64,000 bases of DNA from Neodothiora populina (taxonomy: Eukaryota): contig NW_027191405.1 in assembly GCF_041146345.1 (NCBI RefSeq), positions 1,736,001-1,800,000 of the forward strand, read 5' to 3'. Below the pieces are notes generated by a model. It was given only the letters and a program-made list of their open reading frames with translations, was not told the DNA's origin and made no database searches. Positions within the stretch are counted from its first letter, which is position 1, and every line of letters starts with the position of its first letter. This document shows, one piece after another, positions 1 through 64,000 of the stretch. The position numbers were made by a program, and so were the translations under genes.

Positions 1-164
1 TGATCTATATGAGGCCACACCCTCGAGGCTGAAGCTCGATGTGAATCGTAGATTAAGTCAGGTTGGTGAGCTTTTCTGATTATCATAGTGCACCTCTCCA
101 TCACTGCTCTTGCTTCCTTTCTTGATAGACACGCAATATCAGCTGGCTTGAATCTAGCACAATC

Positions 165-1158
165 ATGAATCGGCACTCATCGAGCTATGCGTGTGCATGC
201 TCCCCACATGTCCCACACAAACACCACTCTGTGTCACATGCGACCAGCAGTGCTTTCAGTGCCAGTGCAAACCCGGACGAAGACTGGACTAAGATATCTG
301 ACCTCGCGGAAAGACGTAGAATACAGAACAGAATCGCCCAAAGAAATTACAGTAAGTGTGGTGGTGGTTTCCATTCAGCACATTAGCTTACCTCGTACAA
401 GGAAAGAAACTCAAGAGGCGCCTAGAGGATCTCGAACGGAGGGCGGCGTCCTCGTCCACTTCGCCATCTCCCGAACAAAAATATACACAGCTCGACCGAT
501 CGGCTCTAGATCGCAGTGAGACACCGAGCAGAGCAGACACTTCCCGCAACTCTATAGAGCAGCCTTATAGCAATCCTCAAAGGCCCGAGTATCTGCTACC
601 ATTGCAGCAAGGTCCAGTCGACGACAAGGGAATGTTCTCTTATCAACATACTCGTCAACTTTCCACATCTCCTCCGCCACTCATCTCCTACCAACCTCTG
701 TCTTCCTCTGTGGACCGAACAGGGTCTTACTTCCCAGACTCACGGAAGCAGAATTATTTTACCATTCCCATCTCAACCTCGGACACATCATATCTTGCAG
801 GATCCGGTCATGCCTACGCTAATCACCCATCGAGTCAACCACCCTCGACTGTCAAGCAAGAATACTACGAGGAAGACGATGTGAACCCTTTCAGCCTGAG
901 CTATGCCTCTATGGCAGGAGTCGATGTTCCGAACACATATAGCTACCACACACCTATGGCTCTCGTAGGCAGACCCATGTATTGAGCCGTGTAGGACATG
1001 GCGCTAATGTCGTGCGACAGACGCCAGCCTTGTCCGACAGCTACGAGTATTCCAATACCGGTTCGCCCTTGGAGTATAGCCATCCGCTATCTCCTGGGAT
1101 GCCGTTGACTCCGCCATCGCAGACGTATGAATCATACAGAACCTTCGAAAAGCTGTGA
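165..1158 (+). CDS. bZIP transcription factor (3 exons: 165-351, 402-964, 1021-1158)
   Basis: Splicing out 352-401 (GT..AAG) gives the basic region plus zipper DWTKISDLAERRRIQNRIAQRNYRKKLKRRLEDLERRA. The second intron 965-1020 (GTAGGC..GCTAAT..CAG) keeps frame to TGA at 1156-1158. Confidence 0.9.
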
Positions 1159-1885
1159 TGGATCCGGATCGTAGCTTGGCTGATTCTTCACACAAAATCA
1201 TGATCAAGGGTGGCGGCTTGGAAAACTCTATAGCGCGGCGTTGGATTTTTTACGCTGAGCCTCGGACGTGGCGGGTTTTTTTTTCGCGCGCCAATACCAC
1301 ACATTCGCTTTTGGGAAGCATGGCGTTCCAAGGATATACCTCCTTACCATAGTTGCTGTGCACTTTAGGTACACATGCACATCCCAGTCGCATGAAGTGA
1401 AATGCTTCAGCATATTCCTCATCGAATTTGTCATTCTTACACGAGTTTCGTTACTGAATAATAGTTGAAGTAGCTCTTTAGGTACGAAATCGTAACGAGC
1501 CGCGTAGCCGGTATACGGGCCCCATTGTCTGCCTGATGTTTCGGCAAACGTACATGTGGCAGGTGCCCCAATGGATCTCGTGCTTGAGAGAACAGCCGAA
1601 ACCGTAGCAGCTCGGAAATGCAAGAGTATATGCCTGTACCCACGTGTGCCGTACGAGTACGATATGCATAGCCGCATGGGCGATGCGCCAACATGCGACC
1701 GCGCCAAGAATAAGGCGGGCAAGGCGCGCATCGATTTAGTTATCCGATACATCTGACCCCACCCCACTCTGCTCAGAACTGTTCGCTGCATGCCTTACGT
1801 ACTGAATCGACCGGAGATAACGCCACTTGATCTATTTCAACACGGACAGCGCGACAGAGCGATACTGTTCGTAGAGGTACATACG

Positions 1886-3002
1886 ATGAGTGAAACAGGG
1901 TTGGCGTTGTTCGGGGGCCTTCGGTGGGTACAGAATGGACATGATTAGAAAGACACCGCAACTAAAGCAAAGCAGTCCCTGGGACTCAAGTGATTGGACG
2001 GCTAGTGATGACAGGGTTCGAGGTGGGGAGTCGCAGGTAGGCGCAGCAGCTCCATACCCGTACCTCTTGATCGTATTGTGATAGGAAACTGACATGCCCA
2101 TTTCCAAAGTCTTATTTGGAATGCAGTGATACTGTAGGCCGTTTCCATGGAGAGCTCGATATCAAGACTCTGGGAGGTGCGGGGTTTGCGAGCCAGCGGA
2201 CTGTTGGCGAAGAGAGCACATGGAACTTGAGCGGTTTGGACGGCATCATGCTCAAGATTGCGGAGTCCGATGGTGAGTGGCTAACTTATGCGGAGCACAC
2301 ATGCACAGAGGATTTGGAGACACGACTCTTAGGCTAGAGCTACATTGTACCCGTGCAAAGCTGAGCAAGTTGTGCACCAGGCAAACGATACACTTTCATC
2401 TTGAAGGATGACCTTCTTCCGCGCAACCCGGAGAATGGTCGCGAGCAATCCACAACCTCGTATGAGTATGATTTCGAGATATCAGAGAAGGACTTTATTG
2501 GCGGAAAAGCCAAAGGAGACACTTCGATATTCGTTCCATGGCACAAGCTGAAGCCGACGTACCGAGGCAAGGTCCAAAAAGACGCACATCCGTTGAATCT
2601 CTCCTCAGTCAAGCGCATAAGTATCATGATGCGAAGGTATCGGATCCCGTGGATACAATCATTGAATACTTGCTGACCCACGATGAAGCTTCTTCGGCGA
2701 CCAGGAAGGACCTTTTTCGCTATCAATTAGATCTATCGAGGCAGTCAAATCACCCGAATTTACTCATTCGAAGTACGACATCGAGAAATCTGGGCCAATA
2801 TCTATGGAACATGAGTCGAAATGGAGCTCCAGAATCACCACGTTGAAGGTAGACAGTATTACTTTCTCAAACTCGAATGACAATTCAAGCTGATTATGCC
2901 TCGTAGCAAAGTTTGACACCCAGGAGGCTGTGTGGTCTTGCTCTGGCCATCGTCGCCATTTGCTACCTCCAAGCTTATACACCTCATTGTCTCCGTCGAT
3001 GA
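1886..3002 (+). CDS. CIA30 / NDUFAF1-like carbohydrate-binding-fold protein (6 exons)
   Basis: Spliced product LFGGLRPWDSSDWTASDDRVRGGESQSYL..GELDIKTLGGAGFASQRT..DGKRYTFILKD..PTYRGK..SIMMRSFFGDQEGPFSL carries typical CIA30 motifs. Introns: 1924-1975, 2037-2109, 2273-2380, 2637-2688, 2849-2906. The last exon is the least certain. Confidence 0.85.
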
Positions 3003-3730
3003 AATCGATGAGCTGAAAGGGAATCACGCCGTCTCCGCAATCGTGCTGCAGGCCTCAGCGGTCGCTACAAGTCTGGTGAGATGTCGCAAAGCGGCCCTCC
3101 ACTTTTGGCAGTACAACGTCAGCTGTTGACCATCTCTGGTGCGGATCACCGGACCCTTCCTCTGAGGCACCAGGAGCCATGTACGGAGCATGTTCAAGAT
3201 GAGGTTGATAAGAGTATACTACCGAACTCAGTAATGGATTGCAGGTCACTGTGATGAGTGACGTCGAACCATCATGCTCTAAGATTGTCGATGCTTGCAT
3301 TTACAATCGCTACGCAATGCGCCAGTGTGGATGACGCATGTAGGACTACTTTCGTTGTGTATAGTGCATGCGCGATGACCTCCCTCTGCATGGTCTCAAG
3401 CTCAGTGCATTACGATTGTCACAGATAAAACATTACACTTCTCGACTGCGCTGAGCATCATGCGTCCATTATCTTCGTCGAAATGAGGTCACCACAGAGC
3501 ACGTCAATAAAGTATAGGCGGTCACTTCATGCGTGCAGTCAATCAGGTGAAGCATCAAGAAAGTGGAGGTAAAGCCATAATAGTCAACTTGAGCTGCCTA
3601 TTTCTTCGCACATACCTTATTCACTCATATGCAGCCAAGAAAGAGACATTTCTTACCAGAGCTTTAATCATGATACGCAGATCTTCATGCAAAATGTCGC
3701 CATCTGCCTTTATTTATTGTGACTACTTAT

Positions 3731-3739
3731 ATGACTCAT
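3731..3739. promoter_or_regulatory. Perfect Gcn4/CpcA (AP-1-type) site ATGACTCAT
   Basis: Exact consensus about 635 bp upstream of the F-box ATG. A single site, so function is not shown. Confidence 0.3.
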
Positions 3740-4373
3740 GTAAGGTGTTATTGGCGATTTGCGAGCTCGCCCAATGAGAGTCTCGTGTTGCATGGCGTGA
3801 ACATTTGCAGTCTATTTAACGCGGCATCGGCAAAAACGTGAGGTGGAGCGGGTTGTGGTCTCCTCTGTTACGGGGGTAGGCAACGGGAGACTTCCGGTCC
3901 GAATCGAGAGGGTTTCAAGTCCCGAAGAGCAGGACTTTCGCCGAAAGTTAAGCGGTGTTTTGCCCTTAGAATGGGCGGCGAAGATCGGTTGCAACAAAAA
4001 TAGGATCTGCCGGCTACCTGTTTCGGGGAAGCGTGACGGTCAACAGAAAAAATCCATGATAAGCGTTGTTCCGCTATAACAATTCTGGTCGGAGTGCAAA
4101 GAGGGTCAAATGTGTTGAGGTGATCTCCCGTGTGTTCCGTGACGAGGGGCGGATACATACTAGTATATTCATATAATATAAATTTTCGCGACGGTTTTCA
4201 GAACTCTGTTATATAGCTTGATAGTCTACGACTTCTACTAGCTTCAAGTTTTATATAGAGATTATTTACACAAAATACACAACCAGTTATAAGCACTTCA
4301 CTTCACCCCCCACAAGCCCAACCCATTTTATCACCAAGTAGTGCCTTGTTGGCATCGATTAAGTATATAACAG

Positions 4374-5798
4374 ATGGCAGCTCATTTTCCACTCGAAATC
4401 CAACAGCATGTGTTTCAATACCTAGATCCTCGCTCCTTCAATGCATCTCGCGCAGTCTGCCGTTGGTGGAGACATGCATCCACGGACCCGGTGACTCTGG
4501 CCACTCAATTGCAACAGGTACCAATCACACCGAGTGTATCAGCGAAGACGTTAGGCTCAGAGCGACTGTTGTCATTATTCGGAGAGGCTGCGCATACTCT
4601 GATGCTGGGCATGAGAGTAACCACGCCTGGATCTCGATCGCCACTGTTTACCGAAAAGTCAATACAGGCGAAACTCTCCATTTCGAAGAACCAGAAACGT
4701 GCTGCTGCTTTGAGTGATCGTGAGATCACGCTTTGGAACCTAGAAGCTGCACAGCCCGAGGTTATCTCGCGAAGAGCTCTCAATGACCTTCGCACAGCCA
4801 TTGGTGGCGGTCCATGGTTCAAATGTGCGCCCACTACTCTTTACGAACTTGCTCTCTCGGACGATGGGACTCTGCTAGCCATAGCACTGGAGCGTACCAT
4901 TCAGATCTACGATTTGTCCGCGGAAGAGGACTCGTGGCCTTCCTCGGCGTACATCCCCTCTGCTGCAGGCCACTACATCGCTGGCCTTGCATTTCAGCAC
5001 AACAACAGTCTCCTGCGAGTCCAATTGAGCAACAAAGGCACTGTAGTCTACCTCGGAAGTCCTCAAGACTCGACTCCCAGTTTACAGCACTGGCAGGGCA
5101 AGGGGGGGCTCCGACACGCGTTTCTGGATTCAAGCAAGGTCGTTCCACGTCCATTCACCACGATTCCCCTGTCAGATGCCTTGGCGGGCATGAAGCTCCT
5201 GCGCCCACTGAACGACGGCTGGCTATTTGCCGCGCAACGGCGTCACCCCATCGCTCCTTCGTCCTGCTATTGCGTCGGCTACATCGCTACACCGACAATG
5301 CACGGTCACTTCGCCACGGCGGAGAACAGCGCCGTCATCCTCGCTGATCTGCCCAGCCCGTTTTCCTTCTCGCCGACGTCCAGGACCCGTCACGGTTACT
5401 GGGAGGACCTGTACTCTGAGTTCACCCGACAGCCGGATTTCTCGCTTTCTGCAGACGGCATCCTCTTGGCCATGTCTGCGGATTGCAGCGCGAATTCGTA
5501 TGAGAGGGATGACAGCAATGTTGCTGTGTACCGCTTGCCACGCTCAGAGCAGCTCGCGGCCAAACTTGACCAAGAGTCTTGCTCTGACTTGAAGCAGAAG
5601 GAGCAGCATCGCGTGCAGTCGTCTTCGGAGCATCAAGTGCATACCATCTCCAGATTGCCCATGAGCCTAGGCACAATCAAGGGCAGACTCCTCGGATTCC
5701 GATTCGAAGAGTCGTCATCTGCATCTGGCGGCAGGAGCTATCAACTCTGCGCAACCACGGAGACCGGCTCCAGGCATTGGTCGCTGCTGGACAGCTGA
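4374..5798 (+). CDS. F-box protein with C-terminal beta-propeller-like region
   Basis: 474-aa intronless ORF with N-terminal F-box pattern FPLEIQQHVFQYLD..SRAVCRWW and WD-like strands (ALSDDGTLLAIAL..TIQIYDL; FSLSADGILLAMS). Confidence 0.8.
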   Translation: MAAHFPLEIQQHVFQYLDPRSFNASRAVCRWWRHASTDPVTLATQLQQVPITPSVSAKTLGSERLLSLFGEAAHTLMLGMRVTTPGSRSPLFTEKSIQAKLSISKNQKRAAALSDREITLWNLEAAQPEVISRRALNDLRTAIGGGPWFKCAPTTLYELALSDDGTLLAIALERTIQIYDLSAEEDSWPSSAYIPSAAGHYIAGLAFQHNNSLLRVQLSNKGTVVYLGSPQDSTPSLQHWQGKGGLRHAFLDSSKVVPRPFTTIPLSDALAGMKLLRPLNDGWLFAAQRRHPIAPSSCYCVGYIATPTMHGHFATAENSAVILADLPSPFSFSPTSRTRHGYWEDLYSEFTRQPDFSLSADGILLAMSADCSANSYERDDSNVAVYRLPRSEQLAAKLDQESCSDLKQKEQHRVQSSSEHQVHTISRLPMSLGTIKGRLLGFRFEESSSASGGRSYQLCATTETGSRHWSLLDS

Positions 5799-6384
5799 TC
5801 AACGGTCCACGACTGCGTGGTCATGATATGACGAGCGCAGCGAAACCAAAAATTCCCCAGTGCAGCGCATTGGACGGCGACTATCTCTGCTCCTTTTTCT
5901 GTTTTACTTGCATAGCTACATGTCTTTCTTCTGTCCTATTCATGGCGTTCTTGGGGCAGCATTATAGATTGCGCGATAGATGAGATAGACCTTTTTTGCA
6001 TTTTCGATACCCATAGACTGTCTTATAGATATTGTTTACATGAAACTCGCATATACCAATTTCTTTCGATTAAAGACCAATTCGTGAGTGATGCCAATAA
6101 TTGCGTCGTCAAGGAGCGCTTTCATTATTGTTGTATTGTCCCAGAGTTGGAACAAGTTCGACACGGCGGCTATCGATAGTGTAGATGTATCCCTTTTGAA
6201 TACGTACCTTAGGATTGCGAAGGAATAAAAGTAGCGGTTCTAGTAGAGTTGGCAGCTTCTAGCGTTAGCCGCTTCCAGCCTACAGTACCTTAAGCTTGCT
6301 TGTAACCTGAAACAAATACTCCAAGCTCTTCTTTCCAGACCTCCTCTCCTACATTCACTGACGTCTTACAAGATCTAGATCATA

Positions 6385-7133
6385 ATGACAGCAGCGCTAA
6401 TACTTGGTTCCACTGGCGCAGTCGGCTCCCAAATCCTCACCACCCTCCTGTCCTCCACCACTTGCACGTCCATCATAACCACCTCCCGTCGCGCTCCGCC
6501 GACGCAAGATTCCAAACTTCATCCTATCATTAAAGCGGACTCAGCAGAATGGAGCCCACTGATTGCCACGCTGTCCCCAATTCCTTCAGTAGCTTTTAAC
6601 GCTGTCGGAACCACCTTCAGCAGCGCTGGCTCAGTCGTCGCCCAATGGGCCATCGACCATGATTTATGCATAGAAAACGCAAAAGCGGCCAAAGCAGCAG
6701 GTGTCAAGACGTATGTATATTGCTCGAGCGCGGGGACAAGCGGGGCATGGAGCCCGTTTGCGCTGACGCCGTATGCGAAAATGAAGAGGGGTGTGGAGAC
6801 ACAGATCAAAGGTCTGGACTTCGAAAACGCGATTATCTTGCGGCCTGGAATGATTTTAGGAAGGGAGAGTCCGAAGAATAAGTGGCTGGAAGATATCTTT
6901 CATGGAATGAAGATGTTCGGGCAGGGGTTCCAGGATAAGTGCGGTATGAGCACCTTTGCTTTGTTGAATTAGGATGGCGAAGACTAATAGTGTGGGTAGC
7001 GCAAGATCAGACAATCATCGGGAGGGCGGCGGTGGCTGCGGTGAGGACTGTGGAAGAGGGCAAAGCTCCGGCGAAGTTTTGGGTGTTAGAACAATCAGAT
7101 ATTGTAAGACTGGGTAGAGACGAGTGGAAGTAG
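6385..7133 (+). CDS. FMP52: NAD(P)-binding Rossmann protein, Fmp52/TIP30-like (intron 6944-6999)
   Basis: ILGSTGAVG glycine-rich motif, AIDHDLCIENAKAAK, YAKMK (YxxxK), ILRPGMILGRE. The spliced C-terminus reads AQDQTIIGRAAV..DIVRLGRDEWK. Confidence 0.8.
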
Positions 7134-7475
7134 TGGATTGAACGTCATCCGTGGTTTGGCTTGGTCTTCGATGTTATATTTCATGTTGTCAGAGTGGCAT
7201 AAACAGTCCATTCGATCTTCATAGCTCTTCGAATCGATTGCTCGACCGCATTCTGATATCCATATTACCATTTACAAGTGATCACATCACGCGATGCTTG
7301 TAATTGTGATCTGCTGTAATTGTCTGTCCAGTGTGACGATGTACTCTTCTGAATCTCGCGCGAGATCTCTAATGCTTTTCATTTCATCGTTATCATGCCG
7401 ATCAGATGATTCTGCAGAAAGTCTGCTTGCCCATGTCGGAAGAACAGTATTTTATTGCTGAGCACATGCATGTAT

Positions 7476-9743
7476 TCACTTGTGTGGAATACGATGCGCA
7501 GGGTCATTGCGCGCGACTGAATATCGCGAGGGAGACCGTACGCTGAATGGAGCTACTGGCTGTACGGTAGAAGGTGCTCCATGCACCGGCCTAGGTGGCG
7601 TGGCTGGCATCGGTGTCTGTTGAGAGCGCATCTGTGGATACGCAGCTTGCCCATATACAGGCTGACGGTAGATCCGTTCAGCAACACGAGGCTGTGTGTG
7701 TTGCATTGCACCAAAATCGGGATGAACCGGTCGGTCGTATAATGAAGCAGAGTAGTCGCCGGATCTTGTGAGGTCTATGAACTCCATACCGTCGTGGTGG
7801 CGTGTAAGTACCGGTGGCTGAGAGACCTTTACATTTGCTGGTGCTTGAGGATACTGTTGAGGTGCATATCGCAAATCGTCGCGTCTTTCAGGAGCATATA
7901 CATTGCTGTATCGGATTGGGTCTTCATGTCGTGGATCGACAGCAATCGTTCTGACGTGCGCTCCTGAAGGCTTATATTGAGGCGGAGTGGTTAAGTCAAT
8001 GACCGAAGAAGGGTCATAATAGGCAGGCCTTGAGACCCGGGATGAAGGTGCGTTATAGGGCTCCTCGATTGAATGTATTGCAGTATTTGCTAGCTCGCCA
8101 TGGTGATGTGTCTTCTCGGGAGTATGGACAGTACGGGTAAGTACGTCCTTGCCTCTCCGTTCTTTAGGGCTATGCGGGCCTGCTTTTAATGGTGGGTGGG
8201 GGTAGGGTACAGCCCGTCCGTTCTCATGTGGTCTAAAGCCTAACGTTGCGATATTCGGAAGCTGTGTATGTGAAGGCGCTATGTTGGCCTCTGGAGAGAG
8301 TCTGACATACTTCATACCACCTGCGTGCAAGGTGCGTGGAGCCATACCATTATCGTCGAGCGCGACAGTGATGTGGTGATCAGGAACAACACCTACCTGA
8401 GCGGGCTTGCTGCCATACTTTTCAAAACGAGCATTTTGCCATCTAGCCTGTAATGCTGCGGGTAGAAAAGTCCCTTGCGTCCGCTTGGCGGTACCAGGTG
8501 CCTTATGACGGCTTCTATTCTCGTCTAGATCCACGCGAAGGTCCTTCGGTGCAAGAGTATGCTGGACTATCTCAAGACTGGAGTCACTACCCTCATCGTT
8601 GTCTTGACTTTCTATGGCATCAGAATCGTCGCTTTCGTCGTCGATCACAATTGTCTCGCGGAGAATTTCTTCGAGCTCTTCGTCGTCCTGATCATGTTCG
8701 CCACGCCATTCGATAAGCTTTGTCAAGCACTCGTGCTCGACAGCGGTCCTCGCATCTCTCCATGATCCGACGCGCAAGAGGTGGTCATAGTCTGTGTAAG
8801 TGTGTCGTATCCTGGCGATCGTGGCGAGCTGGACTTGTCTAGATAATGATAAATCATTGGCGTTTCCAACTGTCCTTGCTCCCTAGTGAGCGGTTAGTGA
8901 GAAAGTCCAAGAATTGTACGCCACCCAGCTTCTGCTGTACGAAGCATCTCTTCGCAAACTGGGGTTGTACTTAGATCTTACCTGTTCCCATGCACGCTCG
9001 TAGATCTCTTGTAGATCCACTTCTGGTATCTTCGGGAAAAGCTCTCGGATATGCTTTTTGACTTTCATGCTCTCTTCCTGAGAGCGGTTATTAACATCAA
9101 TCAGGTCGAAACGGGACCCATATCGGGACATGGTCTTCTCGAAGCGAGTCGGCTGCTCTAGCCCTGTGATCTTTTCGAGCTTGCCATTACGCTCCCTATA
9201 TCCTAATTTGTTACATGCAGCATCAAAAATATCCGTACGAAAGTGATAGCCCACACGATAAATGTGGTGTGAAAGCTTTGATGGATCATGTGCAGCTGTG
9301 CGTGATCCGGCCTAACAGAAGAATTAGTCACCCGATAATCTCTGTTCATAGCCCGCCAGATGGGCCCAAGATCATCCTTCCAGGCACTCGATGGTTCATG
9401 ATACGCACTGATACTACAGCAACATCTGCATCCTTCAGTCTTGACATCTCTTTGCATTCCTCTGCAAGCTCCGAGAACCCAACAGGAAGATACGTATAAC
9501 CGTTCATTGGCTTCGCCGAGCCATGTATGTCCTAAGGAGTTTCAGTACTTGCACGTTACAGATTGGTGTGTTTTTCTCATATCGACGGACATGAAGTTTG
9601 AGCTTCTTTTTCTTAGCCATGATAGATTCCACCTGAACCTTGTAAGGTCTGGCTCTGTTCGTCCTCAACTTGCTCACGCTAGGCGCTCGCCCAGTCGAGG
9701 GCGCTTTCGAACCGGCACCATATCGATGACTTGCCGAGCGCAT
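7476..9743 (-). CDS. DUF2293-domain protein (about 4 exons) with long disordered C-terminus
   Basis: Exons give GYTYLPVG..ECKE, LSHHIYRVGYHF, IRELFPKIP, VQLATIARIRHTYTDYDHLLR..AR..L.EWRGE, matching the fungal DUF2293 pattern. The start ATG at 9743 is inferred. Confidence 0.75.
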
Positions 9744-10971
9744 GAACAATATCAACTATGCAATTAGTGGATAAAAGGAAAGGGCACACTTCAGCCTGCA
9801 CGTCGTGAAAGACAGGCCAGAAAAGGTGGCGACGAACAGTGACAGTTACGAAACGCTGCGCTACACGAATGGATCGAGAGTGGCAGGCTAGTGCCTGAGC
9901 AAGTACACCTTTTGCTGATTGAAGAGTATCTTTCAGGTTGGCAATGCACTAATGTGTGGCCTTGCTGTCCTACTGGACAGAGACACCGATCCGTGATAAG
10001 CCGGGAGCTGGGAAAGCCTAGGACCTACAGAGACGATCTTTTACAGCACCAAGATCACGATGGCAGGCACAGGGACACTGCGATCAGGTTGATGTGTCGT
10101 GAGAATGAGTTTCAAGGAGAAGATTGAGTGTCGTCAGAGAACAGGGCCATTTATAAAGTTGGGTGTGAAACATAAGGCTGCCCGAAGTCCAAGCGCCGAC
10201 CTCTTGGCAACAAATCTGGACTTTTCTTTAGTCTGTCGTTGCTTTTTACTACAGCCCTCCAAAGGTAGAATAAGGTGAATATATCTCTCCGATGAACGCA
10301 TGTGGAGTACAATACTGACTATAAGCATTCCCAAACTCTACGATCAATTGAACCATACATTCAGATATTCACATCCAATCGAAAGCCTTCGCTATAGCCG
10401 ATTGGACGCAACAGCCAATTGGCCCACGGCGCATAGGGCAACCCTGTCCACCATACTATCAGTCCTAATTAATGATGTGAAAGTATAAAAATAACAAGAT
10501 TAACATAATAGGACATATTCAGACTTAGCATCACTGCGTTGCTAGGAGTTTGCAAAGTTGATAGACAACAATAGACAGCAAAAGTAGACGGACAGATTAA
10601 TTCACGAGCGAACCAGTTTCCTGCGTGTTGTACCCGATTATTGTATCTGAGTACATAGCGTTGGTGTCGACTATGCTATCGTGGAGGGGCATGTGGGGAT
10701 CTAAATGGTCATGGTCCAAGCCACAACTAGAGCTCTCGGGTTAACTGTACAGTGGCCTACGAGACACTGATGCTTTCTACCATATTGACCCAGATCTCTC
10801 AATGCAATAATCATCACGAGTCTTGCAACAGAGGCGAGACGAAATGCTCGAGATGTTGAGTCAAACTTTTGTAAAGATGTGAAATACGATATGTACATAT
10901 ATAACACCAAATATCATTTCGTCCAAACGTGATTATACTGGACATATCCCCCCGTTCAAGCGTCGTTTCAT

Positions 10972-12867
10972 TTACACTCCATTGTCAGCGCAGGAGAACG
11001 CACCACCAAACGAACCTGAGTTGTATCCTTGGATGATGCTCATCACGGAAGCCTGTTTCCATGCACGTCAGTATTGAAGTTGAGAAAGAAACGCAAAGGC
11101 GAACTTACGTAGGTTCCGCCACTCAGGAACAAAAGGCCGATTCCAATAAGGATAACGTTGAAGATGAATCCAATCCAACCTCTGATTCCCCTCTTGGCCC
11201 AGAAGCCGGGGCCGTAGTCGGCGTGTCTCATGCGAAGATATGCGACGCCCCAGAAAATGAAGCCGAAGAAGCTATCGAACAAGGAGCTCATGAGGGAGAG
11301 CAGGTCGCTGAAGAAAGGAATGACTTCTGCGATGATGAAGGCCAAGACCCAGGTACAGGCGAGCAGTCCGGCCCAAGTCGCCCATCCGACGACAGTGTGG
11401 CTGCCCAAATGCCTGGTTCCTGAGAAGATTCTGAAGAACAGGAATCGGGCGGAGACGGAGGCGTAAAGAACTCCGAGAAAAATGATTGTGGGAATCATGA
11501 AGGAAAAGCTGACTTTCTTATACAGTTCGTCTCCAAGGGAACCGAAGGCAGGAGCGGTATTGTAGTTGGTTCCAGTGTAGGCGTAGATGATGGAGCCAAC
11601 AAGCGAGAAAAGAATGACCTCAGCGATAGTCACAGCCCACAGAGCCTTGGGGAAGTCCTTGGGGTTCTTCATCTCGGCGATGAAGGAAGGTAGGGTGATC
11701 TGTCCGATGAAGGTATAACTAATGTTCATAAACGCATTCATTCCTGCCACGAATGTAGTTCCTGCAGCCGGGACTGCGAGTACAAGTGGTTCGCCCAGTT
11801 TTGGGTATCCTTCCGGGTGGTCCTCAATAGCTGCGAAGATTGCGGCGAGAAGCACACTGATGAATGTGAAAAAAGCGGACGCAGTGCCGAGAAGTGCCAG
11901 TGTGTTGAATGTTCGAGGCATGGAGCAAATGAATGAAATCACAGCAACAATGGCGCTGAAACCAATGGTGCATACCGAGTGTCCAGTCATGGTGTTAAGA
12001 TACTTGGCTCCAGTCAAGCAATGAAGACCCTAATCTCAATGTCAGATGCTACTCGGTCGCATCCACGAATTACCTGACATACCTGGATGAACGTGTTGTT
12101 CAACAGGAACATCACGGCAGTAAACCACCAGGCCCATCTCTGGCCCCAGAAGAGCATCTGGCCAATATCGCAGACGTCCTTGACCTCAGGGTGACGGAGA
12201 CAAAATTCCCTACGAATACATTAGACTCCGTCACAATTGGATCACAAGCATATTGTGTTTACCAGAGAACGAGAGAGGTGTAGAGCACCAGCATGGCGAC
12301 CACAACAGTCAGAATCAGTCCAGGAACGAGGCCAAGGACCGAGTAGGAGTACGGGAACGACATGATAGCCAAGCAGATATACTCGGAGAAGAGCAATGCT
12401 GCAGTCTGTATAACGATTAATATTGGTTCTGCGACAACGCGCATGCATCAAGTACTACAGGTCTGGCCGTCGTCGAGGAGCGCATGGGGAGTCTGGTATG
12501 TATGCGGCGCATGTGGGGTACATTCGACAAGGATAGAACCAAGAGCATCACACTTGGGAAAAGGAAAACGACAAGTTCACACCTTTGGCCAACTACAAGT
12601 TCTGTACTTGATGGCATTATCTGCTTCCATCTCCATCTGTTTTCCAACAGACATGCCACTACTGCTGTCGTCCAGTTCGGCGTCTGGTACTATGGGCTTG
12701 GTGATGGGCCGGTCGATTCTGCTCATTCTTCGTGGACCTTCGAGGCTCTCGGGATCGTGAGCAGAGTAGCCGTCACCCATGATGGGCTTGTCGGTAGAGG
12801 AGGGTGATGTGCGGCCAGGCATGTCTGCGACAACGCCTGACTTCTTGTTGAAGAAGCCTATCGCCAT
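10972..12867 (-). CDS. Neutral amino acid permease, Mtr-like (Aa_trans/AAAP family), multi-exon
   Basis: IKYRTCSWPK|TAALLFSEYICLAIMSFP, many hydrophobic TM segments, FIAEMKNPKDFPKAL. The last exon ends FSCADNGV* at 10972. Confidence 0.92.
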
Positions 12868-13735
12868 TTTATCGAACGGATGCTCTGAAGGAGCGGGGTA
12901 TAGTAAAGGGAATTCGGTGGTTATAGACAGAGCTCATTAACCACTTATTGTCGCGGAGTTGGCGTCAAGATCGACAAGATAGGGGGGCAAACACCAAGAA
13001 ATGGGCTTGCTTGCTTATCTGCTGCACTTCTGTTTGGAGAAGTACGAGAAAGTGACGGAGGGGTAGGAAAAAAAGGTGCGGGTAGTGTGGTGCGAGATAA
13101 GGAAGTGAACAAGCCAGGATTAAGCGCATTGCATGAAAGATATATGATGCTCAAACACTTTATTGCCGCACATTTTACGGGCCACAGGGCAAACCCAGAG
13201 ACTTTACTTCTATGTGAAGGATCTAACTTGCGTATGCCGTCTCAATAGGACGTTGCATAATTGGACCATGGCAGCGGCAGTATCTCTGTGTCACGTCAGC
13301 GACGCCACATTGGGGTTGAGAACGCCAGGCCCACCCGAAGATCCAAGGCCGGGCGGCGTCGAACAAGCGTGGGTGCCAAGTTCAACTGTGCGCATTATAG
13401 TGTGGAGGCGCTAGCAACCCTTGATCGCATCTGCGGCAACGTCTTCGCCGATGTGGAAATAATTGTCACTTACTTCGTGCTCACTTTGCGGATGTCGCTT
13501 GAGTTCATAAGAGTATTTGTGGCTGCGACATCCTGGCTTGAAGGAAAATTGCGTGCTCGGGATACTTTTTGAGAGAGATATATATCACCAGTCCAGTCCT
13601 AGTGCCCGAGACTTCCAAATTTACGAAGAAAAACTTGACACCTTTCGCCCATTCATGTGTACTTGCGTGCCCCTAGCACTGGATCTTATGGTCCATCGAC
13701 CACATGGTAACTGACGCACGAGCAAGTATCGGCGA

Positions 13736-14593
13736 CTACGACACGAAAAGCGCTCGATTTGTCATGATGCTGCTACGCGTTGCTTCGTGGTATGCAGCTG
13801 AATGTTGCAATTCATTGTTATGAGTCGGACCAGCACGCATACGACGGAATGCGCCGATATCTTCACCACCGACCCACCAGGCCGCAGCCCGCACGAGTTC
13901 CAGTACAGACTCGAGTTCGTCTTCGTCTCTAGGACTGTAGACCATGACGAAGCCTCCGGGTACAAAGCGCTCAAGCCAACCGCCTCTAGCAAGAGGGTGC
14001 CTTTCTCCCCATCCGGCATCCAACATTACCTTCGCATCCGCAGGATGCAATGTGAGGTGTAGCGATCCGTCGGAAGCGTGCGCATGGCAAATTTCACCGC
14101 CACAGGTACGTCGCAGCGGATGGGTGGAAAAGATGCCGCGCCCATGTTTCTCGAAGCAAGACGTACCTTCCTCGATATGTTCATTCTGTTCGGCAATTTG
14201 ACTTATTGCTGCGGACAAAGCTGCAAAGTGATGGGGAGACCCGTGCTGGGTGACCTGTCGGTGCGGCGCTATGCCAAAGGTCTTTGGGCGTAGGCCTTGA
14301 CGTTCAGCCAGAGATGTTAAACAACCCTTGGTCGAGGTTAGATGCCTTGGTAACGGCGGTGCTTCGAGCGCATCACGCAGAGCAAAGACTCCCAGAAGTT
14401 TGATACGAAGATAGCCGAAGATTGTTGCAGGCGTTCCGCCAGGGCCCAATGCTATAAACTTCCGATAGTCCAGGTAAAGGAATCGAAAAGTAGGAACAAG
14501 CACTGTGATGGCTAGTATGGGCGCCAGGAACAGGTTGATACTGCTTGCTCGGAGTTTGTCATTGATTGACTCTGTGAGATGTGGGAAGATCAT
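13736..14593 (-). CDS. Fungal luciferase (Luz)/DUF5519-family protein
   Basis: N-terminal TM helix, then DYRKFIALGPGGTP..GY, RP...GIAPHRQ.TQ, S.FEKH, EICHAHASDGSLHLTLHPADAK..GWGERHPLA, VYSPRDEDE. This motif order matches basidiomycete Luz. First ATG at 14593. Confidence 0.8.
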   Translation of the reverse strand: MIFPHLTESINDKLRASSINLFLAPILAITVLVPTFRFLYLDYRKFIALGPGGTPATIFGYLRIKLLGVFALRDALEAPPLPRHLTSTKGCLTSLAERQGLRPKTFGIAPHRQVTQHGSPHHFAALSAAISQIAEQNEHIEEGTSCFEKHGRGIFSTHPLRRTCGGEICHAHASDGSLHLTLHPADAKVMLDAGWGERHPLARGGWLERFVPGGFVMVYSPRDEDELESVLELVRAAAWWVGGEDIGAFRRMRAGPTHNNELQHSAAYHEATRSSIMTNRALFVS

Positions 14594-15647
14594 CCTGATT
14601 TGACGATTCAGAATTGCACCCTGCTGCTGTCTACCGAACCCGCGCTGCAAGATGGCCGGACGCAGAAGCTACCGTTGTAACACTCAATTATACGAGTAAG
14701 TAGCTCAACCACCGTCTTGAGCATTCTTCAACCTTGATTGGGATGTTGAACTCAGCTTCAGATTTCAAAATTAGGCCTAGAAGCTGTCTAAAACAGCTAT
14801 GGTTCACTGTTTTTGGAGGTTGTAGACAGCTTCCCGCAACGGTTTCGAGTCCGAATCCTACAAGGTAAGATAAGCTTGGCTCTCAGTCCCGAATTGGACA
14901 GATAGAATTAATACACGAAACGATGAAGACCTGTCAATCCTACTGACCTGCGGATATTGCAGTAGTCATATGATAATATAGAACAGACAATTGTTTGCTG
15001 CTTGCGCACAATTCTTCTCGTGGTATCCTCGGAGCTGCGCCGTAGGGAAAAAACAAAGTACGGCCCTGCTACACCGTTACTTCACTTCGTGACAAGGATT
15101 CTACCTAAGTCAAGGTACAGCGAGTCCAGGCGTCCAACGCTTACGCGGGATACAAGGCTAAACCGATCTCCCAAGAAGGTACGAGTCGTAGCTAAGATTG
15201 TCAAGCTATACGAGTGATGGCATGCCGCGGCCGATCGATTTCTTAAGCTTTTGCTTGGTTCCGATCACCAGTCCCCCCCCAGCTCGATGTGTAATTATCT
15301 GTACGGAGCAAGCAGCGCGCCACAGAAGCGTGCGGGGGAGAATGTTCTGTGATAGCGCAACATGATCAGCAACGGCAGTCGCGAACACATGGTTCCATTA
15401 GCGGCCTATATTCTTAGTTGCATTAGCCTCTAGATGCATCTGAGGCCACTGCTTAGGACCCAAGTTCGTGTGTTCTTACCAGTGAGGTCCCTGATGTTGT
15501 CGATATGTGACTGGCTTGGCGCGACATAGGTGGCTGCATTTTCTGATAGAAAATGAATGTCTTCCATGCACGAGTGACGCTCTTACTGTCGAACCTGGGT
15601 GCGGAATCCAAACTTGTTTATTTGCAATGAATCGAAGGTAAGGACAT

Positions 15648-17585
15648 CTAGAGCTTGGTACTCTTGACCAGGCCCTTCTTGATACCCGTGAGTTCTCCAC
15701 CGTAGCCGCCTCTGCCTTCGCCGCCCTTGTACACTGGTCTCATACTGGCCAGCTTCTTCTTCTTCTCGTCGTACTTCTTTCTCTTCTTGACACGTGGGTT
15801 GCGCACATCCTTCTTGCGGTGGGGTGTCAATCCTTTGTTTTTCTCGATGGCGTACGTGATGGCACGCTTGCCGTCAGGGCCAAGCTCAAGCTTCTCCACA
15901 ACGCGGCCGCCTTGCTGTGCAGCTTCCTTGTACGCCTCCGAAGCAGCCTTCTTGTCTGCCTTCTTTCGTGCCGACTTGGCAGCCACCATGTCGTAGTATT
16001 CTTCGTCACTGTTGGCGGCAGCACGGAGCTCCTTGGCTTGTCGGCGATCCTCTTCGTCACTGTCATCGCCTAATACGTCCCTCTCGTTGTTCTTTCCACG
16101 CTTCTCAGCTTCGGCGTTGAGTCTGGCCTGACGATCTCTGAGACGCTCCCTGTATGGTATGTCATCGTCTCCACCAGCGTTTCTGCCAGCAGCACCACGC
16201 TTGTTGGCCTTTTGAGCGATCTGAGAGGTGTAGAAGCGCAAGCTCTTCTTGCGTTTGGCCTTCTCTGCCAGTTGTTGTTCAGTGAGCTCCGAGTCCTCAC
16301 CAAAGTCGGAGTCTTCGTCATCCAGGACTCTGGGCTCTGACTGGGTCGCAATCTTGGTAGCACGACGACTCGGTGCTTTGGTAAGAGCATCCAAGTCGGC
16401 GAGGTCGGCCTCTGCCTTAGCCATCCTCTCAGCGCGGCGAGCAGCAGCTTCCTTCTGGACGGCTTCAGCAGCCTTCTGTGCTCTGCTCTTTTTGGTCTTG
16501 CGTGTGTTGTTCTTCGCGTTGTCGATAGCAGACATGTCGATGCCCTCGTCTTCCTCGCTTTCGGCCTCGGACATGTCAGACGCCGACTCTCCAGATGTTA
16601 TGTCCTCGGGAAGGTCCTTGACATTCTCCCAAAGCTGTTGACATTGTACTAAGCTGTCCATAACGGGATGATCTCTTAGAGTAGTGGCAGAGAGCGCCAG
16701 GCCACTGGTGGCGCTGTCGTCGGCGGTTGAGGTGAGGAGTGCGAAATACATGGTCAACGAAGCCAGGTAGGCGGTGGCAGCCTGACGCTTAGCGATTGTG
16801 ACGGGCGATGTCGCGGAAGATGTAGTCGTGAGCTCCTTGTGCCGTGCCTGCAGCTTCAAGAGCTCTTTGCTAAGTGGCTCGAATTCGGGATATCTTGCCT
16901 TGAGTGCTTTGACACGTTCTGCAGGTCCCATGCTGTCGCTGACCTCGAGCTGAGGAAGCACTTCGGTGACGACCGCCTGGTCTCCGTCTTGGTCATCTTC
17001 GTCCATGCCCTCTGCGCCTCCTGTCTGCCATTCGGACTCGTCAAAGCCATAGTCTGCCTCACTCATCGCTGCCAGCTGTTTCTTCTGAATTCTCAGGGCC
17101 TCTGCTTCTTCGTCCAATGCATCCTGCTCTGTCTCTATAGCATCTGCGTTGTAGTAGTCTTGTTTCGACGCGCCCCAGCCTTCGGCCTCCTCTTCCTCGT
17201 CGGCATGTTTCCGCTCTGTATCGTCATCATACTCATCATCGTCTTGCTGGTCGACCTCTTCTTCGTCTTCGGATGCGTCAGAGTAACCCAGGACCTCTTC
17301 TTCCGACTGCTCTAAGAACTCGTCTGTCAAACTTGTCAGCACAAATGTAGCTTGGAACATGGCCCTCTCCGTCGTGTGAATCATACCATTATCCTGCCAT
17401 GCTTTCTGCTTCTTGGCTGCCGGGCCGTCGTCCAGAAGAACTTTGTCTCGACTGATGTGAAACTCGTCGTCTGAGCCAGCGACATCTTCATAAGTATCGA
17501 TGCGCAGTCTGGTTCTTTTGTTGGATGAATCCGGGACTGCTTCCTGGGCAGTAGATGCTGCATTCGCCTTTCTCTTTTTCGCCAT
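15648..17585 (-). CDS. SAS10: Sas10/Utp3 SSU processome subunit (probable in-frame intron 17324-17386)
   Basis: C-terminal KRAITYAIEKNKGLTPHRKKDVRNPRVKKRKKY..YGGELTGIK Sas10 domain, acidic N-terminus and WG..K.DYY motif. Confidence 0.95.
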   Translation of the reverse strand: MAKKRKANAASTAQEAVPDSSNKRTRLRIDTYEDVAGSDDEFHISRDKVLLDDGPAAKKQKAWQDNGMIHTTERAMFQATFVLTSLTDEFLEQSEEEVLGYSDASEDEEEVDQQDDDEYDDDTERKHADEEEEAEGWGASKQDYYNADAIETEQDALDEEAEALRIQKKQLAAMSEADYGFDESEWQTGGAEGMDEDDQDGDQAVVTEVLPQLEVSDSMGPAERVKALKARYPEFEPLSKELLKLQARHKELTTTSSATSPVTIAKRQAATAYLASLTMYFALLTSTADDSATSGLALSATTLRDHPVMDSLVQCQQLWENVKDLPEDITSGESASDMSEAESEEDEGIDMSAIDNAKNNTRKTKKSRAQKAAEAVQKEAAARRAERMAKAEADLADLDALTKAPSRRATKIATQSEPRVLDDEDSDFGEDSELTEQQLAEKAKRKKSLRFYTSQIAQKANKRGAAGRNAGGDDDIPYRERLRDRQARLNAEAEKRGKNNERDVLGDDSDEEDRRQAKELRAAANSDEEYYDMVAAKSARKKADKKAASEAYKEAAQQGGRVVEKLELGPDGKRAITYAIEKNKGLTPHRKKDVRNPRVKKRKKYDEKKKKLASMRPVYKGGEGRGGYGGELTGIKKGLVKSTKL

Positions 17586-17958
17586 TTTCGGGGTTGTTGT
17601 GATGGGGTGTACGTGTACAAGTTTTGATTGATGTCGATAAATTGGCGGAATAAAGATTTTGTGAGAAAGTTTGGGAATAAACGCCGCCGCCGGTCATTCG
17701 CAAACTCCGATTGCCTGCGTGGTTTGCTCTGTTTGTTCTTTGGCTTTTGACCCCATGCTGTTATAGGACTCCATTTATCTGAGCATATCACTTTCAAGAG
17801 AGGGGCATGCATTTAAAATATTGTACTGCACGAGCGAGGTCAGCCACCATCATATGAGCATTACTGTTAAGTACCAAAGCAAGCAAGAAAGACTGCTGTT
17901 CTTCGTGTGAACAAATAATCTAGTGCTATACATATTGACACTCGTCTCATTGCTTCCA

Positions 17959-19197
17959 ATGTGGGTGTTGACTGTAGTGGGTATCTTGACACTCATGTTC
18001 GCTTTGGACATGACGGGTTTCTTTTCCAAAAACCATCTTGTAGTAGATGGAAGAGTAAGCCAATATGATTTCCTTCTCTCTCCATACACACTGCCGTTCC
18101 ATAAGACGACATCGAGTGCAAGTAGATAGAAACATGCTGACATTTTTGTGCTTTTGGCAAGACTGTTGTCATCACTGGTGGCTCCCAGGGCATGGGACGT
18201 GGTCTGGCGAAACTGTTTTCCAAGAGAGGAGCGAACGTGGTGATTGTCGCTCGAGGAGAAGAGAATCTCATCAAGACCTTGAATGACATCAAAGTAAGCT
18301 CCTCTTCTCATTCGTTTCTTTATCTTAAGTCTCTCATGCTCAAACCCACTTGTCCAGGCCGTTGCGATCAGACCTGATCAGAAAATCCACTACATCAGCG
18401 CGGACGTGACCAAGCCCGAGGAGAACTCTCGGATCCTCGCAGAGGTCCAAGCATGGAACGACGGACGAGCGCCCGATATCGTCTGGGCCAATGCTGGATC
18501 ATCCGTGCCAGGCCTATTCGCCGATACTTCCATCGAAACACTGCGATCGCAAATGGACATCAACTACTGGGCCGCAGCGTACCTAGCCCACGTGACATTG
18601 AACATGTGGACTCGCACCCCATCTGCAGCAGCCACCACAACAACAGCAGCAAAGCCCACATCGCCCCGCCACTTCATCATGACAAGCTCATCAGCGGCGT
18701 TCGTAGGCGTAGCAGGCTACGGCACATACTCACCCGCGAAAGCAGCAATGCGGTCCCTAGCAGACAATCTCCGCTCGGAAGTAAACCTATACAACGGCGC
18801 GCGCCAGCACCAGCCCTCATCACCAACCGCCCCAGCAGCAGACATCAAAATCCACATCGTCTGCCCCGGCACGATCCTGAGCGAAGGGCACGCGCGCGAA
18901 GACGCGACCAAGCACGAGATCACCCGCATCCTCGAGGCGGGCGACCCGCGACAGACCGAGGACGAAGTCGCGGCCGCTGCCGTGTCCGGGCTGGATCGGG
19001 GCCATTATCTCATCACGACGCAGTTTCTGGGCCATGCTATGCGCGCCAGCTCGTTGCAGGGTAGTCCGAGGAATGGGTGGGGGGTTGTGGATACTTTGTT
19101 TAGTTGGGTCACGAGTGTGGCTTGGTTGTTCATCGGGCCGGATATGGAGGGTAAGGTGTTCAAGTATGGCAAGCAGCATGGTTTGGCGAGCAAGTAG
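17959..19197 (+). CDS. TSC10: 3-ketodihydrosphingosine reductase (SDR), introns 18055-18161 and 18294-18358
   Basis: N-terminal TM segment, TVVITGGSQGMG, ANAG, YSPAKAAMRSLADNLRSE (YxxxK) and SPRNGW C-terminal pattern of Tsc10/KsrA. Confidence 0.88.
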
Positions 19198-19409
19198 GTA
19201 GTAATCGGTGAAAGTAGGCAAATCATGTATTAGATACTATTATTTATATATATGTAAAAAGATCGCCACCTCAAGGGCTTGGTTTCACCATGATACATGA
19301 CTGGAAAAACCCCCCTCGAACAGTCCTACGATCAGCGTCCTCGAAGAAAGTCCAGGAACATCAAAAAAGAGCCCACCAGCCTTCGCAACCACTCAATCAC
19401 CGCTCCCGC

Positions 19410-21030
19410 TCAAGCAGAAGCCAACACATCAAGCGACGACCCGATAGACGAACAGACCCTCTCAGCGAACCTCTGTTCGTCGTCGACCCCCAAGACGCCC
19501 AGCTGCCAAGTGAGCATCAAGACCATATCGCCGCCTTTGAGCGTGACGACGTTGAAGTTCAGACCGCTGCCGACGGCGTTGGCGGGTTGCGAGAACAGGA
19601 CCGAGGAGAGCGTCCAGTCCTCGGTGTCTCTGGGACTTGTTGTTGACGTCGATTGGGGTTCGGCACGAGGACTGAAACTCAGCAGATTACTCAGCTCGTA
19701 CGACGAGTCGCGCGGTTTGCCCACTTGGTCCTTCATCCACGGGTAGAAGTTACGGAGGTACGCCAGCAGACCAACAGGTTGATCGACGAGCGACTCTGCG
19801 CGCCTCGCGAGGCCCTCGGTCGTGGCGCGCGAAGCGACCCAGATCGAGGCGTCGTCGGCCGCCGCGGCCCAGCCTGTCCAGGCGTTGACGTCTGCGCGCG
19901 CGAACAGCTCGAAGTAGACGCTTGCGCACACGGCCATGTCGTCGTCGCTGAGGGATGCGGCGTGGCGGCGCAGGTCGACTGCTGTGCCGGAAACGAAGGA
20001 CCCGGCTGTCTCTGCTGGGATGCCTTGGCTCAGCGCTCGCACGATCAGTTGGTGCAGCAGGCCGGTGAATTTCGTCGAGTGGGATTTGCATTTCGCTAGC
20101 ACTTTCGTCATGGTTTCGTTGTTGACCGTGACGAAGTCGAGGCCGGTTTTGAATGTTGATGGGTTGTCGTCGTCGTGGAAGGTTGGTTCGCCGCGCCATT
20201 GGTCGGGGGACTCGGGAGTCGCTGCGGCGCGGAGATTGAAGTAGTCTGTGATGGTCTTGGGGAGATATGCGCCGAGTAGTGGCGAGAGAAGATATGACCA
20301 GGTGATCTTGAGCTGGCCGCCTTCGTCTATGGGTGGTGGAAGAGGTTTGGTCGTAGCAGCGTCACTCAGCGATATCTTCGTCTCGTCATCGTACGGACAC
20401 GTTGGACTCGAAGACATCCGGAGCCCTGAAAGAAAAGATTGATGAAAAGCCAACCCGGACTTGCCATCGCCATGTGAGTGATAATAAGCAAGAAGGATGA
20501 GATATCGGTTTCGGCCATTGCGGCTCGCAAGAGGCACGATAACGACCTTCCAAGGGGGAATCTCATCACGAGCCGTCAGGACTTGATCATGGATCTGTGG
20601 TATCACAAGTTTGATGACATCCCGTTCCAGCATGGCATCGTAGCGATCTGACACGTCCTTGCCCTCGAGCAATTGAACATGGTTGTTCAAGTCTAGGTGC
20701 GGCGGCCTTGCGTATGCCGGCGATTCGGTTGCTTCACCAATGATTGTAGTCGAAAGAACTGGGTGAGTCGCAATGCAATGCTTGATCGCCTTTATCGCGG
20801 ATTGTCTGATCCAGTCCTTGGGGGGCCCATCTGCGATTGAGCACTCGTATATTCCACCGACGATGAGACATCGATAGTAGTCGAGTGTCTGACGCACAAT
20901 ACAGCGTCGCTCATTGATTCCTTGTTCATCACTGCGTTAGACTAGGACTTCTTCGCAATCATCCAAAGGAACGACACATGTTGGATGGCAAGATTGGTCA
21001 CCTACCAGCAAGTCGAAGTGTCGTCGTCAT
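19410..21030 (-). CDS. Alcohol acetyltransferase family (Atf/Sli1-like), intron 20921-21005
   Basis: Short exon 1 MTTTLRLAG spliced to INERRC; HPVLS, PPWKVVI, catalytic HxxxD (HSHGDGKSG), SYELSNL, FSQPA. Confidence 0.85.
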
Positions 21031-21633
21031 TGCTTGCTGCTGTTGTATGCACTCACGTATAGAAACGATGGTACGCTCCACAGAGTACAACACGGTATCT
21101 TTGGCAGTAGTCAAAACGTCAAATACTATACTACCTTGCCAGCATGAGAGACTTTTCGCTCTGGTGGATACTAGGTATATAGGCAACAACAGTCCTCTCG
21201 GCTAACCATGCAGCTTGCACGGTACTGCATCTCACACAGCATCAAGAAGCCTCGGATATACAGGCAACGACATTTCCACGAGCTCGAAGGAAGACGTTTA
21301 ATTCAACTAAGGTGAACGTCTTGACTCGTTTTCCACCCACCATCAAGGTTCGCGGGCGGCGGACGCCTCGGCTTCGTGGGACCCACTCCATAGGTACTGG
21401 AGCCGACTACGGCAAGGTATGTCAGGTACATACATTTGTGACATTGTGCTGCTAACATTAGGTAGACAATGATTCGACATCTATATCTGCAACCACGAAG
21501 TAGTATATAGATCTACCTGTGACATCTGGATCTCATAAGCATTGAGCAACTGCAACAGCATCAACACCTACTTTCACCTCTGGAAACAATTCAACCCCGA
21601 ATCAAGAATTGAGAAACACCACTCCAGTCCATC

Positions 21634-23328
21634 ATGCGATACACAATCCCACGAAGCGATGAAGAAATCGCAGAAGATATGTACCAGCACGACCAGGAGG
21701 TCCAAAAAATATCCACACGGATGCGCGACTTCTACGCCCGAAAGGAACCCTACCGCATCTTCCACGGCTCGACGAACTCGACTCGAAACTACACCGTGGA
21801 CCCTGCGAAGATGATTGACACGCGCAGGCTGTATCGTATCATCTCGATTGACTTAGAGAAGTTGACGGCGCTCGTCGAGCCGAATGTGCCTATGGATAGA
21901 CTTTACAAGGCGACTTCCAATTTTGGGCTTGTGCCGCCTGTTGTTATGGAGTTTCCGGGTATTACGGTATGGTTCTTGCTTTTCTTTTCTTGCTTCTTGC
22001 ACTTGTCACGGTCTACGATGTCTGGGCAATCCAGCGAAAGACAAAAGCAATCAGTCGAGGACTAGGCTAATCTGGGTGTTTAGGTCGGCGGTGGATTCGC
22101 AGGAACATCGGGAGAGTCCAGTTCATTCAAACACGGCTTCTTCGACGCCACCATCAACTGGGCGCAGATCGTGCTGCCAAACGGCGACATCGTCAAGGCC
22201 TCGGAGACGGAGAATTCGGATCTGTTTCACGGAGCCGCAGGCAGTTTTGGTACTCTAGGAGTGGCTACGCTCTTCGAGATACGCCTGATCAAAGCCAAGG
22301 ACTACGTCGAGGTCGAGTATAGATCCGTGCCGTCACTGACGGGCACATTTGACGCTCTGAAACATGCTTACAACGACTCTTCCAACGACTACGTCGACGG
22401 CATCATGCTCGAGAAAAACCGTGGGCTCGTCATCACCGGCAAATTTACAAACACCATCAGCCCAGATGCCCCCTTACAGGGATTTCGAGAAGCGCGCGCC
22501 CCATGGTTCTACATACACGCAGACCGCATAACGCGGCCCTCGTTCTTCTCGTCGGCCTCTACCACAATCGTGAAAAAGGAAACAGTCTCCCTGATGGACT
22601 ACCTCTTCCGCTACGACCGCGGCGCCTTCTGGACCGGCGCCTACGCCTTCAAATACTTCCTTGTGCCTTTCAACCGCATCACGCGATGGGCGCTCGACGA
22701 CTTCATGAAGACCAGAGTCATGTATCATGCGCTGCACGCGAGCGGGCACGCGCGACAGTACATGATCCAGGACCTCGCTATCCCGGCGCACAATGCCGAG
22801 AAGTTCGTGGAGTATGTCGACGAGACTTTTGGATTCTATCCGCTGTGGCTGTGTCCGTTGCGCACTTCGCCTACGACGACGACAAGGAAAGTGTCGATGC
22901 ATCCACAGTCTACTTCTCCTTCTGGTGACGAGGATGATGGCTGGTTGGTGAATGTCGGAGTTTGGGGTCCAGGTCCGTCGGATTACAAGAAGTTTGTGCA
23001 AGTCAACAGAGATCTGGAGCGCGAGGTCAGGGAGCTGGGCGGGATGAAGTGGCTTTACGCTCAAGCCTTCTACACCGAAGACGAGTTCTGGGATATCTAC
23101 GGACCGCGCCAAGAGTATGATGCACTGAGAAGGAGATACCACGCCGATCATCTGCCGGACGTGTATGAGAAGGTGCGGGTGGATTTGTCGGAGATGGACG
23201 GGGACAAGTCGTATGTGGAATGGATCAAGGATGCTTTTTGGGCTACTTGGCCCATGACGGGGTTGTATGGTGTCTTACAGACGCTGGTCAGTAAGGACTA
23301 TCTGCTGTCGAAAGACAGGAAGGCGTGA
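21634..23328 (+). CDS. FAD-linked oxidoreductase, Delta24-sterol reductase (DHCR24/DWF1)-like, intron 21967-22083
   Basis: VEPNVPMDRL, PVVMEFPGITVGGGFAGTSGESSSFKHG, DLFHGAAGSFGTLG, DYLFRYDRGAFW, YPLWLCPL, KWLYAQAFY. Start is 21634 or 21679. Confidence 0.88.
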
Positions 23329-23348
23329 AAACCAAAGTGACTGTGACC

Positions 23349-25559
23349 TCATTGATTGTCGTATAGCACACGAGTCCAGTCAAAGGGATTCCATCGTTTC
23401 CTGAAGCCTTCGACTCTCGAGTCTTGCCTCGTCCACCTGCCTTGTTTCTTGATGACATCGGGGCCCTTGCCGAGCATACCGCCGACAATCTCCCTGGCGA
23501 ACAAGTCGCCTTTGGGCCACCTGCGCTCGTCCTCGATGACGTGACCCAAGCCGCCGTCCATGGTGAACCAGACGTGGAAATACGGCATCTCCTTGACCAG
23601 CGACTTGCGGAAGGCCTGCTTGCCGAAGCCTGGCTGCTGAGACTTGGCCAAGGTGTCTATGATCTTCTTGTGCTGACTCCACTCCTCGTCAGCGCCGAGG
23701 ACGGCTTCCTTGAAGTATGCGGGAGCATCGTCGGCAAGGTGGAAGGGTAGAGGGATGGCAAAGAGTGCGGCGTGGCCCTTGCGGGAATGCATGTGAGCGG
23801 CGTTCTCGTAGAAGATGACGCCCTTGTCTTTCTGATGGTACATGCGCGTCAAGCTCTTCATGAAGTTGCGGATTTCCTCCCATTCGTCATCATCACATTC
23901 GAGCAAGTTGAGGTGATGCTGCATGGGCACGATGACAGCACCTCCAGGAGCGATTTCAGGCTCGGTGGGAAGTGTCATGTAGACTCGTGTGGCGAGAGCG
24001 ACAACAGGGGCTGCCGGCGGGGTATTCGTGTCCTCGTGATGGCACAGCGGGCAAGTGTCGAGGATGCGTTGCATTTTGTGAAAGTCTCCTATAGCCGTGT
24101 TGCGCAGGTTGATGTCAGACTTTGCCATGTTTCTAGCCAGCTTCGCAGCGTTCTCATCCATGTAGTCGAGATTGTCGTCGAATTTGCCGTCCTTGGCTAT
24201 GCGTTCGGCAAAAGCGCGACCTTCGCCCTGGCGCTGGTTGCGAGTGCGCTTCTCTTGTCGCACCATGTCTTCGATGCTCATGTCCTCGTTCTCCTCGACA
24301 AGACCTCGTTCTCTTCCCCGCTTGTTTTCAATGCGATTGACTTCGCCTTCGCGACCACCGGCCAGCATGCGGTTTTGGGTTGGATCGAGCACGACAACGT
24401 CAGGCTGCACAGAGTTGGCAGCGGCAGCGACCTCATATTCGGCCTCGAGCTGGGCAGCGTTGGGAGCTTTGCGGAGCTTTGCCTTCATCATCTGAGCCTT
24501 GAGCTTGTTCAGTGCGGTCTGGTCGAGTGGTATGGTGCGTGCAGGAGGCGGAGGTTGCGGTATGACTTGGCCGTCTGATACAGCGCTGGCCTGACCGGCC
24601 TGCTCTTCTTCTCGTCTTGCACGAATGGCGCTGGCCGACTTGAGCTCTTCGTCCTTTGCTTTCTGCAGGCGTTCCCTGAAGAAGTCACCAGTGGGCGTCT
24701 CGTGGCCATTGTAGTCTTTGCCGTAGATGGCGCGACGTTCGAGTTCCTGTTCTTCTTCGCGTGCGTCGTCAAAGTAGCTCAGTTCACCGTACGTAACGAG
24801 AGCGACGCGTTCGACAGGCAAGGCGGACTCGTCAGCCTTTCGATAAACGGCGCGTAATTTGGTCATGCGCCAGTCGGAGCCTGAGTCGCCGAATTTGTAC
24901 GAGACTTGGTGTTGCTGGTAGGGTGCGTCTGACTCTTGCTTCTCTTCGTCGTCGTCGTCGTCCTCCTCTTGCAGATCTTTGAGCAGATGCTTCATCTCCT
25001 GCTCGTGGATCTTGCGCTCATGCTGCTCTTTTGCGGGTACAAATTGCGACGGGGGCTCGGGTTTTGACTTCGATCTTTGCACATAGTCGATGTCGAGTGA
25101 CGAAGGAGCTTCCATCCAAGTGTCACGCCTTGGTTGGGAATTGGTGGATTGAGGCAGGTCCAGCTCATCGAGGATAGATTCGGTGGGCGGCGCAGTCATG
25201 GCTTCCTTTTCCACCCAGGCCTCCTCCCCGTCGTCGTCTTCAACAACATCCTTGGTTCCTCTGTCTCTTTCTCTGCGTTCGTGTTTCCGGCGGTCGTGGT
25301 CAGGATGTCTGTGCGAGCGCGAATGTGAGGCGGAGCGATCATCGCGGTGTGAGCGGTGTCGATGATGGTCGTCGTCACGGTGGTGATGATGATGATGGTG
25401 CGAGTGGTGCGAGTGACGGTGACGTCGTTTCTCGTCTCTGGGGCTGTCTGAGTGTCTGTCTCGGCTCCTGCTCCTGCTTCGGTGGCGCATGCGTGATGAG
25501 GACGACGAAGAAGAAGGCTTTGTTGCGGCCAGCTCTTTCTCAAAATCCTCGAGGCCCAT
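23349..25559 (-). CDS. CWF19: Cwf19/CWF19L2 spliceosome-associated protein (CwfJ C-terminal domains)
   Basis: RS/His-rich N-terminus, WRMTKL, DMSIEDMVRQEK, CPLCHH, IVPMQH, APAYFKEA..EWSQHKKIIDT, MPYFHVWF..GLGHVIED, FDWT. Confidence 0.93.
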   Translation of the reverse strand: MGLEDFEKELAATKPSSSSSSSRMRHRSRSRSRDRHSDSPRDEKRRHRHSHHSHHHHHHHRDDDHHRHRSHRDDRSASHSRSHRHPDHDRRKHERRERDRGTKDVVEDDDGEEAWVEKEAMTAPPTESILDELDLPQSTNSQPRRDTWMEAPSSLDIDYVQRSKSKPEPPSQFVPAKEQHERKIHEQEMKHLLKDLQEEDDDDDEEKQESDAPYQQHQVSYKFGDSGSDWRMTKLRAVYRKADESALPVERVALVTYGELSYFDDAREEEQELERRAIYGKDYNGHETPTGDFFRERLQKAKDEELKSASAIRARREEEQAGQASAVSDGQVIPQPPPPARTIPLDQTALNKLKAQMMKAKLRKAPNAAQLEAEYEVAAAANSVQPDVVVLDPTQNRMLAGGREGEVNRIENKRGRERGLVEENEDMSIEDMVRQEKRTRNQRQGEGRAFAERIAKDGKFDDNLDYMDENAAKLARNMAKSDINLRNTAIGDFHKMQRILDTCPLCHHEDTNTPPAAPVVALATRVYMTLPTEPEIAPGGAVIVPMQHHLNLLECDDDEWEEIRNFMKSLTRMYHQKDKGVIFYENAAHMHSRKGHAALFAIPLPFHLADDAPAYFKEAVLGADEEWSQHKKIIDTLAKSQQPGFGKQAFRKSLVKEMPYFHVWFTMDGGLGHVIEDERRWPKGDLFAREIVGGMLGKGPDVIKKQGRWTRQDSRVEGFRKRWNPFDWTRVLYDNQ

Positions 25560-26003
25560 GTCGATGGTTGATATTGTGAATGGAGATTGTGTGGGGGCAA
25601 AGAGAGAAAGATGATGATGGTTTGAGCTGAGCTGAGCTGCCGCAACGCAACGCAACTGCTGTATTAGTATTATCGGACAATATTGCGGAGAAGAAGAGGG
25701 CAGGAGCGGCAGGGTCCACTGTAAATGGAAGTCAAAGCTTCCTTTCTTTTTTCTTTTTCCTTCCTGTGAAGATTATTATATCTGTCGGAGTTTGACAGTC
25801 CGCTACCTCCGGTGGAACCACAAGTGCCTGAGAGCAGACTACATTTTATGTCAGAGGCTGGACCTGATATGATCCATATACTATCCAACATATTCGCACC
25901 CACACTGACCCACGATATTAGACGCTGTTGACCATCGCAATCTGTGTCTGTATCGATCGCGATATCAAGAAACACTCGGCAGTCACATCTTGACACAAGA
26001 GAC

Positions 26004-27236
26004 ATGGCGACAGCAAGTGCAGCAGCACAAACGGCAGGTGCAGCATCAGACCCGGCAGGCGCAATGGGCCCTTCTTCGACGCAGCCACCAGTCGCCGTCG
26101 TCTGTATAGGCATGGCAGGCAGTGGCAAAACCACATTCATGCAGCGGATCAACTCGCACCTGCACTCGAAGCAAACCCCTCCATATGTCATGAACCTCGA
26201 CCCCGCCGTCCGACAGGTCCCCTTCGACTCCAACATTGACATTCGGGACAGCGTCAACTACAAGGAAGTCATGAAGCAGTACAACCTCGGCCCCAACGGC
26301 GGCATCATCACGAGTCTGAATCTCTTTGCTACCAAGGTTGACCAAGTGCTGGGTATCTTGGAGAAGCGCTGTCTGCCGACCGAGTCCGCTCCTTCCCACA
26401 CTGTCCCCAAGCACATCCTCGTCGACACTCCGGGCCAGATCGAGGTCTTTGTCTGGTCTGCCAGTGGTGCCATTCTGCTGGACAGCCTCGCCTCTTCCTT
26501 CCCCACTGTGATCGCCTATGTCATCGATACTCCGCGCACCACTGCCAGCACCTCGACATTCATGGCCAACATGCTCTATGCAATCTCCATTCTCTACAAG
26601 ACAAAGCTGCCCATGATCTTGGTCTTCAACAAGACCGACGTCAAGAGCGAGCTCGAGGCTGTCGAATGGATGCGTGACTTTGAGGCCTTCCAGCTCGCTC
26701 TGCGCAAGGAAGAGGAAGAGGCCGACGAGTCCGGCATCGGCGGCAGTGGCTACGTCGGTTCTCTGCTCAACAGCATGAGTCTCACCCTCGAGGAGTTTTA
26801 TAATCACCTCAGCGTTGTCGGCGTCAGCAGTATGACCGGAGCCGGTGTCGACGACTTTTTCAACGCCGTCGAGGACAAGCGCCAAGAATTCAACAAGGAC
26901 TACAAACCCGAACTCACCAGACGCCGCGAGGAGAGAGAGCAACAAAGAGAAGCAAAAAGAGAAATGGACGTCTCGCGCATGATGAAAGACATGGCTGTCG
27001 GTCAAGACTCGTCCAAGTCCAAGCCTGATCCCGAGACTGTGAGCGACGCCGAAGAGGAAGACGAGGAGAGTGGCGGTCTGGTCGAGAGAGACGAGGACGA
27101 TGAGGAGACAATGCCTGATGCCGATCAAGGTCTCGTGCGTAGGTATCAAGATGCTCTGAAGGACGGCGGCGTGGCTTCAACCAACGAGGACGCCAGCTTT
27201 GCCAAGTACATTCAGGCAGCTGGTATGAACCGATGA
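26004..27236 (+). CDS. NPA3: GPN-loop GTPase 1 (Npa3/XAB1)
   Basis: [10 protein letters not shown]-loop, NLDPAV, LGPNGGI (GPN loop), [13 protein letters not shown] and an acidic C-tail. Confidence 0.96.
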
Positions 27237-30200
27237 GATCTTCGACACTTCACTCGTCACCTCGGCCACCTCGTCCAGGCCATCGCACACAAGAGATCAA
27301 AAGCTTCGCATCACAACCATATGCACTTGCCTCTCCGCCGTTTCAATAAGCGGTAGTGCTCTCGCAGACTCTTGACTCGCGGGCAGTGATACATCGGAAG
27401 ATGCACCCTGTCATTTTGCTCTTGCGCCACAGGGTCAAGCAACTCGCCATCGCACATGCAGGTCTGAGATTCTAGTCCGGAGATCTCGCCATGTGTATTG
27501 TACACGTTACACATGCCTAGAAGAAACCCTCCGAGTTTGCGGTATTTCGGATATATCAAATCCCCTCCTTCCGGGCCGTTTGAGGCTTGCATAGGGTGGT
27601 CAGGCTGATCGACTAACAAGGCGCCAAACAGTCGCGTCTGTGGGAAGGAGGGAGATAGAAAAGTACCATGAGTCGTTCGTCGTCCAGAGAGCTTCGGCTT
27701 GTTCGGATCAGGTCCATGCCTTCCTACACACAACCGCCCTGCTTGTCATTTTAGCACACTAATTAGCTGATTCTAGCAGCAAGCCTCATTCACCAATAGG
27801 GAACGTAGCACAGCTATTGAGCGAATAAAATCAAGCCTCCATCTCCAATCTCCATCTTCTGTCACGCTAATGCACTGCACTGCACTTTACTCTGTTCGCA
27901 TACCGCTCTATGCCATGCCGTTGCCTCCCCTTTTCTCCTTTCGCCTTTTTGCCCCTGCCTGCGCATCGTGGGTGACGTGCACTATCTCAAATGGCACATG
28001 GGCAAATCAGGTTGATCTAGACAGATACACGTGTCCCGGAGCAGCCGCCATTAATATGCACTCACTCACTCACTCACCCACTTACTCCGGGCCGTGTCAT
28101 CGTCCTGATAATGTACCCAAGCGTGCACTATGTATCAGGTTCAAAAACATCCCATTCAAACATGCATTCCCTCACTCGCGGACCTGGCGTTGTATTCACT
28201 GCTGACTGAAGGCTCATGGATCGGATCGTGTACCCAATCGGGCTTCTGTTCCCGCTTCTAGACATGACATGACATGGCGAATCGGAGTCGGGTCTTCGTC
28301 TCTTCGTTTCTGCGGATTGGAGATGGAGACGGAGGCGTAGTCGTGCTCGGAAAAGAGCTTGCATGTACATACACGCACTCGCTGTAGACTTGCTACCGTC
28401 ACCGACTCCTGTCATTCATCCCTGTCGCTCATCAGCGTCATACTTGTGGAGCAAGTCCTGTGCTATTGCTATCGTCGTACACATTATCTCTTATTGAAAT
28501 TCATCTGGCGAGATCGTCCCCAGAGGCGACGAGGATCAACATCCATCTAGGAGGTCCGTTGATTCAAGTGATTGACTGTGTTACGAGATCAAGCGACCGA
28601 CCGACTGACTGACCAATCGATCCGTAACAACATGATCTTAGTTTCTGCAAAGTGTTTCCCTCTTACTTGCTCTATCGCCCGACTCTACCACTGCCTCTAT
28701 CTTAAAAACAAGTCTATTCGTTCGCAAGGGTAATATAGCTGCGTACTGTACTGCATGTACTGAACGTAAGCGAGAGAGCTCCCGCTTGATCCCGACTGGA
28801 CTCTGGATCTCCAAAAGTCGTGTGGCTCGAGGGCGACCGTGTCCATATGTGCGCTTTCGACGGAGTCTATTCTGCTTTTCTCGCGCGCTGAATCTGGGGG
28901 CTCGCGTTATATGTGTATGTACATCTCTCGCTTCTGTCTGTGTTTTGTGTTTGCGTGACTTGCGCGCTTTCAAGCCACTGTTTAGGAGAAGGTGGGAAGG
29001 CTGGTTGTATAGTGTGTAGCAACTTTGCTTTTGTGGGCTTGAGAGAACTTGGGGAGCAGGTTGGTTCAGTGTACTTGCCCGCACATGTAGAATGCTCTAC
29101 AGGGTACACTGCGCAGACAGTTGCTTTGAGTGCGTATATATGGCTATGTTCCTGTGTTATGCTTGTCCTGCTTTCATCTTGGTACTTTGTATGGTAGAAC
29201 ATATTCGTTTAGTATACCAGTAGAGAAAGAGGTCTTGATAGATAGGCAAGTACAGACTCTGCTCCCTCACCTTCACTTCCCTCCCTGTACCCCTTCCTGG
29301 TGAATTGTCTGACTCCATGATCCATTCATCTGACCCTCACCGAGAAACACACCCGTTGCCCCTCTGATATCTGCTCAGAGAAGATACATACTGCACAGAC
29401 ATACATGCTTCGCCACCTCACCGAATTTACCTCGTGTACTCACCCCGCCTCTTGACCGCCTCCAATACCATAGGAAGTATATCCATGACCAACAAGTCGT
29501 TCATTTCTTTTCCCCGGTTAGTTCCGCATACCGTTCGGGTTCCATGTACTGTACACTCCCGCCTCCTGAGAGGTATAGTGTACCGTACTTTATGTTCTGC
29601 TGTTGCTGCTGCTGCTGCCGTCGCCGCTGTCGGAAGGAGATCCAAAATCTTCACTTACAGAACCCAGAGACTCGAGACCCACCTGTTGTTTGACGTCTGT
29701 GCTAACCAGGTAAACGTGCTGCTACTCGGTCATGTGGCAATGGCGACGATCCAGAAAAAGGACTCGAGGGGAGGGGCAAAGGGGGGTTTTCCCGCCACGT
29801 CGGGATGCGCGAGCCATCCGCACACCTACACGCAGAAACATCGTCGTTGAGATTTGAGCACATACATGGCGAAAGCCAGGAAATCACGAACCGCCATCCA
29901 CTCCTAGCTCTCTGAATTCTGGTCTGCTGAGATCTTGACTCGTTGTCGTTTCCTTTTCGCTCCATCTGCTGCGCCTAGACTGGTTGAGTAGAGTCAGTCT
30001 AGGTTGGACCAAGATTCGGTCTCCCAAGATCAAGAATTGGATCAGGTCGAATCGTCAGATATGCAGGCATGTACTGGAGTTTCCATGGTTCCTAAAGTTC
30101 CTATTTTCCGCCCTGTCCTGTATATGGACAACCTAGTAAGAGAAAACCAAAATGTGACTAGAGGGACGATCGGACCAAGATCTTGTTAGTCAGCAGGGAA

Positions 30201-33200
30201 AGCGACAAGGAAGAGTGAAAAGAATTCGTCGGGGATACTGTGGAGTCTCTGCGGAGAGGCGCGGAGACATGAGAAAGAAGACAACACTGCTATGCAAGTT
30301 ACGGCATGGTCTGTGGCTGAGTGGCTGACTGCCTCATCGGCGAGCCGCCCACGCGGATGTACCGAAGAAATATAACCAAGCCAGAGTGAAACAGGATAGT
30401 ATGAAACTTGGAATAGAGAAGAATGAAAGGTACTCTGTACTTCTGGTGCAGTGAAGCCCTCGACCTTGGCCACTTACAGTGCTGTACGATAAACGACGCG
30501 AAGAAACGCTTACGACGCGTCCTACTCATTTGTCTGTCTGTCGGCTCTAGATCTCGAATATTAGGTCTTCTAGAAATTGTTGGTGCAATTTGGTCATTGG
30601 TTAGTCACTAGACTGTCGGCATTTCTCTGACATAGCGACCTCGTCCACTTTCCAGAGCAGCTGTTTCAGTCTTGTGAGAGGCGGTGATGGTGGTGATGAT
30701 GAGTCTCCGAAATATAGGACAAATCAAAACCAAGTAAACCACCAATTCGCATTCTTTTGAAGCACTATAAGGATTTCCCGTGTCTCAGATGCAGAGCAAT
30801 AATGATCGTGAATAATACAGCGAGAAAGCGTAGCAAGTGCCGTGGAGTGCCCGCAAGGGTACACTAGAGCGACCCAACATCGCGCTTGCTGTGCGTGCAT
30901 TGTCACAATAGATGCGAAAGGACCTCCGATCAGGGGCGATTCTTCAAATGCGGCGACGACAGAGCCTCTTTTCGCTGCGCGACCCCGTTTCCGATCATAG
31001 CCGCTATAGATCCGAAGTCGTGGGACGCGTCCCCGAAAGACTTCCATCCTCGTTCGAGGCTAGCTAGTCATTGCCTGCAGAAAAAGACTGGATGGAGGCT
31101 GAGTTGTCTCTTCGCATATAGCTCGGCACAGCGCTGGGGAAATGCAGCGGGGGTTGAGAGAGAAAGAAGGCGAAACTGTGTAAAGGCGGAGAAGAATGAT
31201 CTAGAGACGACGGATCTCGATTCTTTCTGGATTACCCATAGAGGCGAATGATGGAGAGACTTAACGAGAGTAAGATATTGCATGCGCGAAAACTATCAAA
31301 AGACTCTTAGCCTCGTTCTGCGCAAGCTCGCTGATAAGTGCAGGAATCCTATACAATCGGGCACACCCGCATAAGTGATTATCATGAATGACCAAGTACA
31401 TACAGCTCATTGGGCAAATCCAAAGCAAAGTGACTCAAGGTTAGTGTAGTTCGAAGAGATGTCACTTTAGGCTTCAATTCTTGGCCCCGGTCGGTCCCCC
31501 CTGCCTTTGGAAACAAGCCGTATGGCGGAAGAAAACTCTACCCGGATTGTCGGGACGGAGGGGGGTCCGACCACGTGCAAAAGCTGAGCGCCTCTACTGT
31601 CAGTGGCACAGAGGAACAATTCCTGTCCTGGGAAAGCACAGAGATAGACTTGTGCTACTGTGCTACTCCGAAACTTGAGCCACTTAGCGGCTGCGTGCTA
31701 ACTTTGTTATCAAGGGATGACGAAATGCTCTGGTGGAAAACGATTTTCATGATGTATTGTAGCACAGAAGACACTACCAGACACATCACAACGCAACTAC
31801 CGAAAAGGACAACTGAAACAGTTGGCCATCCAGGAGCATATGGGAATCCTCTCACCGTACATTAGGTTCAAGGGATCACCAATCCTAATCTCTCGTGCTG
31901 AGTAGGAGGGGTTGCAGGGTTTTCCATCTCAAGAGGCAGATTCTTGCGACAAGCACGGTCAAAACATCTTCTGCTTTGGGCAAATCGATCGAGCATCCTT
32001 CGAGATCAGAAAAGAGGAAGAGAGAGCTAGCACTTTAGCATATATGTCAGGGTCAGATGCTGAACCCAAATCTGTCCGCGACAGCACTAACGGGGACGGC
32101 TTGTGACCGCTAGAAGGAGAGAGAGGTGAGTAGAGCAAGTGAAGCCCGACATTTGGAAAGGAAGGGGCGGGTCTGAGCTCAATGAGCCTTGCGGCTCTGT
32201 CAGGCCCTGTCAGCCTCGGGACTCGAAGACCGTCCTCGTCTCTCATTGGTCCATGCGAGGCAAGAGGGTATGGGAGCCGCGTCTACATTTAGAAAGCAAT
32301 CAAATAAATCACATACACGACGTATCTCCTCTGAGGGATCACTGATCATCTCGCAATAGCAAAGGGTGCACGTACGACGTGATCCATGAGTGGGATGATA
32401 CATGTATCTTAGCTCTTCGTTGCTGTTGGCGCTAGTGAATCGCTTCCTGAGTTGTGTGTATTACGTCTACAGCGTAGGTATACTTCCGATACTTTGTACG
32501 TTCAACTGACCCTTGCTGGACCCAGGGGTTGGATGCCAATAACGATAGTACAACTATACAAAGGTATTCGGGGCGTTGCTCCGCGCATCTGTCAGATCCT
32601 CTGTCAAAGATGTACAGTACTCTGCACTTCACCCGTCAGGGTTCAGCAACCCAAGTTCGCTGCTCGGGTTCCTGATTCCTCGCGTCTTGGTGTCAGACCC
32701 CGTGCTGAAGAGGAAGGTCAGGGCGCACAGCCCACCTGTCTGTCTTCCCGTCACCTTGACGTCACCCAGTCCTGTCCGCGAAAAGCCATCGCAACCAGGA
32801 GGGCATGGCCAATCAGGAACGGTCGTGGTGGACTCCGGTGGGATCCCAGATGGCACACGGCTGGGTGCAGTACTGTACAGGTAGCTGGGCAACTCCGCCT
32901 GATCCCACAGCCTGGGCAAAGGGTCCTCCATCTACAATATGTCCCACGTTGCCGGACGGGAGTGATCACAGATGGTAGTGGTAAAATCATACCTTTAGAC
33001 CCTTAACGATCGCTGATCCTACTGCATCGGTCAGCCAGGGTGTGTAAATGGTCTACTGTTTCTACTGTCAGAAGTGGGTTTCTTCCGCATTGAGCTGAAA
33101 ATCGCTGATGCAATGGCGAATCCCTTTAATGAGAGAGAATTTTTTTTGTTGATAGGCATCGGTCGATCAGAGAATTTGGTGTGATCGATTTCCTTGGTCA

Positions 33201-35009
33201 GCGGTTGCGTGGAGACGAGAGAGATTAAGGTGCGACTGCTCAAGCGGTGTTAGCCGGAGCCGCGAATGCAGGGTGAGATCGCGATCCTGAGACTTCCTGA
33301 CACCGACCCTCGAGGTCAGGACGTAAGGACACGGATAGTGGGCTATCTGTCACCGTTGTTTCTCCACAGGCACTACTTGTATACGCATACGATTAAATGA
33401 CCACGGCGAGTCGGACATGATGAAGCGACGAGACGACGTAATAGGCGCTGCGGATAGCGTCAAGTCATACCAAGGCATTTATTTTCACGTTTTCTAGTCA
33501 GTGGTGTGGAAATGAAAATACTGTACAGTGATATTGTGTGAGCATTGGAAGATAAATAATGAACCCGAGACTTTTTGACCGCGTACCCTGTTATACGAGG
33601 GCCAGTCCGAGAACGGACAACCCAGGCAAAGGAAGCGCGGTGAGCGCCGCCCGGTGCTATGTTGTACACATGCGTTGTCCCAATGGAAATGGGAAGGGAA
33701 AAAAGGGTAACACGTATTACTGTAATTACAGTACTGACTTAAGAAAAACAGAGGTCGTCCGATCGATCGATGCGCTAAGGTAGGTCACAACGCTGCGGAT
33801 TTGTGGCAGATGTCGCTGTAACTTCGCTGCACAGATCGACGATTGCATGGTCAGAGTCGAAATGATCAAGCAGACCTGTAGCGAAACTTAGATGCTGCTA
33901 AGGATGCTAGCCGGCTGCATCAGGGAATTTGATGCCAGGCTTGACTCGGAAAACGGTGAGCAGAGGCAAGATTTTGGGAAACGTGAGATGCATGGATGAG
34001 AGGGCAGGGGAGCGGGATGGGCCAGGTCAGGGGGATGCTGGCCTGTCTACATGTAGATGCTGTAAGTGTAAGAGGGTACAGTACAGTAGTAAGTACCTTA
34101 CCTGCCTGACCTTGCCTGCTAAGACAGAATGGAGGGGGAGGGGGTCCCTGCCGCAACCTTAGGCAATTGGCCGTTGGTGAACAAGAATTTGGGAAAATCA
34201 GGGAGACGGAGCGGTGGTCCGACTGATCAGCCCGCAGCGGGACCCTTGAATCGTTCCAATGTGTCCGTATCGACGATTGCATGTCAGCGCCCCGCTTTCC
34301 CTGACAGCCTCGTCGAGAGTAAGCGCAGTCGGCAGGGCAAACAGGGCTGGTTCAGCAAACAGGCGCTTACTCCGATAAGGTTGTGCCTCTTGCACGCACG
34401 CATGAGTGCCGGTGCAGATGATTTGCCTGGCCGCGGACGCTACTCGACTTTGTCTGAGATGATGCTCCCGCTTTCATGGTGTAAGAGACCCATAGTGGGC
34501 TTCGGTTCCATACCAGGGTCTACCTCCTTGGCTAATAAGATATCCCGGCTCATCGAGGCAGGCACGGTCACGGTCAGTTGAAAGTGGTGCTGTGCTGGTC
34601 GAGTATCAGTCAGTAGTGAGTTTAGTAGCTGGTAGTTGGTTTCCGGCATCCACACCCTCCCTGCCGTCCCTGGCGGCTCTGTCGCGCCATAAAGCTACCC
34701 TACGCCCTCGTTCCCATGCATGGCTCTTTGCTTCTTCTATACTACGATTACCCCGTCGAAGACAAACACCGCTACGACGAAGCAAGCAAGCAAGCAAGCA
34801 GTCCGACTCACATCAAGTGCCTCTGTCCACCTACTGTTCATAGTACAAAGTGACTTGGATTCCAATACAATAGACAGCTCGAGTACTCTCTGTGTTTGTC
34901 TCTTTTCCATCATCTTCAACACTATCCTCCGCTGGGTGCTTTTGTACAAGGCACCGAGGCCGAGATTTGGGATCGGTGGTTTTATTTCCGTGAACCGCAC
35001 TTGCACATA

Positions 35010-35968
35010 ATGGACGGTAAAAACAGCATCGGACGGAAGGTATCTTTGCTCAACGACGAAGCTGCTGGCGCTGGCCATTATTTCTCTCCGTCTTTCTATC
35101 GTCAACAACAGGCGAAAGCACAAGCACAGAACCAAAGCCAAGCGCAATCGCATTCGCAATCGCAGCAGCTTCATCATCATCAGCAGCAGCAGCATAACGC
35201 TCAACATCCGCGTTCTCCCAGCTGTGCCTCAGCTTCGTCGACGCCGAGCCTTTCCCCACACACGCCGCAACTGGTTAGAAGCGAGTCGACCAGCTCCCGC
35301 GGGCTGCCACCTTCGCCTCTTACACCTCACTTTCCTCCCTTTGACATTTTCCATCACAACCCTGCGCATCACCCGCTCCATCTCAGTCGTCACTCCTCGT
35401 ACACCAGCACCAAGATGGACGACCAGACTGTGCATTCCATGTATCCGCCTGTTCCGGAGTCATCCGCAATTATGCCTTATTCCATGCCCTCCAGCGCGTC
35501 TTCGGCCGCCAACACGACGATAACGACGACGAATCAGCCCGCCCTCTACCGCACCTCCAACTCGCCCGTCTCCGAGTCATCACGTCTTGCGACGAACAAC
35601 AACGCGTCCACTGTCGCGTCCAAGCCTGCTCCCAAGAAAAACCAGTACCCGTGTCCGCTCGCCAAAGCCTTCAACTGCAGCGACTTTTTCACCACCTCCG
35701 GCCACGCCGCACGTCATGCCAAGAAACACACGGGCAAGAAGGATGCCTTCTGTCCAGAGTGCAACAAGGCCTTCACCCGCAAGGACAACATGGAGCAGCA
35801 CCGTCGCACCCACCAGAACGTGCGCGGTCCTGCCAAGTCGGTCACCGACAACAGCCACAACAAAGTCAAGAAGCCCGCCAAGTCGTCGTCGCGCAAGGTT
35901 GACAAGCCGTTACCGCCGTCGCTCGAGGCTGCCGCTCTGGCTCAAGTCAAGGAGCAACAACAACAACA

Positions 35969-36043
<75 letters not shown>

Positions 36044-36485
36044 GTCACAAGACAGGGAACTTCATCAGCAACAACAGCAGCAGCAACGCCAGCAACAACA
36101 GCAACAACAACAACAGCAGCAGCAACAGCAGCACCAGTCACAACAACAACAATCCCAACAACATCAACAACAACAACAACAGCAACATCACCAACACAAC
36201 ATGATGCAACAGCCCATGATGCCGCAAGGGCCTTACTTCATCAACCCTGACCCCGTCCAGGCACTGCCCCAGCCTGTGACCACCGACTTTCCTTCGCGCC
36301 CTTCGCTATACCGCTCTGGCTTCACCAACACTCTTGACTTCATCCCGCCCACTGCTCCCATGATGCCAGACCAACAGGACCTCCAGGCCTACAATTACCC
36401 TTCGCCTGGTCTCTCGAACGGTCTCGACACTCTGGCTCTTGCTGCAAGCGATCACCGACGCATGTCCCACGAAGACTCGTCATGA
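35010..36485 (+). CDS. C2H2 zinc-finger transcriptional repressor, Nrg1/CSP-1-like, with polyQ
   Basis: Two fingers: YPCPLAKAFNCSDFFTTSGHAARHAKKHTGKKDAFCPECNKAFTRKDNMEQHRRTH. FTTSGHxARH is the Nrg1 hallmark. Also N-terminal VSLLN and C-terminal GLDTLALAA motifs. First ATG at 35010. Confidence 0.88.
35955..36190 (+). repeat. CAA/CAG trinucleotide tracts encoding polyQ (30 consecutive Q at 35955-36044)
   Basis: (CAA)4(CAG)8(CAA)17CAG followed by further interrupted Q runs. Confidence 0.97.
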
Positions 36486-38514
36486 GAGATTGCCTAGCCT
36501 CGGTCATGTCTTGAAGACATCTACCCATCGTCGCCTGCTGCCTCAAGTGTGACGCATCTCCAATGCGACACTGGCGCGACTCGCGCTCCCTCACAGGGGC
36601 CTTTTACGTCCACCTGTGCTCAACTCTGCTTCCGCTTAATTGCCTCTTTTTGTACCACTGGCTGGATTGACTCTTGCTTCATGCACATATACCCAATTTT
36701 ATTTCTGCGGATCAACGATGACGCAGGTGGACCACCTTCTCGCGCTGTTCGTCGATATCTCTCATCACGCTCGTTGAACAGAGCGGATGATGTAATGTGT
36801 GGCGACAGTCTGCGGCACTGTCCACTATATACCACGTCGCCCATCGCATTGATCTTGACGTAGGCCCAAGTAGCCTGCACAGCATAGATCAGGGACGAAC
36901 GGAATCGGAAGGGCGGGAAACCCGCTCGGCGACGAGCAAAACGCAAATAACGATCGGAAAACTAAGCGAAGGGATTGTTGCTTGACTGCCTCCCTTTTTC
37001 TTTTTCTTTTTTTGTTATTATATACAACTTTCTGTATGATAGCCACAGCAATAACATGGTTAACGCACGCATTTTGCACACACTTTTTTCTTTTCCACAC
37101 TTGCCTGTCTTGTGAAGATGTTTAGCATGACCACTTTCTCGTGTATTCTCCATACCTGACCCTTTGCTACGGTCCTCGAGAAGAGGGCTTATTCGTCCGT
37201 AAGCAATTACGAGAAAGCCAGGTAAGGGTAGGTACGTTCACCACACGGTTTCATTATTTCGTCATAAAACACATCTCACTCAGCGCCAGCACAAATGATC
37301 AACGACGACGACCACGACAACGACAAACCTGGACCCGGTGATCATGTCCCTGCCTTCCTCGGCCAGCTCGGATGATATTCGTACTTTCCAGCTTTACCCT
37401 GAAAATATATACAAATAAAACCAGTCGTTTTTATTCCCGTGTTTCAATTCCCAGTTCTCGGCCAACTCCCCCCCCCCCAACTCCATTGCGGGAAAGGAAG
37501 AGAATAAATGAACCGAAAAGAAGCGTTCTGGCGATTTCCCCGTCGCTGCTTGCGTCTTCCTTTTCAGATTGACGGGGACTCGCTGGGGAGGTGTCAATGC
37601 GCTGCTAGCTAGCAGGGTGAGGCGGACGCGTCCGCTGGACGTAATGCAGAGCAGAGCAGAGCAGCGCAACGCAGACATAATGCGTACCTTAACTACGTGA
37701 GGCATCGTAATACACTCGACGGGTCTGACATACCGATATCGGGATATAGAGCACCTTCCTTGGAGTAAGAGGTTCCCCACTTGGTGTATTTGTTTGCGTT
37801 TATATACAGCGGAAATGATTCACTATGGAAAAATATCACTTGCAGACAGTATATGGAAAACAGTCGCCATGGACAGCGTGGAAGCTCGTGGAATGAGTCG
37901 TATGTCATACAAGCCATAATTGTCGGTACGATCCCCAAATAATCATGGACTTCACCAAGTGGAACTGCAATTCATTTATTTAGATCAGGTTAATAGTGTA
38001 TCCAAGGAACACAGGAGCTTTTTCTCCGAGGACGCGACCTGGGCTGGGTCTTGCTATCTGGAGTTCTGACTTTCTGTCCCCCTTCTGAGTTGGTTCTTAT
38101 GGAAGACATGTCCTGGGTAAGGTAAGGTATGCACATACGAGAAGCATTATGAGAGAAGCGGGAATAGTAGCCGGAACAGGAACGGAGGAATTGTCTATGC
38201 TGTCATCTGCCTCTTGCTGTCTACAGTGCCTTGCTGAACATATCGCACCATACACATTGCCCTCCCTCTCTCTCTCTGTCTGCCTGTCCAAAGCACCACA
38301 GCATGCAGTGCCTGAACATGTACAGTTAATCATAACATCATACCTGGAGTCACTCTAACCAACTCCGTACAGAACAAAGCTGATGCATGCTGAATCAGCC
38401 TCTGCACGACTTCCCGAGCATTAAGCTTCATCTTCTTCGTGTCACTAACGCGCGCATACAGAGTTTCGTCGCATTTCAAATCATCACAGATTGAACATGT
38501 TGTTGTTCCTACTG

Positions 38515-38539
38515 TCATCATCATCATCATCATCATCAT
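38515..38539. repeat. (CAT)8 microsatellite
   Basis: Read directly; intergenic. Confidence 0.9.
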
Positions 38540-41247
38540 AATTCTCCATCATCTCGTTTACATCAATAGTCTATATTTTGTGCACTTGTATATATCGGAT
38601 GTAACATGCACGGCGCATAAACGGATCAAGGACCTTCAATCAAGAGGGTGCAGTAGTACAACGATCCAAACAGGGTCTTTTGTGTGTGTCGTCTTTGTAC
38701 CCAGCGATTCGTTTTACCTTCGCGTGGAGAGGAGCGAGAGACGGAAAGAAACCATATCCTGACGGCGGACGCTAGTTGGAAACCGGGATCACCGTCCGCT
38801 GGATCGTCATCCTGTGAGATTACGTCGTGGGCACGATGAGAAAAGGTGGGTTCCAGGTAAAAGAGAGGTAATAATGGGCGGCGGCGCGGTGCCATTTTTT
38901 TTTTTGGCTAGAGGACGATCGTTTTTTCTTCGAGAGAGGGACAGGGAGATAGGCACTCTTGCGGATGGACTTCCGTGTTTGCAGCTTTAGCGTCCCCGCA
39001 GATGCTGTGCTGGGTCCGACGATTCGAATCAGTGTGATGTGATATGCAGGGAGGGGTTCCACCCGGGGGGCCAGGCTTTCCTCATCGATGCTACACACTA
39101 CTTTACTGTACGAGTATCGTCGGGTTATGACATGTCGAAACAGGAATGGCGTCGTCGCTCGCTTGGCCACACTCTCTACGTAAGAGTAGGGTAGGATAAT
39201 CTAATTGATTGACGCCTCTCGCTCGCCGCTGGTGTTGTCATAATCGTCGGTATGCGTGCGTATCCCATGTCATCGCAATCAAATCTGCAGGGACCCGGTC
39301 TGGGTGCACAGAACGCAAGTAAATGATTGTGCCAGGGCATGCAGACAGCCGTGCATCGCTTAAACATCACTCTACAGACACATGCTTCTCCTGACCCTGT
39401 GGTGGTGAACCACAGCTGCAATCGGAGTAAAAGAAGCGAGAGGAGACAAACCCGCGAGCCCGATGCCAGGTTGGAGCTTGCATCGGCGCTATCGATCCCG
39501 ATGCTACTTAACTGTACGATGAGGAACGAAAAAAAGTCTTGTCGACGATTTTTTTTGCGCGATCCTCGAGCAGCTTGTGCTGTAGTACAGAGCTCGAGGC
39601 CTCCTCCAATTTTGGCTGAATACGGAGTGCAAACAACGTTTGACGAGCCTCTCTATCTTTTCTTCTTGACTCTCCTTGACTCTCCCCCCAAGACAAAACA
39701 TGTACCATTAATGAGGGGAAAATCAATATTGAGTGATCAGTCGGGCGAACAGGGGATCGAAAGAGGCAGGTCGCAGCGGCCGCAGCACTACCTGCACCCA
39801 GGTTCAGTCCGATTCCCCGATCCCGCGATCTCCCAAACCGGTAGAAGCCCTTCCTGACGACCAATCAAAAGCGCGCGGAGTTGGATTCTGACTTTCTTTG
39901 CCCTGCTTAAGGTACCTCATGCAGCTACCTCACTGGCGGCGGCCAAGCAGGCGAGAGAACAGGATTCACTCAAGTCTCGATAGCGGCTCTGTGACTTGAA
40001 GGTAATGTACTCGTACTTGTTGTACAGGGAAGTCTAAAATAGAGTCTCCCTCTCCACTATTTTCCCCTTTCGTTTGGTGCGCGATCTGCACTGGCAGTTC
40101 TTTGCGGTAGTAACACCACCACCACCATCATCACCGCGGAGACATTCTTTTCGAACCACCATAGTGATCCTGCTAGCGGGCATGCCCACTGATGTATTAT
40201 GTACTGTACATACATCATGCAGGGTGGTGGCAGCATGGACCCTGCCTGTGAAACAACCCTCAACTCTACATGCAGTCCCGGTCAGCAAAGTGCCAAGGGT
40301 CAAGGTACAGTGCAGTGCAGTAATCTGTGATGGCTCCATGGGCTTGCGCGATTGTTGCGCCTTGCGCCTTGCGCCACGCATGCTTACAGCCAAAGCAAAG
40401 AGTCCAGGCTTTTGGTGTCCGCAGACGGTATCAGGCGAGGAGAGAAGTGTCAGCAACGGCGTGTGCATACATGTCTGGTGATGATTGATCCATTATTGCA
40501 TCGATGCGTCGAATGAACTCTATGAGTGTTATGGAAACAGAACGTACCCCTTCCTGTTCCCGGGTCACGCGGCACATGATACTATAACAAAGAGTCCGGA
40601 GCGAATGATTATAACTTTCCTGTTCGTGGACGTCGAGTCATTAGTGGCGGGTTCGATTGCGCGAGAACTGCTGCCGGTTATACGGACTATAAAAAACATA
40701 AAATATATGCAACGGTCGTTCGCGGTTAGCATTGCCCTTTGGTCGCTCCCACATAGATATAGCCTTTTCTGTCAACCTTGTATTCACGTTTGCTCTCGTT
40801 CATCGGTCATGGTGGGACGTGGAACTGCCCCACCTGAGCTGAAGGCCCGGAGAGAGAGGACTGCCCGGCTTTAGTGTAATCATCCTTCATGCGGACCAAG
40901 ACATCTTGTCTCTTGCATTATCGTGATTGGGATAGGCAAGTCACTTTGTATGGTGATCCACTTCTGGCAGACGACTTGCTCGTTCCGCGCGAGCAGCGTG
41001 ATCCACAGTCCATCTATTGGCTCAGCACCACAGCGAAGACGGACCGCAGATGCTGATACGCGAGAAAGTGATCGTTAGACCATTACCGTATGCCGGCAGG
41101 ATCTGTGGCGGGATATACAAAGTGGATGAGTCGTCATGGAAATCATAAAAGCATCAATATACAACAGGTCGAGCACACGGCTTACTATCAGGAACGAGAG
41201 GATTCTGAATACGATAGTCCCACAAGCTGTTCCACTCTGTAAGCCTA

Positions 41248-42272
41248 TCAAGGCAGCCCTCGACCGGAGTTAATGGCTTTGGCGACCTGTGGAGATTGTT
41301 AGCATCCGTGTGGGTTCAGCATTATTACACTTTGATTGTCCCACCTCGCTTGTGTTGGGTCGATTCTCTGATCGTGTCTTGTCAGCTTTGGTGTATGTAC
41401 GACGGAGAAACAACATATCGAGATCTCATGTCTCTGGGATCGGCCCTCACCTGCATATCTCTCGTAACTGTCCAGGTACAGCTCGTCTGTACTCGTTGTG
41501 GCAGCAACGGCGGGGTGTTTCTCTATTGACTCGACCCACTTGGCCCATCTGCTGCCCTCGGTAGGCTCTGGCCAGCCACGATAGGGCTTCAAGACCTTGG
41601 CCAAACGTATGACCCATGGTGCCATCTGAACGTCGACGAATGACATTCCTTCGCCCAAGAAAAAAGGCCCTGATTTGTCACTCGCGTCTACGAGTTTCGA
41701 GATCTGTGTCTTGAGCTCTTCTCCTTCTTCGACCTGAGACTTTTGATCCTGAGCCTGGAGGTAACGGTAGAAATTGGGAATGATGTGTCGATTTATGTGG
41801 TCTGACCACAGACGTGAATGTGCTCTCACTTTTGGGTCATTTGGGAGCAAAGCAGTTCCGGCGTGCAAGTCTTCCAGATACTCCATCAGAACAGTACTCT
41901 CATAGCATCCCCAGTCGCCATGGCGTAGAGCCGGCACAAGACCTCGAGGGTTCACGACGAGTAAAGACTTTGGCTTCGCATAAGGGTCGACCTCGATGTA
42001 CTGGTATGGCAAGCCTTTCAGCTCGAGAGAGATCCATACGCGTTGCACGAAGGGGCTTGAACAACATGTAAAGTCAGTAAGTCCAATCTCGCATGTCGGT
42101 ATTGTGCAGATGGCCCAAGACTGGTCAGCATGGACCAAACATACCAGAAACAACTACCGAACAGCTTGAGGTCATTCTCTTGTGCGTGGGCTTCGACAGT
42201 CTTCAGTGCATCACCTGTTGCCTTCTTGTGATAGGACTTTTTGTTAGGGTCGCCGTTCTGGTTGGCGTCCAT
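41248..42272 (-). CDS. Glutathione S-transferase, Cys-containing (omega-like); introns 42056-42144, 41368-41450, 41287-41344
   Basis: Spliced active site GSCFCPFVQRVW, NPRGLVPAL, YESTVLMEYLED, GPFFLG..SFVD. C-terminus ENRPNTSEVAKAINSGRGLP*. Confidence 0.92.
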
Positions 42273-43053
42273 GGCGTTGATAATGCAAGAAGAAAAATGG
42301 CTATCGTGAATGAAGTGGTCAAGGTGTATTCACGTATGCAAGTCCAGTATTTCTGGTATGATCCGGCGGTGCGCCGTGAGTTTGAATGCGGTGGGTTCAG
42401 TCGAGAGCAGATGTTTACGAATTCACCGTTTCGCGGTCTGGTTGATGCTCCAGGAGGAGAGCAGGCAGTTGAGTTGATGATTCGTGTGTTTTGAAATGCC
42501 ATACATCATAGTATGATGGTATCCTCGATGACGAAACAGGGTCAAGCAAGAGAAGCGATGCCCCGCAATCGGAATCACCTCATAGTACTTGCCGCAATGC
42601 AGTACGAGCTATTAAGTAAGATGCTGTGTGCTACTTGATACAGCGAGAAAAATTGATCGAAGGGAAAGGTGGAATTATCTTCATTCATCAAGGACAAACA
42701 AGGTCAATGCATCTACAGCAGAGATGGAGGAGCAGACAATTGCGTCTCGCTCATCAGAACTTCATCGACTGCTGGTAATGTAGCACTCCAGCTTTCTCCT
42801 CTCCGAACTTTTGAACAAACGTGTATCTCTCATCGTGTCCCGCCTGGCAAACAGGAGCGGGTGTCAGAGAAAAGCATCTGACACAAAATTCAAGCATCAA
42901 ATCATTGCAGTGGCCCCATTTTTATATTTCTCCGCCCTTCAACGCCGGATCCATTGATGCCGTAAAGTTTCTGTCTCCCGTCGCCTGGTGCTCAACAATG
43001 GAAAGGCGGACATGTCTCTATGGAAAAGCGAACGCCGCATCCCATGCTGTAAC

Positions 43054-44341
43054 TCACTCGTCTCCGGGCAAAAGGTTGGACCTGACGGCAAACATCTTGC
43101 TGCTCACGCTCGCGGTGAAGCCGTCAACCTGTCTGGAGTATTGCTCGACCTGTCTGCTGTTCAGCAGAGTCTCGAGTCTGTTTGGCTCCTGAGGAAGCTT
43201 GAAGAGCTTCTGCCATTCGTCCTCGGGGAGAAGGGGCTGCTTGGTGGCTGTGCGCTGGGCGTTCTCGGCCTTGCGCTTCTGCTGCCACTGAGTGATCTTG
43301 GCCTGCTCGCGCTGGAGCGAACGCTGGTAGTACTGGTAGTTGTTGAGCTCGGTGTGGTGGTTCTCAATGCTGTCGAGCAGAAGATCGCAAGTCTTTTCCA
43401 GGAAGGGATCGATGGAGAGATCCAGAGAGTCGAAGTTTGGCACGAGGGGCACGGAGTTCAGCTGAGGATCGACGTTGAGCGCTGCCAGACTGGGAGGGAA
43501 GCTCAGTTGTGCCTTTTTCGGGGGTGCGGTAGGCAGCTGGTGGAGGAATGAGGTGAGGAGGTGTGAGTTGTGGACGCGAACGGGAAGCTCGGTGAAGATG
43601 TCCTGGTGACGGAGACCGCTCTTTTGCAGACTGAAAACGGGGCTGTGTCAGCAAGAGACAGCAATAACCAAGTATGGAGCATTATATCATTACCTCTCGG
43701 TGGTGAACTTGCTCTCCTTGTAAGCGGCGATGAACTGAGGCGAGAGTCTGTAGGCTCTGAGGCTCAGGCTGCCTTGCGAACTGCGGCTGACATCGTGGAC
43801 GAGAGTGACTGTGCGCTCGTTCAACTCCTTCTGGTAGAAGTACTGGTTCTCGATGGTGTTCATGTTGATGAAGTTGCCCATGTTTGTGCTCAGGTACCAG
43901 CCGACGTTCTGCGCATCGACGTTGACTTCCCGTAGGAACTTGACCATCTCGTTCTGGTATGCGTGGTTGGCCTTGGATCGGGGAGCGGCGGCAGCGAGGT
44001 TCTGGTTGTCATGGTTGTTGTAGTTGTTGTCGCCTGAAGAGGTGTCGGCGGCGTGTGGGAAAGGGAAAGAGTTGGTGATTTGGAGTTGGCCGTTGATGTC
44101 CATGCCCACCAGGGCTCCGGTAGCGACAGTAGGGAAAGTCTGCGAGCTGTGCTTGATGATGCGCATCACCACCTGTTGGGATCGTGTCAGAATATCGGGT
44201 TTGGCTGTTCGCTGGGGGATGCGCGGCTGCATACCAGAGCGTCGACCTGGACCTCGCGCAGAGGCGTTTCCTTGCTACGGACATGTCAGCAGGCGTATCT
44301 TTCCGAGGGCTTTCGACAGAGACGTACATAGCATCGGCCAT
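43054..44341 (-). CDS. EIF3H: Translation initiation factor eIF3 subunit H (MPN domain), 3 introns
   Basis: [70 protein letters not shown]. Confidence 0.95.
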
Positions 44342-46379
44342 GATGTGGTTTGGATGTCGTGGGTGAAAAATGGCTGTGATGAAGGCTGTAACGTCGTCAA
44401 TCCGCTCTTCTCACTCTTCTCTCGCCCATAACCAGAATTTCTGCTGGAGGCCAAATCCAGAAGTGCGCTTAGAGCATTCGAGCCCTGAGATTCCGTGACG
44501 CCGGAGTTACCCCATACGGCAGATGATGGCTCTCAATCCCCTGCAAAACCCTTCCAGACTCCCTCATCCAGCAATTTCTCCCTTTTACTGTACAGTACCT
44601 CAAATCATCAACGTCCAGAAAGGCTCGCCCCATATTGATCCCCTCTTGATTCTGATTGTTCTACTGTATTTCTCACCATGACACGGGCTCAAGCGCGGTA
44701 CTGTATTCACAAGACTCGATCTAAACACTCTATTTGATTCCTAAATCCTGCCTCTAGTATGGTACTGCACTGTCACAACACGTGAGTATGAGTCTGTCAT
44801 GAAGAAGCGTGCACTATACGCGAGTGATGTTCACAGGATGCAGAGTACCGGAAGCTGCCTGTACTGGCCAATGAACCACTGTGACTCGGGGTGGGGTGCA
44901 TAGTCGTCCTGCGCAGTAAATGTAAGGTACTTATCCATTCTGTGACTGTACGGAGCCTACAACGGGAGACTCGGTGGGACCATTATCTTTGAGGCAGGAC
45001 AGGACAAGCATCCACAAGACTCGAAAACGCATGGACCAGATCCACTCTTTGATCACTAACTCCGTGTGTGCACATTGCTCGTCTCGCTGCCCGTCCGTTC
45101 AGCGTGCATCGTAATTCGACAGGGGACCTCCCTTTTTCTCTTGTCGTTTCATGACTGTTCGTGTTGCAGCCGTGTATTGCGTGAGAGACAATCCACATTT
45201 CGTGTACGCACTGCACATGCAGGTCCTTGTCGTCGCTCCCTAGGCAGAGAGCGAATACGGACAGATAGTCGTATAATACTACTGTATACCTTTTCTTTTT
45301 TTGGCCGACAGAATTCACAATCTCTGGAGTTGGGTCTCTGCGCCACAGAACCCCGCACCGCCACGGCCACACTTGCCGCGTATCGCCCTGTGCATGAGCT
45401 GTCGAGAGTGTCTCGGGGTGTCAGAGTCCCTTGTAAGTGCCCTGTAAGTGCCTTGTACAGGTACTTGTCCAGTGCCGCAGCAGTAAAGTGAGGTGGTAAG
45501 TCAAGGTACAAGTACTTGTAGGATGATGCTGTCGGACTTGATTGTACACGCGGTTTCCGCATTTTTACATCAATTTCACCTTACCGTACCTTGCTGCCTC
45601 GCCTTAGTCGTGCTGAAACACACTCGACACACTCTCAAAATTACGATACAGTTAATCCCATCATTCCATTATACCGCTATCGGGAAGAACATCAACGTCT
45701 TCACCACAGCACCAACGTCGAATCTTCCAGGGGTTCACAATCAAGGGCGAGATCCACTCTAGCGTTCCAGCCACAGCGGACTGCCGCAGGTACTGTACAT
45801 TCGACCAATTCGACCCTCCTCTCGTGTCACCACCACCCAACCGCACCCTCGAGACGACTTGACTCCAGTGGGCCGCAGTACTCGAGTGAAGCTTGTCTGT
45901 GTTCTCTCAATAACACACTTTCAATTTCCTCGTTGTCGTCCTGTCGAGTGGTATACACTCCTAATCCACCATCTCTTATCGCTCTGGCCGAGTCTGCAAC
46001 GCATCTAATCCACTTTCACCGTGGAACCTACCCCCGTTGAGATAGACATCTCCTCTCAACTCCACTCCTCCATACACAACCAGTTTGCAACCCAGCCATC
46101 TGCTAGTCACAATCGCCTGATCCGACGTTCACCTGTTGATCCGTCAAACATTAATCGTCGTCTTCGCACCTCTTGTCTCACCATCACCACCACCCCCCTA
46201 CGCACTCTTGACTCTTGCTGTGCTGCAATCAGCCCTCCACACTCCACCGTTTCAATTCCCCACCTTGCATGATGCGTGCCTTTGTTTGAATTGAATCCCT
46301 TGTCGCTGCTTGTATACATCTGGCTGCCGTCATCGTCACCGTCTTCGTCGTCGTCATTTCCCCTTTGCGGTAATCGGCG

Positions 46380-47777
46380 ATGGCATTACACCGTGGTATT
46401 CAATCCGCCATATTCTACTACCTGTCATGCGCACCTTGTACCGGTTACTCATATCGGAAGAAGAGACGGAAAGAGGCAATCCGCGACCGCGCACAGAAAC
46501 ACCAATTGGAGATGGAGGAACCTGGACTCTACCGTCACCCGAGCCCATTTGCAACGAACCCCAATTGGCAGACCGAGATAGATCTTGGTCCCAGTCCGCT
46601 TCCACCTCGTGGGAAGAAGACTTCACAGAAGAAGGGTCGCGTCAACACCGGAAATGAGAGCAACGTCACCAGCAGTACTAGTCTACCCCTGGCCAAGGGC
46701 GCGAGCAATGACAGTAACTACACACTACGGAAACACCAGAGGGAAGACGAGGAGCTATGGCGTACGAGTACATCTCGAACGAGTCCCTTGGGCGCTTCCG
46801 TCATGGACATTGGCCGCCCTCCCACCGCAAGGACCACGAGGACCGACAAGACCAGTACGAGCTACTACTCTGTGCAAAATGCCCCCATAAACGATTTACA
46901 TCCCGCTATTGTTACTCGCATTGACAACAGAGAAGACGCAATGTGGATGCTGCAGCCTCCGCCGAGCGCTCGAGTCATGAGTGGGAGAGAGAAGCCCGTC
47001 ACGCGCGTGGCCAGATCGAACAGCGGCTCCAGCAAAGTCAGCAGCAGGCGTCCGGATTCATCACCACTATCACGACAGATCTCTCACCGCATCATTGACG
47101 AGAAACTCAGAAGCCGCGAACTGTTACCAGCCATGGACATCGATGGCGAGCGTACACCTCGACCGGTCGACTCCGCTCTAAGTCCGGATACACCCACTAC
47201 AGAGAGGCTGTCATCAGACAGCACCATAACTTCACGGCGGAAGCGACGTCCGCCTCCTATCAGCGTGTCCGAGGACACTCAGAACTCTAACCGATCCTGT
47301 ACCGACCGTCACAAGACGCATTCACATTCAGCCGAAGCTCTTGACACGAATGGCCAATCAGATCCTCACTATTCCGAAGACCCGGCCGTCCGCAACACTC
47401 GGCATTTGACCGCCTCGTCCAAGCCATCAAGAGACAACGCACGTCAACGCCGTACTGTCGCAGTCAAGCCCGACGAGACCGCACGCTCCACCACTCGACC
47501 GACACTCGGCTCGAAAGACAGACAAGACAGCTCTCTCAATGTTCTACAAGAACTGGTTCCAGCATCCATGTTCAACATGCGCAACTCGACCAAGTCACCA
47601 AGCTTTGAAGCCAAGATAGAATTGCCCTCTCCAAACAGTGACGAGACAGAGCTCCTGGGCAGCGGAAAGGCGGCCTTTGAGAATTGGTTCGAGAGCCGAG
47701 ATATCGCTCTGTTCCCCGAGTGGGTCAGCGAAAGGACCAAGAGAGACGTGTCAGCGAGGTGGAGTGTCGACTTCTAG
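46380..47777 (+). CDS. Conserved fungal hypothetical protein, largely disordered
   Basis: 465-aa ORF with ordered blocks SAIFYYLSCAPC, YRHPSPFATNPNW..EI.LGP, PINDLHPAIV, WMLQPPPSARVMSG and terminal RWSVDF. Confidence 0.8.
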   Translation: MALHRGIQSAIFYYLSCAPCTGYSYRKKRRKEAIRDRAQKHQLEMEEPGLYRHPSPFATNPNWQTEIDLGPSPLPPRGKKTSQKKGRVNTGNESNVTSSTSLPLAKGASNDSNYTLRKHQREDEELWRTSTSRTSPLGASVMDIGRPPTARTTRTDKTSTSYYSVQNAPINDLHPAIVTRIDNREDAMWMLQPPPSARVMSGREKPVTRVARSNSGSSKVSSRRPDSSPLSRQISHRIIDEKLRSRELLPAMDIDGERTPRPVDSALSPDTPTTERLSSDSTITSRRKRRPPPISVSEDTQNSNRSCTDRHKTHSHSAEALDTNGQSDPHYSEDPAVRNTRHLTASSKPSRDNARQRRTVAVKPDETARSTTRPTLGSKDRQDSSLNVLQELVPASMFNMRNSTKSPSFEAKIELPSPNSDETELLGSGKAAFENWFESRDIALFPEWVSERTKRDVSARWSVDF

Positions 47778-48584
47778 CTCGGTCTCTCGCCACACCATTC
47801 TGTATCCTTGACTTATTTATTGGCATAGACACATTTCGACATTGTACGGCGTTGGTGGGGTAAGCGACGTGAACATTTCTCTTTCTCATTGTTGTTCCCG
47901 CGAGGTACCAGGAACCGTTCATCACCTGCATACGTACTCTAGCAAGCACATGGGTGCAGGCACACACATGGCAGAAAATAGGCGTTTAGTTCATCTTCCT
48001 TGCGCGCGGGATTTTCCTTTTCGAAGTTGGATTGTACGGTGCGTGGGAAGGGTGTTATTTTTTTTGCTTTTGCCCCGTCATTGGGGAAAGACCCTGTGTC
48101 TGCACTGCCTCTGCATATCATGTGTGTTGAAGGGTTTTTTTGTTTTTCGTCTTTAGAAAGCGCAGCGGCATTGGATTCGTGGAGCGGAGCGCACACGCAT
48201 AGCAGCACACGGAGGTACCATATATTGGCAGCCTCTTACCCCCTCGTTGTTATCTTGCTTCTCCGTCTGTCTCTCTCACTTCAACATGCACACACACATA
48301 TACATATCAGCGTCGCGGTCGTCTTTAGTCTTGTACTCGGACTTTTGTTTGGCCAGCAGCCAATCAGGAGAGAAAAGAAAAGAGAGTCGTCTCGCTACCA
48401 CTACCTTCCTACTCTCGTTTGCAATCACACCTTCCAAGTCCAATTCGTACATGTCCTTATGCATAGAAGATACGCGACGAACTCACAGCAGCCAATCCGG
48501 TCTTCGTCGCGAATATGATATCAAAATCCTCGAACGTCTGTCTAGTCAATAGACAACATCTACAATCCAAAGAACCAAAGAACA

Positions 48585-50805
48585 TCACCGCTCTCCAGCC
48601 AACTGACAAACCCTATTCGCAGCCTCCTCAAACCCATCAAACGCCTCAAGCGCCAACCCACTCTGCGCAATCTTCTCCTGCCCGACCCTCTCATTCGTGC
48701 CTCGAAGCCTAACAACAACCGGCACGCCCCGCATATCGACCTCCTTGAACGCTAACATGACGCCGTCGGCGATCATGCCGCAATCCGTCAGTCCGCCGAA
48801 GATGTTGACGAATATGACTTTCACGCGCTCGTCGCGCAGGATCAGCTCGAAGGAGGTCTTGACTGTCTGCGAGGTCGCTTTGCCGCCTGTGTCGAGGAAG
48901 TTTGCGCAGAGGCCGTTGTGCGGCGGCAGGGAGAGGCTGTCGACTGTGTTCATCGCGAGGCCGGCGCCGTTGACTAGCGTGCCGATGGCGGCGGCTGGGT
49001 CGCCTGTGTGCAGTTTTATGAAGACAATGCCTGAGGACTCGGCTTCGGTTTCGACGGCGACTTCGAGGCCGGCGTCGCGGAGGGTGTGGATTAGCTTTTG
49101 GCGGCCGGCCGACTTGTAGGCTGCGGAGTCGAAGTGCACAAGCGGGGAGGAGATGGCTAGGGAGCCGGTCGGGGAGATGGAGAGGGTCACGGTCAGGGAT
49201 ATGGCTTCTTTGGAGGTGTGCAGCTTCGCTAGCGAGTCGATCAGTTTCGCTGTTTGCGCGTGGGCGAGTGGCGGCGCGGCGTCGAGTTGGAGGTGGCGGA
49301 TGGCTTGTTCGATGACGGTTTGGTCGGGTCCTTGGAAGTAGTTGTATGGTAGCTTTTTGATGCGGCGCGAGAGGGATGCTGGGGAAGTGCTCGGTGAGAC
49401 GACGATGCAGGGGCTTCGCTCTGTTCGGTCTATACTTATGCCCAGGTAGTGCGTGTCTACTCCTTCGGGTGCCTCTGCTGTGATGGCCATGTCCTTGATG
49501 AATTCGGAAAGCAAGTCTACTGCTTGTTGTCCTGCAACGTGCAAGGTACGACGCTGTCGGCTGACGGGTACAGTGACAGGGCTTCTGTTTCTCAAAAGCT
49601 GTGGTCTGCTCATGTAATGCATTCCTCGTCGTTGATTGGCCGTGGCGGATTGCCGCTGCAAAGTGTGAGTTTAGAATAACGATATATATATGTCTTGATG
49701 CTCACGATCTTGCCCACGTCCTCTCCTGCCTTGCTGAGCAGCCCCTTCATGACATTGCCGAACTTTTCGGGGTGAGAGACCATGGTCACACCGGCGTCTT
49801 GCAGAGCCTTGTACTTCTGATCCGCGGTGGCTTCACCAGGAGCTGCCCATGCACCCGCGTGGCCCATGACCTGTCCCGCAGGTGCCCGTCTGCCACCAAC
49901 AAGTGCTGCAATGGGTCTTTTCACATCCTCAGTGTTAGCAGACGTGACTTGTACCCAAAAAACTCTCAAGAAAGCGATACTGACTTTGGATTCGTGGTTC
50001 TACGGTGATAGTCTCTGATCCACTCCGCCGCGTCTTCCTCGGCGCGGCCCCCGACTTCTCCCACAAGCACGATTCCTTCAGTCTCCGGATCAGACTCGAA
50101 CACGCGCAGAGCGTCGATGAAGTTGGTGCCCGCCACGACGTCTCCGCCCATGCCGATGCAGAGGCTCTGGCCCAGCCCGGCGCGCGTGATCGAGGCAACC
50201 GTCTCGTAGCTCAGGGTGCCGGACTTGGCGACGATGCCGATGTGACCTGCGGAAAAGGTTGGGAGAGGTTGGAAGCCGATCCTGCAGTTTCCGATGGGAG
50301 AGATGATGCCGGGGGCATTGGCGCCGACGAGTCGACTTTTGGACTGGGTCTGTAGAACAGACATGATCCGCAGCATGTCGTGGAGGGGAATGTGCTCTGC
50401 AACAGCAACGATCAGGGGGATCTCCGCTTCAATGGCGTCTTCGATCGCCTTTGCGGCATGTTGAGCAGCGACGAAGATGGCCGTGGCATCTGGTCGCAAT
50501 TGCGTTTTGGCTTGCTCAACGGAGGGCAACACGGGCAGACCTAGATGTTCGCCAGCCCTTCCAGGAGTGACGCCACCAACGATGTTCGTGCCATAAGCCA
50601 AAGATTCTTGAGCATTACTTGTAGCGACTCGTCCGGTGAAGCCTTGGTAAATGACTCGCGTATGCTTTCCGATTTTTAGATTCGTTATGGTATCATCGTA
50701 GGACTTGCTAGCCAGAGGTTTTGTGGTCGCGAACGCCCTGACGGAGTGCTTTCCGGCCGGAAACAGTAAGCGAGGAGTCCTCGCGAGAGCGTTGGATGGG
50801 AACAT
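48585..50805 (-). CDS. Succinyl-CoA synthetase-like alpha-beta fusion protein, about 700 aa (exons 50805-49985, 49916-49706, 49655-48585)
   Basis: Alpha motifs QGFTG, VGGVTPG, SGTLSYE, GEVGG, MGHAGA; beta motifs NGAGLAM, NFLDTGG, NIFGG, PVVVRLRGTN. Both introns (49917-49984 and 49656-49705) keep frame. Arg/Ser-rich N-terminal presequence. Confidence 0.85.
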
Positions 50806-52315
50806 ATCAGGAGGGGTAGATAGAGTGTAGTTGTACAGTGCTCTTCTTACAATCACAAGATACAGTACTTGGACAAATGACCAAGTCTTACCAGACCCTT
50901 GATCCCACTCTCTACTCCGTCCTCGGGATATCCATTTACCTTGATCAGAATGAAAAGGACAAGTAGGGTTATGGCTACCATTCGTGATATCTCTCACTTA
51001 CTTTTGGAGTACAAGTGCTGTACCTTACCTACCCTAGGTACCTAAGGTACTCTGGAGAATGCGGAGGTGAGTCGGAGATGGGGAAGAGCGTCATCACTTC
51101 GAGACTAAGCCGAGGTCGGCTTCTGGTCAGGCCTTCTTGGTCCAGGAGCAGCGACAGGACATCCCAAGTCTCGATGGATGGCTCTGCTTGTGAATGGCTC
51201 GTACAGTACGTCTGAATCGTAGCCATTGACGATGGAGCTAAGGGACCACAATCGATGCATTTTCAGAATAACCCATCGATCCTCGTCGAGGAACCAGCTA
51301 CATGAAGCAGGGCTCGCAGGCGGTCACGAGCGGATGGCGTGCACAAGAAAGGCACATCCACTCATACTTTGTACAGTAATAATAGCACTGTATGGAGACA
51401 CGCAGTGATTTAGCTGTACAGTAGCTGCAGTGGAGTAAACTTGCACCATGAACCCCACATGTGGAAATTGATACTATGGGGGTGTCTGCCTCTTTCCCTG
51501 TCGTTTTCTGCGGCGGTGCTCATCGTATAAGAAATATATTATTGTTATTATTATTGTCGCCAGTTATCCATCGGCGATATTGCCCAGATGGTTAGTGGTT
51601 TCACGAATAAGGCTGGCGTGGGTTCTAATCGTGGAGAGTCATTGCTCGTGAGTATTCGCGTCGGGACACGCATCTCTCTCCATTTCTTGTGGAGCCCCAA
51701 ACAGCCGCAGTTCGTATCCGCTGTCGATGTCATTCTCGTTGTCATGGCGTCCTGATCAGACCGGGGCCCTGTCCTTTCTTTGGCAACCACGAGGTAGATT
51801 TTAGATGCAGAGTAGTAATTCACAGAACGAGGTACAGTAGTAGCTCTTACGCAGTCAACTCAGCCATCTGACGTTCTACGAAAGATCTCGCGTGGCTTGA
51901 GTAAGGAAATTGTGAGATTCATATTTGGTCAGGAAATCGTAAGCTCTTGCTCTTCTTCCCGAGTCTGGACGTATATACCTTACATATACAACAACCAAGG
52001 TATTGTAAGAGGATCATCGTCATCATCTGTGCAGAAACATAAAAGCATCCATCTATACGCAGTCTCTACCTACTCAATCTGCCTCTGAACAAAAGAACAG
52101 AGCTGCTGCTATTCCGGTCAGAGAACATCCTTCCTCAACCTTTGCCCGTCAGACCATCTCGTACTGTAATCCGCGCGCACATCACGCCCAGAGCGAAACT
52201 GCATTTGATTGCCGATCGTCAGAGCTGCATCACGCCGCCAGCAGAGAAATCGCTCTTGCAGTGCCCTACCTTAGCTATCTCGAAATCAACCCCCCCACCT
52301 CTCCTCGGCCCAACC

Positions 52316-52909
52316 ATGTCGCAAACAAGACCGAAAATGGACAAAGCGACCGAGCTCGCAGAGACGATCAAGACCCTGTCCATCAACACAGATCCACCAA
52401 AGGCCGTGTCGGCGTCGGCGAAAAAGGCTCGCGAGGAGGAAGAACGAGCAGGAGCAGAAGTGTCACTGGCGGATTCATGGGAAGAAGAGGCCGGGGCCGA
52501 CGAGGCTGACCTTGTGTCTACTTCTACAGCTAACGGGGGCTCTGCGGCCATAGCCGTCCCCAAAGCCTCAGATGTGCCTTTCGCTCCGCCTCCGACGCCC
52601 TCGTCGCCTACTGTCTACCAAGAGCGCGAGCGCTTCCCTTCTTCTCTTTCAAATGTACCGAATCGACCGAAGAGGAGCGACTCGCCCTCGGATGACTCTG
52701 GCAAGAGACCGGAAAAGTCGACTGCGGTAGCGAACAGACTGATAGCGGGAGCATTGGGTGTCAGAGCCCCGAAGAGAACAGAAGAACAGCGCAAATACGA
52801 TCGTGCCATCAAGGAGCAAGAGATCAGGAGGAAAAACAAGGAAAAGGAGGATCAAAAGCGCAGGGAAGAAGAGGCCGCAAAGGCAAAGGCGGCCATCTGG
52901 GAAGACTGA
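52316..52909 (+). CDS. Small conserved protein with R3HCC1-like C-terminal motif
   Basis: ADSWEEE and RPEKSTAVANRLIAGALGVR, then a charged helix ending AAIWED. ATG at 52316 in good context (CAACCATG). Confidence 0.75.
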   Translation: MSQTRPKMDKATELAETIKTLSINTDPPKAVSASAKKAREEEERAGAEVSLADSWEEEAGADEADLVSTSTANGGSAAIAVPKASDVPFAPPPTPSSPTVYQERERFPSSLSNVPNRPKRSDSPSDDSGKRPEKSTAVANRLIAGALGVRAPKRTEEQRKYDRAIKEQEIRRKNKEKEDQKRREEEAAKAKAAIWED

Positions 52910-53314
52910 TCGTGAGGCAATTCAGTAGGACACTGCGTTTATCAAACACTGAACAGGAGCAGAGGGCGGCATGTGACTGTCATATCAAAACACGTTTCCA
53001 TAAAAAGTAGGCAATTCCGCGCCCTCTACTCGATGGCCACCATCTCTTTCGGACTACACGTCTGGCGCAAGGGTCTTTTCTTTCCACACGCAAGGCGACC
53101 ACAAGAAATGGAAAGCCGAGAAGCCGTTATTCAACGCCCGTGTTTCCCTTCACGCCATCGCAAACTTTCAGGTAGGGAAATATATCGTCAGGGAGAGTGA
53201 TTCACGCTGTTCAGAAGCTGTAAAGCTAGAGAGACAGGTCCATCTCGCCCTGTTGTTCATGAGGGTTCATCTAAGAGTGCTTCTGCTATGCCTTTTGCGC
53301 ACGTGACCGAGCGC

Positions 53315-53684
53315 TCAGCCACCGATCTGTTCCTGATGGACCTCGAGGGTATCGCCGTCTTGCATATCGAGCTGTTTGGGCGCATGTTCGGTCAGCTTTT
53401 GTCCGCCGTGCTGTGCTGTGCCAATGTATCTCGTGACAAATATCGGCTCCACTCACCGAATCGGGGTTGTCGGTCGGGTTCACTCGCTGACCGTCGAACA
53501 AGAATCGCACGCTGGCGGGAGTCTTGCCCTGGCGCTCACAAAAAGCATCCATAAGCTTCTTGAGCTGTGTCGTACGCTTGATCTTGAAGAAGACCTCGTT
53601 GTTGTTGTCCGTCACTTTGATGTTGAGGTGCTCGCTTGGCGCTTGCTCCTCGGGCTTGTTCGAAGGACTACCGCTGTCGGACAT
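53315..53684 (-). CDS. SMT3: SUMO (94 aa; intron 53372-53456)
   Basis: EHLNIKVTDNNNEVFFKIKRTTQLKKLMDAFCERQG..VRFLFDG..|LDMQDGDTLEVHQEQIGG*. Confidence 0.97.
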
Positions 53685-54295
53685 GTTGACTGCTGCTGCC
53701 GAATGAGCTTTGATTGGGGACTGTCGAAGATGTTGTGAGTGCTTTGCGCGGCGAACGATGATCGATGCTCCGAACTACGTACGTCAGGCTATTTGGATGT
53801 AATGTAAGTGAAGATCGGAGCTGACACCGGGGACGTGGGCCAACCTTTTATACGTCAGTTTGTGGTCAGGATGATGGATGAATGGATCTCCGATCACAGG
53901 TGTCGGCGCAAACGCTGGAGCGGACTCACGATTTATGGAGAAAACAACAGCAAGATGAATACAGAGCGCAATCTCTCCCGCTTTTGAGAAAGTAAGTGTT
54001 TTGTAGTGGGGGAAAGGTGTGCAGGAGTGAAGTTGAAGTTGATGTGGTGTTGTGGCGCGGGGTCTGGATGGGAATTGTTTGTCTTCGTCACGAATCGGAT
54101 GTAATCGTTCACACGCTTCCACATAGCCTGCGCCAACTTTGCTGCTATTACTACCTCTGCCACGACCAATTGCATTTCACTATCGTTTCATCATCATCAC
54201 CTCAGAATCAAGCGTGCAAAGTTGCCTTCTCACGCCTTCCCCTGCACTCATTGCGTTCTTGACTTCTTTACTGAATACACGCATCGCAAGCAAAC

Positions 54296-54787
54296 ATGGT
54301 ACAACGTGATGTCATGCCTCATGGCTATCTGCTTTACCACTACAGCATCTTTGGCTAATGTTGCATATCAGGGTAAACTCGAAGACGACGTGAAATGCGA
54401 TCCTCCTTGTCATCCGAGAGCCTGCGCTATTCAAGGTACACATCAAATGTGCTTCACAGCCGCGCGAGCAGGTTTCATGTTCCATGCTGATAGCCATGCA
54501 GATTGCATTCAGAAGAACAACTTCAATGAAGAAAAATGCCAGAAACAGGCAAGTAGAACAACAAACTCACGCTTTTATATTTCACGGTATTGACACAAGA
54601 AAGATCGATGCGTTGTACGAATGCTGCAACGCATTCTACCAGAAAAACGGAGACGATGTGAAGACTGTGAGCTGCCCAAAGGCAGGCCTGCTCAGGTTCG
54701 TCGACCCCCGTGCTATCAATCATCACTCTGAGCCGCTGAACCGTTATATCCAGGCTGAAGATGCGGCAACGCGCTCAAGGCTCTTGA
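54296..54787 (+). CDS. CMC4: Cx9C-motif mitochondrial IMS protein Cmc4 (79 aa; exons 54296-98, 54372-435, 54502-548, 54604-695, 54754-787)
   Basis: Spliced product MGKLEDDVKCDPPCHPRACAIQDCIQKNNFNEEKCQKQIDALYECCNAFYQKNG..SCPK..LRLKM has the twin Cx9C pattern of Cmc4/p8-MTCP1. Confidence 0.9.
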
Positions 54788-55281
54788 AAACCACATTGCC
54801 AGCGATTTGTATATAACTTGTCAAATAAATAGAAGATCTGTTACACCAGCTTTGTTGTCTCGATTCTCATCATCTTCCCGGGGGAAAACTGAACAGAGTA
54901 TATAGAAGGCGTTGTTCGGTATAAGGTCATCGGAGCACGCAAGGAGGCCTCATGGACCTGTGACAAACATTGAAAAGTTGCACCGAGACTCTATTGATGG
55001 CCTATAGACATTGTTGAAGAAGAAAGAAAAATTCCTCCAGGCGGCTGATGTGCGAAGGTTTTGATATCTGAGCCGTGTGACTGTGCGGCGCTAGTTCTGA
55101 CAAACTTGGCCAAAAGTCTTGGTTTATCTATCCACCTATCTAGTGTGGATACTAGTACCTACACGACACATCTCATCCTTGAGTAACCTCACCATATGAA
55201 CACGTTCTCATATTAAACTTGCTACTGTATCGCATCAATACTGATCCCAGTGTGACTTTGGTCTTTCAAATCGCTTGAAGG

Positions 55282-56874
55282 ATGTCTCCAAATCGTAAAA
55301 TCATAATTGATACCGACCCAGTATGCTTGCATTTCTCGTAGTTGTTTGCTCGGATCATACCAACCAACATGTGTCACACAGGGAGTGGATGATGTCCTGG
55401 CCTTGCTCCTTGCATTCTCCGCCTCTCCAGAAGAGTTGGAGGTTTTACTCATATCTCTGACCTTTGGCAACATTGATGTTGAGAACTGTCTGCGCAACAC
55501 TGTGACTCTGCTCTATCATGTGGAAAGGGAGATTGCGTGGCGAAGAGAGCAAGGGAAGGATTCTGGATTCGATGCTTTACTTGCTCATAAACCTATCGTA
55601 GCCGTGGGCGCCCACGAACCACTAGCAGACCAGCGCATGATGGCAGATTACTTCCGTTGGTGATGTGATACTTTTCTGATCAGTTCCCTTGCTGACGTAT
55701 AGATCTAGATGGCATCGATGGACTCGGCGGTATTCACAATACTGTATGTATGACGGCCTATTGCAGATTGTACGGTACTTACGATTGCTAGCATCCACAT
55801 CTCACCCCTGCACAGACGTGGAAAAGCCTGTTCAACATCTCCCAGAACTCTGAGCTGAAGGAACATAGCTTAGAAAACGAGGTTCAGGATCATCCCGGTC
55901 GTCTTTTCCAGCCATCAAATGTGCCTGCTCACGAAGAGATCCTGAGGCTTCTCCGTGAGAATGAGAAGGACACCATCACGATCGTGGCGGTTGGCCCACT
56001 TACAAACATTGCTCTTGCAGCTGCCAAGGATCCCGAAACATTCCTCCGCGTGAAGGAAGTCATTGTAATGGGTAGCACCCTTGGCGAGGTTGGAAATGTA
56101 AGTGCGGCCACATCTATCACCTTGCACTCAGTCCATCTATCTCACGGTGCCTTTGGAATCCGTACGAAGAGCATTCACTAATGGTCGCCACAACACGCAC
56201 AGATCACACCTGTGGCGGAGTTCAATACCTATGCTGATAGTTTCGCCGCCGCGAGAGTCTATGCACTCACTTCGCCGCGGCCCAACTCCACTATACCCCC
56301 ACCGCCTCCTGAACCATCTGGCGGACAGAAATCACTCACACAGCCTTCTTACCTAGCGCCATATCCCGACAAGCTTTCCAGGCAGCTAAACTTGACGATC
56401 TTTCCCTTGGACATCACGCACTTGCATGTTATCAGAAGAGGTCAATTTCAGGCAACCATCGCTCCGCTGCTCGATGCTGGCTCGCCACTTGCGGAGTGGG
56501 CTTCGGCTTTCCTGAGCTCGACTTTTGCGAAAGTAGAATCGTTGCAGGAAGGCGTCTCAGGTGACGCGGTTGGGCTTGAGCTTCATGATCCTCTATGTAT
56601 ATGGTACGCGCTGTCGCAAGGTGGTACGGGGTGGACTGTGTCGAAGGACGAGGATATCAGAATCGAGACGACTGGCCAATGGACAAGAGGCATGTGTGTT
56701 GTTGACAAGCGCAATCGCAGACGTCGTCCCGCGGATGATGTAGAAGGTGAGATACCGAGTGACACAGGCAACTGGCTCAGTGTCAACTCTGGCAATAGGG
56801 TAGGCAGATGCGTGGCTTCTCCAGGCCCGGCGCTCTTTGCGCCTTTTTTGCTCGAAAGAGTGTTCAGGGTGTAG
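55282..56874 (+). CDS. Inosine/uridine-preferring nucleoside hydrolase family (introns 55321-381, 55656-708, 55744-791, 56098-202)
   Basis: IIIDTDP|GVDD Ca-binding motif, TFGN, HGIDGLG, VGPLTNIA, GN|ITPVAEFN, PLDITH, LHDPL, TRGMCVVD. Confidence 0.93.
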
Positions 56875-58136
56875 AGATTGCACCGTCTCATCTTGGCGGT
56901 ATTCAGACATATGGAATACGATATTCATGACGAATTCAGATTTTTGAGGGTCGATCTCACCAGTCTACTCATCTCATTCCACTCACCTCACTGTTTCATT
57001 AGTGTGGTCGCAACCTGATGCTGAGGCGAAAGGTAGATAAGCGGTATTTACTGTCAAACGCTCGTCGCAGCTGTGCCCGGGCAACACGTAGCTTGGCAAC
57101 GACCCGGGGTGCGCAGATGAGAGCACACCAACGTACAGCATATCCATGTAGTCCATATCATTATGAGCAGCTTATAAGGCAGTGAAATTGTGGATATAGG
57201 ACAATCACAAGGCAATGCATACTGTACTTGCAGATCTGCAGACAAACAACAAACAATGCGAGGCCCTCGACCAGTGTTTGATGTTGGTCGGGTAAAGATG
57301 TTGAGGATTCGATGCCGAGCCATAAGTGAAATTGCTATCGCGAGTGCAAAGACGAAAATGTCTGCAACGACACATTGCGGCAGACGTCGATAGCGGCGAA
57401 AAAGATGGGGCAGAAATTTTATCGGTCTCGTAGCTTGTACCTTGGTAGAGCCGCAATGCAATAGGACTGATGTGATAGGCGTGACAGGCAATGGAGGCAT
57501 GCCGGCGGCTAGCCAAACGGATCACAATGCACAAGCTTCATATGCAAGGTGGATCTATCAGAAGAGACACCAGGTCAAGCAGAGCAGGTGGATTGTCCAT
57601 GGAAGAGTAGAAGGGTCTAGCCGAGGACTTAGGGGCGGATAGAAGCGTGAACTAGTCGTTAGTTGTTTGAGGCAGTGCTCTTGGCTCTTTCCACCAGCAA
57701 TCCCCATATCTTGGTCTGGTCGTGGAATCGACATTATTACATTACAGTAACAAATACAACGGGCCTCCGCATTGGCAAGTCTTGTCTGGCAAGTGCTTTG
57801 CTTGTTGCTGTCAAGAGTTTGAGTTTATGCCATCTTGGACTCCGTTGATGTTTTCCGCTTGTTGACTTGGACGTGCGATTATATCAAGCTTGTTCGTTTG
57901 CCTCCTTCGAAAGGAGAGAAGGTTCTCAATCGACCAACCGACCAGGCGCCATACAGCAGGTTTATGCCATTGATTCTGATCAGACCTTTTACTTTTCATG
58001 TCCGGTCACTGTCGTACTTTTGCCTCTATACCTATTGTATACCTATCCGGATTCTCATCAATTCTCAATTTCGTCTCGCCGCCATTTAACTAGTCAGGTG
58101 TCCCCCAAGGACTAAACTAGCTCCGTGAATTTCCAG

Positions 58137-58171
58137 GAGAGAGAGAGAGAGACGACGACGACGACGACGAC
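58137..58171. repeat. Compound microsatellite (GA)8(GAC)7
   Basis: Read directly; lies in the PMC1 upstream region and is immediately followed by a GTAAG donor-like site at 58173. Confidence 0.9.
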
Positions 58172-58810
58172 GGTAAGACCTATTCTTTCCCCCAATACAC
58201 TTGCAATGCGATTCTCCAGTTCCAGACTGTCTCTTGCTCCTCTTTTTGCCTCATCTCTTCCCTTGCTTCTTCCCCGTCGAATCAGGCCTAGGGTATAAGG
58301 TACGGTAGTTTTGCAAACGCCGAATCCATCTGCTGCGCCACCTTCAATTGCCTTGCATACCGTACCGCACGCTTTCTAGACCATCCAAGCGATTGTGTCA
58401 CACTGATGGTGACTTTGGCTGATGCTGCTCTGCCTCCAACCAGATCCATCCGTCCCTCCCCATCTTGTATCATCCTTACTGTCTTGTCGCCTCCTCTTGC
58501 TGAACCCTATCATCAGCTTCCGGGACACTGCGGTTTTGCCTTGAGCACATGATCCCATTGACTCAGCCTCTTCCGACCACCTGAAGTCTTGGTCTACGCC
58601 TCTTGTTGCACCACTTTCAAGCACTGCCCGACATTCGCCAAGAAGCAGTCAGCAGGCTCGCCATTGCCTCCATCTCCGGAGAACGACCAGCATTGCTTTC
58701 TCTTACATCTCTGCTACTTTGCTCCATGGTGATCAGGTCAATCCAGCAATCTTTCCAAATCTATCGCTTCGAAGCAAAGCGCAAGTGCCTGGAGGCCTTC
58801 GCCGCACATC

Positions 58811-61800
58811 ATGTCTCCGTCACCACCACTTGGTCGGGGCACTTCTCCCTCCCCAGCACCTGGACGAAGACCTCGCGCGCCTACTATCACCATAGATACC
58901 TCCGCTGTTCGTAGATCCTCCGAACTGCATCATCCTCAACCCCTAGAGACCCTGTCTGATACACATAACCACACACAGGGGGACGACTCATCATCAACAT
59001 CAGCTCTACGTCCTGCGCATGGCGTCCCGACTGAGACGAGGACAAGCAACTCGTTCGAGAGAGACAGCAGTAGACCTACATCTCCACACAACATCTCTTC
59101 GCCCACGCAGACCCTGGGAGACAAGTCCACGTTCTTGGCTGTTCCACATGCGCGATCGCGGACGAATTCCTTTGACACTGATGATGGCCAATCATCTTCT
59201 GGATCGACACATACGTATATCAATTCATCGCCAGACAACGATCGCACGCCAAAAGCATTTGCTGGTGATTCTCATGCCTCTTATGATTCAAATGATGTGA
59301 TCGGCGACGAGGATGCCTTGACGCCTGACCCTGGCACCGAGGCCGATTTCACCAGGGAAAATAACCCTTTCGCCTTCACTCCCGGTCAGCTCGGCAAAAT
59401 GTTCAATCCCAAGAGCCTAGGAGCCTTCCACGCTTTGGGCGGTTTAGCAGGTATCGAAAAGGGATTGCGATCGAATCGCCGAAGTGGTTTGAATTCGGAT
59501 GAGGAAATGGTCGAGGGTTCAGTCACATTCGAGGATGCTACCAAAGTCTCCAGTCCTTCTGCTTCATCTGGCACGACCGCTGCTGGCGGTTCTCCCATTA
59601 ACACAGATCACAAAGGTGAATCCAGGTCCGATTCTGGTTCATTTTCCGACCGCAAACGCATTTTCAGCGATAATCGCTTGCCTCAACGAAAGGGAAAGGG
59701 CTTCTTTGCCATCGCATGGGAGGCCTACAAGGACAAGGTTTTGTTGCTTTTGACTGCCGCTGCCATCATCTCTCTTGCTCTCGGCCTTTATCAAACCTTC
59801 GGTACCCCCCACACCCCTGATAATCCACCTGTAGAGTGGGTAGAGGGTGTCGCGATTATCGTTGCTATCCTCATCGTTGTCCTGGTCGGGTCCTTGAATG
59901 ACTGGCAGAAAGAGAAGCAATTCGTCAAGCTCAACAGAAAGAAGGATGAAAGAACTGTCAAGCTCATCCGCTCTGGCAAAACCCAAGAAATATCCATTCA
60001 CGACATCTTTGCTGGAGACGTTATGTTGCTCGAGCCTGGTGACATGGTTCCGGTCGATGGTATCCTTATCGAGGGCCACGGCGTTAAGTGCGACGAGTCC
60101 TCGGCAACTGGAGAGTCTGATATCATGAAGAAGACCGCCGCAGATGAGGTTTGGCGCGTCATGGAGGCCCATGAGCCCCTGAAGAAGCTCGACCCATTTA
60201 TCCTCTCTGGAGCCAAGGTCCAGGAAGGCGTTGGCAAGTTCCTAGTTGTTGCTACAGGTGTCAACTCCGGCTACGGCAGAACTATGATGTCTCTCCACGA
60301 AGATAGCGAAGTTACGCCTCTCCAGTTCAAGCTCAACTCGCTCGCTGAGTACATCGCTAAGCTTGGTGGAGCAGCCGCTTTACTTCTTTTCATTGTTCTC
60401 TTCATCAAATTCTGCGCTTCGTTACCTCACAGTCCCTTGACACCATCCGAGAAGGGCCAACGATTCCTTAACATTCTGATTGTAGCCGTTACAATCGTTG
60501 TTGTTGCCGTTCCTGAGGGCTTGCCTCTTGCAGTGACGCTTGCTCTTGCCTTTGCAACGAAACGCATGACCAAAGACAACAATTTGGTGCGTGTGCTGCG
60601 ATCTTGTGAAACCATGGGCAATGCAACTACAGTCTGCTCCGACAAGACAGGCACGCTGACCCAGAACGTAATGACGGTCGTTGCTGGCTCTCTGGGAACC
60701 ACATCTCGCTTCAGCAAGCAAAATCCGAACAGGACCGAAGCCGGCGAGGATCAAGCCGAGACTAGCAATGTCGACTCTGCTATGGGAGATCAAAGCGCTT
60801 CCCAGTTTATGGATTCGATCAGCGACTCGGTTAAGTCTACCTGGAAAGACTCCATTGCCCTGAACAGCACCGCTTTCGAAGGCGAAGAAGATGGCAAGCA
60901 GACATTCATCGGGTCAAAGACCGAGACAGCGCTACTTGCCTTTGCCCGTGACTTTCTTGCCATGGGTCCGGTGAGCGTAGAGCGATCCAACGCAGAAGTT
61001 GTCCAGATGATGCCATTTGACTCCGGAAGAAAGTGTATGGGTATTGTGCAGAAGATTGGCAACAAATACCGCCTTTACGTCAAAGGAGCATCAGAAATGA
61101 TGCTTAAGCACTGCACCAAGGTTATCAGGGACCCAAGCAAGGGTGTTGATGGCGTTTCCATTACTAATGACAATGTTGACACGCTCAACAAACTGATTGA
61201 GACCTACGCGTCCCGATCTCTTCGTACCATTGGCTTCATTTACCGCGACTTTGAACAGTGGCCACCTCGCGGAGTGCGGAAGCTCGAAGACGACCCCTCG
61301 CAAGCAAACTTCGAAGACGTGCTGAAAGACATGACTCTCTTTGGTATCGTCGGTATCCAGGATCCAGTACGTGAAGGTGTCGCAGAGGCGGTACAAGATT
61401 GCCTCAAAGCTGGTGTCTTCCCTCGTATGGTTACCGGTGACAACATCCTGACTGCAAAAGCCATTGCTACAGAGTGCGGTATCTTCACGGCTGGTGGAGT
61501 TGCTCTAGAAGGTCCAGTGTTCAGGAAGATGAGCCGCAAGGAGCAGCTCGAGATCATTCCCAAACTGCAAGTCCTCGCCAGATCATCACCAGACGACAAG
61601 AGAATCTTGGTCAAACGTCTCAAGGAAATGGGAGAAACAGTAGCGGTTACCGGTGACGGTACCAACGACGCTCCTGCTCTCAAGGCTGCCGACGTTGGCT
61701 TTTCAATGGGTATCGCTGGCACAGAAGTGGCAAAGGAGGCATCTGATATCATTCTTATGGATGACAACTTCGCCTCGATCATCAAGGCCCTCATGTGGGG

Positions 61801-63091
61801 TCGCGCCGTCAACGATGCAGTCCAGAAATTCCTGCAATTCCAGATTACTGTGAACATCACTGCCGTCTTACTCGCCTTTGTCTCAGCTGTCGCCAGTAAT
61901 GATGAAGAATCTGTCCTCACGGCTGTACAGTTGTTGTGGGTCAATCTGATCATGGATACATTTGCTGCGTTGGCGCTAGCTACCGATCCTCCAACTCGCA
62001 AAATCCTCGATCGTCCTCCTACACCAAAGTCTGCATCTATCATCACCCTGAGGATGTGGAAGATGATCATTGGTCAGGCAATTTTCCAGATCGTTGTCAC
62101 TTTCGTCCTCAATTTCGCCAAACACAAGGGTGGTAATGGAATCCTCTCTTACAACAATGAGCTGGAGGAGAGACGACTAGCTGCGCTTGTATTCAACACG
62201 TTTGTGTGGATGCAGATCTTCAACGAATTCAACAATCGTCGCTTGGACAACAAATTCAACATCCTTGAAGGCGTGCACCGCAATTCCTTCTTCATCGTAA
62301 TCAACATCATTATGATCGGTGGACAGGTCATGATCATCTTTGTGGGAGGCAGAGCCTTCAACGTGACAAGGCTTACCGGAGCGCAGTGGGGTCTATCGGT
62401 CGGATTGGGTGCTATATCGATCCCCGTTGGTGTTATAATTCGTCTGATTCCGGATAACTGGATCCGCGCGATGATCCCGGATTGGCTCAGACGTAAGGTC
62501 CAGCCCAAGGTAGCCATCACGGACGAAGAGACAAATCCGTTTGATGAATTCAATCGTGCGATTCAAGAGATCCGCGACGAGTTGACATTCATCAAGAGGA
62601 TCAAAGGCGGTCGACTCAACCAGCTCAAGTTTGCCGTACAACATCCACGCGAGGCTCTCCTTCATTCCCGAAGTCCATCGCGGTCTCGCAGTAGCATGTC
62701 GCTTCCGCAGACGCCGATTGGCGAGCACAGTGAACACGATGGCGGAGTTTCTCCTGCACCGTCTCATGCACCTTCGAGTCGTCGCCGTGGACGATCGCGT
62801 TCAAATTCGGCATTTGCTGGTGTAGCCGCCGCCGGCATTATGGCTGGCTCCATTGGCGGTTGGAGTCCAATCGATCGTAGTCATGGTGACGAGAGTCCAA
62901 GATACTCACATGCGCGGTCAAGGAGTGAGCTGAACCGTGAAAATGGAATAGATTTTCACCCAGACACCAAGTCTAGGGATCCCGTTGTCTTGGAGGATCC
63001 TATGGAGCAAACGGACGATCACCCACCGTCACAAGCCGTGAACACTACACCCAACTTTCCGGTGGGTCCCTTTAAGGGCTCCCCTTCATGA
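58811..63091 (+). CDS. PMC1: Vacuolar Ca2+-transporting P2B ATPase (PMCA-type), intronless
   Basis: DESSATGESD, VPEGLPLAVTL, DKTGT phosphorylation site, KGASE, MVTGDN, GDGTNDAPAL, QLLWVNLIMDT; 10 TM segments. Confidence 0.97.
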   Translation: MSPSPPLGRGTSPSPAPGRRPRAPTITIDTSAVRRSSELHHPQPLETLSDTHNHTQGDDSSSTSALRPAHGVPTETRTSNSFERDSSRPTSPHNISSPTQTLGDKSTFLAVPHARSRTNSFDTDDGQSSSGSTHTYINSSPDNDRTPKAFAGDSHASYDSNDVIGDEDALTPDPGTEADFTRENNPFAFTPGQLGKMFNPKSLGAFHALGGLAGIEKGLRSNRRSGLNSDEEMVEGSVTFEDATKVSSPSASSGTTAAGGSPINTDHKGESRSDSGSFSDRKRIFSDNRLPQRKGKGFFAIAWEAYKDKVLLLLTAAAIISLALGLYQTFGTPHTPDNPPVEWVEGVAIIVAILIVVLVGSLNDWQKEKQFVKLNRKKDERTVKLIRSGKTQEISIHDIFAGDVMLLEPGDMVPVDGILIEGHGVKCDESSATGESDIMKKTAADEVWRVMEAHEPLKKLDPFILSGAKVQEGVGKFLVVATGVNSGYGRTMMSLHEDSEVTPLQFKLNSLAEYIAKLGGAAALLLFIVLFIKFCASLPHSPLTPSEKGQRFLNILIVAVTIVVVAVPEGLPLAVTLALAFATKRMTKDNNLVRVLRSCETMGNATTVCSDKTGTLTQNVMTVVAGSLGTTSRFSKQNPNRTEAGEDQAETSNVDSAMGDQSASQFMDSISDSVKSTWKDSIALNSTAFEGEEDGKQTFIGSKTETALLAFARDFLAMGPVSVERSNAEVVQMMPFDSGRKCMGIVQKIGNKYRLYVKGASEMMLKHCTKVIRDPSKGVDGVSITNDNVDTLNKLIETYASRSLRTIGFIYRDFEQWPPRGVRKLEDDPSQANFEDVLKDMTLFGIVGIQDPVREGVAEAVQDCLKAGVFPRMVTGDNILTAKAIATECGIFTAGGVALEGPVFRKMSRKEQLEIIPKLQVLARSSPDDKRILVKRLKEMGETVAVTGDGTNDAPALKAADVGFSMGIAGTEVAKEASDIILMDDNFASIIKALMWGRAVNDAVQKFLQFQITVNITAVLLAFVSAVASNDEESVLTAVQLLWVNLIMDTFAALALATDPPTRKILDRPPTPKSASIITLRMWKMIIGQAIFQIVVTFVLNFAKHKGGNGILSYNNELEERRLAALVFNTFVWMQIFNEFNNRRLDNKFNILEGVHRNSFFIVINIIMIGGQVMIIFVGGRAFNVTRLTGAQWGLSVGLGAISIPVGVIIRLIPDNWIRAMIPDWLRRKVQPKVAITDEETNPFDEFNRAIQEIRDELTFIKRIKGGRLNQLKFAVQHPREALLHSRSPSRSRSSMSLPQTPIGEHSEHDGGVSPAPSHAPSSRRRGRSRSNSAFAGVAAAGIMAGSIGGWSPIDRSHGDESPRYSHARSRSELNRENGIDFHPDTKSRDPVVLEDPMEQTDDHPPSQAVNTTPNFPVGPFKGSPS

Positions 63092-63676
63092 GCAAGGTCT
63101 AAAGCTCAGAGATGAACCAAGATTGTCTATTGGTTTGATTTTAATATTGCGCGTTAGAGCGTTTCTTCTTCTTTTCGATGGGTGTTTTCCAAGCGGCATC
63201 AAGGGCTGGAATGAATACTGGCACAGGGTTGTCGCCAACAAATATGTCGTTTAATTATCGGCAGGCTACGTCGTCTGCGTTTGCCAACGGTCACGATGGT
63301 ACATACGTTTTTTATTCTGGGATATTCCTAACTTCGCAATACGATACCTTGGTTGTTTATGAGATTCACGCTTTAGTCCTTTGGCAAGTCAACCATGTCA
63401 AAAGTATATCAATAGAGTTGAAGAGGTTTGTCAAGTCGAACATGACAGATATCGCACAGCATACTACTCATACGACCATCATATACCCTTCACGTGAAAG
63501 GGTGATGATGATCGGATTTGGTGCTCAGCCCGCCATCGTACGACCACCATTTTAGTTTACTGCTTCATCCACAAAAGTCGCGTCTGGTACATACCATATC
63601 CCGCAAGTGATGGTACAGTTCAACGCTTCGTACTGCTCAGGCAAAAAAAAACACCAAACAAACGTCCAAAATCACA

Positions 63677-64000
63677 TCACCGCCAAGGATTCGAATCACC
63701 CTCGAGCTCAAAGACATCTCTAGGCTGCGCGCTTCCCTTGCTCAGCGGCCTCAGATTAATGTCGAAATCCTCGTCGTCAGCCGCAAGCCTATCAGTGATA
63801 CACCTAGTACGATGCAGCACCTCAGGGGCCAGCAGCCTCCCACGGTGCTCAGCAGCGACATGCTGCATGAGGACATCGACGCCATGAAACACGGCCGATT
63901 TCTGGCCCATGAACATACAGAACATGCACTGATAAGCATACCGCTCATTGCTCACTCTGTCCTGCTCGACATGCGACTTGGCGAGGAAGTGCCAGCGGAA
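63677..64000 (-). CDS. 3' part of a hypothetical protein with a Cys/His (zinc-binding-like) C-terminal block; continues beyond the window
   Basis: Open frame from the window end: FRWHFLAKSHV..YQCMFC..LMQHVAAEH..DFDINL, stop at 63677. Confidence 0.7.
   Translation of the reverse strand, partial: FRWHFLAKSHVEQDRVSNERYAYQCMFCMFMGQKSAVFHGVDVLMQHVAAEHRGRLLAPEVLHRTRCITDRLAADDEDFDINLRPLSKGSAQPRDVFELEGDSNPWR

What the first reader, a model, noticed from the sequence alone, without database searches (positions are those of the whole stretch)
48585..50805. SCS alpha and beta encoded as one polyprotein whose linker is a retained mitochondrial presequence (candidate MPP-cleaved tandem protein)
Seen: two frame-preserving introns (49917-49984 and 49656-49705) fuse an alpha-type and a beta-type succinyl-CoA-synthetase domain into about 700 aa. 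The ~39-aa linker (49655-49539), RQSATANQRRGMHYMSRPQLLRNRSPVTVPVSRQRRTLH, has no acidic residues, is Arg/Ser/Thr-rich and carries two R-2/R-3-type motifs (RRG|MH and RRT|LH). Established: canonical mitochondrial SCS beta precursors end their presequence in a very similar ..RRxL(S/H).. just before the mature N-terminus, and MPP splits tandem precursors internally (yeast Arg5,6; S. pombe Rsm22-Cox11). Inference: this gene is imported through its N-terminal signal and cut into separate alpha and beta chains at fixed 1:1 stoichiometry. I know of no description of this for an SCS-like enzyme.
Basis: partly seen in the sequence, partly recalled or inferred. Interest (0 to 1): 0.85.

Follow-up and report, generated by a model that had tools for sequence, protein, structure and literature searches.

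The report
Fused SCS-like gene, presequence-like linker
A fungal gene joins an alpha-type and a cut-down beta-type succinyl-CoA-synthetase module through a short, conserved stretch that looks like an internal mitochondrial cleavage signal, so it may be a new two-in-one mitochondrial precursor, but cutting has not been shown.

Summary
The three exons (50805-49985, 49916-49706, 49655-48585, minus strand) splice to a 700-aa protein. It is identical to the annotated Neodothiora populina protein AAFC00_005596.

The fusion does not rest on the predicted splice. In 45 of 80 related metagenome loci one stop-free ORF crosses the junction, and 4 loci hold the whole gene without introns.

Residues 345-381 lie between the structural end of the alpha module (about 343) and residue 381/382, which superposes on residue 1 of solved beta subunits. 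This segment is modelled with low confidence, nearly acid-free, and the most positively charged part of the protein.

It carries two copies of Q-[RK]-R-x-hydrophobic-[H/Y]. R354, the hydrophobic residue 356 and L382 are invariant in 78 orthologues, R380 is kept in 77 of 78, and all four positions are kept in 42 metagenome ORFs. The rest of the linker drifts. The R-x-Y form matches the proven internal MPP site (RSY) of yeast Arg5,6.

Internal MPP cleavage is therefore the best reading (about 0.55), but nothing here shows it.

One correction: this is not a standard SCS. The beta half lacks roughly 85-100 residues of the ATP-grasp domain. It is an uncharacterised Ascomycota-wide paralogue. My searches found no paper on it.

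The parts
48585..50805 (-). Whole gene: three exons (50805-49985, 49916-49706, 49655-48585 including the stop) coding for a 700-aa precursor
   Evidence: Identical to NCBI protein AAFC00_005596.
50731..50805 (-). N-terminal presequence-like leader, residues 1-25, ending R23-A-F25 | A26
   Evidence: This leader is acid-free in 70 of 78 orthologues. A strict R-x-[FYLM]-[STAC] is found in 47 of 78. AF2 pLDDT is below 50 for residues 1-21 and 25-31. Solved alpha chains begin to align at residue 34/35.
49709..50706 (-). Alpha-type module, residues about 34-343 (spans intron 1), with the catalytic-type His293 at 49859-49861
   Evidence: Pfam CoA_binding and Ligase_CoA. VIA-align Z 37, rmsd 1.6, 46-48% identity to pig and human SCS alpha, model 35-340/343 against chain 2-306/309. 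G292-H293-x-G295-A296 is invariant in 78 orthologues.
49917..49984 (-). Intron 1 (68 nt, phase 2, within codon K274)
   Evidence: GT...AG with a CTAAC branch site. Many metagenome loci show a break at residue 274.
49656..49705 (-). Intron 2 (50 nt, phase 0) at the alpha/linker boundary, after I344
   Evidence: GTGAGC...TGCAG. Fifteen of 80 related loci show an intron-like break at or near this position; in six it falls at residue 344/345. In 45 of 80 the junction is read through without interruption.
49545..49655 (-). Linker, residues 345-381: low model confidence, basic, acid-free
   Evidence: pLDDT is below 50 for residues 353-380. Across 78 orthologues the length is 28-46 aa, D+E is 2.1% against 10.4% for the whole protein, and K+R is 20.8% against 11.0%. 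It is the highest net-charge window in the protein.
49614..49634 (-). Motif 1, residues 352-358 (QRRGMHY here; consensus Q-[RK]-R-[GS]-[YFM]-H-T). Candidate R-2 site, with the cut predicted between G355 and M356.
   Evidence: In 78 orthologues: Q352 76/78, R354 78/78, Y/F/M356 78/78, H357 77/78, T358 75/78. In 42 metagenome ORFs: R354 42/42 and a hydrophobic residue at 356 in 42/42.
49536..49556 (-). Motif 2, residues 378-384 (QRRTLHV here; consensus Q-[RKQ]-R-x-L-[HY]-[LIV]). Candidate R-2 site, with the cut predicted between T381 and L382.
   Evidence: In 78 orthologues: R380 77/78 and L382 78/78. In 42 metagenome ORFs: R380 42/42 and a hydrophobic residue at 382 in 42/42. Residues 381/382 superpose on residue 1 of the E. 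coli, pig and Francisella beta chains.
48588..49544 (-). Beta-type module, residues 382-700: a shortened ATP-grasp remnant (about 382-520) and a complete Ligase_CoA domain (about 571-688)
   Evidence: Pfam finds Ligase_CoA only. ATP-grasp_2 matches only below threshold, at profile positions 107/108-196 of 202, in two orthologues. PDB profile search: positions 45-49 align to chain residues 99-134. VIA-align: Z 25-26 against beta chains. Model residues 38-175 align to residues 1-233 of an isolated ATP-grasp domain, with 132 aligned.

Best explanation
The locus encodes one 74-kDa mitochondrial precursor of an Ascomycota-wide paralogue of succinyl-CoA synthetase. An alpha-type module with the phosphohistidine loop comes first. 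A beta-type module with a shortened ATP-grasp domain follows.

The 36-residue segment between them has no counterpart in either mature subunit. It has the composition of a presequence and carries two copies of an R-2-type cleavage motif (R-x | hydrophobic).

Most likely sequence of events:
1. The precursor is imported through its N-terminal presequence.
2. MPP removes that leader.
3. MPP also cuts at one or both internal motifs.
4. This gives an alpha chain of about 34.5 kDa and a beta-type chain of about 34 kDa, in equal amounts, which stay together as an SCS-like heterodimer. A basic 26-residue spacer is released if both sites are used.

Shown here: the fused gene, the module boundaries, the low-confidence basic linker, and the conserved motifs.

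Inferred: mitochondrial import, cleavage, the identity of the protease, and the origin of the linker as a former beta presequence.

Because one jaw of the ATP-grasp is missing, the enzyme probably does not use ATP or GTP the way SCS does. Its reaction is unknown.
For: **1. The fusion is real.**
- The spliced model equals the NCBI protein.
- Fused homologues of 640-760 aa make up 115 of the 120 best 'longer' hits.
- In 45 of 80 related DNA loci one stop-free ORF crosses the junction. Four loci hold whole-gene ORFs.
- The Atlas holds fused clusters of 335 and 105 members, mostly Ascomycota.

**2. The linker lies between the canonical module ends.**
- Alpha chains align to model 35-340/343.
- Beta chains start at model 381/382.
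- Only residues 1-31 and 353-380 have pLDDT below 50 in a model with mean pLDDT 87.6 and pTM 0.86.

**3. The linker has presequence-like composition.**
- D+E is 2.1% against 10.4% for the whole protein. K+R is 20.8% against 11.0%.
- It is the highest mean net charge along the protein, above the N-terminal leader.

**4. Two conserved islands sit in an otherwise variable linker.**
- The linker varies in length (28-46 aa), with column entropy above 3 bits between the motifs.
- R354 78/78, Y/F/M356 78/78, R380 77/78, L382 78/78.
- All four positions are kept in 42 of 42 metagenome ORFs.
- Versions of both motifs are also seen in Nemania, Coniella and Mycena members, although Coniella has A in place of H at position 357.

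**5. There is a proven precedent.**
- In yeast Arg5,6 the internal MPP site is an R-2 motif, RSY. A second motif, RGY, lies nearby (PMC8734313, passages).
- Here motif 1 is R-[G/S]-Y in most species.

**6. The predicted cut gives a canonical N-terminus.**
- An R-2 cut at motif 2 would start the new chain at L382, the structural equivalent of residue 1 of solved beta subunits.
Against: - No experiment or prediction program was available. There is no RNA run, no TargetP or MitoFates, and no proteomics.
- Other members of the superfamily work as uncut fusions: ATP-citrate lyase chains, bacterial beta-alpha fusions such as P0288, and a Trichosporon reverse-order fusion with an acidic linker. The enzyme therefore does not need cleavage.
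- The internal motifs are conserved more strictly than MPP specificity is known to require: Q at -4, H at +2, T at +3.
- They are also conserved more strictly than the family's own N-terminal site, where a strict R-x-[FYLM]-[STAC] is found in only 47 of 78. This could point to another or an additional constraint.
- Two deeper representatives (P0247, P0252) lack the motifs while still fused, if their gene models are right.
Confidence: 0.55

Rival explanations
1. The protein is a single-chain enzyme that is never cut. The linker is a flexible tether. Its conserved basic motifs serve another purpose, for example as an internal MTS-like signal that helps import through Tom70, as a regulatory or binding motif, or as a loop that folds into the space left by the missing ATP-grasp half.
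For: - Fused SCS-superfamily enzymes work without cleavage: ATP-citrate lyase and bacterial beta-alpha fusions.
- The Trichosporon reverse-order fusion has a linker with several acidic residues and no such motif.
- Q352, H357 and T358 are conserved at 96-99%. That is more than a degenerate protease site needs, and stricter than the N-terminal site of the same family (47 of 78).
- Internal MTS-like stretches that bind Tom70 are described (PMC5881500, abstract seen in the listing).
Against: - The motif occurs twice in the same form, R-x-hydrophobic. The second copy ends exactly at the residue equivalent to the mature beta N-terminus.
- The composition and low model confidence of the linker fit a cleavable presequence.
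- AF2 with 78 sequences gives no packed conformation for residues 353-380.
Confidence: 0.33
2. The protein is cut, but not by MPP, or only at one of the two motifs. Another matrix protease could make the cut, or the ends could be trimmed afterwards by Icp55 or Oct1, so the mature ends differ from those predicted.
For: - The residue after each predicted cut is Y, F, M or L. According to the passages read in PMC8734313, Icp55 removes such a residue, and this was predicted for Arg5.
- In Arg5,6 only one of two neighbouring R-2 motifs was needed.
Against: Nothing here separates this reading from the main explanation. It refines the main explanation and does not contradict it.
Confidence: 0.08
3. 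Alpha and beta-type halves are made as separate proteins in this species. Intron 2 is retained or an internal start is used. The alpha frame then stops 31 codons into the intron, and the beta half starts at Met356 with its own N-terminal presequence.
For: - An unspliced intron 2 gives a 375-aa alpha protein.
- In 6 of the 78 aligned orthologues, including this one, the residue at position 356 is Met, which could serve as a start. The five whose source names I can match (P0001, P0002, P0003, P0004, P0007) are Neodothiora, an unclassified Dothideomycete and Aureobasidium.
Against: - The residues just upstream of Met356 (Q-R-R-G) are conserved in frame.
- In 45 of 80 loci the junction is a plain ORF without an intron.
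- Most species have Y, F or L rather than M at position 356.
- At best this would be a side product in a few lineages.
Confidence: 0.04

Closest known systems
Yeast Arg5,6 and Neurospora arg-6 (composite mitochondrial precursors cut internally by MPP); also Atp25, S. pombe Rsm22-Cox11 and Etp1
   Same: - One ORF with an N-terminal presequence and two modules.
- A junction that is presequence-like and carries an R-2 motif with an aromatic residue after the cut. In Arg5,6 this is RSY, with RGY nearby (PMC8734313, passages).
- The two products are expected to form a complex, as Arg5 and Arg6 do.
   Different: - Cleavage is proven for those proteins and unproven here.
- Here the two modules are the two subunit types of one enzyme.
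- The junction carries two near-identical motif copies about 26 residues apart.
- 'Succinyl' occurs 0 times in the main text of that paper, so the family is not on its list of composite precursors.
Canonical succinyl-CoA synthetase (alpha and beta from separate genes; E. coli SucCD, pig and human SUCLG1 with SUCLG2 or SUCLA2)
   Same: - The alpha module is 46-48% identical and superposes at rmsd 1.6 (Z 37).
- The phosphohistidine loop GHAGA, the GE-x-GG motif and the CoA-binding glycines are invariant in 78 orthologues.
- The C-terminal domain of beta keeps NGAGLAM and NIFGG.
   Different: - The two halves are fused in the order alpha then beta.
- The ATP-grasp domain is reduced from about 233 to about 138 residues, and Pfam ATP-grasp_2 is not detected above threshold.
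- The positions aligned to the E-I-N-P and M-D-A-K stretches of human SUCLA2 are not conserved. Their role in catalysis and Mg binding is recalled by me, not tested.
Single-chain fusions in the SCS superfamily: ATP-citrate lyase, bacterial beta-alpha fused SCS (e.g. Halodesulfovibrio P0288, 702 aa) and the Trichosporon asahii 672-aa protein P0388
   Same: Alpha-type and beta-type modules lie in one polypeptide.
   Different: - Those have the order beta then alpha.
- P0388 has an acidic linker that is not presequence-like.
- ATP-citrate lyase keeps a full ATP-grasp domain (recalled by me, not checked in any call). I did not run P0288 through Pfam.

Membership tests
Succinyl-CoA synthetase (ADP/GDP-forming, alpha-beta) | Alpha subunit with a CoA-binding Rossmann domain, a CoA-ligase domain and the phosphohistidine loop | tested here: met
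   Pfam CoA_binding 2.6e-19 and Ligase_CoA 2.4e-17. Z 37, rmsd 1.6, 46-48% identity to solved alpha chains. G292, H293, G295 and A296 are invariant in 78 orthologues.
Succinyl-CoA synthetase (ADP/GDP-forming, alpha-beta) | C-terminal CoA-ligase domain of the beta subunit | tested here: met
   Pfam Ligase_CoA 1e-20. PDB profile E 7e-64 to SUCLA2. NGAGLAM and NIFGG are invariant.
Succinyl-CoA synthetase (ADP/GDP-forming, alpha-beta) | Complete ATP-grasp nucleotide-binding domain in the beta subunit | tested here: not met
   No ATP-grasp_2 hit above threshold. Below threshold, only profile positions 107/108-196 of 202 match. About 85 chain residues have no counterpart. Only 132 residues align to a 233-residue ATP-grasp domain.
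Succinyl-CoA synthetase (ADP/GDP-forming, alpha-beta) | Catalyses nucleotide-dependent interconversion of succinate and succinyl-CoA | not testable with these tools
   Needs an enzyme assay.
MPP-processed composite mitochondrial precursors (Arg5,6 type) | N-terminal matrix-targeting presequence | tested here: inconclusive
   The leader is basic and acid-free in 70 of 78 orthologues. It has low AF2 confidence and lies upstream of the first residue that aligns to mature alpha. A strict R-x-[FYLM]-[STAC] is found in only 47 of 78. No targeting predictor was available.
MPP-processed composite mitochondrial precursors (Arg5,6 type) | Two separate functional modules in one ORF | tested here: met
MPP-processed composite mitochondrial precursors (Arg5,6 type) | Presequence-like segment with an R-2 motif at the junction | tested here: met
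   Composition, charge profile and low model confidence. R-x-hydrophobic at 354-356 is kept in 78 of 78 aligned orthologues. At 380-382, R380 is kept in 77 of 78 and L382 in 78 of 78. Both triplets are kept in 42 of 42 metagenome ORFs. These are proxies only. iMTS-L profiling and MitoFates were not run.
MPP-processed composite mitochondrial precursors (Arg5,6 type) | Demonstrated cleavage into two polypeptides by MPP | not testable with these tools
   Needs import and cleavage assays or proteomics.

The most novel reading that the evidence does not exclude
The gene makes a self-splitting precursor. Two conserved MPP sites release a fixed 1:1 pair of chains and a conserved basic spacer peptide of about 26 residues.

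The resulting enzyme keeps the CoA, carboxylate and phosphohistidine site of SCS but has lost the nucleotide site. It would then work without ATP or GTP. It could be, for example, a phosphate-dependent acyl-CoA hydrolase, or a CoA-transferase acting through an acyl-phosphate and a phosphohistidine. Such an activity has not been described for this fold in fungal mitochondria.
Probability: 0.12. Interest if true: 0.8.

Novelty: new variant of a known kind. Interest (0 to 1): 0.6.

Why it matters
Only a handful of mitochondrial proteins are known to be made as two-in-one precursors and split inside the organelle by the presequence peptidase. The list in PMC8734313 holds Arg5,6, Atp25, Etp1, Rsm22-Cox11, SPAC22A12.08c and rice RPS14.

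This family would add a widespread case. The Atlas clusters hold 335 and 105 members, mostly Ascomycota. The two products would be the two subunits of one enzyme, and the cleavage signals are unusually sharp and duplicated. That makes it a clean system for studying how MPP recognises internal sites.

Independently of cleavage, the family is an uncharacterised, strongly conserved SCS paralogue that has lost half of its ATP-grasp domain while keeping the phosphohistidine site intact. This raises a concrete biochemical question about what it does. It is currently annotated in genomes as 'succinyl-CoA ligase subunit alpha', which is misleading for metabolic reconstruction.

Tried and rejected
- **RNA evidence.** No RNA holder was listed for window 48400-51000.
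- **Own genome.** None is held for this window. I could not look for the canonical SCS alpha and beta genes of this species.
- **Canonical fungal beta precursors.** I wanted these to compare their presequence ends with the linker, but could not retrieve them.
  - The 'near' search returned only exon-sized fragments of this same family.
  - The representative search listed only family members and alpha chains in its best 150.
- **Unfused beta-type relatives in Basidiomycota.** A search with the Trichosporon beta half under 'shorter' lengths gave only fragments.
- **Sequence alignment of motif 2 to the N-terminus of human SUCLA2.** HMMER placed the profile's 'kRslhl...' on 'SMNLSLHEY...', but with a score of -3.8, which is not significant. 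I rely on the structural superposition instead.
- **VIA-align on the full 700-aa model.** The list filled with alpha chains, so I folded the beta half alone.
- **Earlier findings of this scan.** Nothing was found by sequence.
- **Literature.** Seven searches were answered, and I judged the results from the listings only.
  - Searches returned no paper at all. Their terms were SCS or SCS ligase with MPP and polyprotein or internal cleavage, and six accession or locus names of orthologues.
  - None of the titles and abstracts listed by the other four searches dealt with this fused family or its processing.
  - Supplementary tables, where proteomics hits would sit, are not covered by that search, and I opened none.
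- **Neighbouring genes.** They give no functional hint. They are eIF3h, a GST, a SUMO-like protein and a nucleoside hydrolase.
- **Complex prediction.** Not used. Two halves of an SCS-like pair would pass by likeness to solved structures, and MPP was not available as a partner.
Full report
**What is in the sequence**

On the minus strand an ATG at 50805 opens a frame that is interrupted twice. The first interruption is 49984-49917 (68 nt, GTCAGT...AAAG, with a CTAAC branch site). The second is 49705-49656 (50 nt, GTGAGC...TGCAG). The frame ends at the stop codon 48587-48585.

Joining the three exons gives 2103 nt, or 700 aa.

The spliced protein is identical to a database entry, 'hypothetical protein AAFC00_005596 [Neodothiora populina]' (P0001). 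The window is therefore from a dothideomycete fungus, and the gene model is the one already annotated.

**The fusion is real and old**

A search for longer relatives of the exon-3 product returned 761 proteins at E <= 0.001. Of the 120 best listed, 115 are 640-760 aa. The other five are four of 620-639 aa and one of 1548 aa. Nearly all carry CoA_binding and two Ligase_CoA-type Pfam hits. They come from Dothideomycetes and Eurotiomycetes such as Penicillium, Histoplasma, Emmonsia and Thermoascus.

A search of 50%-identity representatives added Sordariomycetes (Nemania, Coniella, Pyricularia) and one basidiomycete entry, Mycena chlorophos. The ESM Atlas holds fused clusters of 335 and 105 members, mostly Ascomycota.

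These are predicted proteins, so I also looked at raw DNA. A metagenome scan gave 80 related loci.
- In 45 of the 80, a single stop-free ORF aligns in one piece from residue 325 or earlier to residue 400 or later of P0001.
- In four of those (L075, L076, L078, L079), the whole gene is one ORF of 703-710 aa.
- In 15 of the 80 there is an intron-like break at or near the junction. In six of them the break falls at residue 344/345, as in the window.
- Ten loci do not reach the junction, and ten are unclear.

The two halves therefore share one reading frame whether or not there is a splice. No RNA run could be listed for this species.

**Where the modules end and begin**

An AlphaFold2 model of the whole protein, built on 78 orthologues, is confident (mean pLDDT 87.6, pTM 0.86). 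Its only long low-confidence stretches are 1-21, 25-31 and 353-380.

Solved SCS alpha chains superpose on residues 35 to 340-343, covering chain residues 2 to 306-309 (Z about 37, rmsd 1.6, 46-48% identity). The alpha module therefore ends within a residue or two of the exon 2/3 boundary.

I folded the beta half alone (pLDDT 87.1; its first 33 residues are below 50). Solved beta chains from E. coli, pig, Francisella and Campylobacter superpose from their residue 1 onto residue 37/38 of that model. That is residue 381/382 of the full protein (Z 25-26, about 301 residues aligned).

Residues 345-380 thus have no counterpart in either mature subunit. They lie exactly where a beta-subunit presequence would lie.

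**The linker**

Figures below come from the 78 full-length orthologues of alignment A1.
- The segment 345-381 is 28-46 residues long (median 36).
- D+E is 2.1%, against 10.4% for whole proteins.
- K+R is 20.8%, against 11.0%.
- It is the most positively charged 25-residue window of the protein on average, about +5. The N-terminal leader reaches about +4.

Most linker columns are highly variable, with entropy above 3 bits and many gaps. Two islands stand out:
- Motif 1: Q352 (76/78), R354 (78/78), Y/F/M356 (78/78), H357 (77/78), T358 (75/78).
- Motif 2: Q378 (70/78), R380 (77/78), L382 (78/78), then mostly H and L/I/V.

In 42 distinct uninterrupted ORFs from the metagenome loci, R354, a hydrophobic residue at 356, R380 and a hydrophobic residue at 382 are each present in 42 of 42. 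Recognisable versions of both motifs also occur in the Nemania, Coniella and Mycena proteins, although Coniella has A in place of H at position 357. Two other deep representatives (P0247, P0252) lack them.

Both islands have the form Q-basic-R-x-hydrophobic. That is an arginine two residues before a bulky residue.

**Comparison with what is known about MPP**

I read passages of Friedl et al. 2020 (PMC8734313). They show that yeast Arg5,6 is cut by MPP at an internal presequence-like stretch. [quoted passage not shown] It is RSY at 523-525. A second motif, RGY at 549-551, was not needed. Icp55 trimming of the new end was predicted.

Their list of composite precursors is Arg5,6, Atp25, Etp1, Rsm22-Cox11, SPAC22A12.08c and rice RPS14. 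'Succinyl' occurs 0 times in the main text.

Motif 1 here is R-[G/S]-Y in most species, the same form. By the R-2 rule the cuts would fall after G355 and after T381. The second cut would start the beta-type chain at L382, the structural equivalent of residue 1 of solved beta subunits.

Expected products are 34.5 kDa (26-355), 33.9 kDa (382-700) and a 26-residue spacer of pI 12. The uncut mature protein would be 71.6 kDa.

**Why I stop at about 0.55**

Nothing here shows import or cleavage, and no targeting or cleavage predictor could be run.

Fused enzymes of this superfamily work uncut. ATP-citrate lyase appears among the structural matches. Bacterial beta-alpha fusions exist, such as P0288 from Halodesulfovibrio. 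A distant Trichosporon relative (P0388) has the reverse order, with a linker that contains several acidic residues and no such motif.

The internal motifs are also conserved more tightly than a degenerate protease site needs. They are tighter than the family's own N-terminal site, where a strict R-x-[FYLM]-[STAC] occurs in only 47 of 78, although F-S-S/T-S is common. This may mean internal sites need stronger signals. It may equally mean the motifs do something else.

**It is not a standard SCS**

Pfam finds no ATP-grasp_2 domain in the beta half. At a loose threshold, two orthologues match only profile positions 107/108-196 of 202.

A family profile aligns to PDB beta chains only from chain residue 99-134 onward, leaving about 85 residues without a counterpart. 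Only 132 residues align to the 233-residue isolated ATP-grasp domain of Blastocystis SCS.

In the alignments to human SUCLA2, the stretches E-I-N-P and M-D-A-K face non-conserved residues; here they face T-V-T-L and S-S-P-L. That these canonical residues bind Mg-nucleotide or act in catalysis is my recollection of the E. coli SCS literature and was not tested here.

By contrast, several features are invariant in 78 orthologues: the phosphohistidine loop, the GE-x-GG motif, the CoA-binding glycines, and the NGAGLAM and NIFGG motifs of the beta C-terminal domain.

The likely picture is an enzyme that keeps the CoA, carboxylate and phosphohistidine site but has lost the usual nucleotide site. Its reaction is unknown.

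**Origin of the linker**

The position of the linker fits a retained beta presequence, but I could not test this directly.
- No canonical fungal beta precursor could be retrieved.
- No genome is held for this window.
- A search for unfused beta-type relatives in Basidiomycota gave only fragments.
- An alpha-only relative exists in Ustilago (P0310, 352 aa, named 'related to succinyl-CoA ligase alpha-chain, mitochondrial precursor'). I could not tell whether it belongs to this subfamily.

**Literature**

Seven searches were answered. They combined SCS terms with polyprotein, MPP, internal cleavage and fusion, or used six accession and locus names of orthologues. I judged the results from the listings only.
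- Searches returned no paper at all.
- None of the titles and abstracts listed by the other four searches dealt with this family or its processing.

The search covers main texts of open-access papers only. I opened no supplementary tables, where proteomics hits would sit.

**Verdict**

The enzyme is an SCS-like paralogue with a shortened ATP-grasp domain, not SCS itself.

Noticed in passing
P0092; P0134 and P0136; L006: In some relatives the junction intron is in frame and free of stops. Intronless gene calls therefore read it through as 15-17 extra residues at the same position after K-I or K-T. In P0092 the insert starts with V and ends with Q, consistent with GT and AG splice sites. In those species both spliced and unspliced mRNA would give a fused protein.
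   Followed up: partly
P0388, Trichosporon asahii, 672 aa: A distant relative has the reverse order: a beta-type half with a short N-terminal region, then alpha (44% identical to the alpha half here). They are joined by a linker with several acidic residues. The alpha CoA-binding glycine motif is altered. This suggests the pair was fused more than once, or rearranged.
   Followed up: partly
P0242, Mycena chlorophos, 737 aa: A basidiomycete entry is 54% identical to the ascomycete protein over its whole length and keeps both linker motifs. This could be gene transfer, contamination or patchy retention.
   Followed up: no
P0288, P0292, P0296, P0304, P0308, P0349 and others: Proteins of about 670-720 aa in which the alpha part lies at the C-terminal end. 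P0288 is from the bacterium Halodesulfovibrio and is named both alpha and beta by its sources. These are bacterial-type beta-alpha fused SCS.
   Followed up: no
window 49620-49622 (Met356): In 6 of the 78 aligned orthologues, including this one, the hydrophobic residue after the first arginine motif is Met. The five I can name are Neodothiora, an unclassified Dothideomycete and Aureobasidium. The stretch from that Met to motif 2 reads like a complete short presequence. It could mark the old start codon of a once separate beta-type gene, or allow an internal start.
   Followed up: no
window 41302-44271, 53289-53771, 56185-56871: Neighbouring ORFs match a glutathione S-transferase (41302-42150, minus), eIF3h (43057-44271, minus, two exons), a SUMO/Rad60-like ubiquitin-fold protein (53289-53771, minus) and an inosine-uridine nucleoside hydrolase (56185-56871, plus). 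ORFs at 46377-47774 and 52046-52906 have no Pfam match. There is no sign of a metabolic gene cluster around the SCS-like gene.
   Followed up: partly
P0139; P0246: A few relatives have a very short spacer. In these the two motifs almost abut or the second arginine is missing (e.g. ...R-G-I-H-T-M-T-S-L-H-L...). Motif 1 therefore seems the more constant of the two.
   Followed up: no
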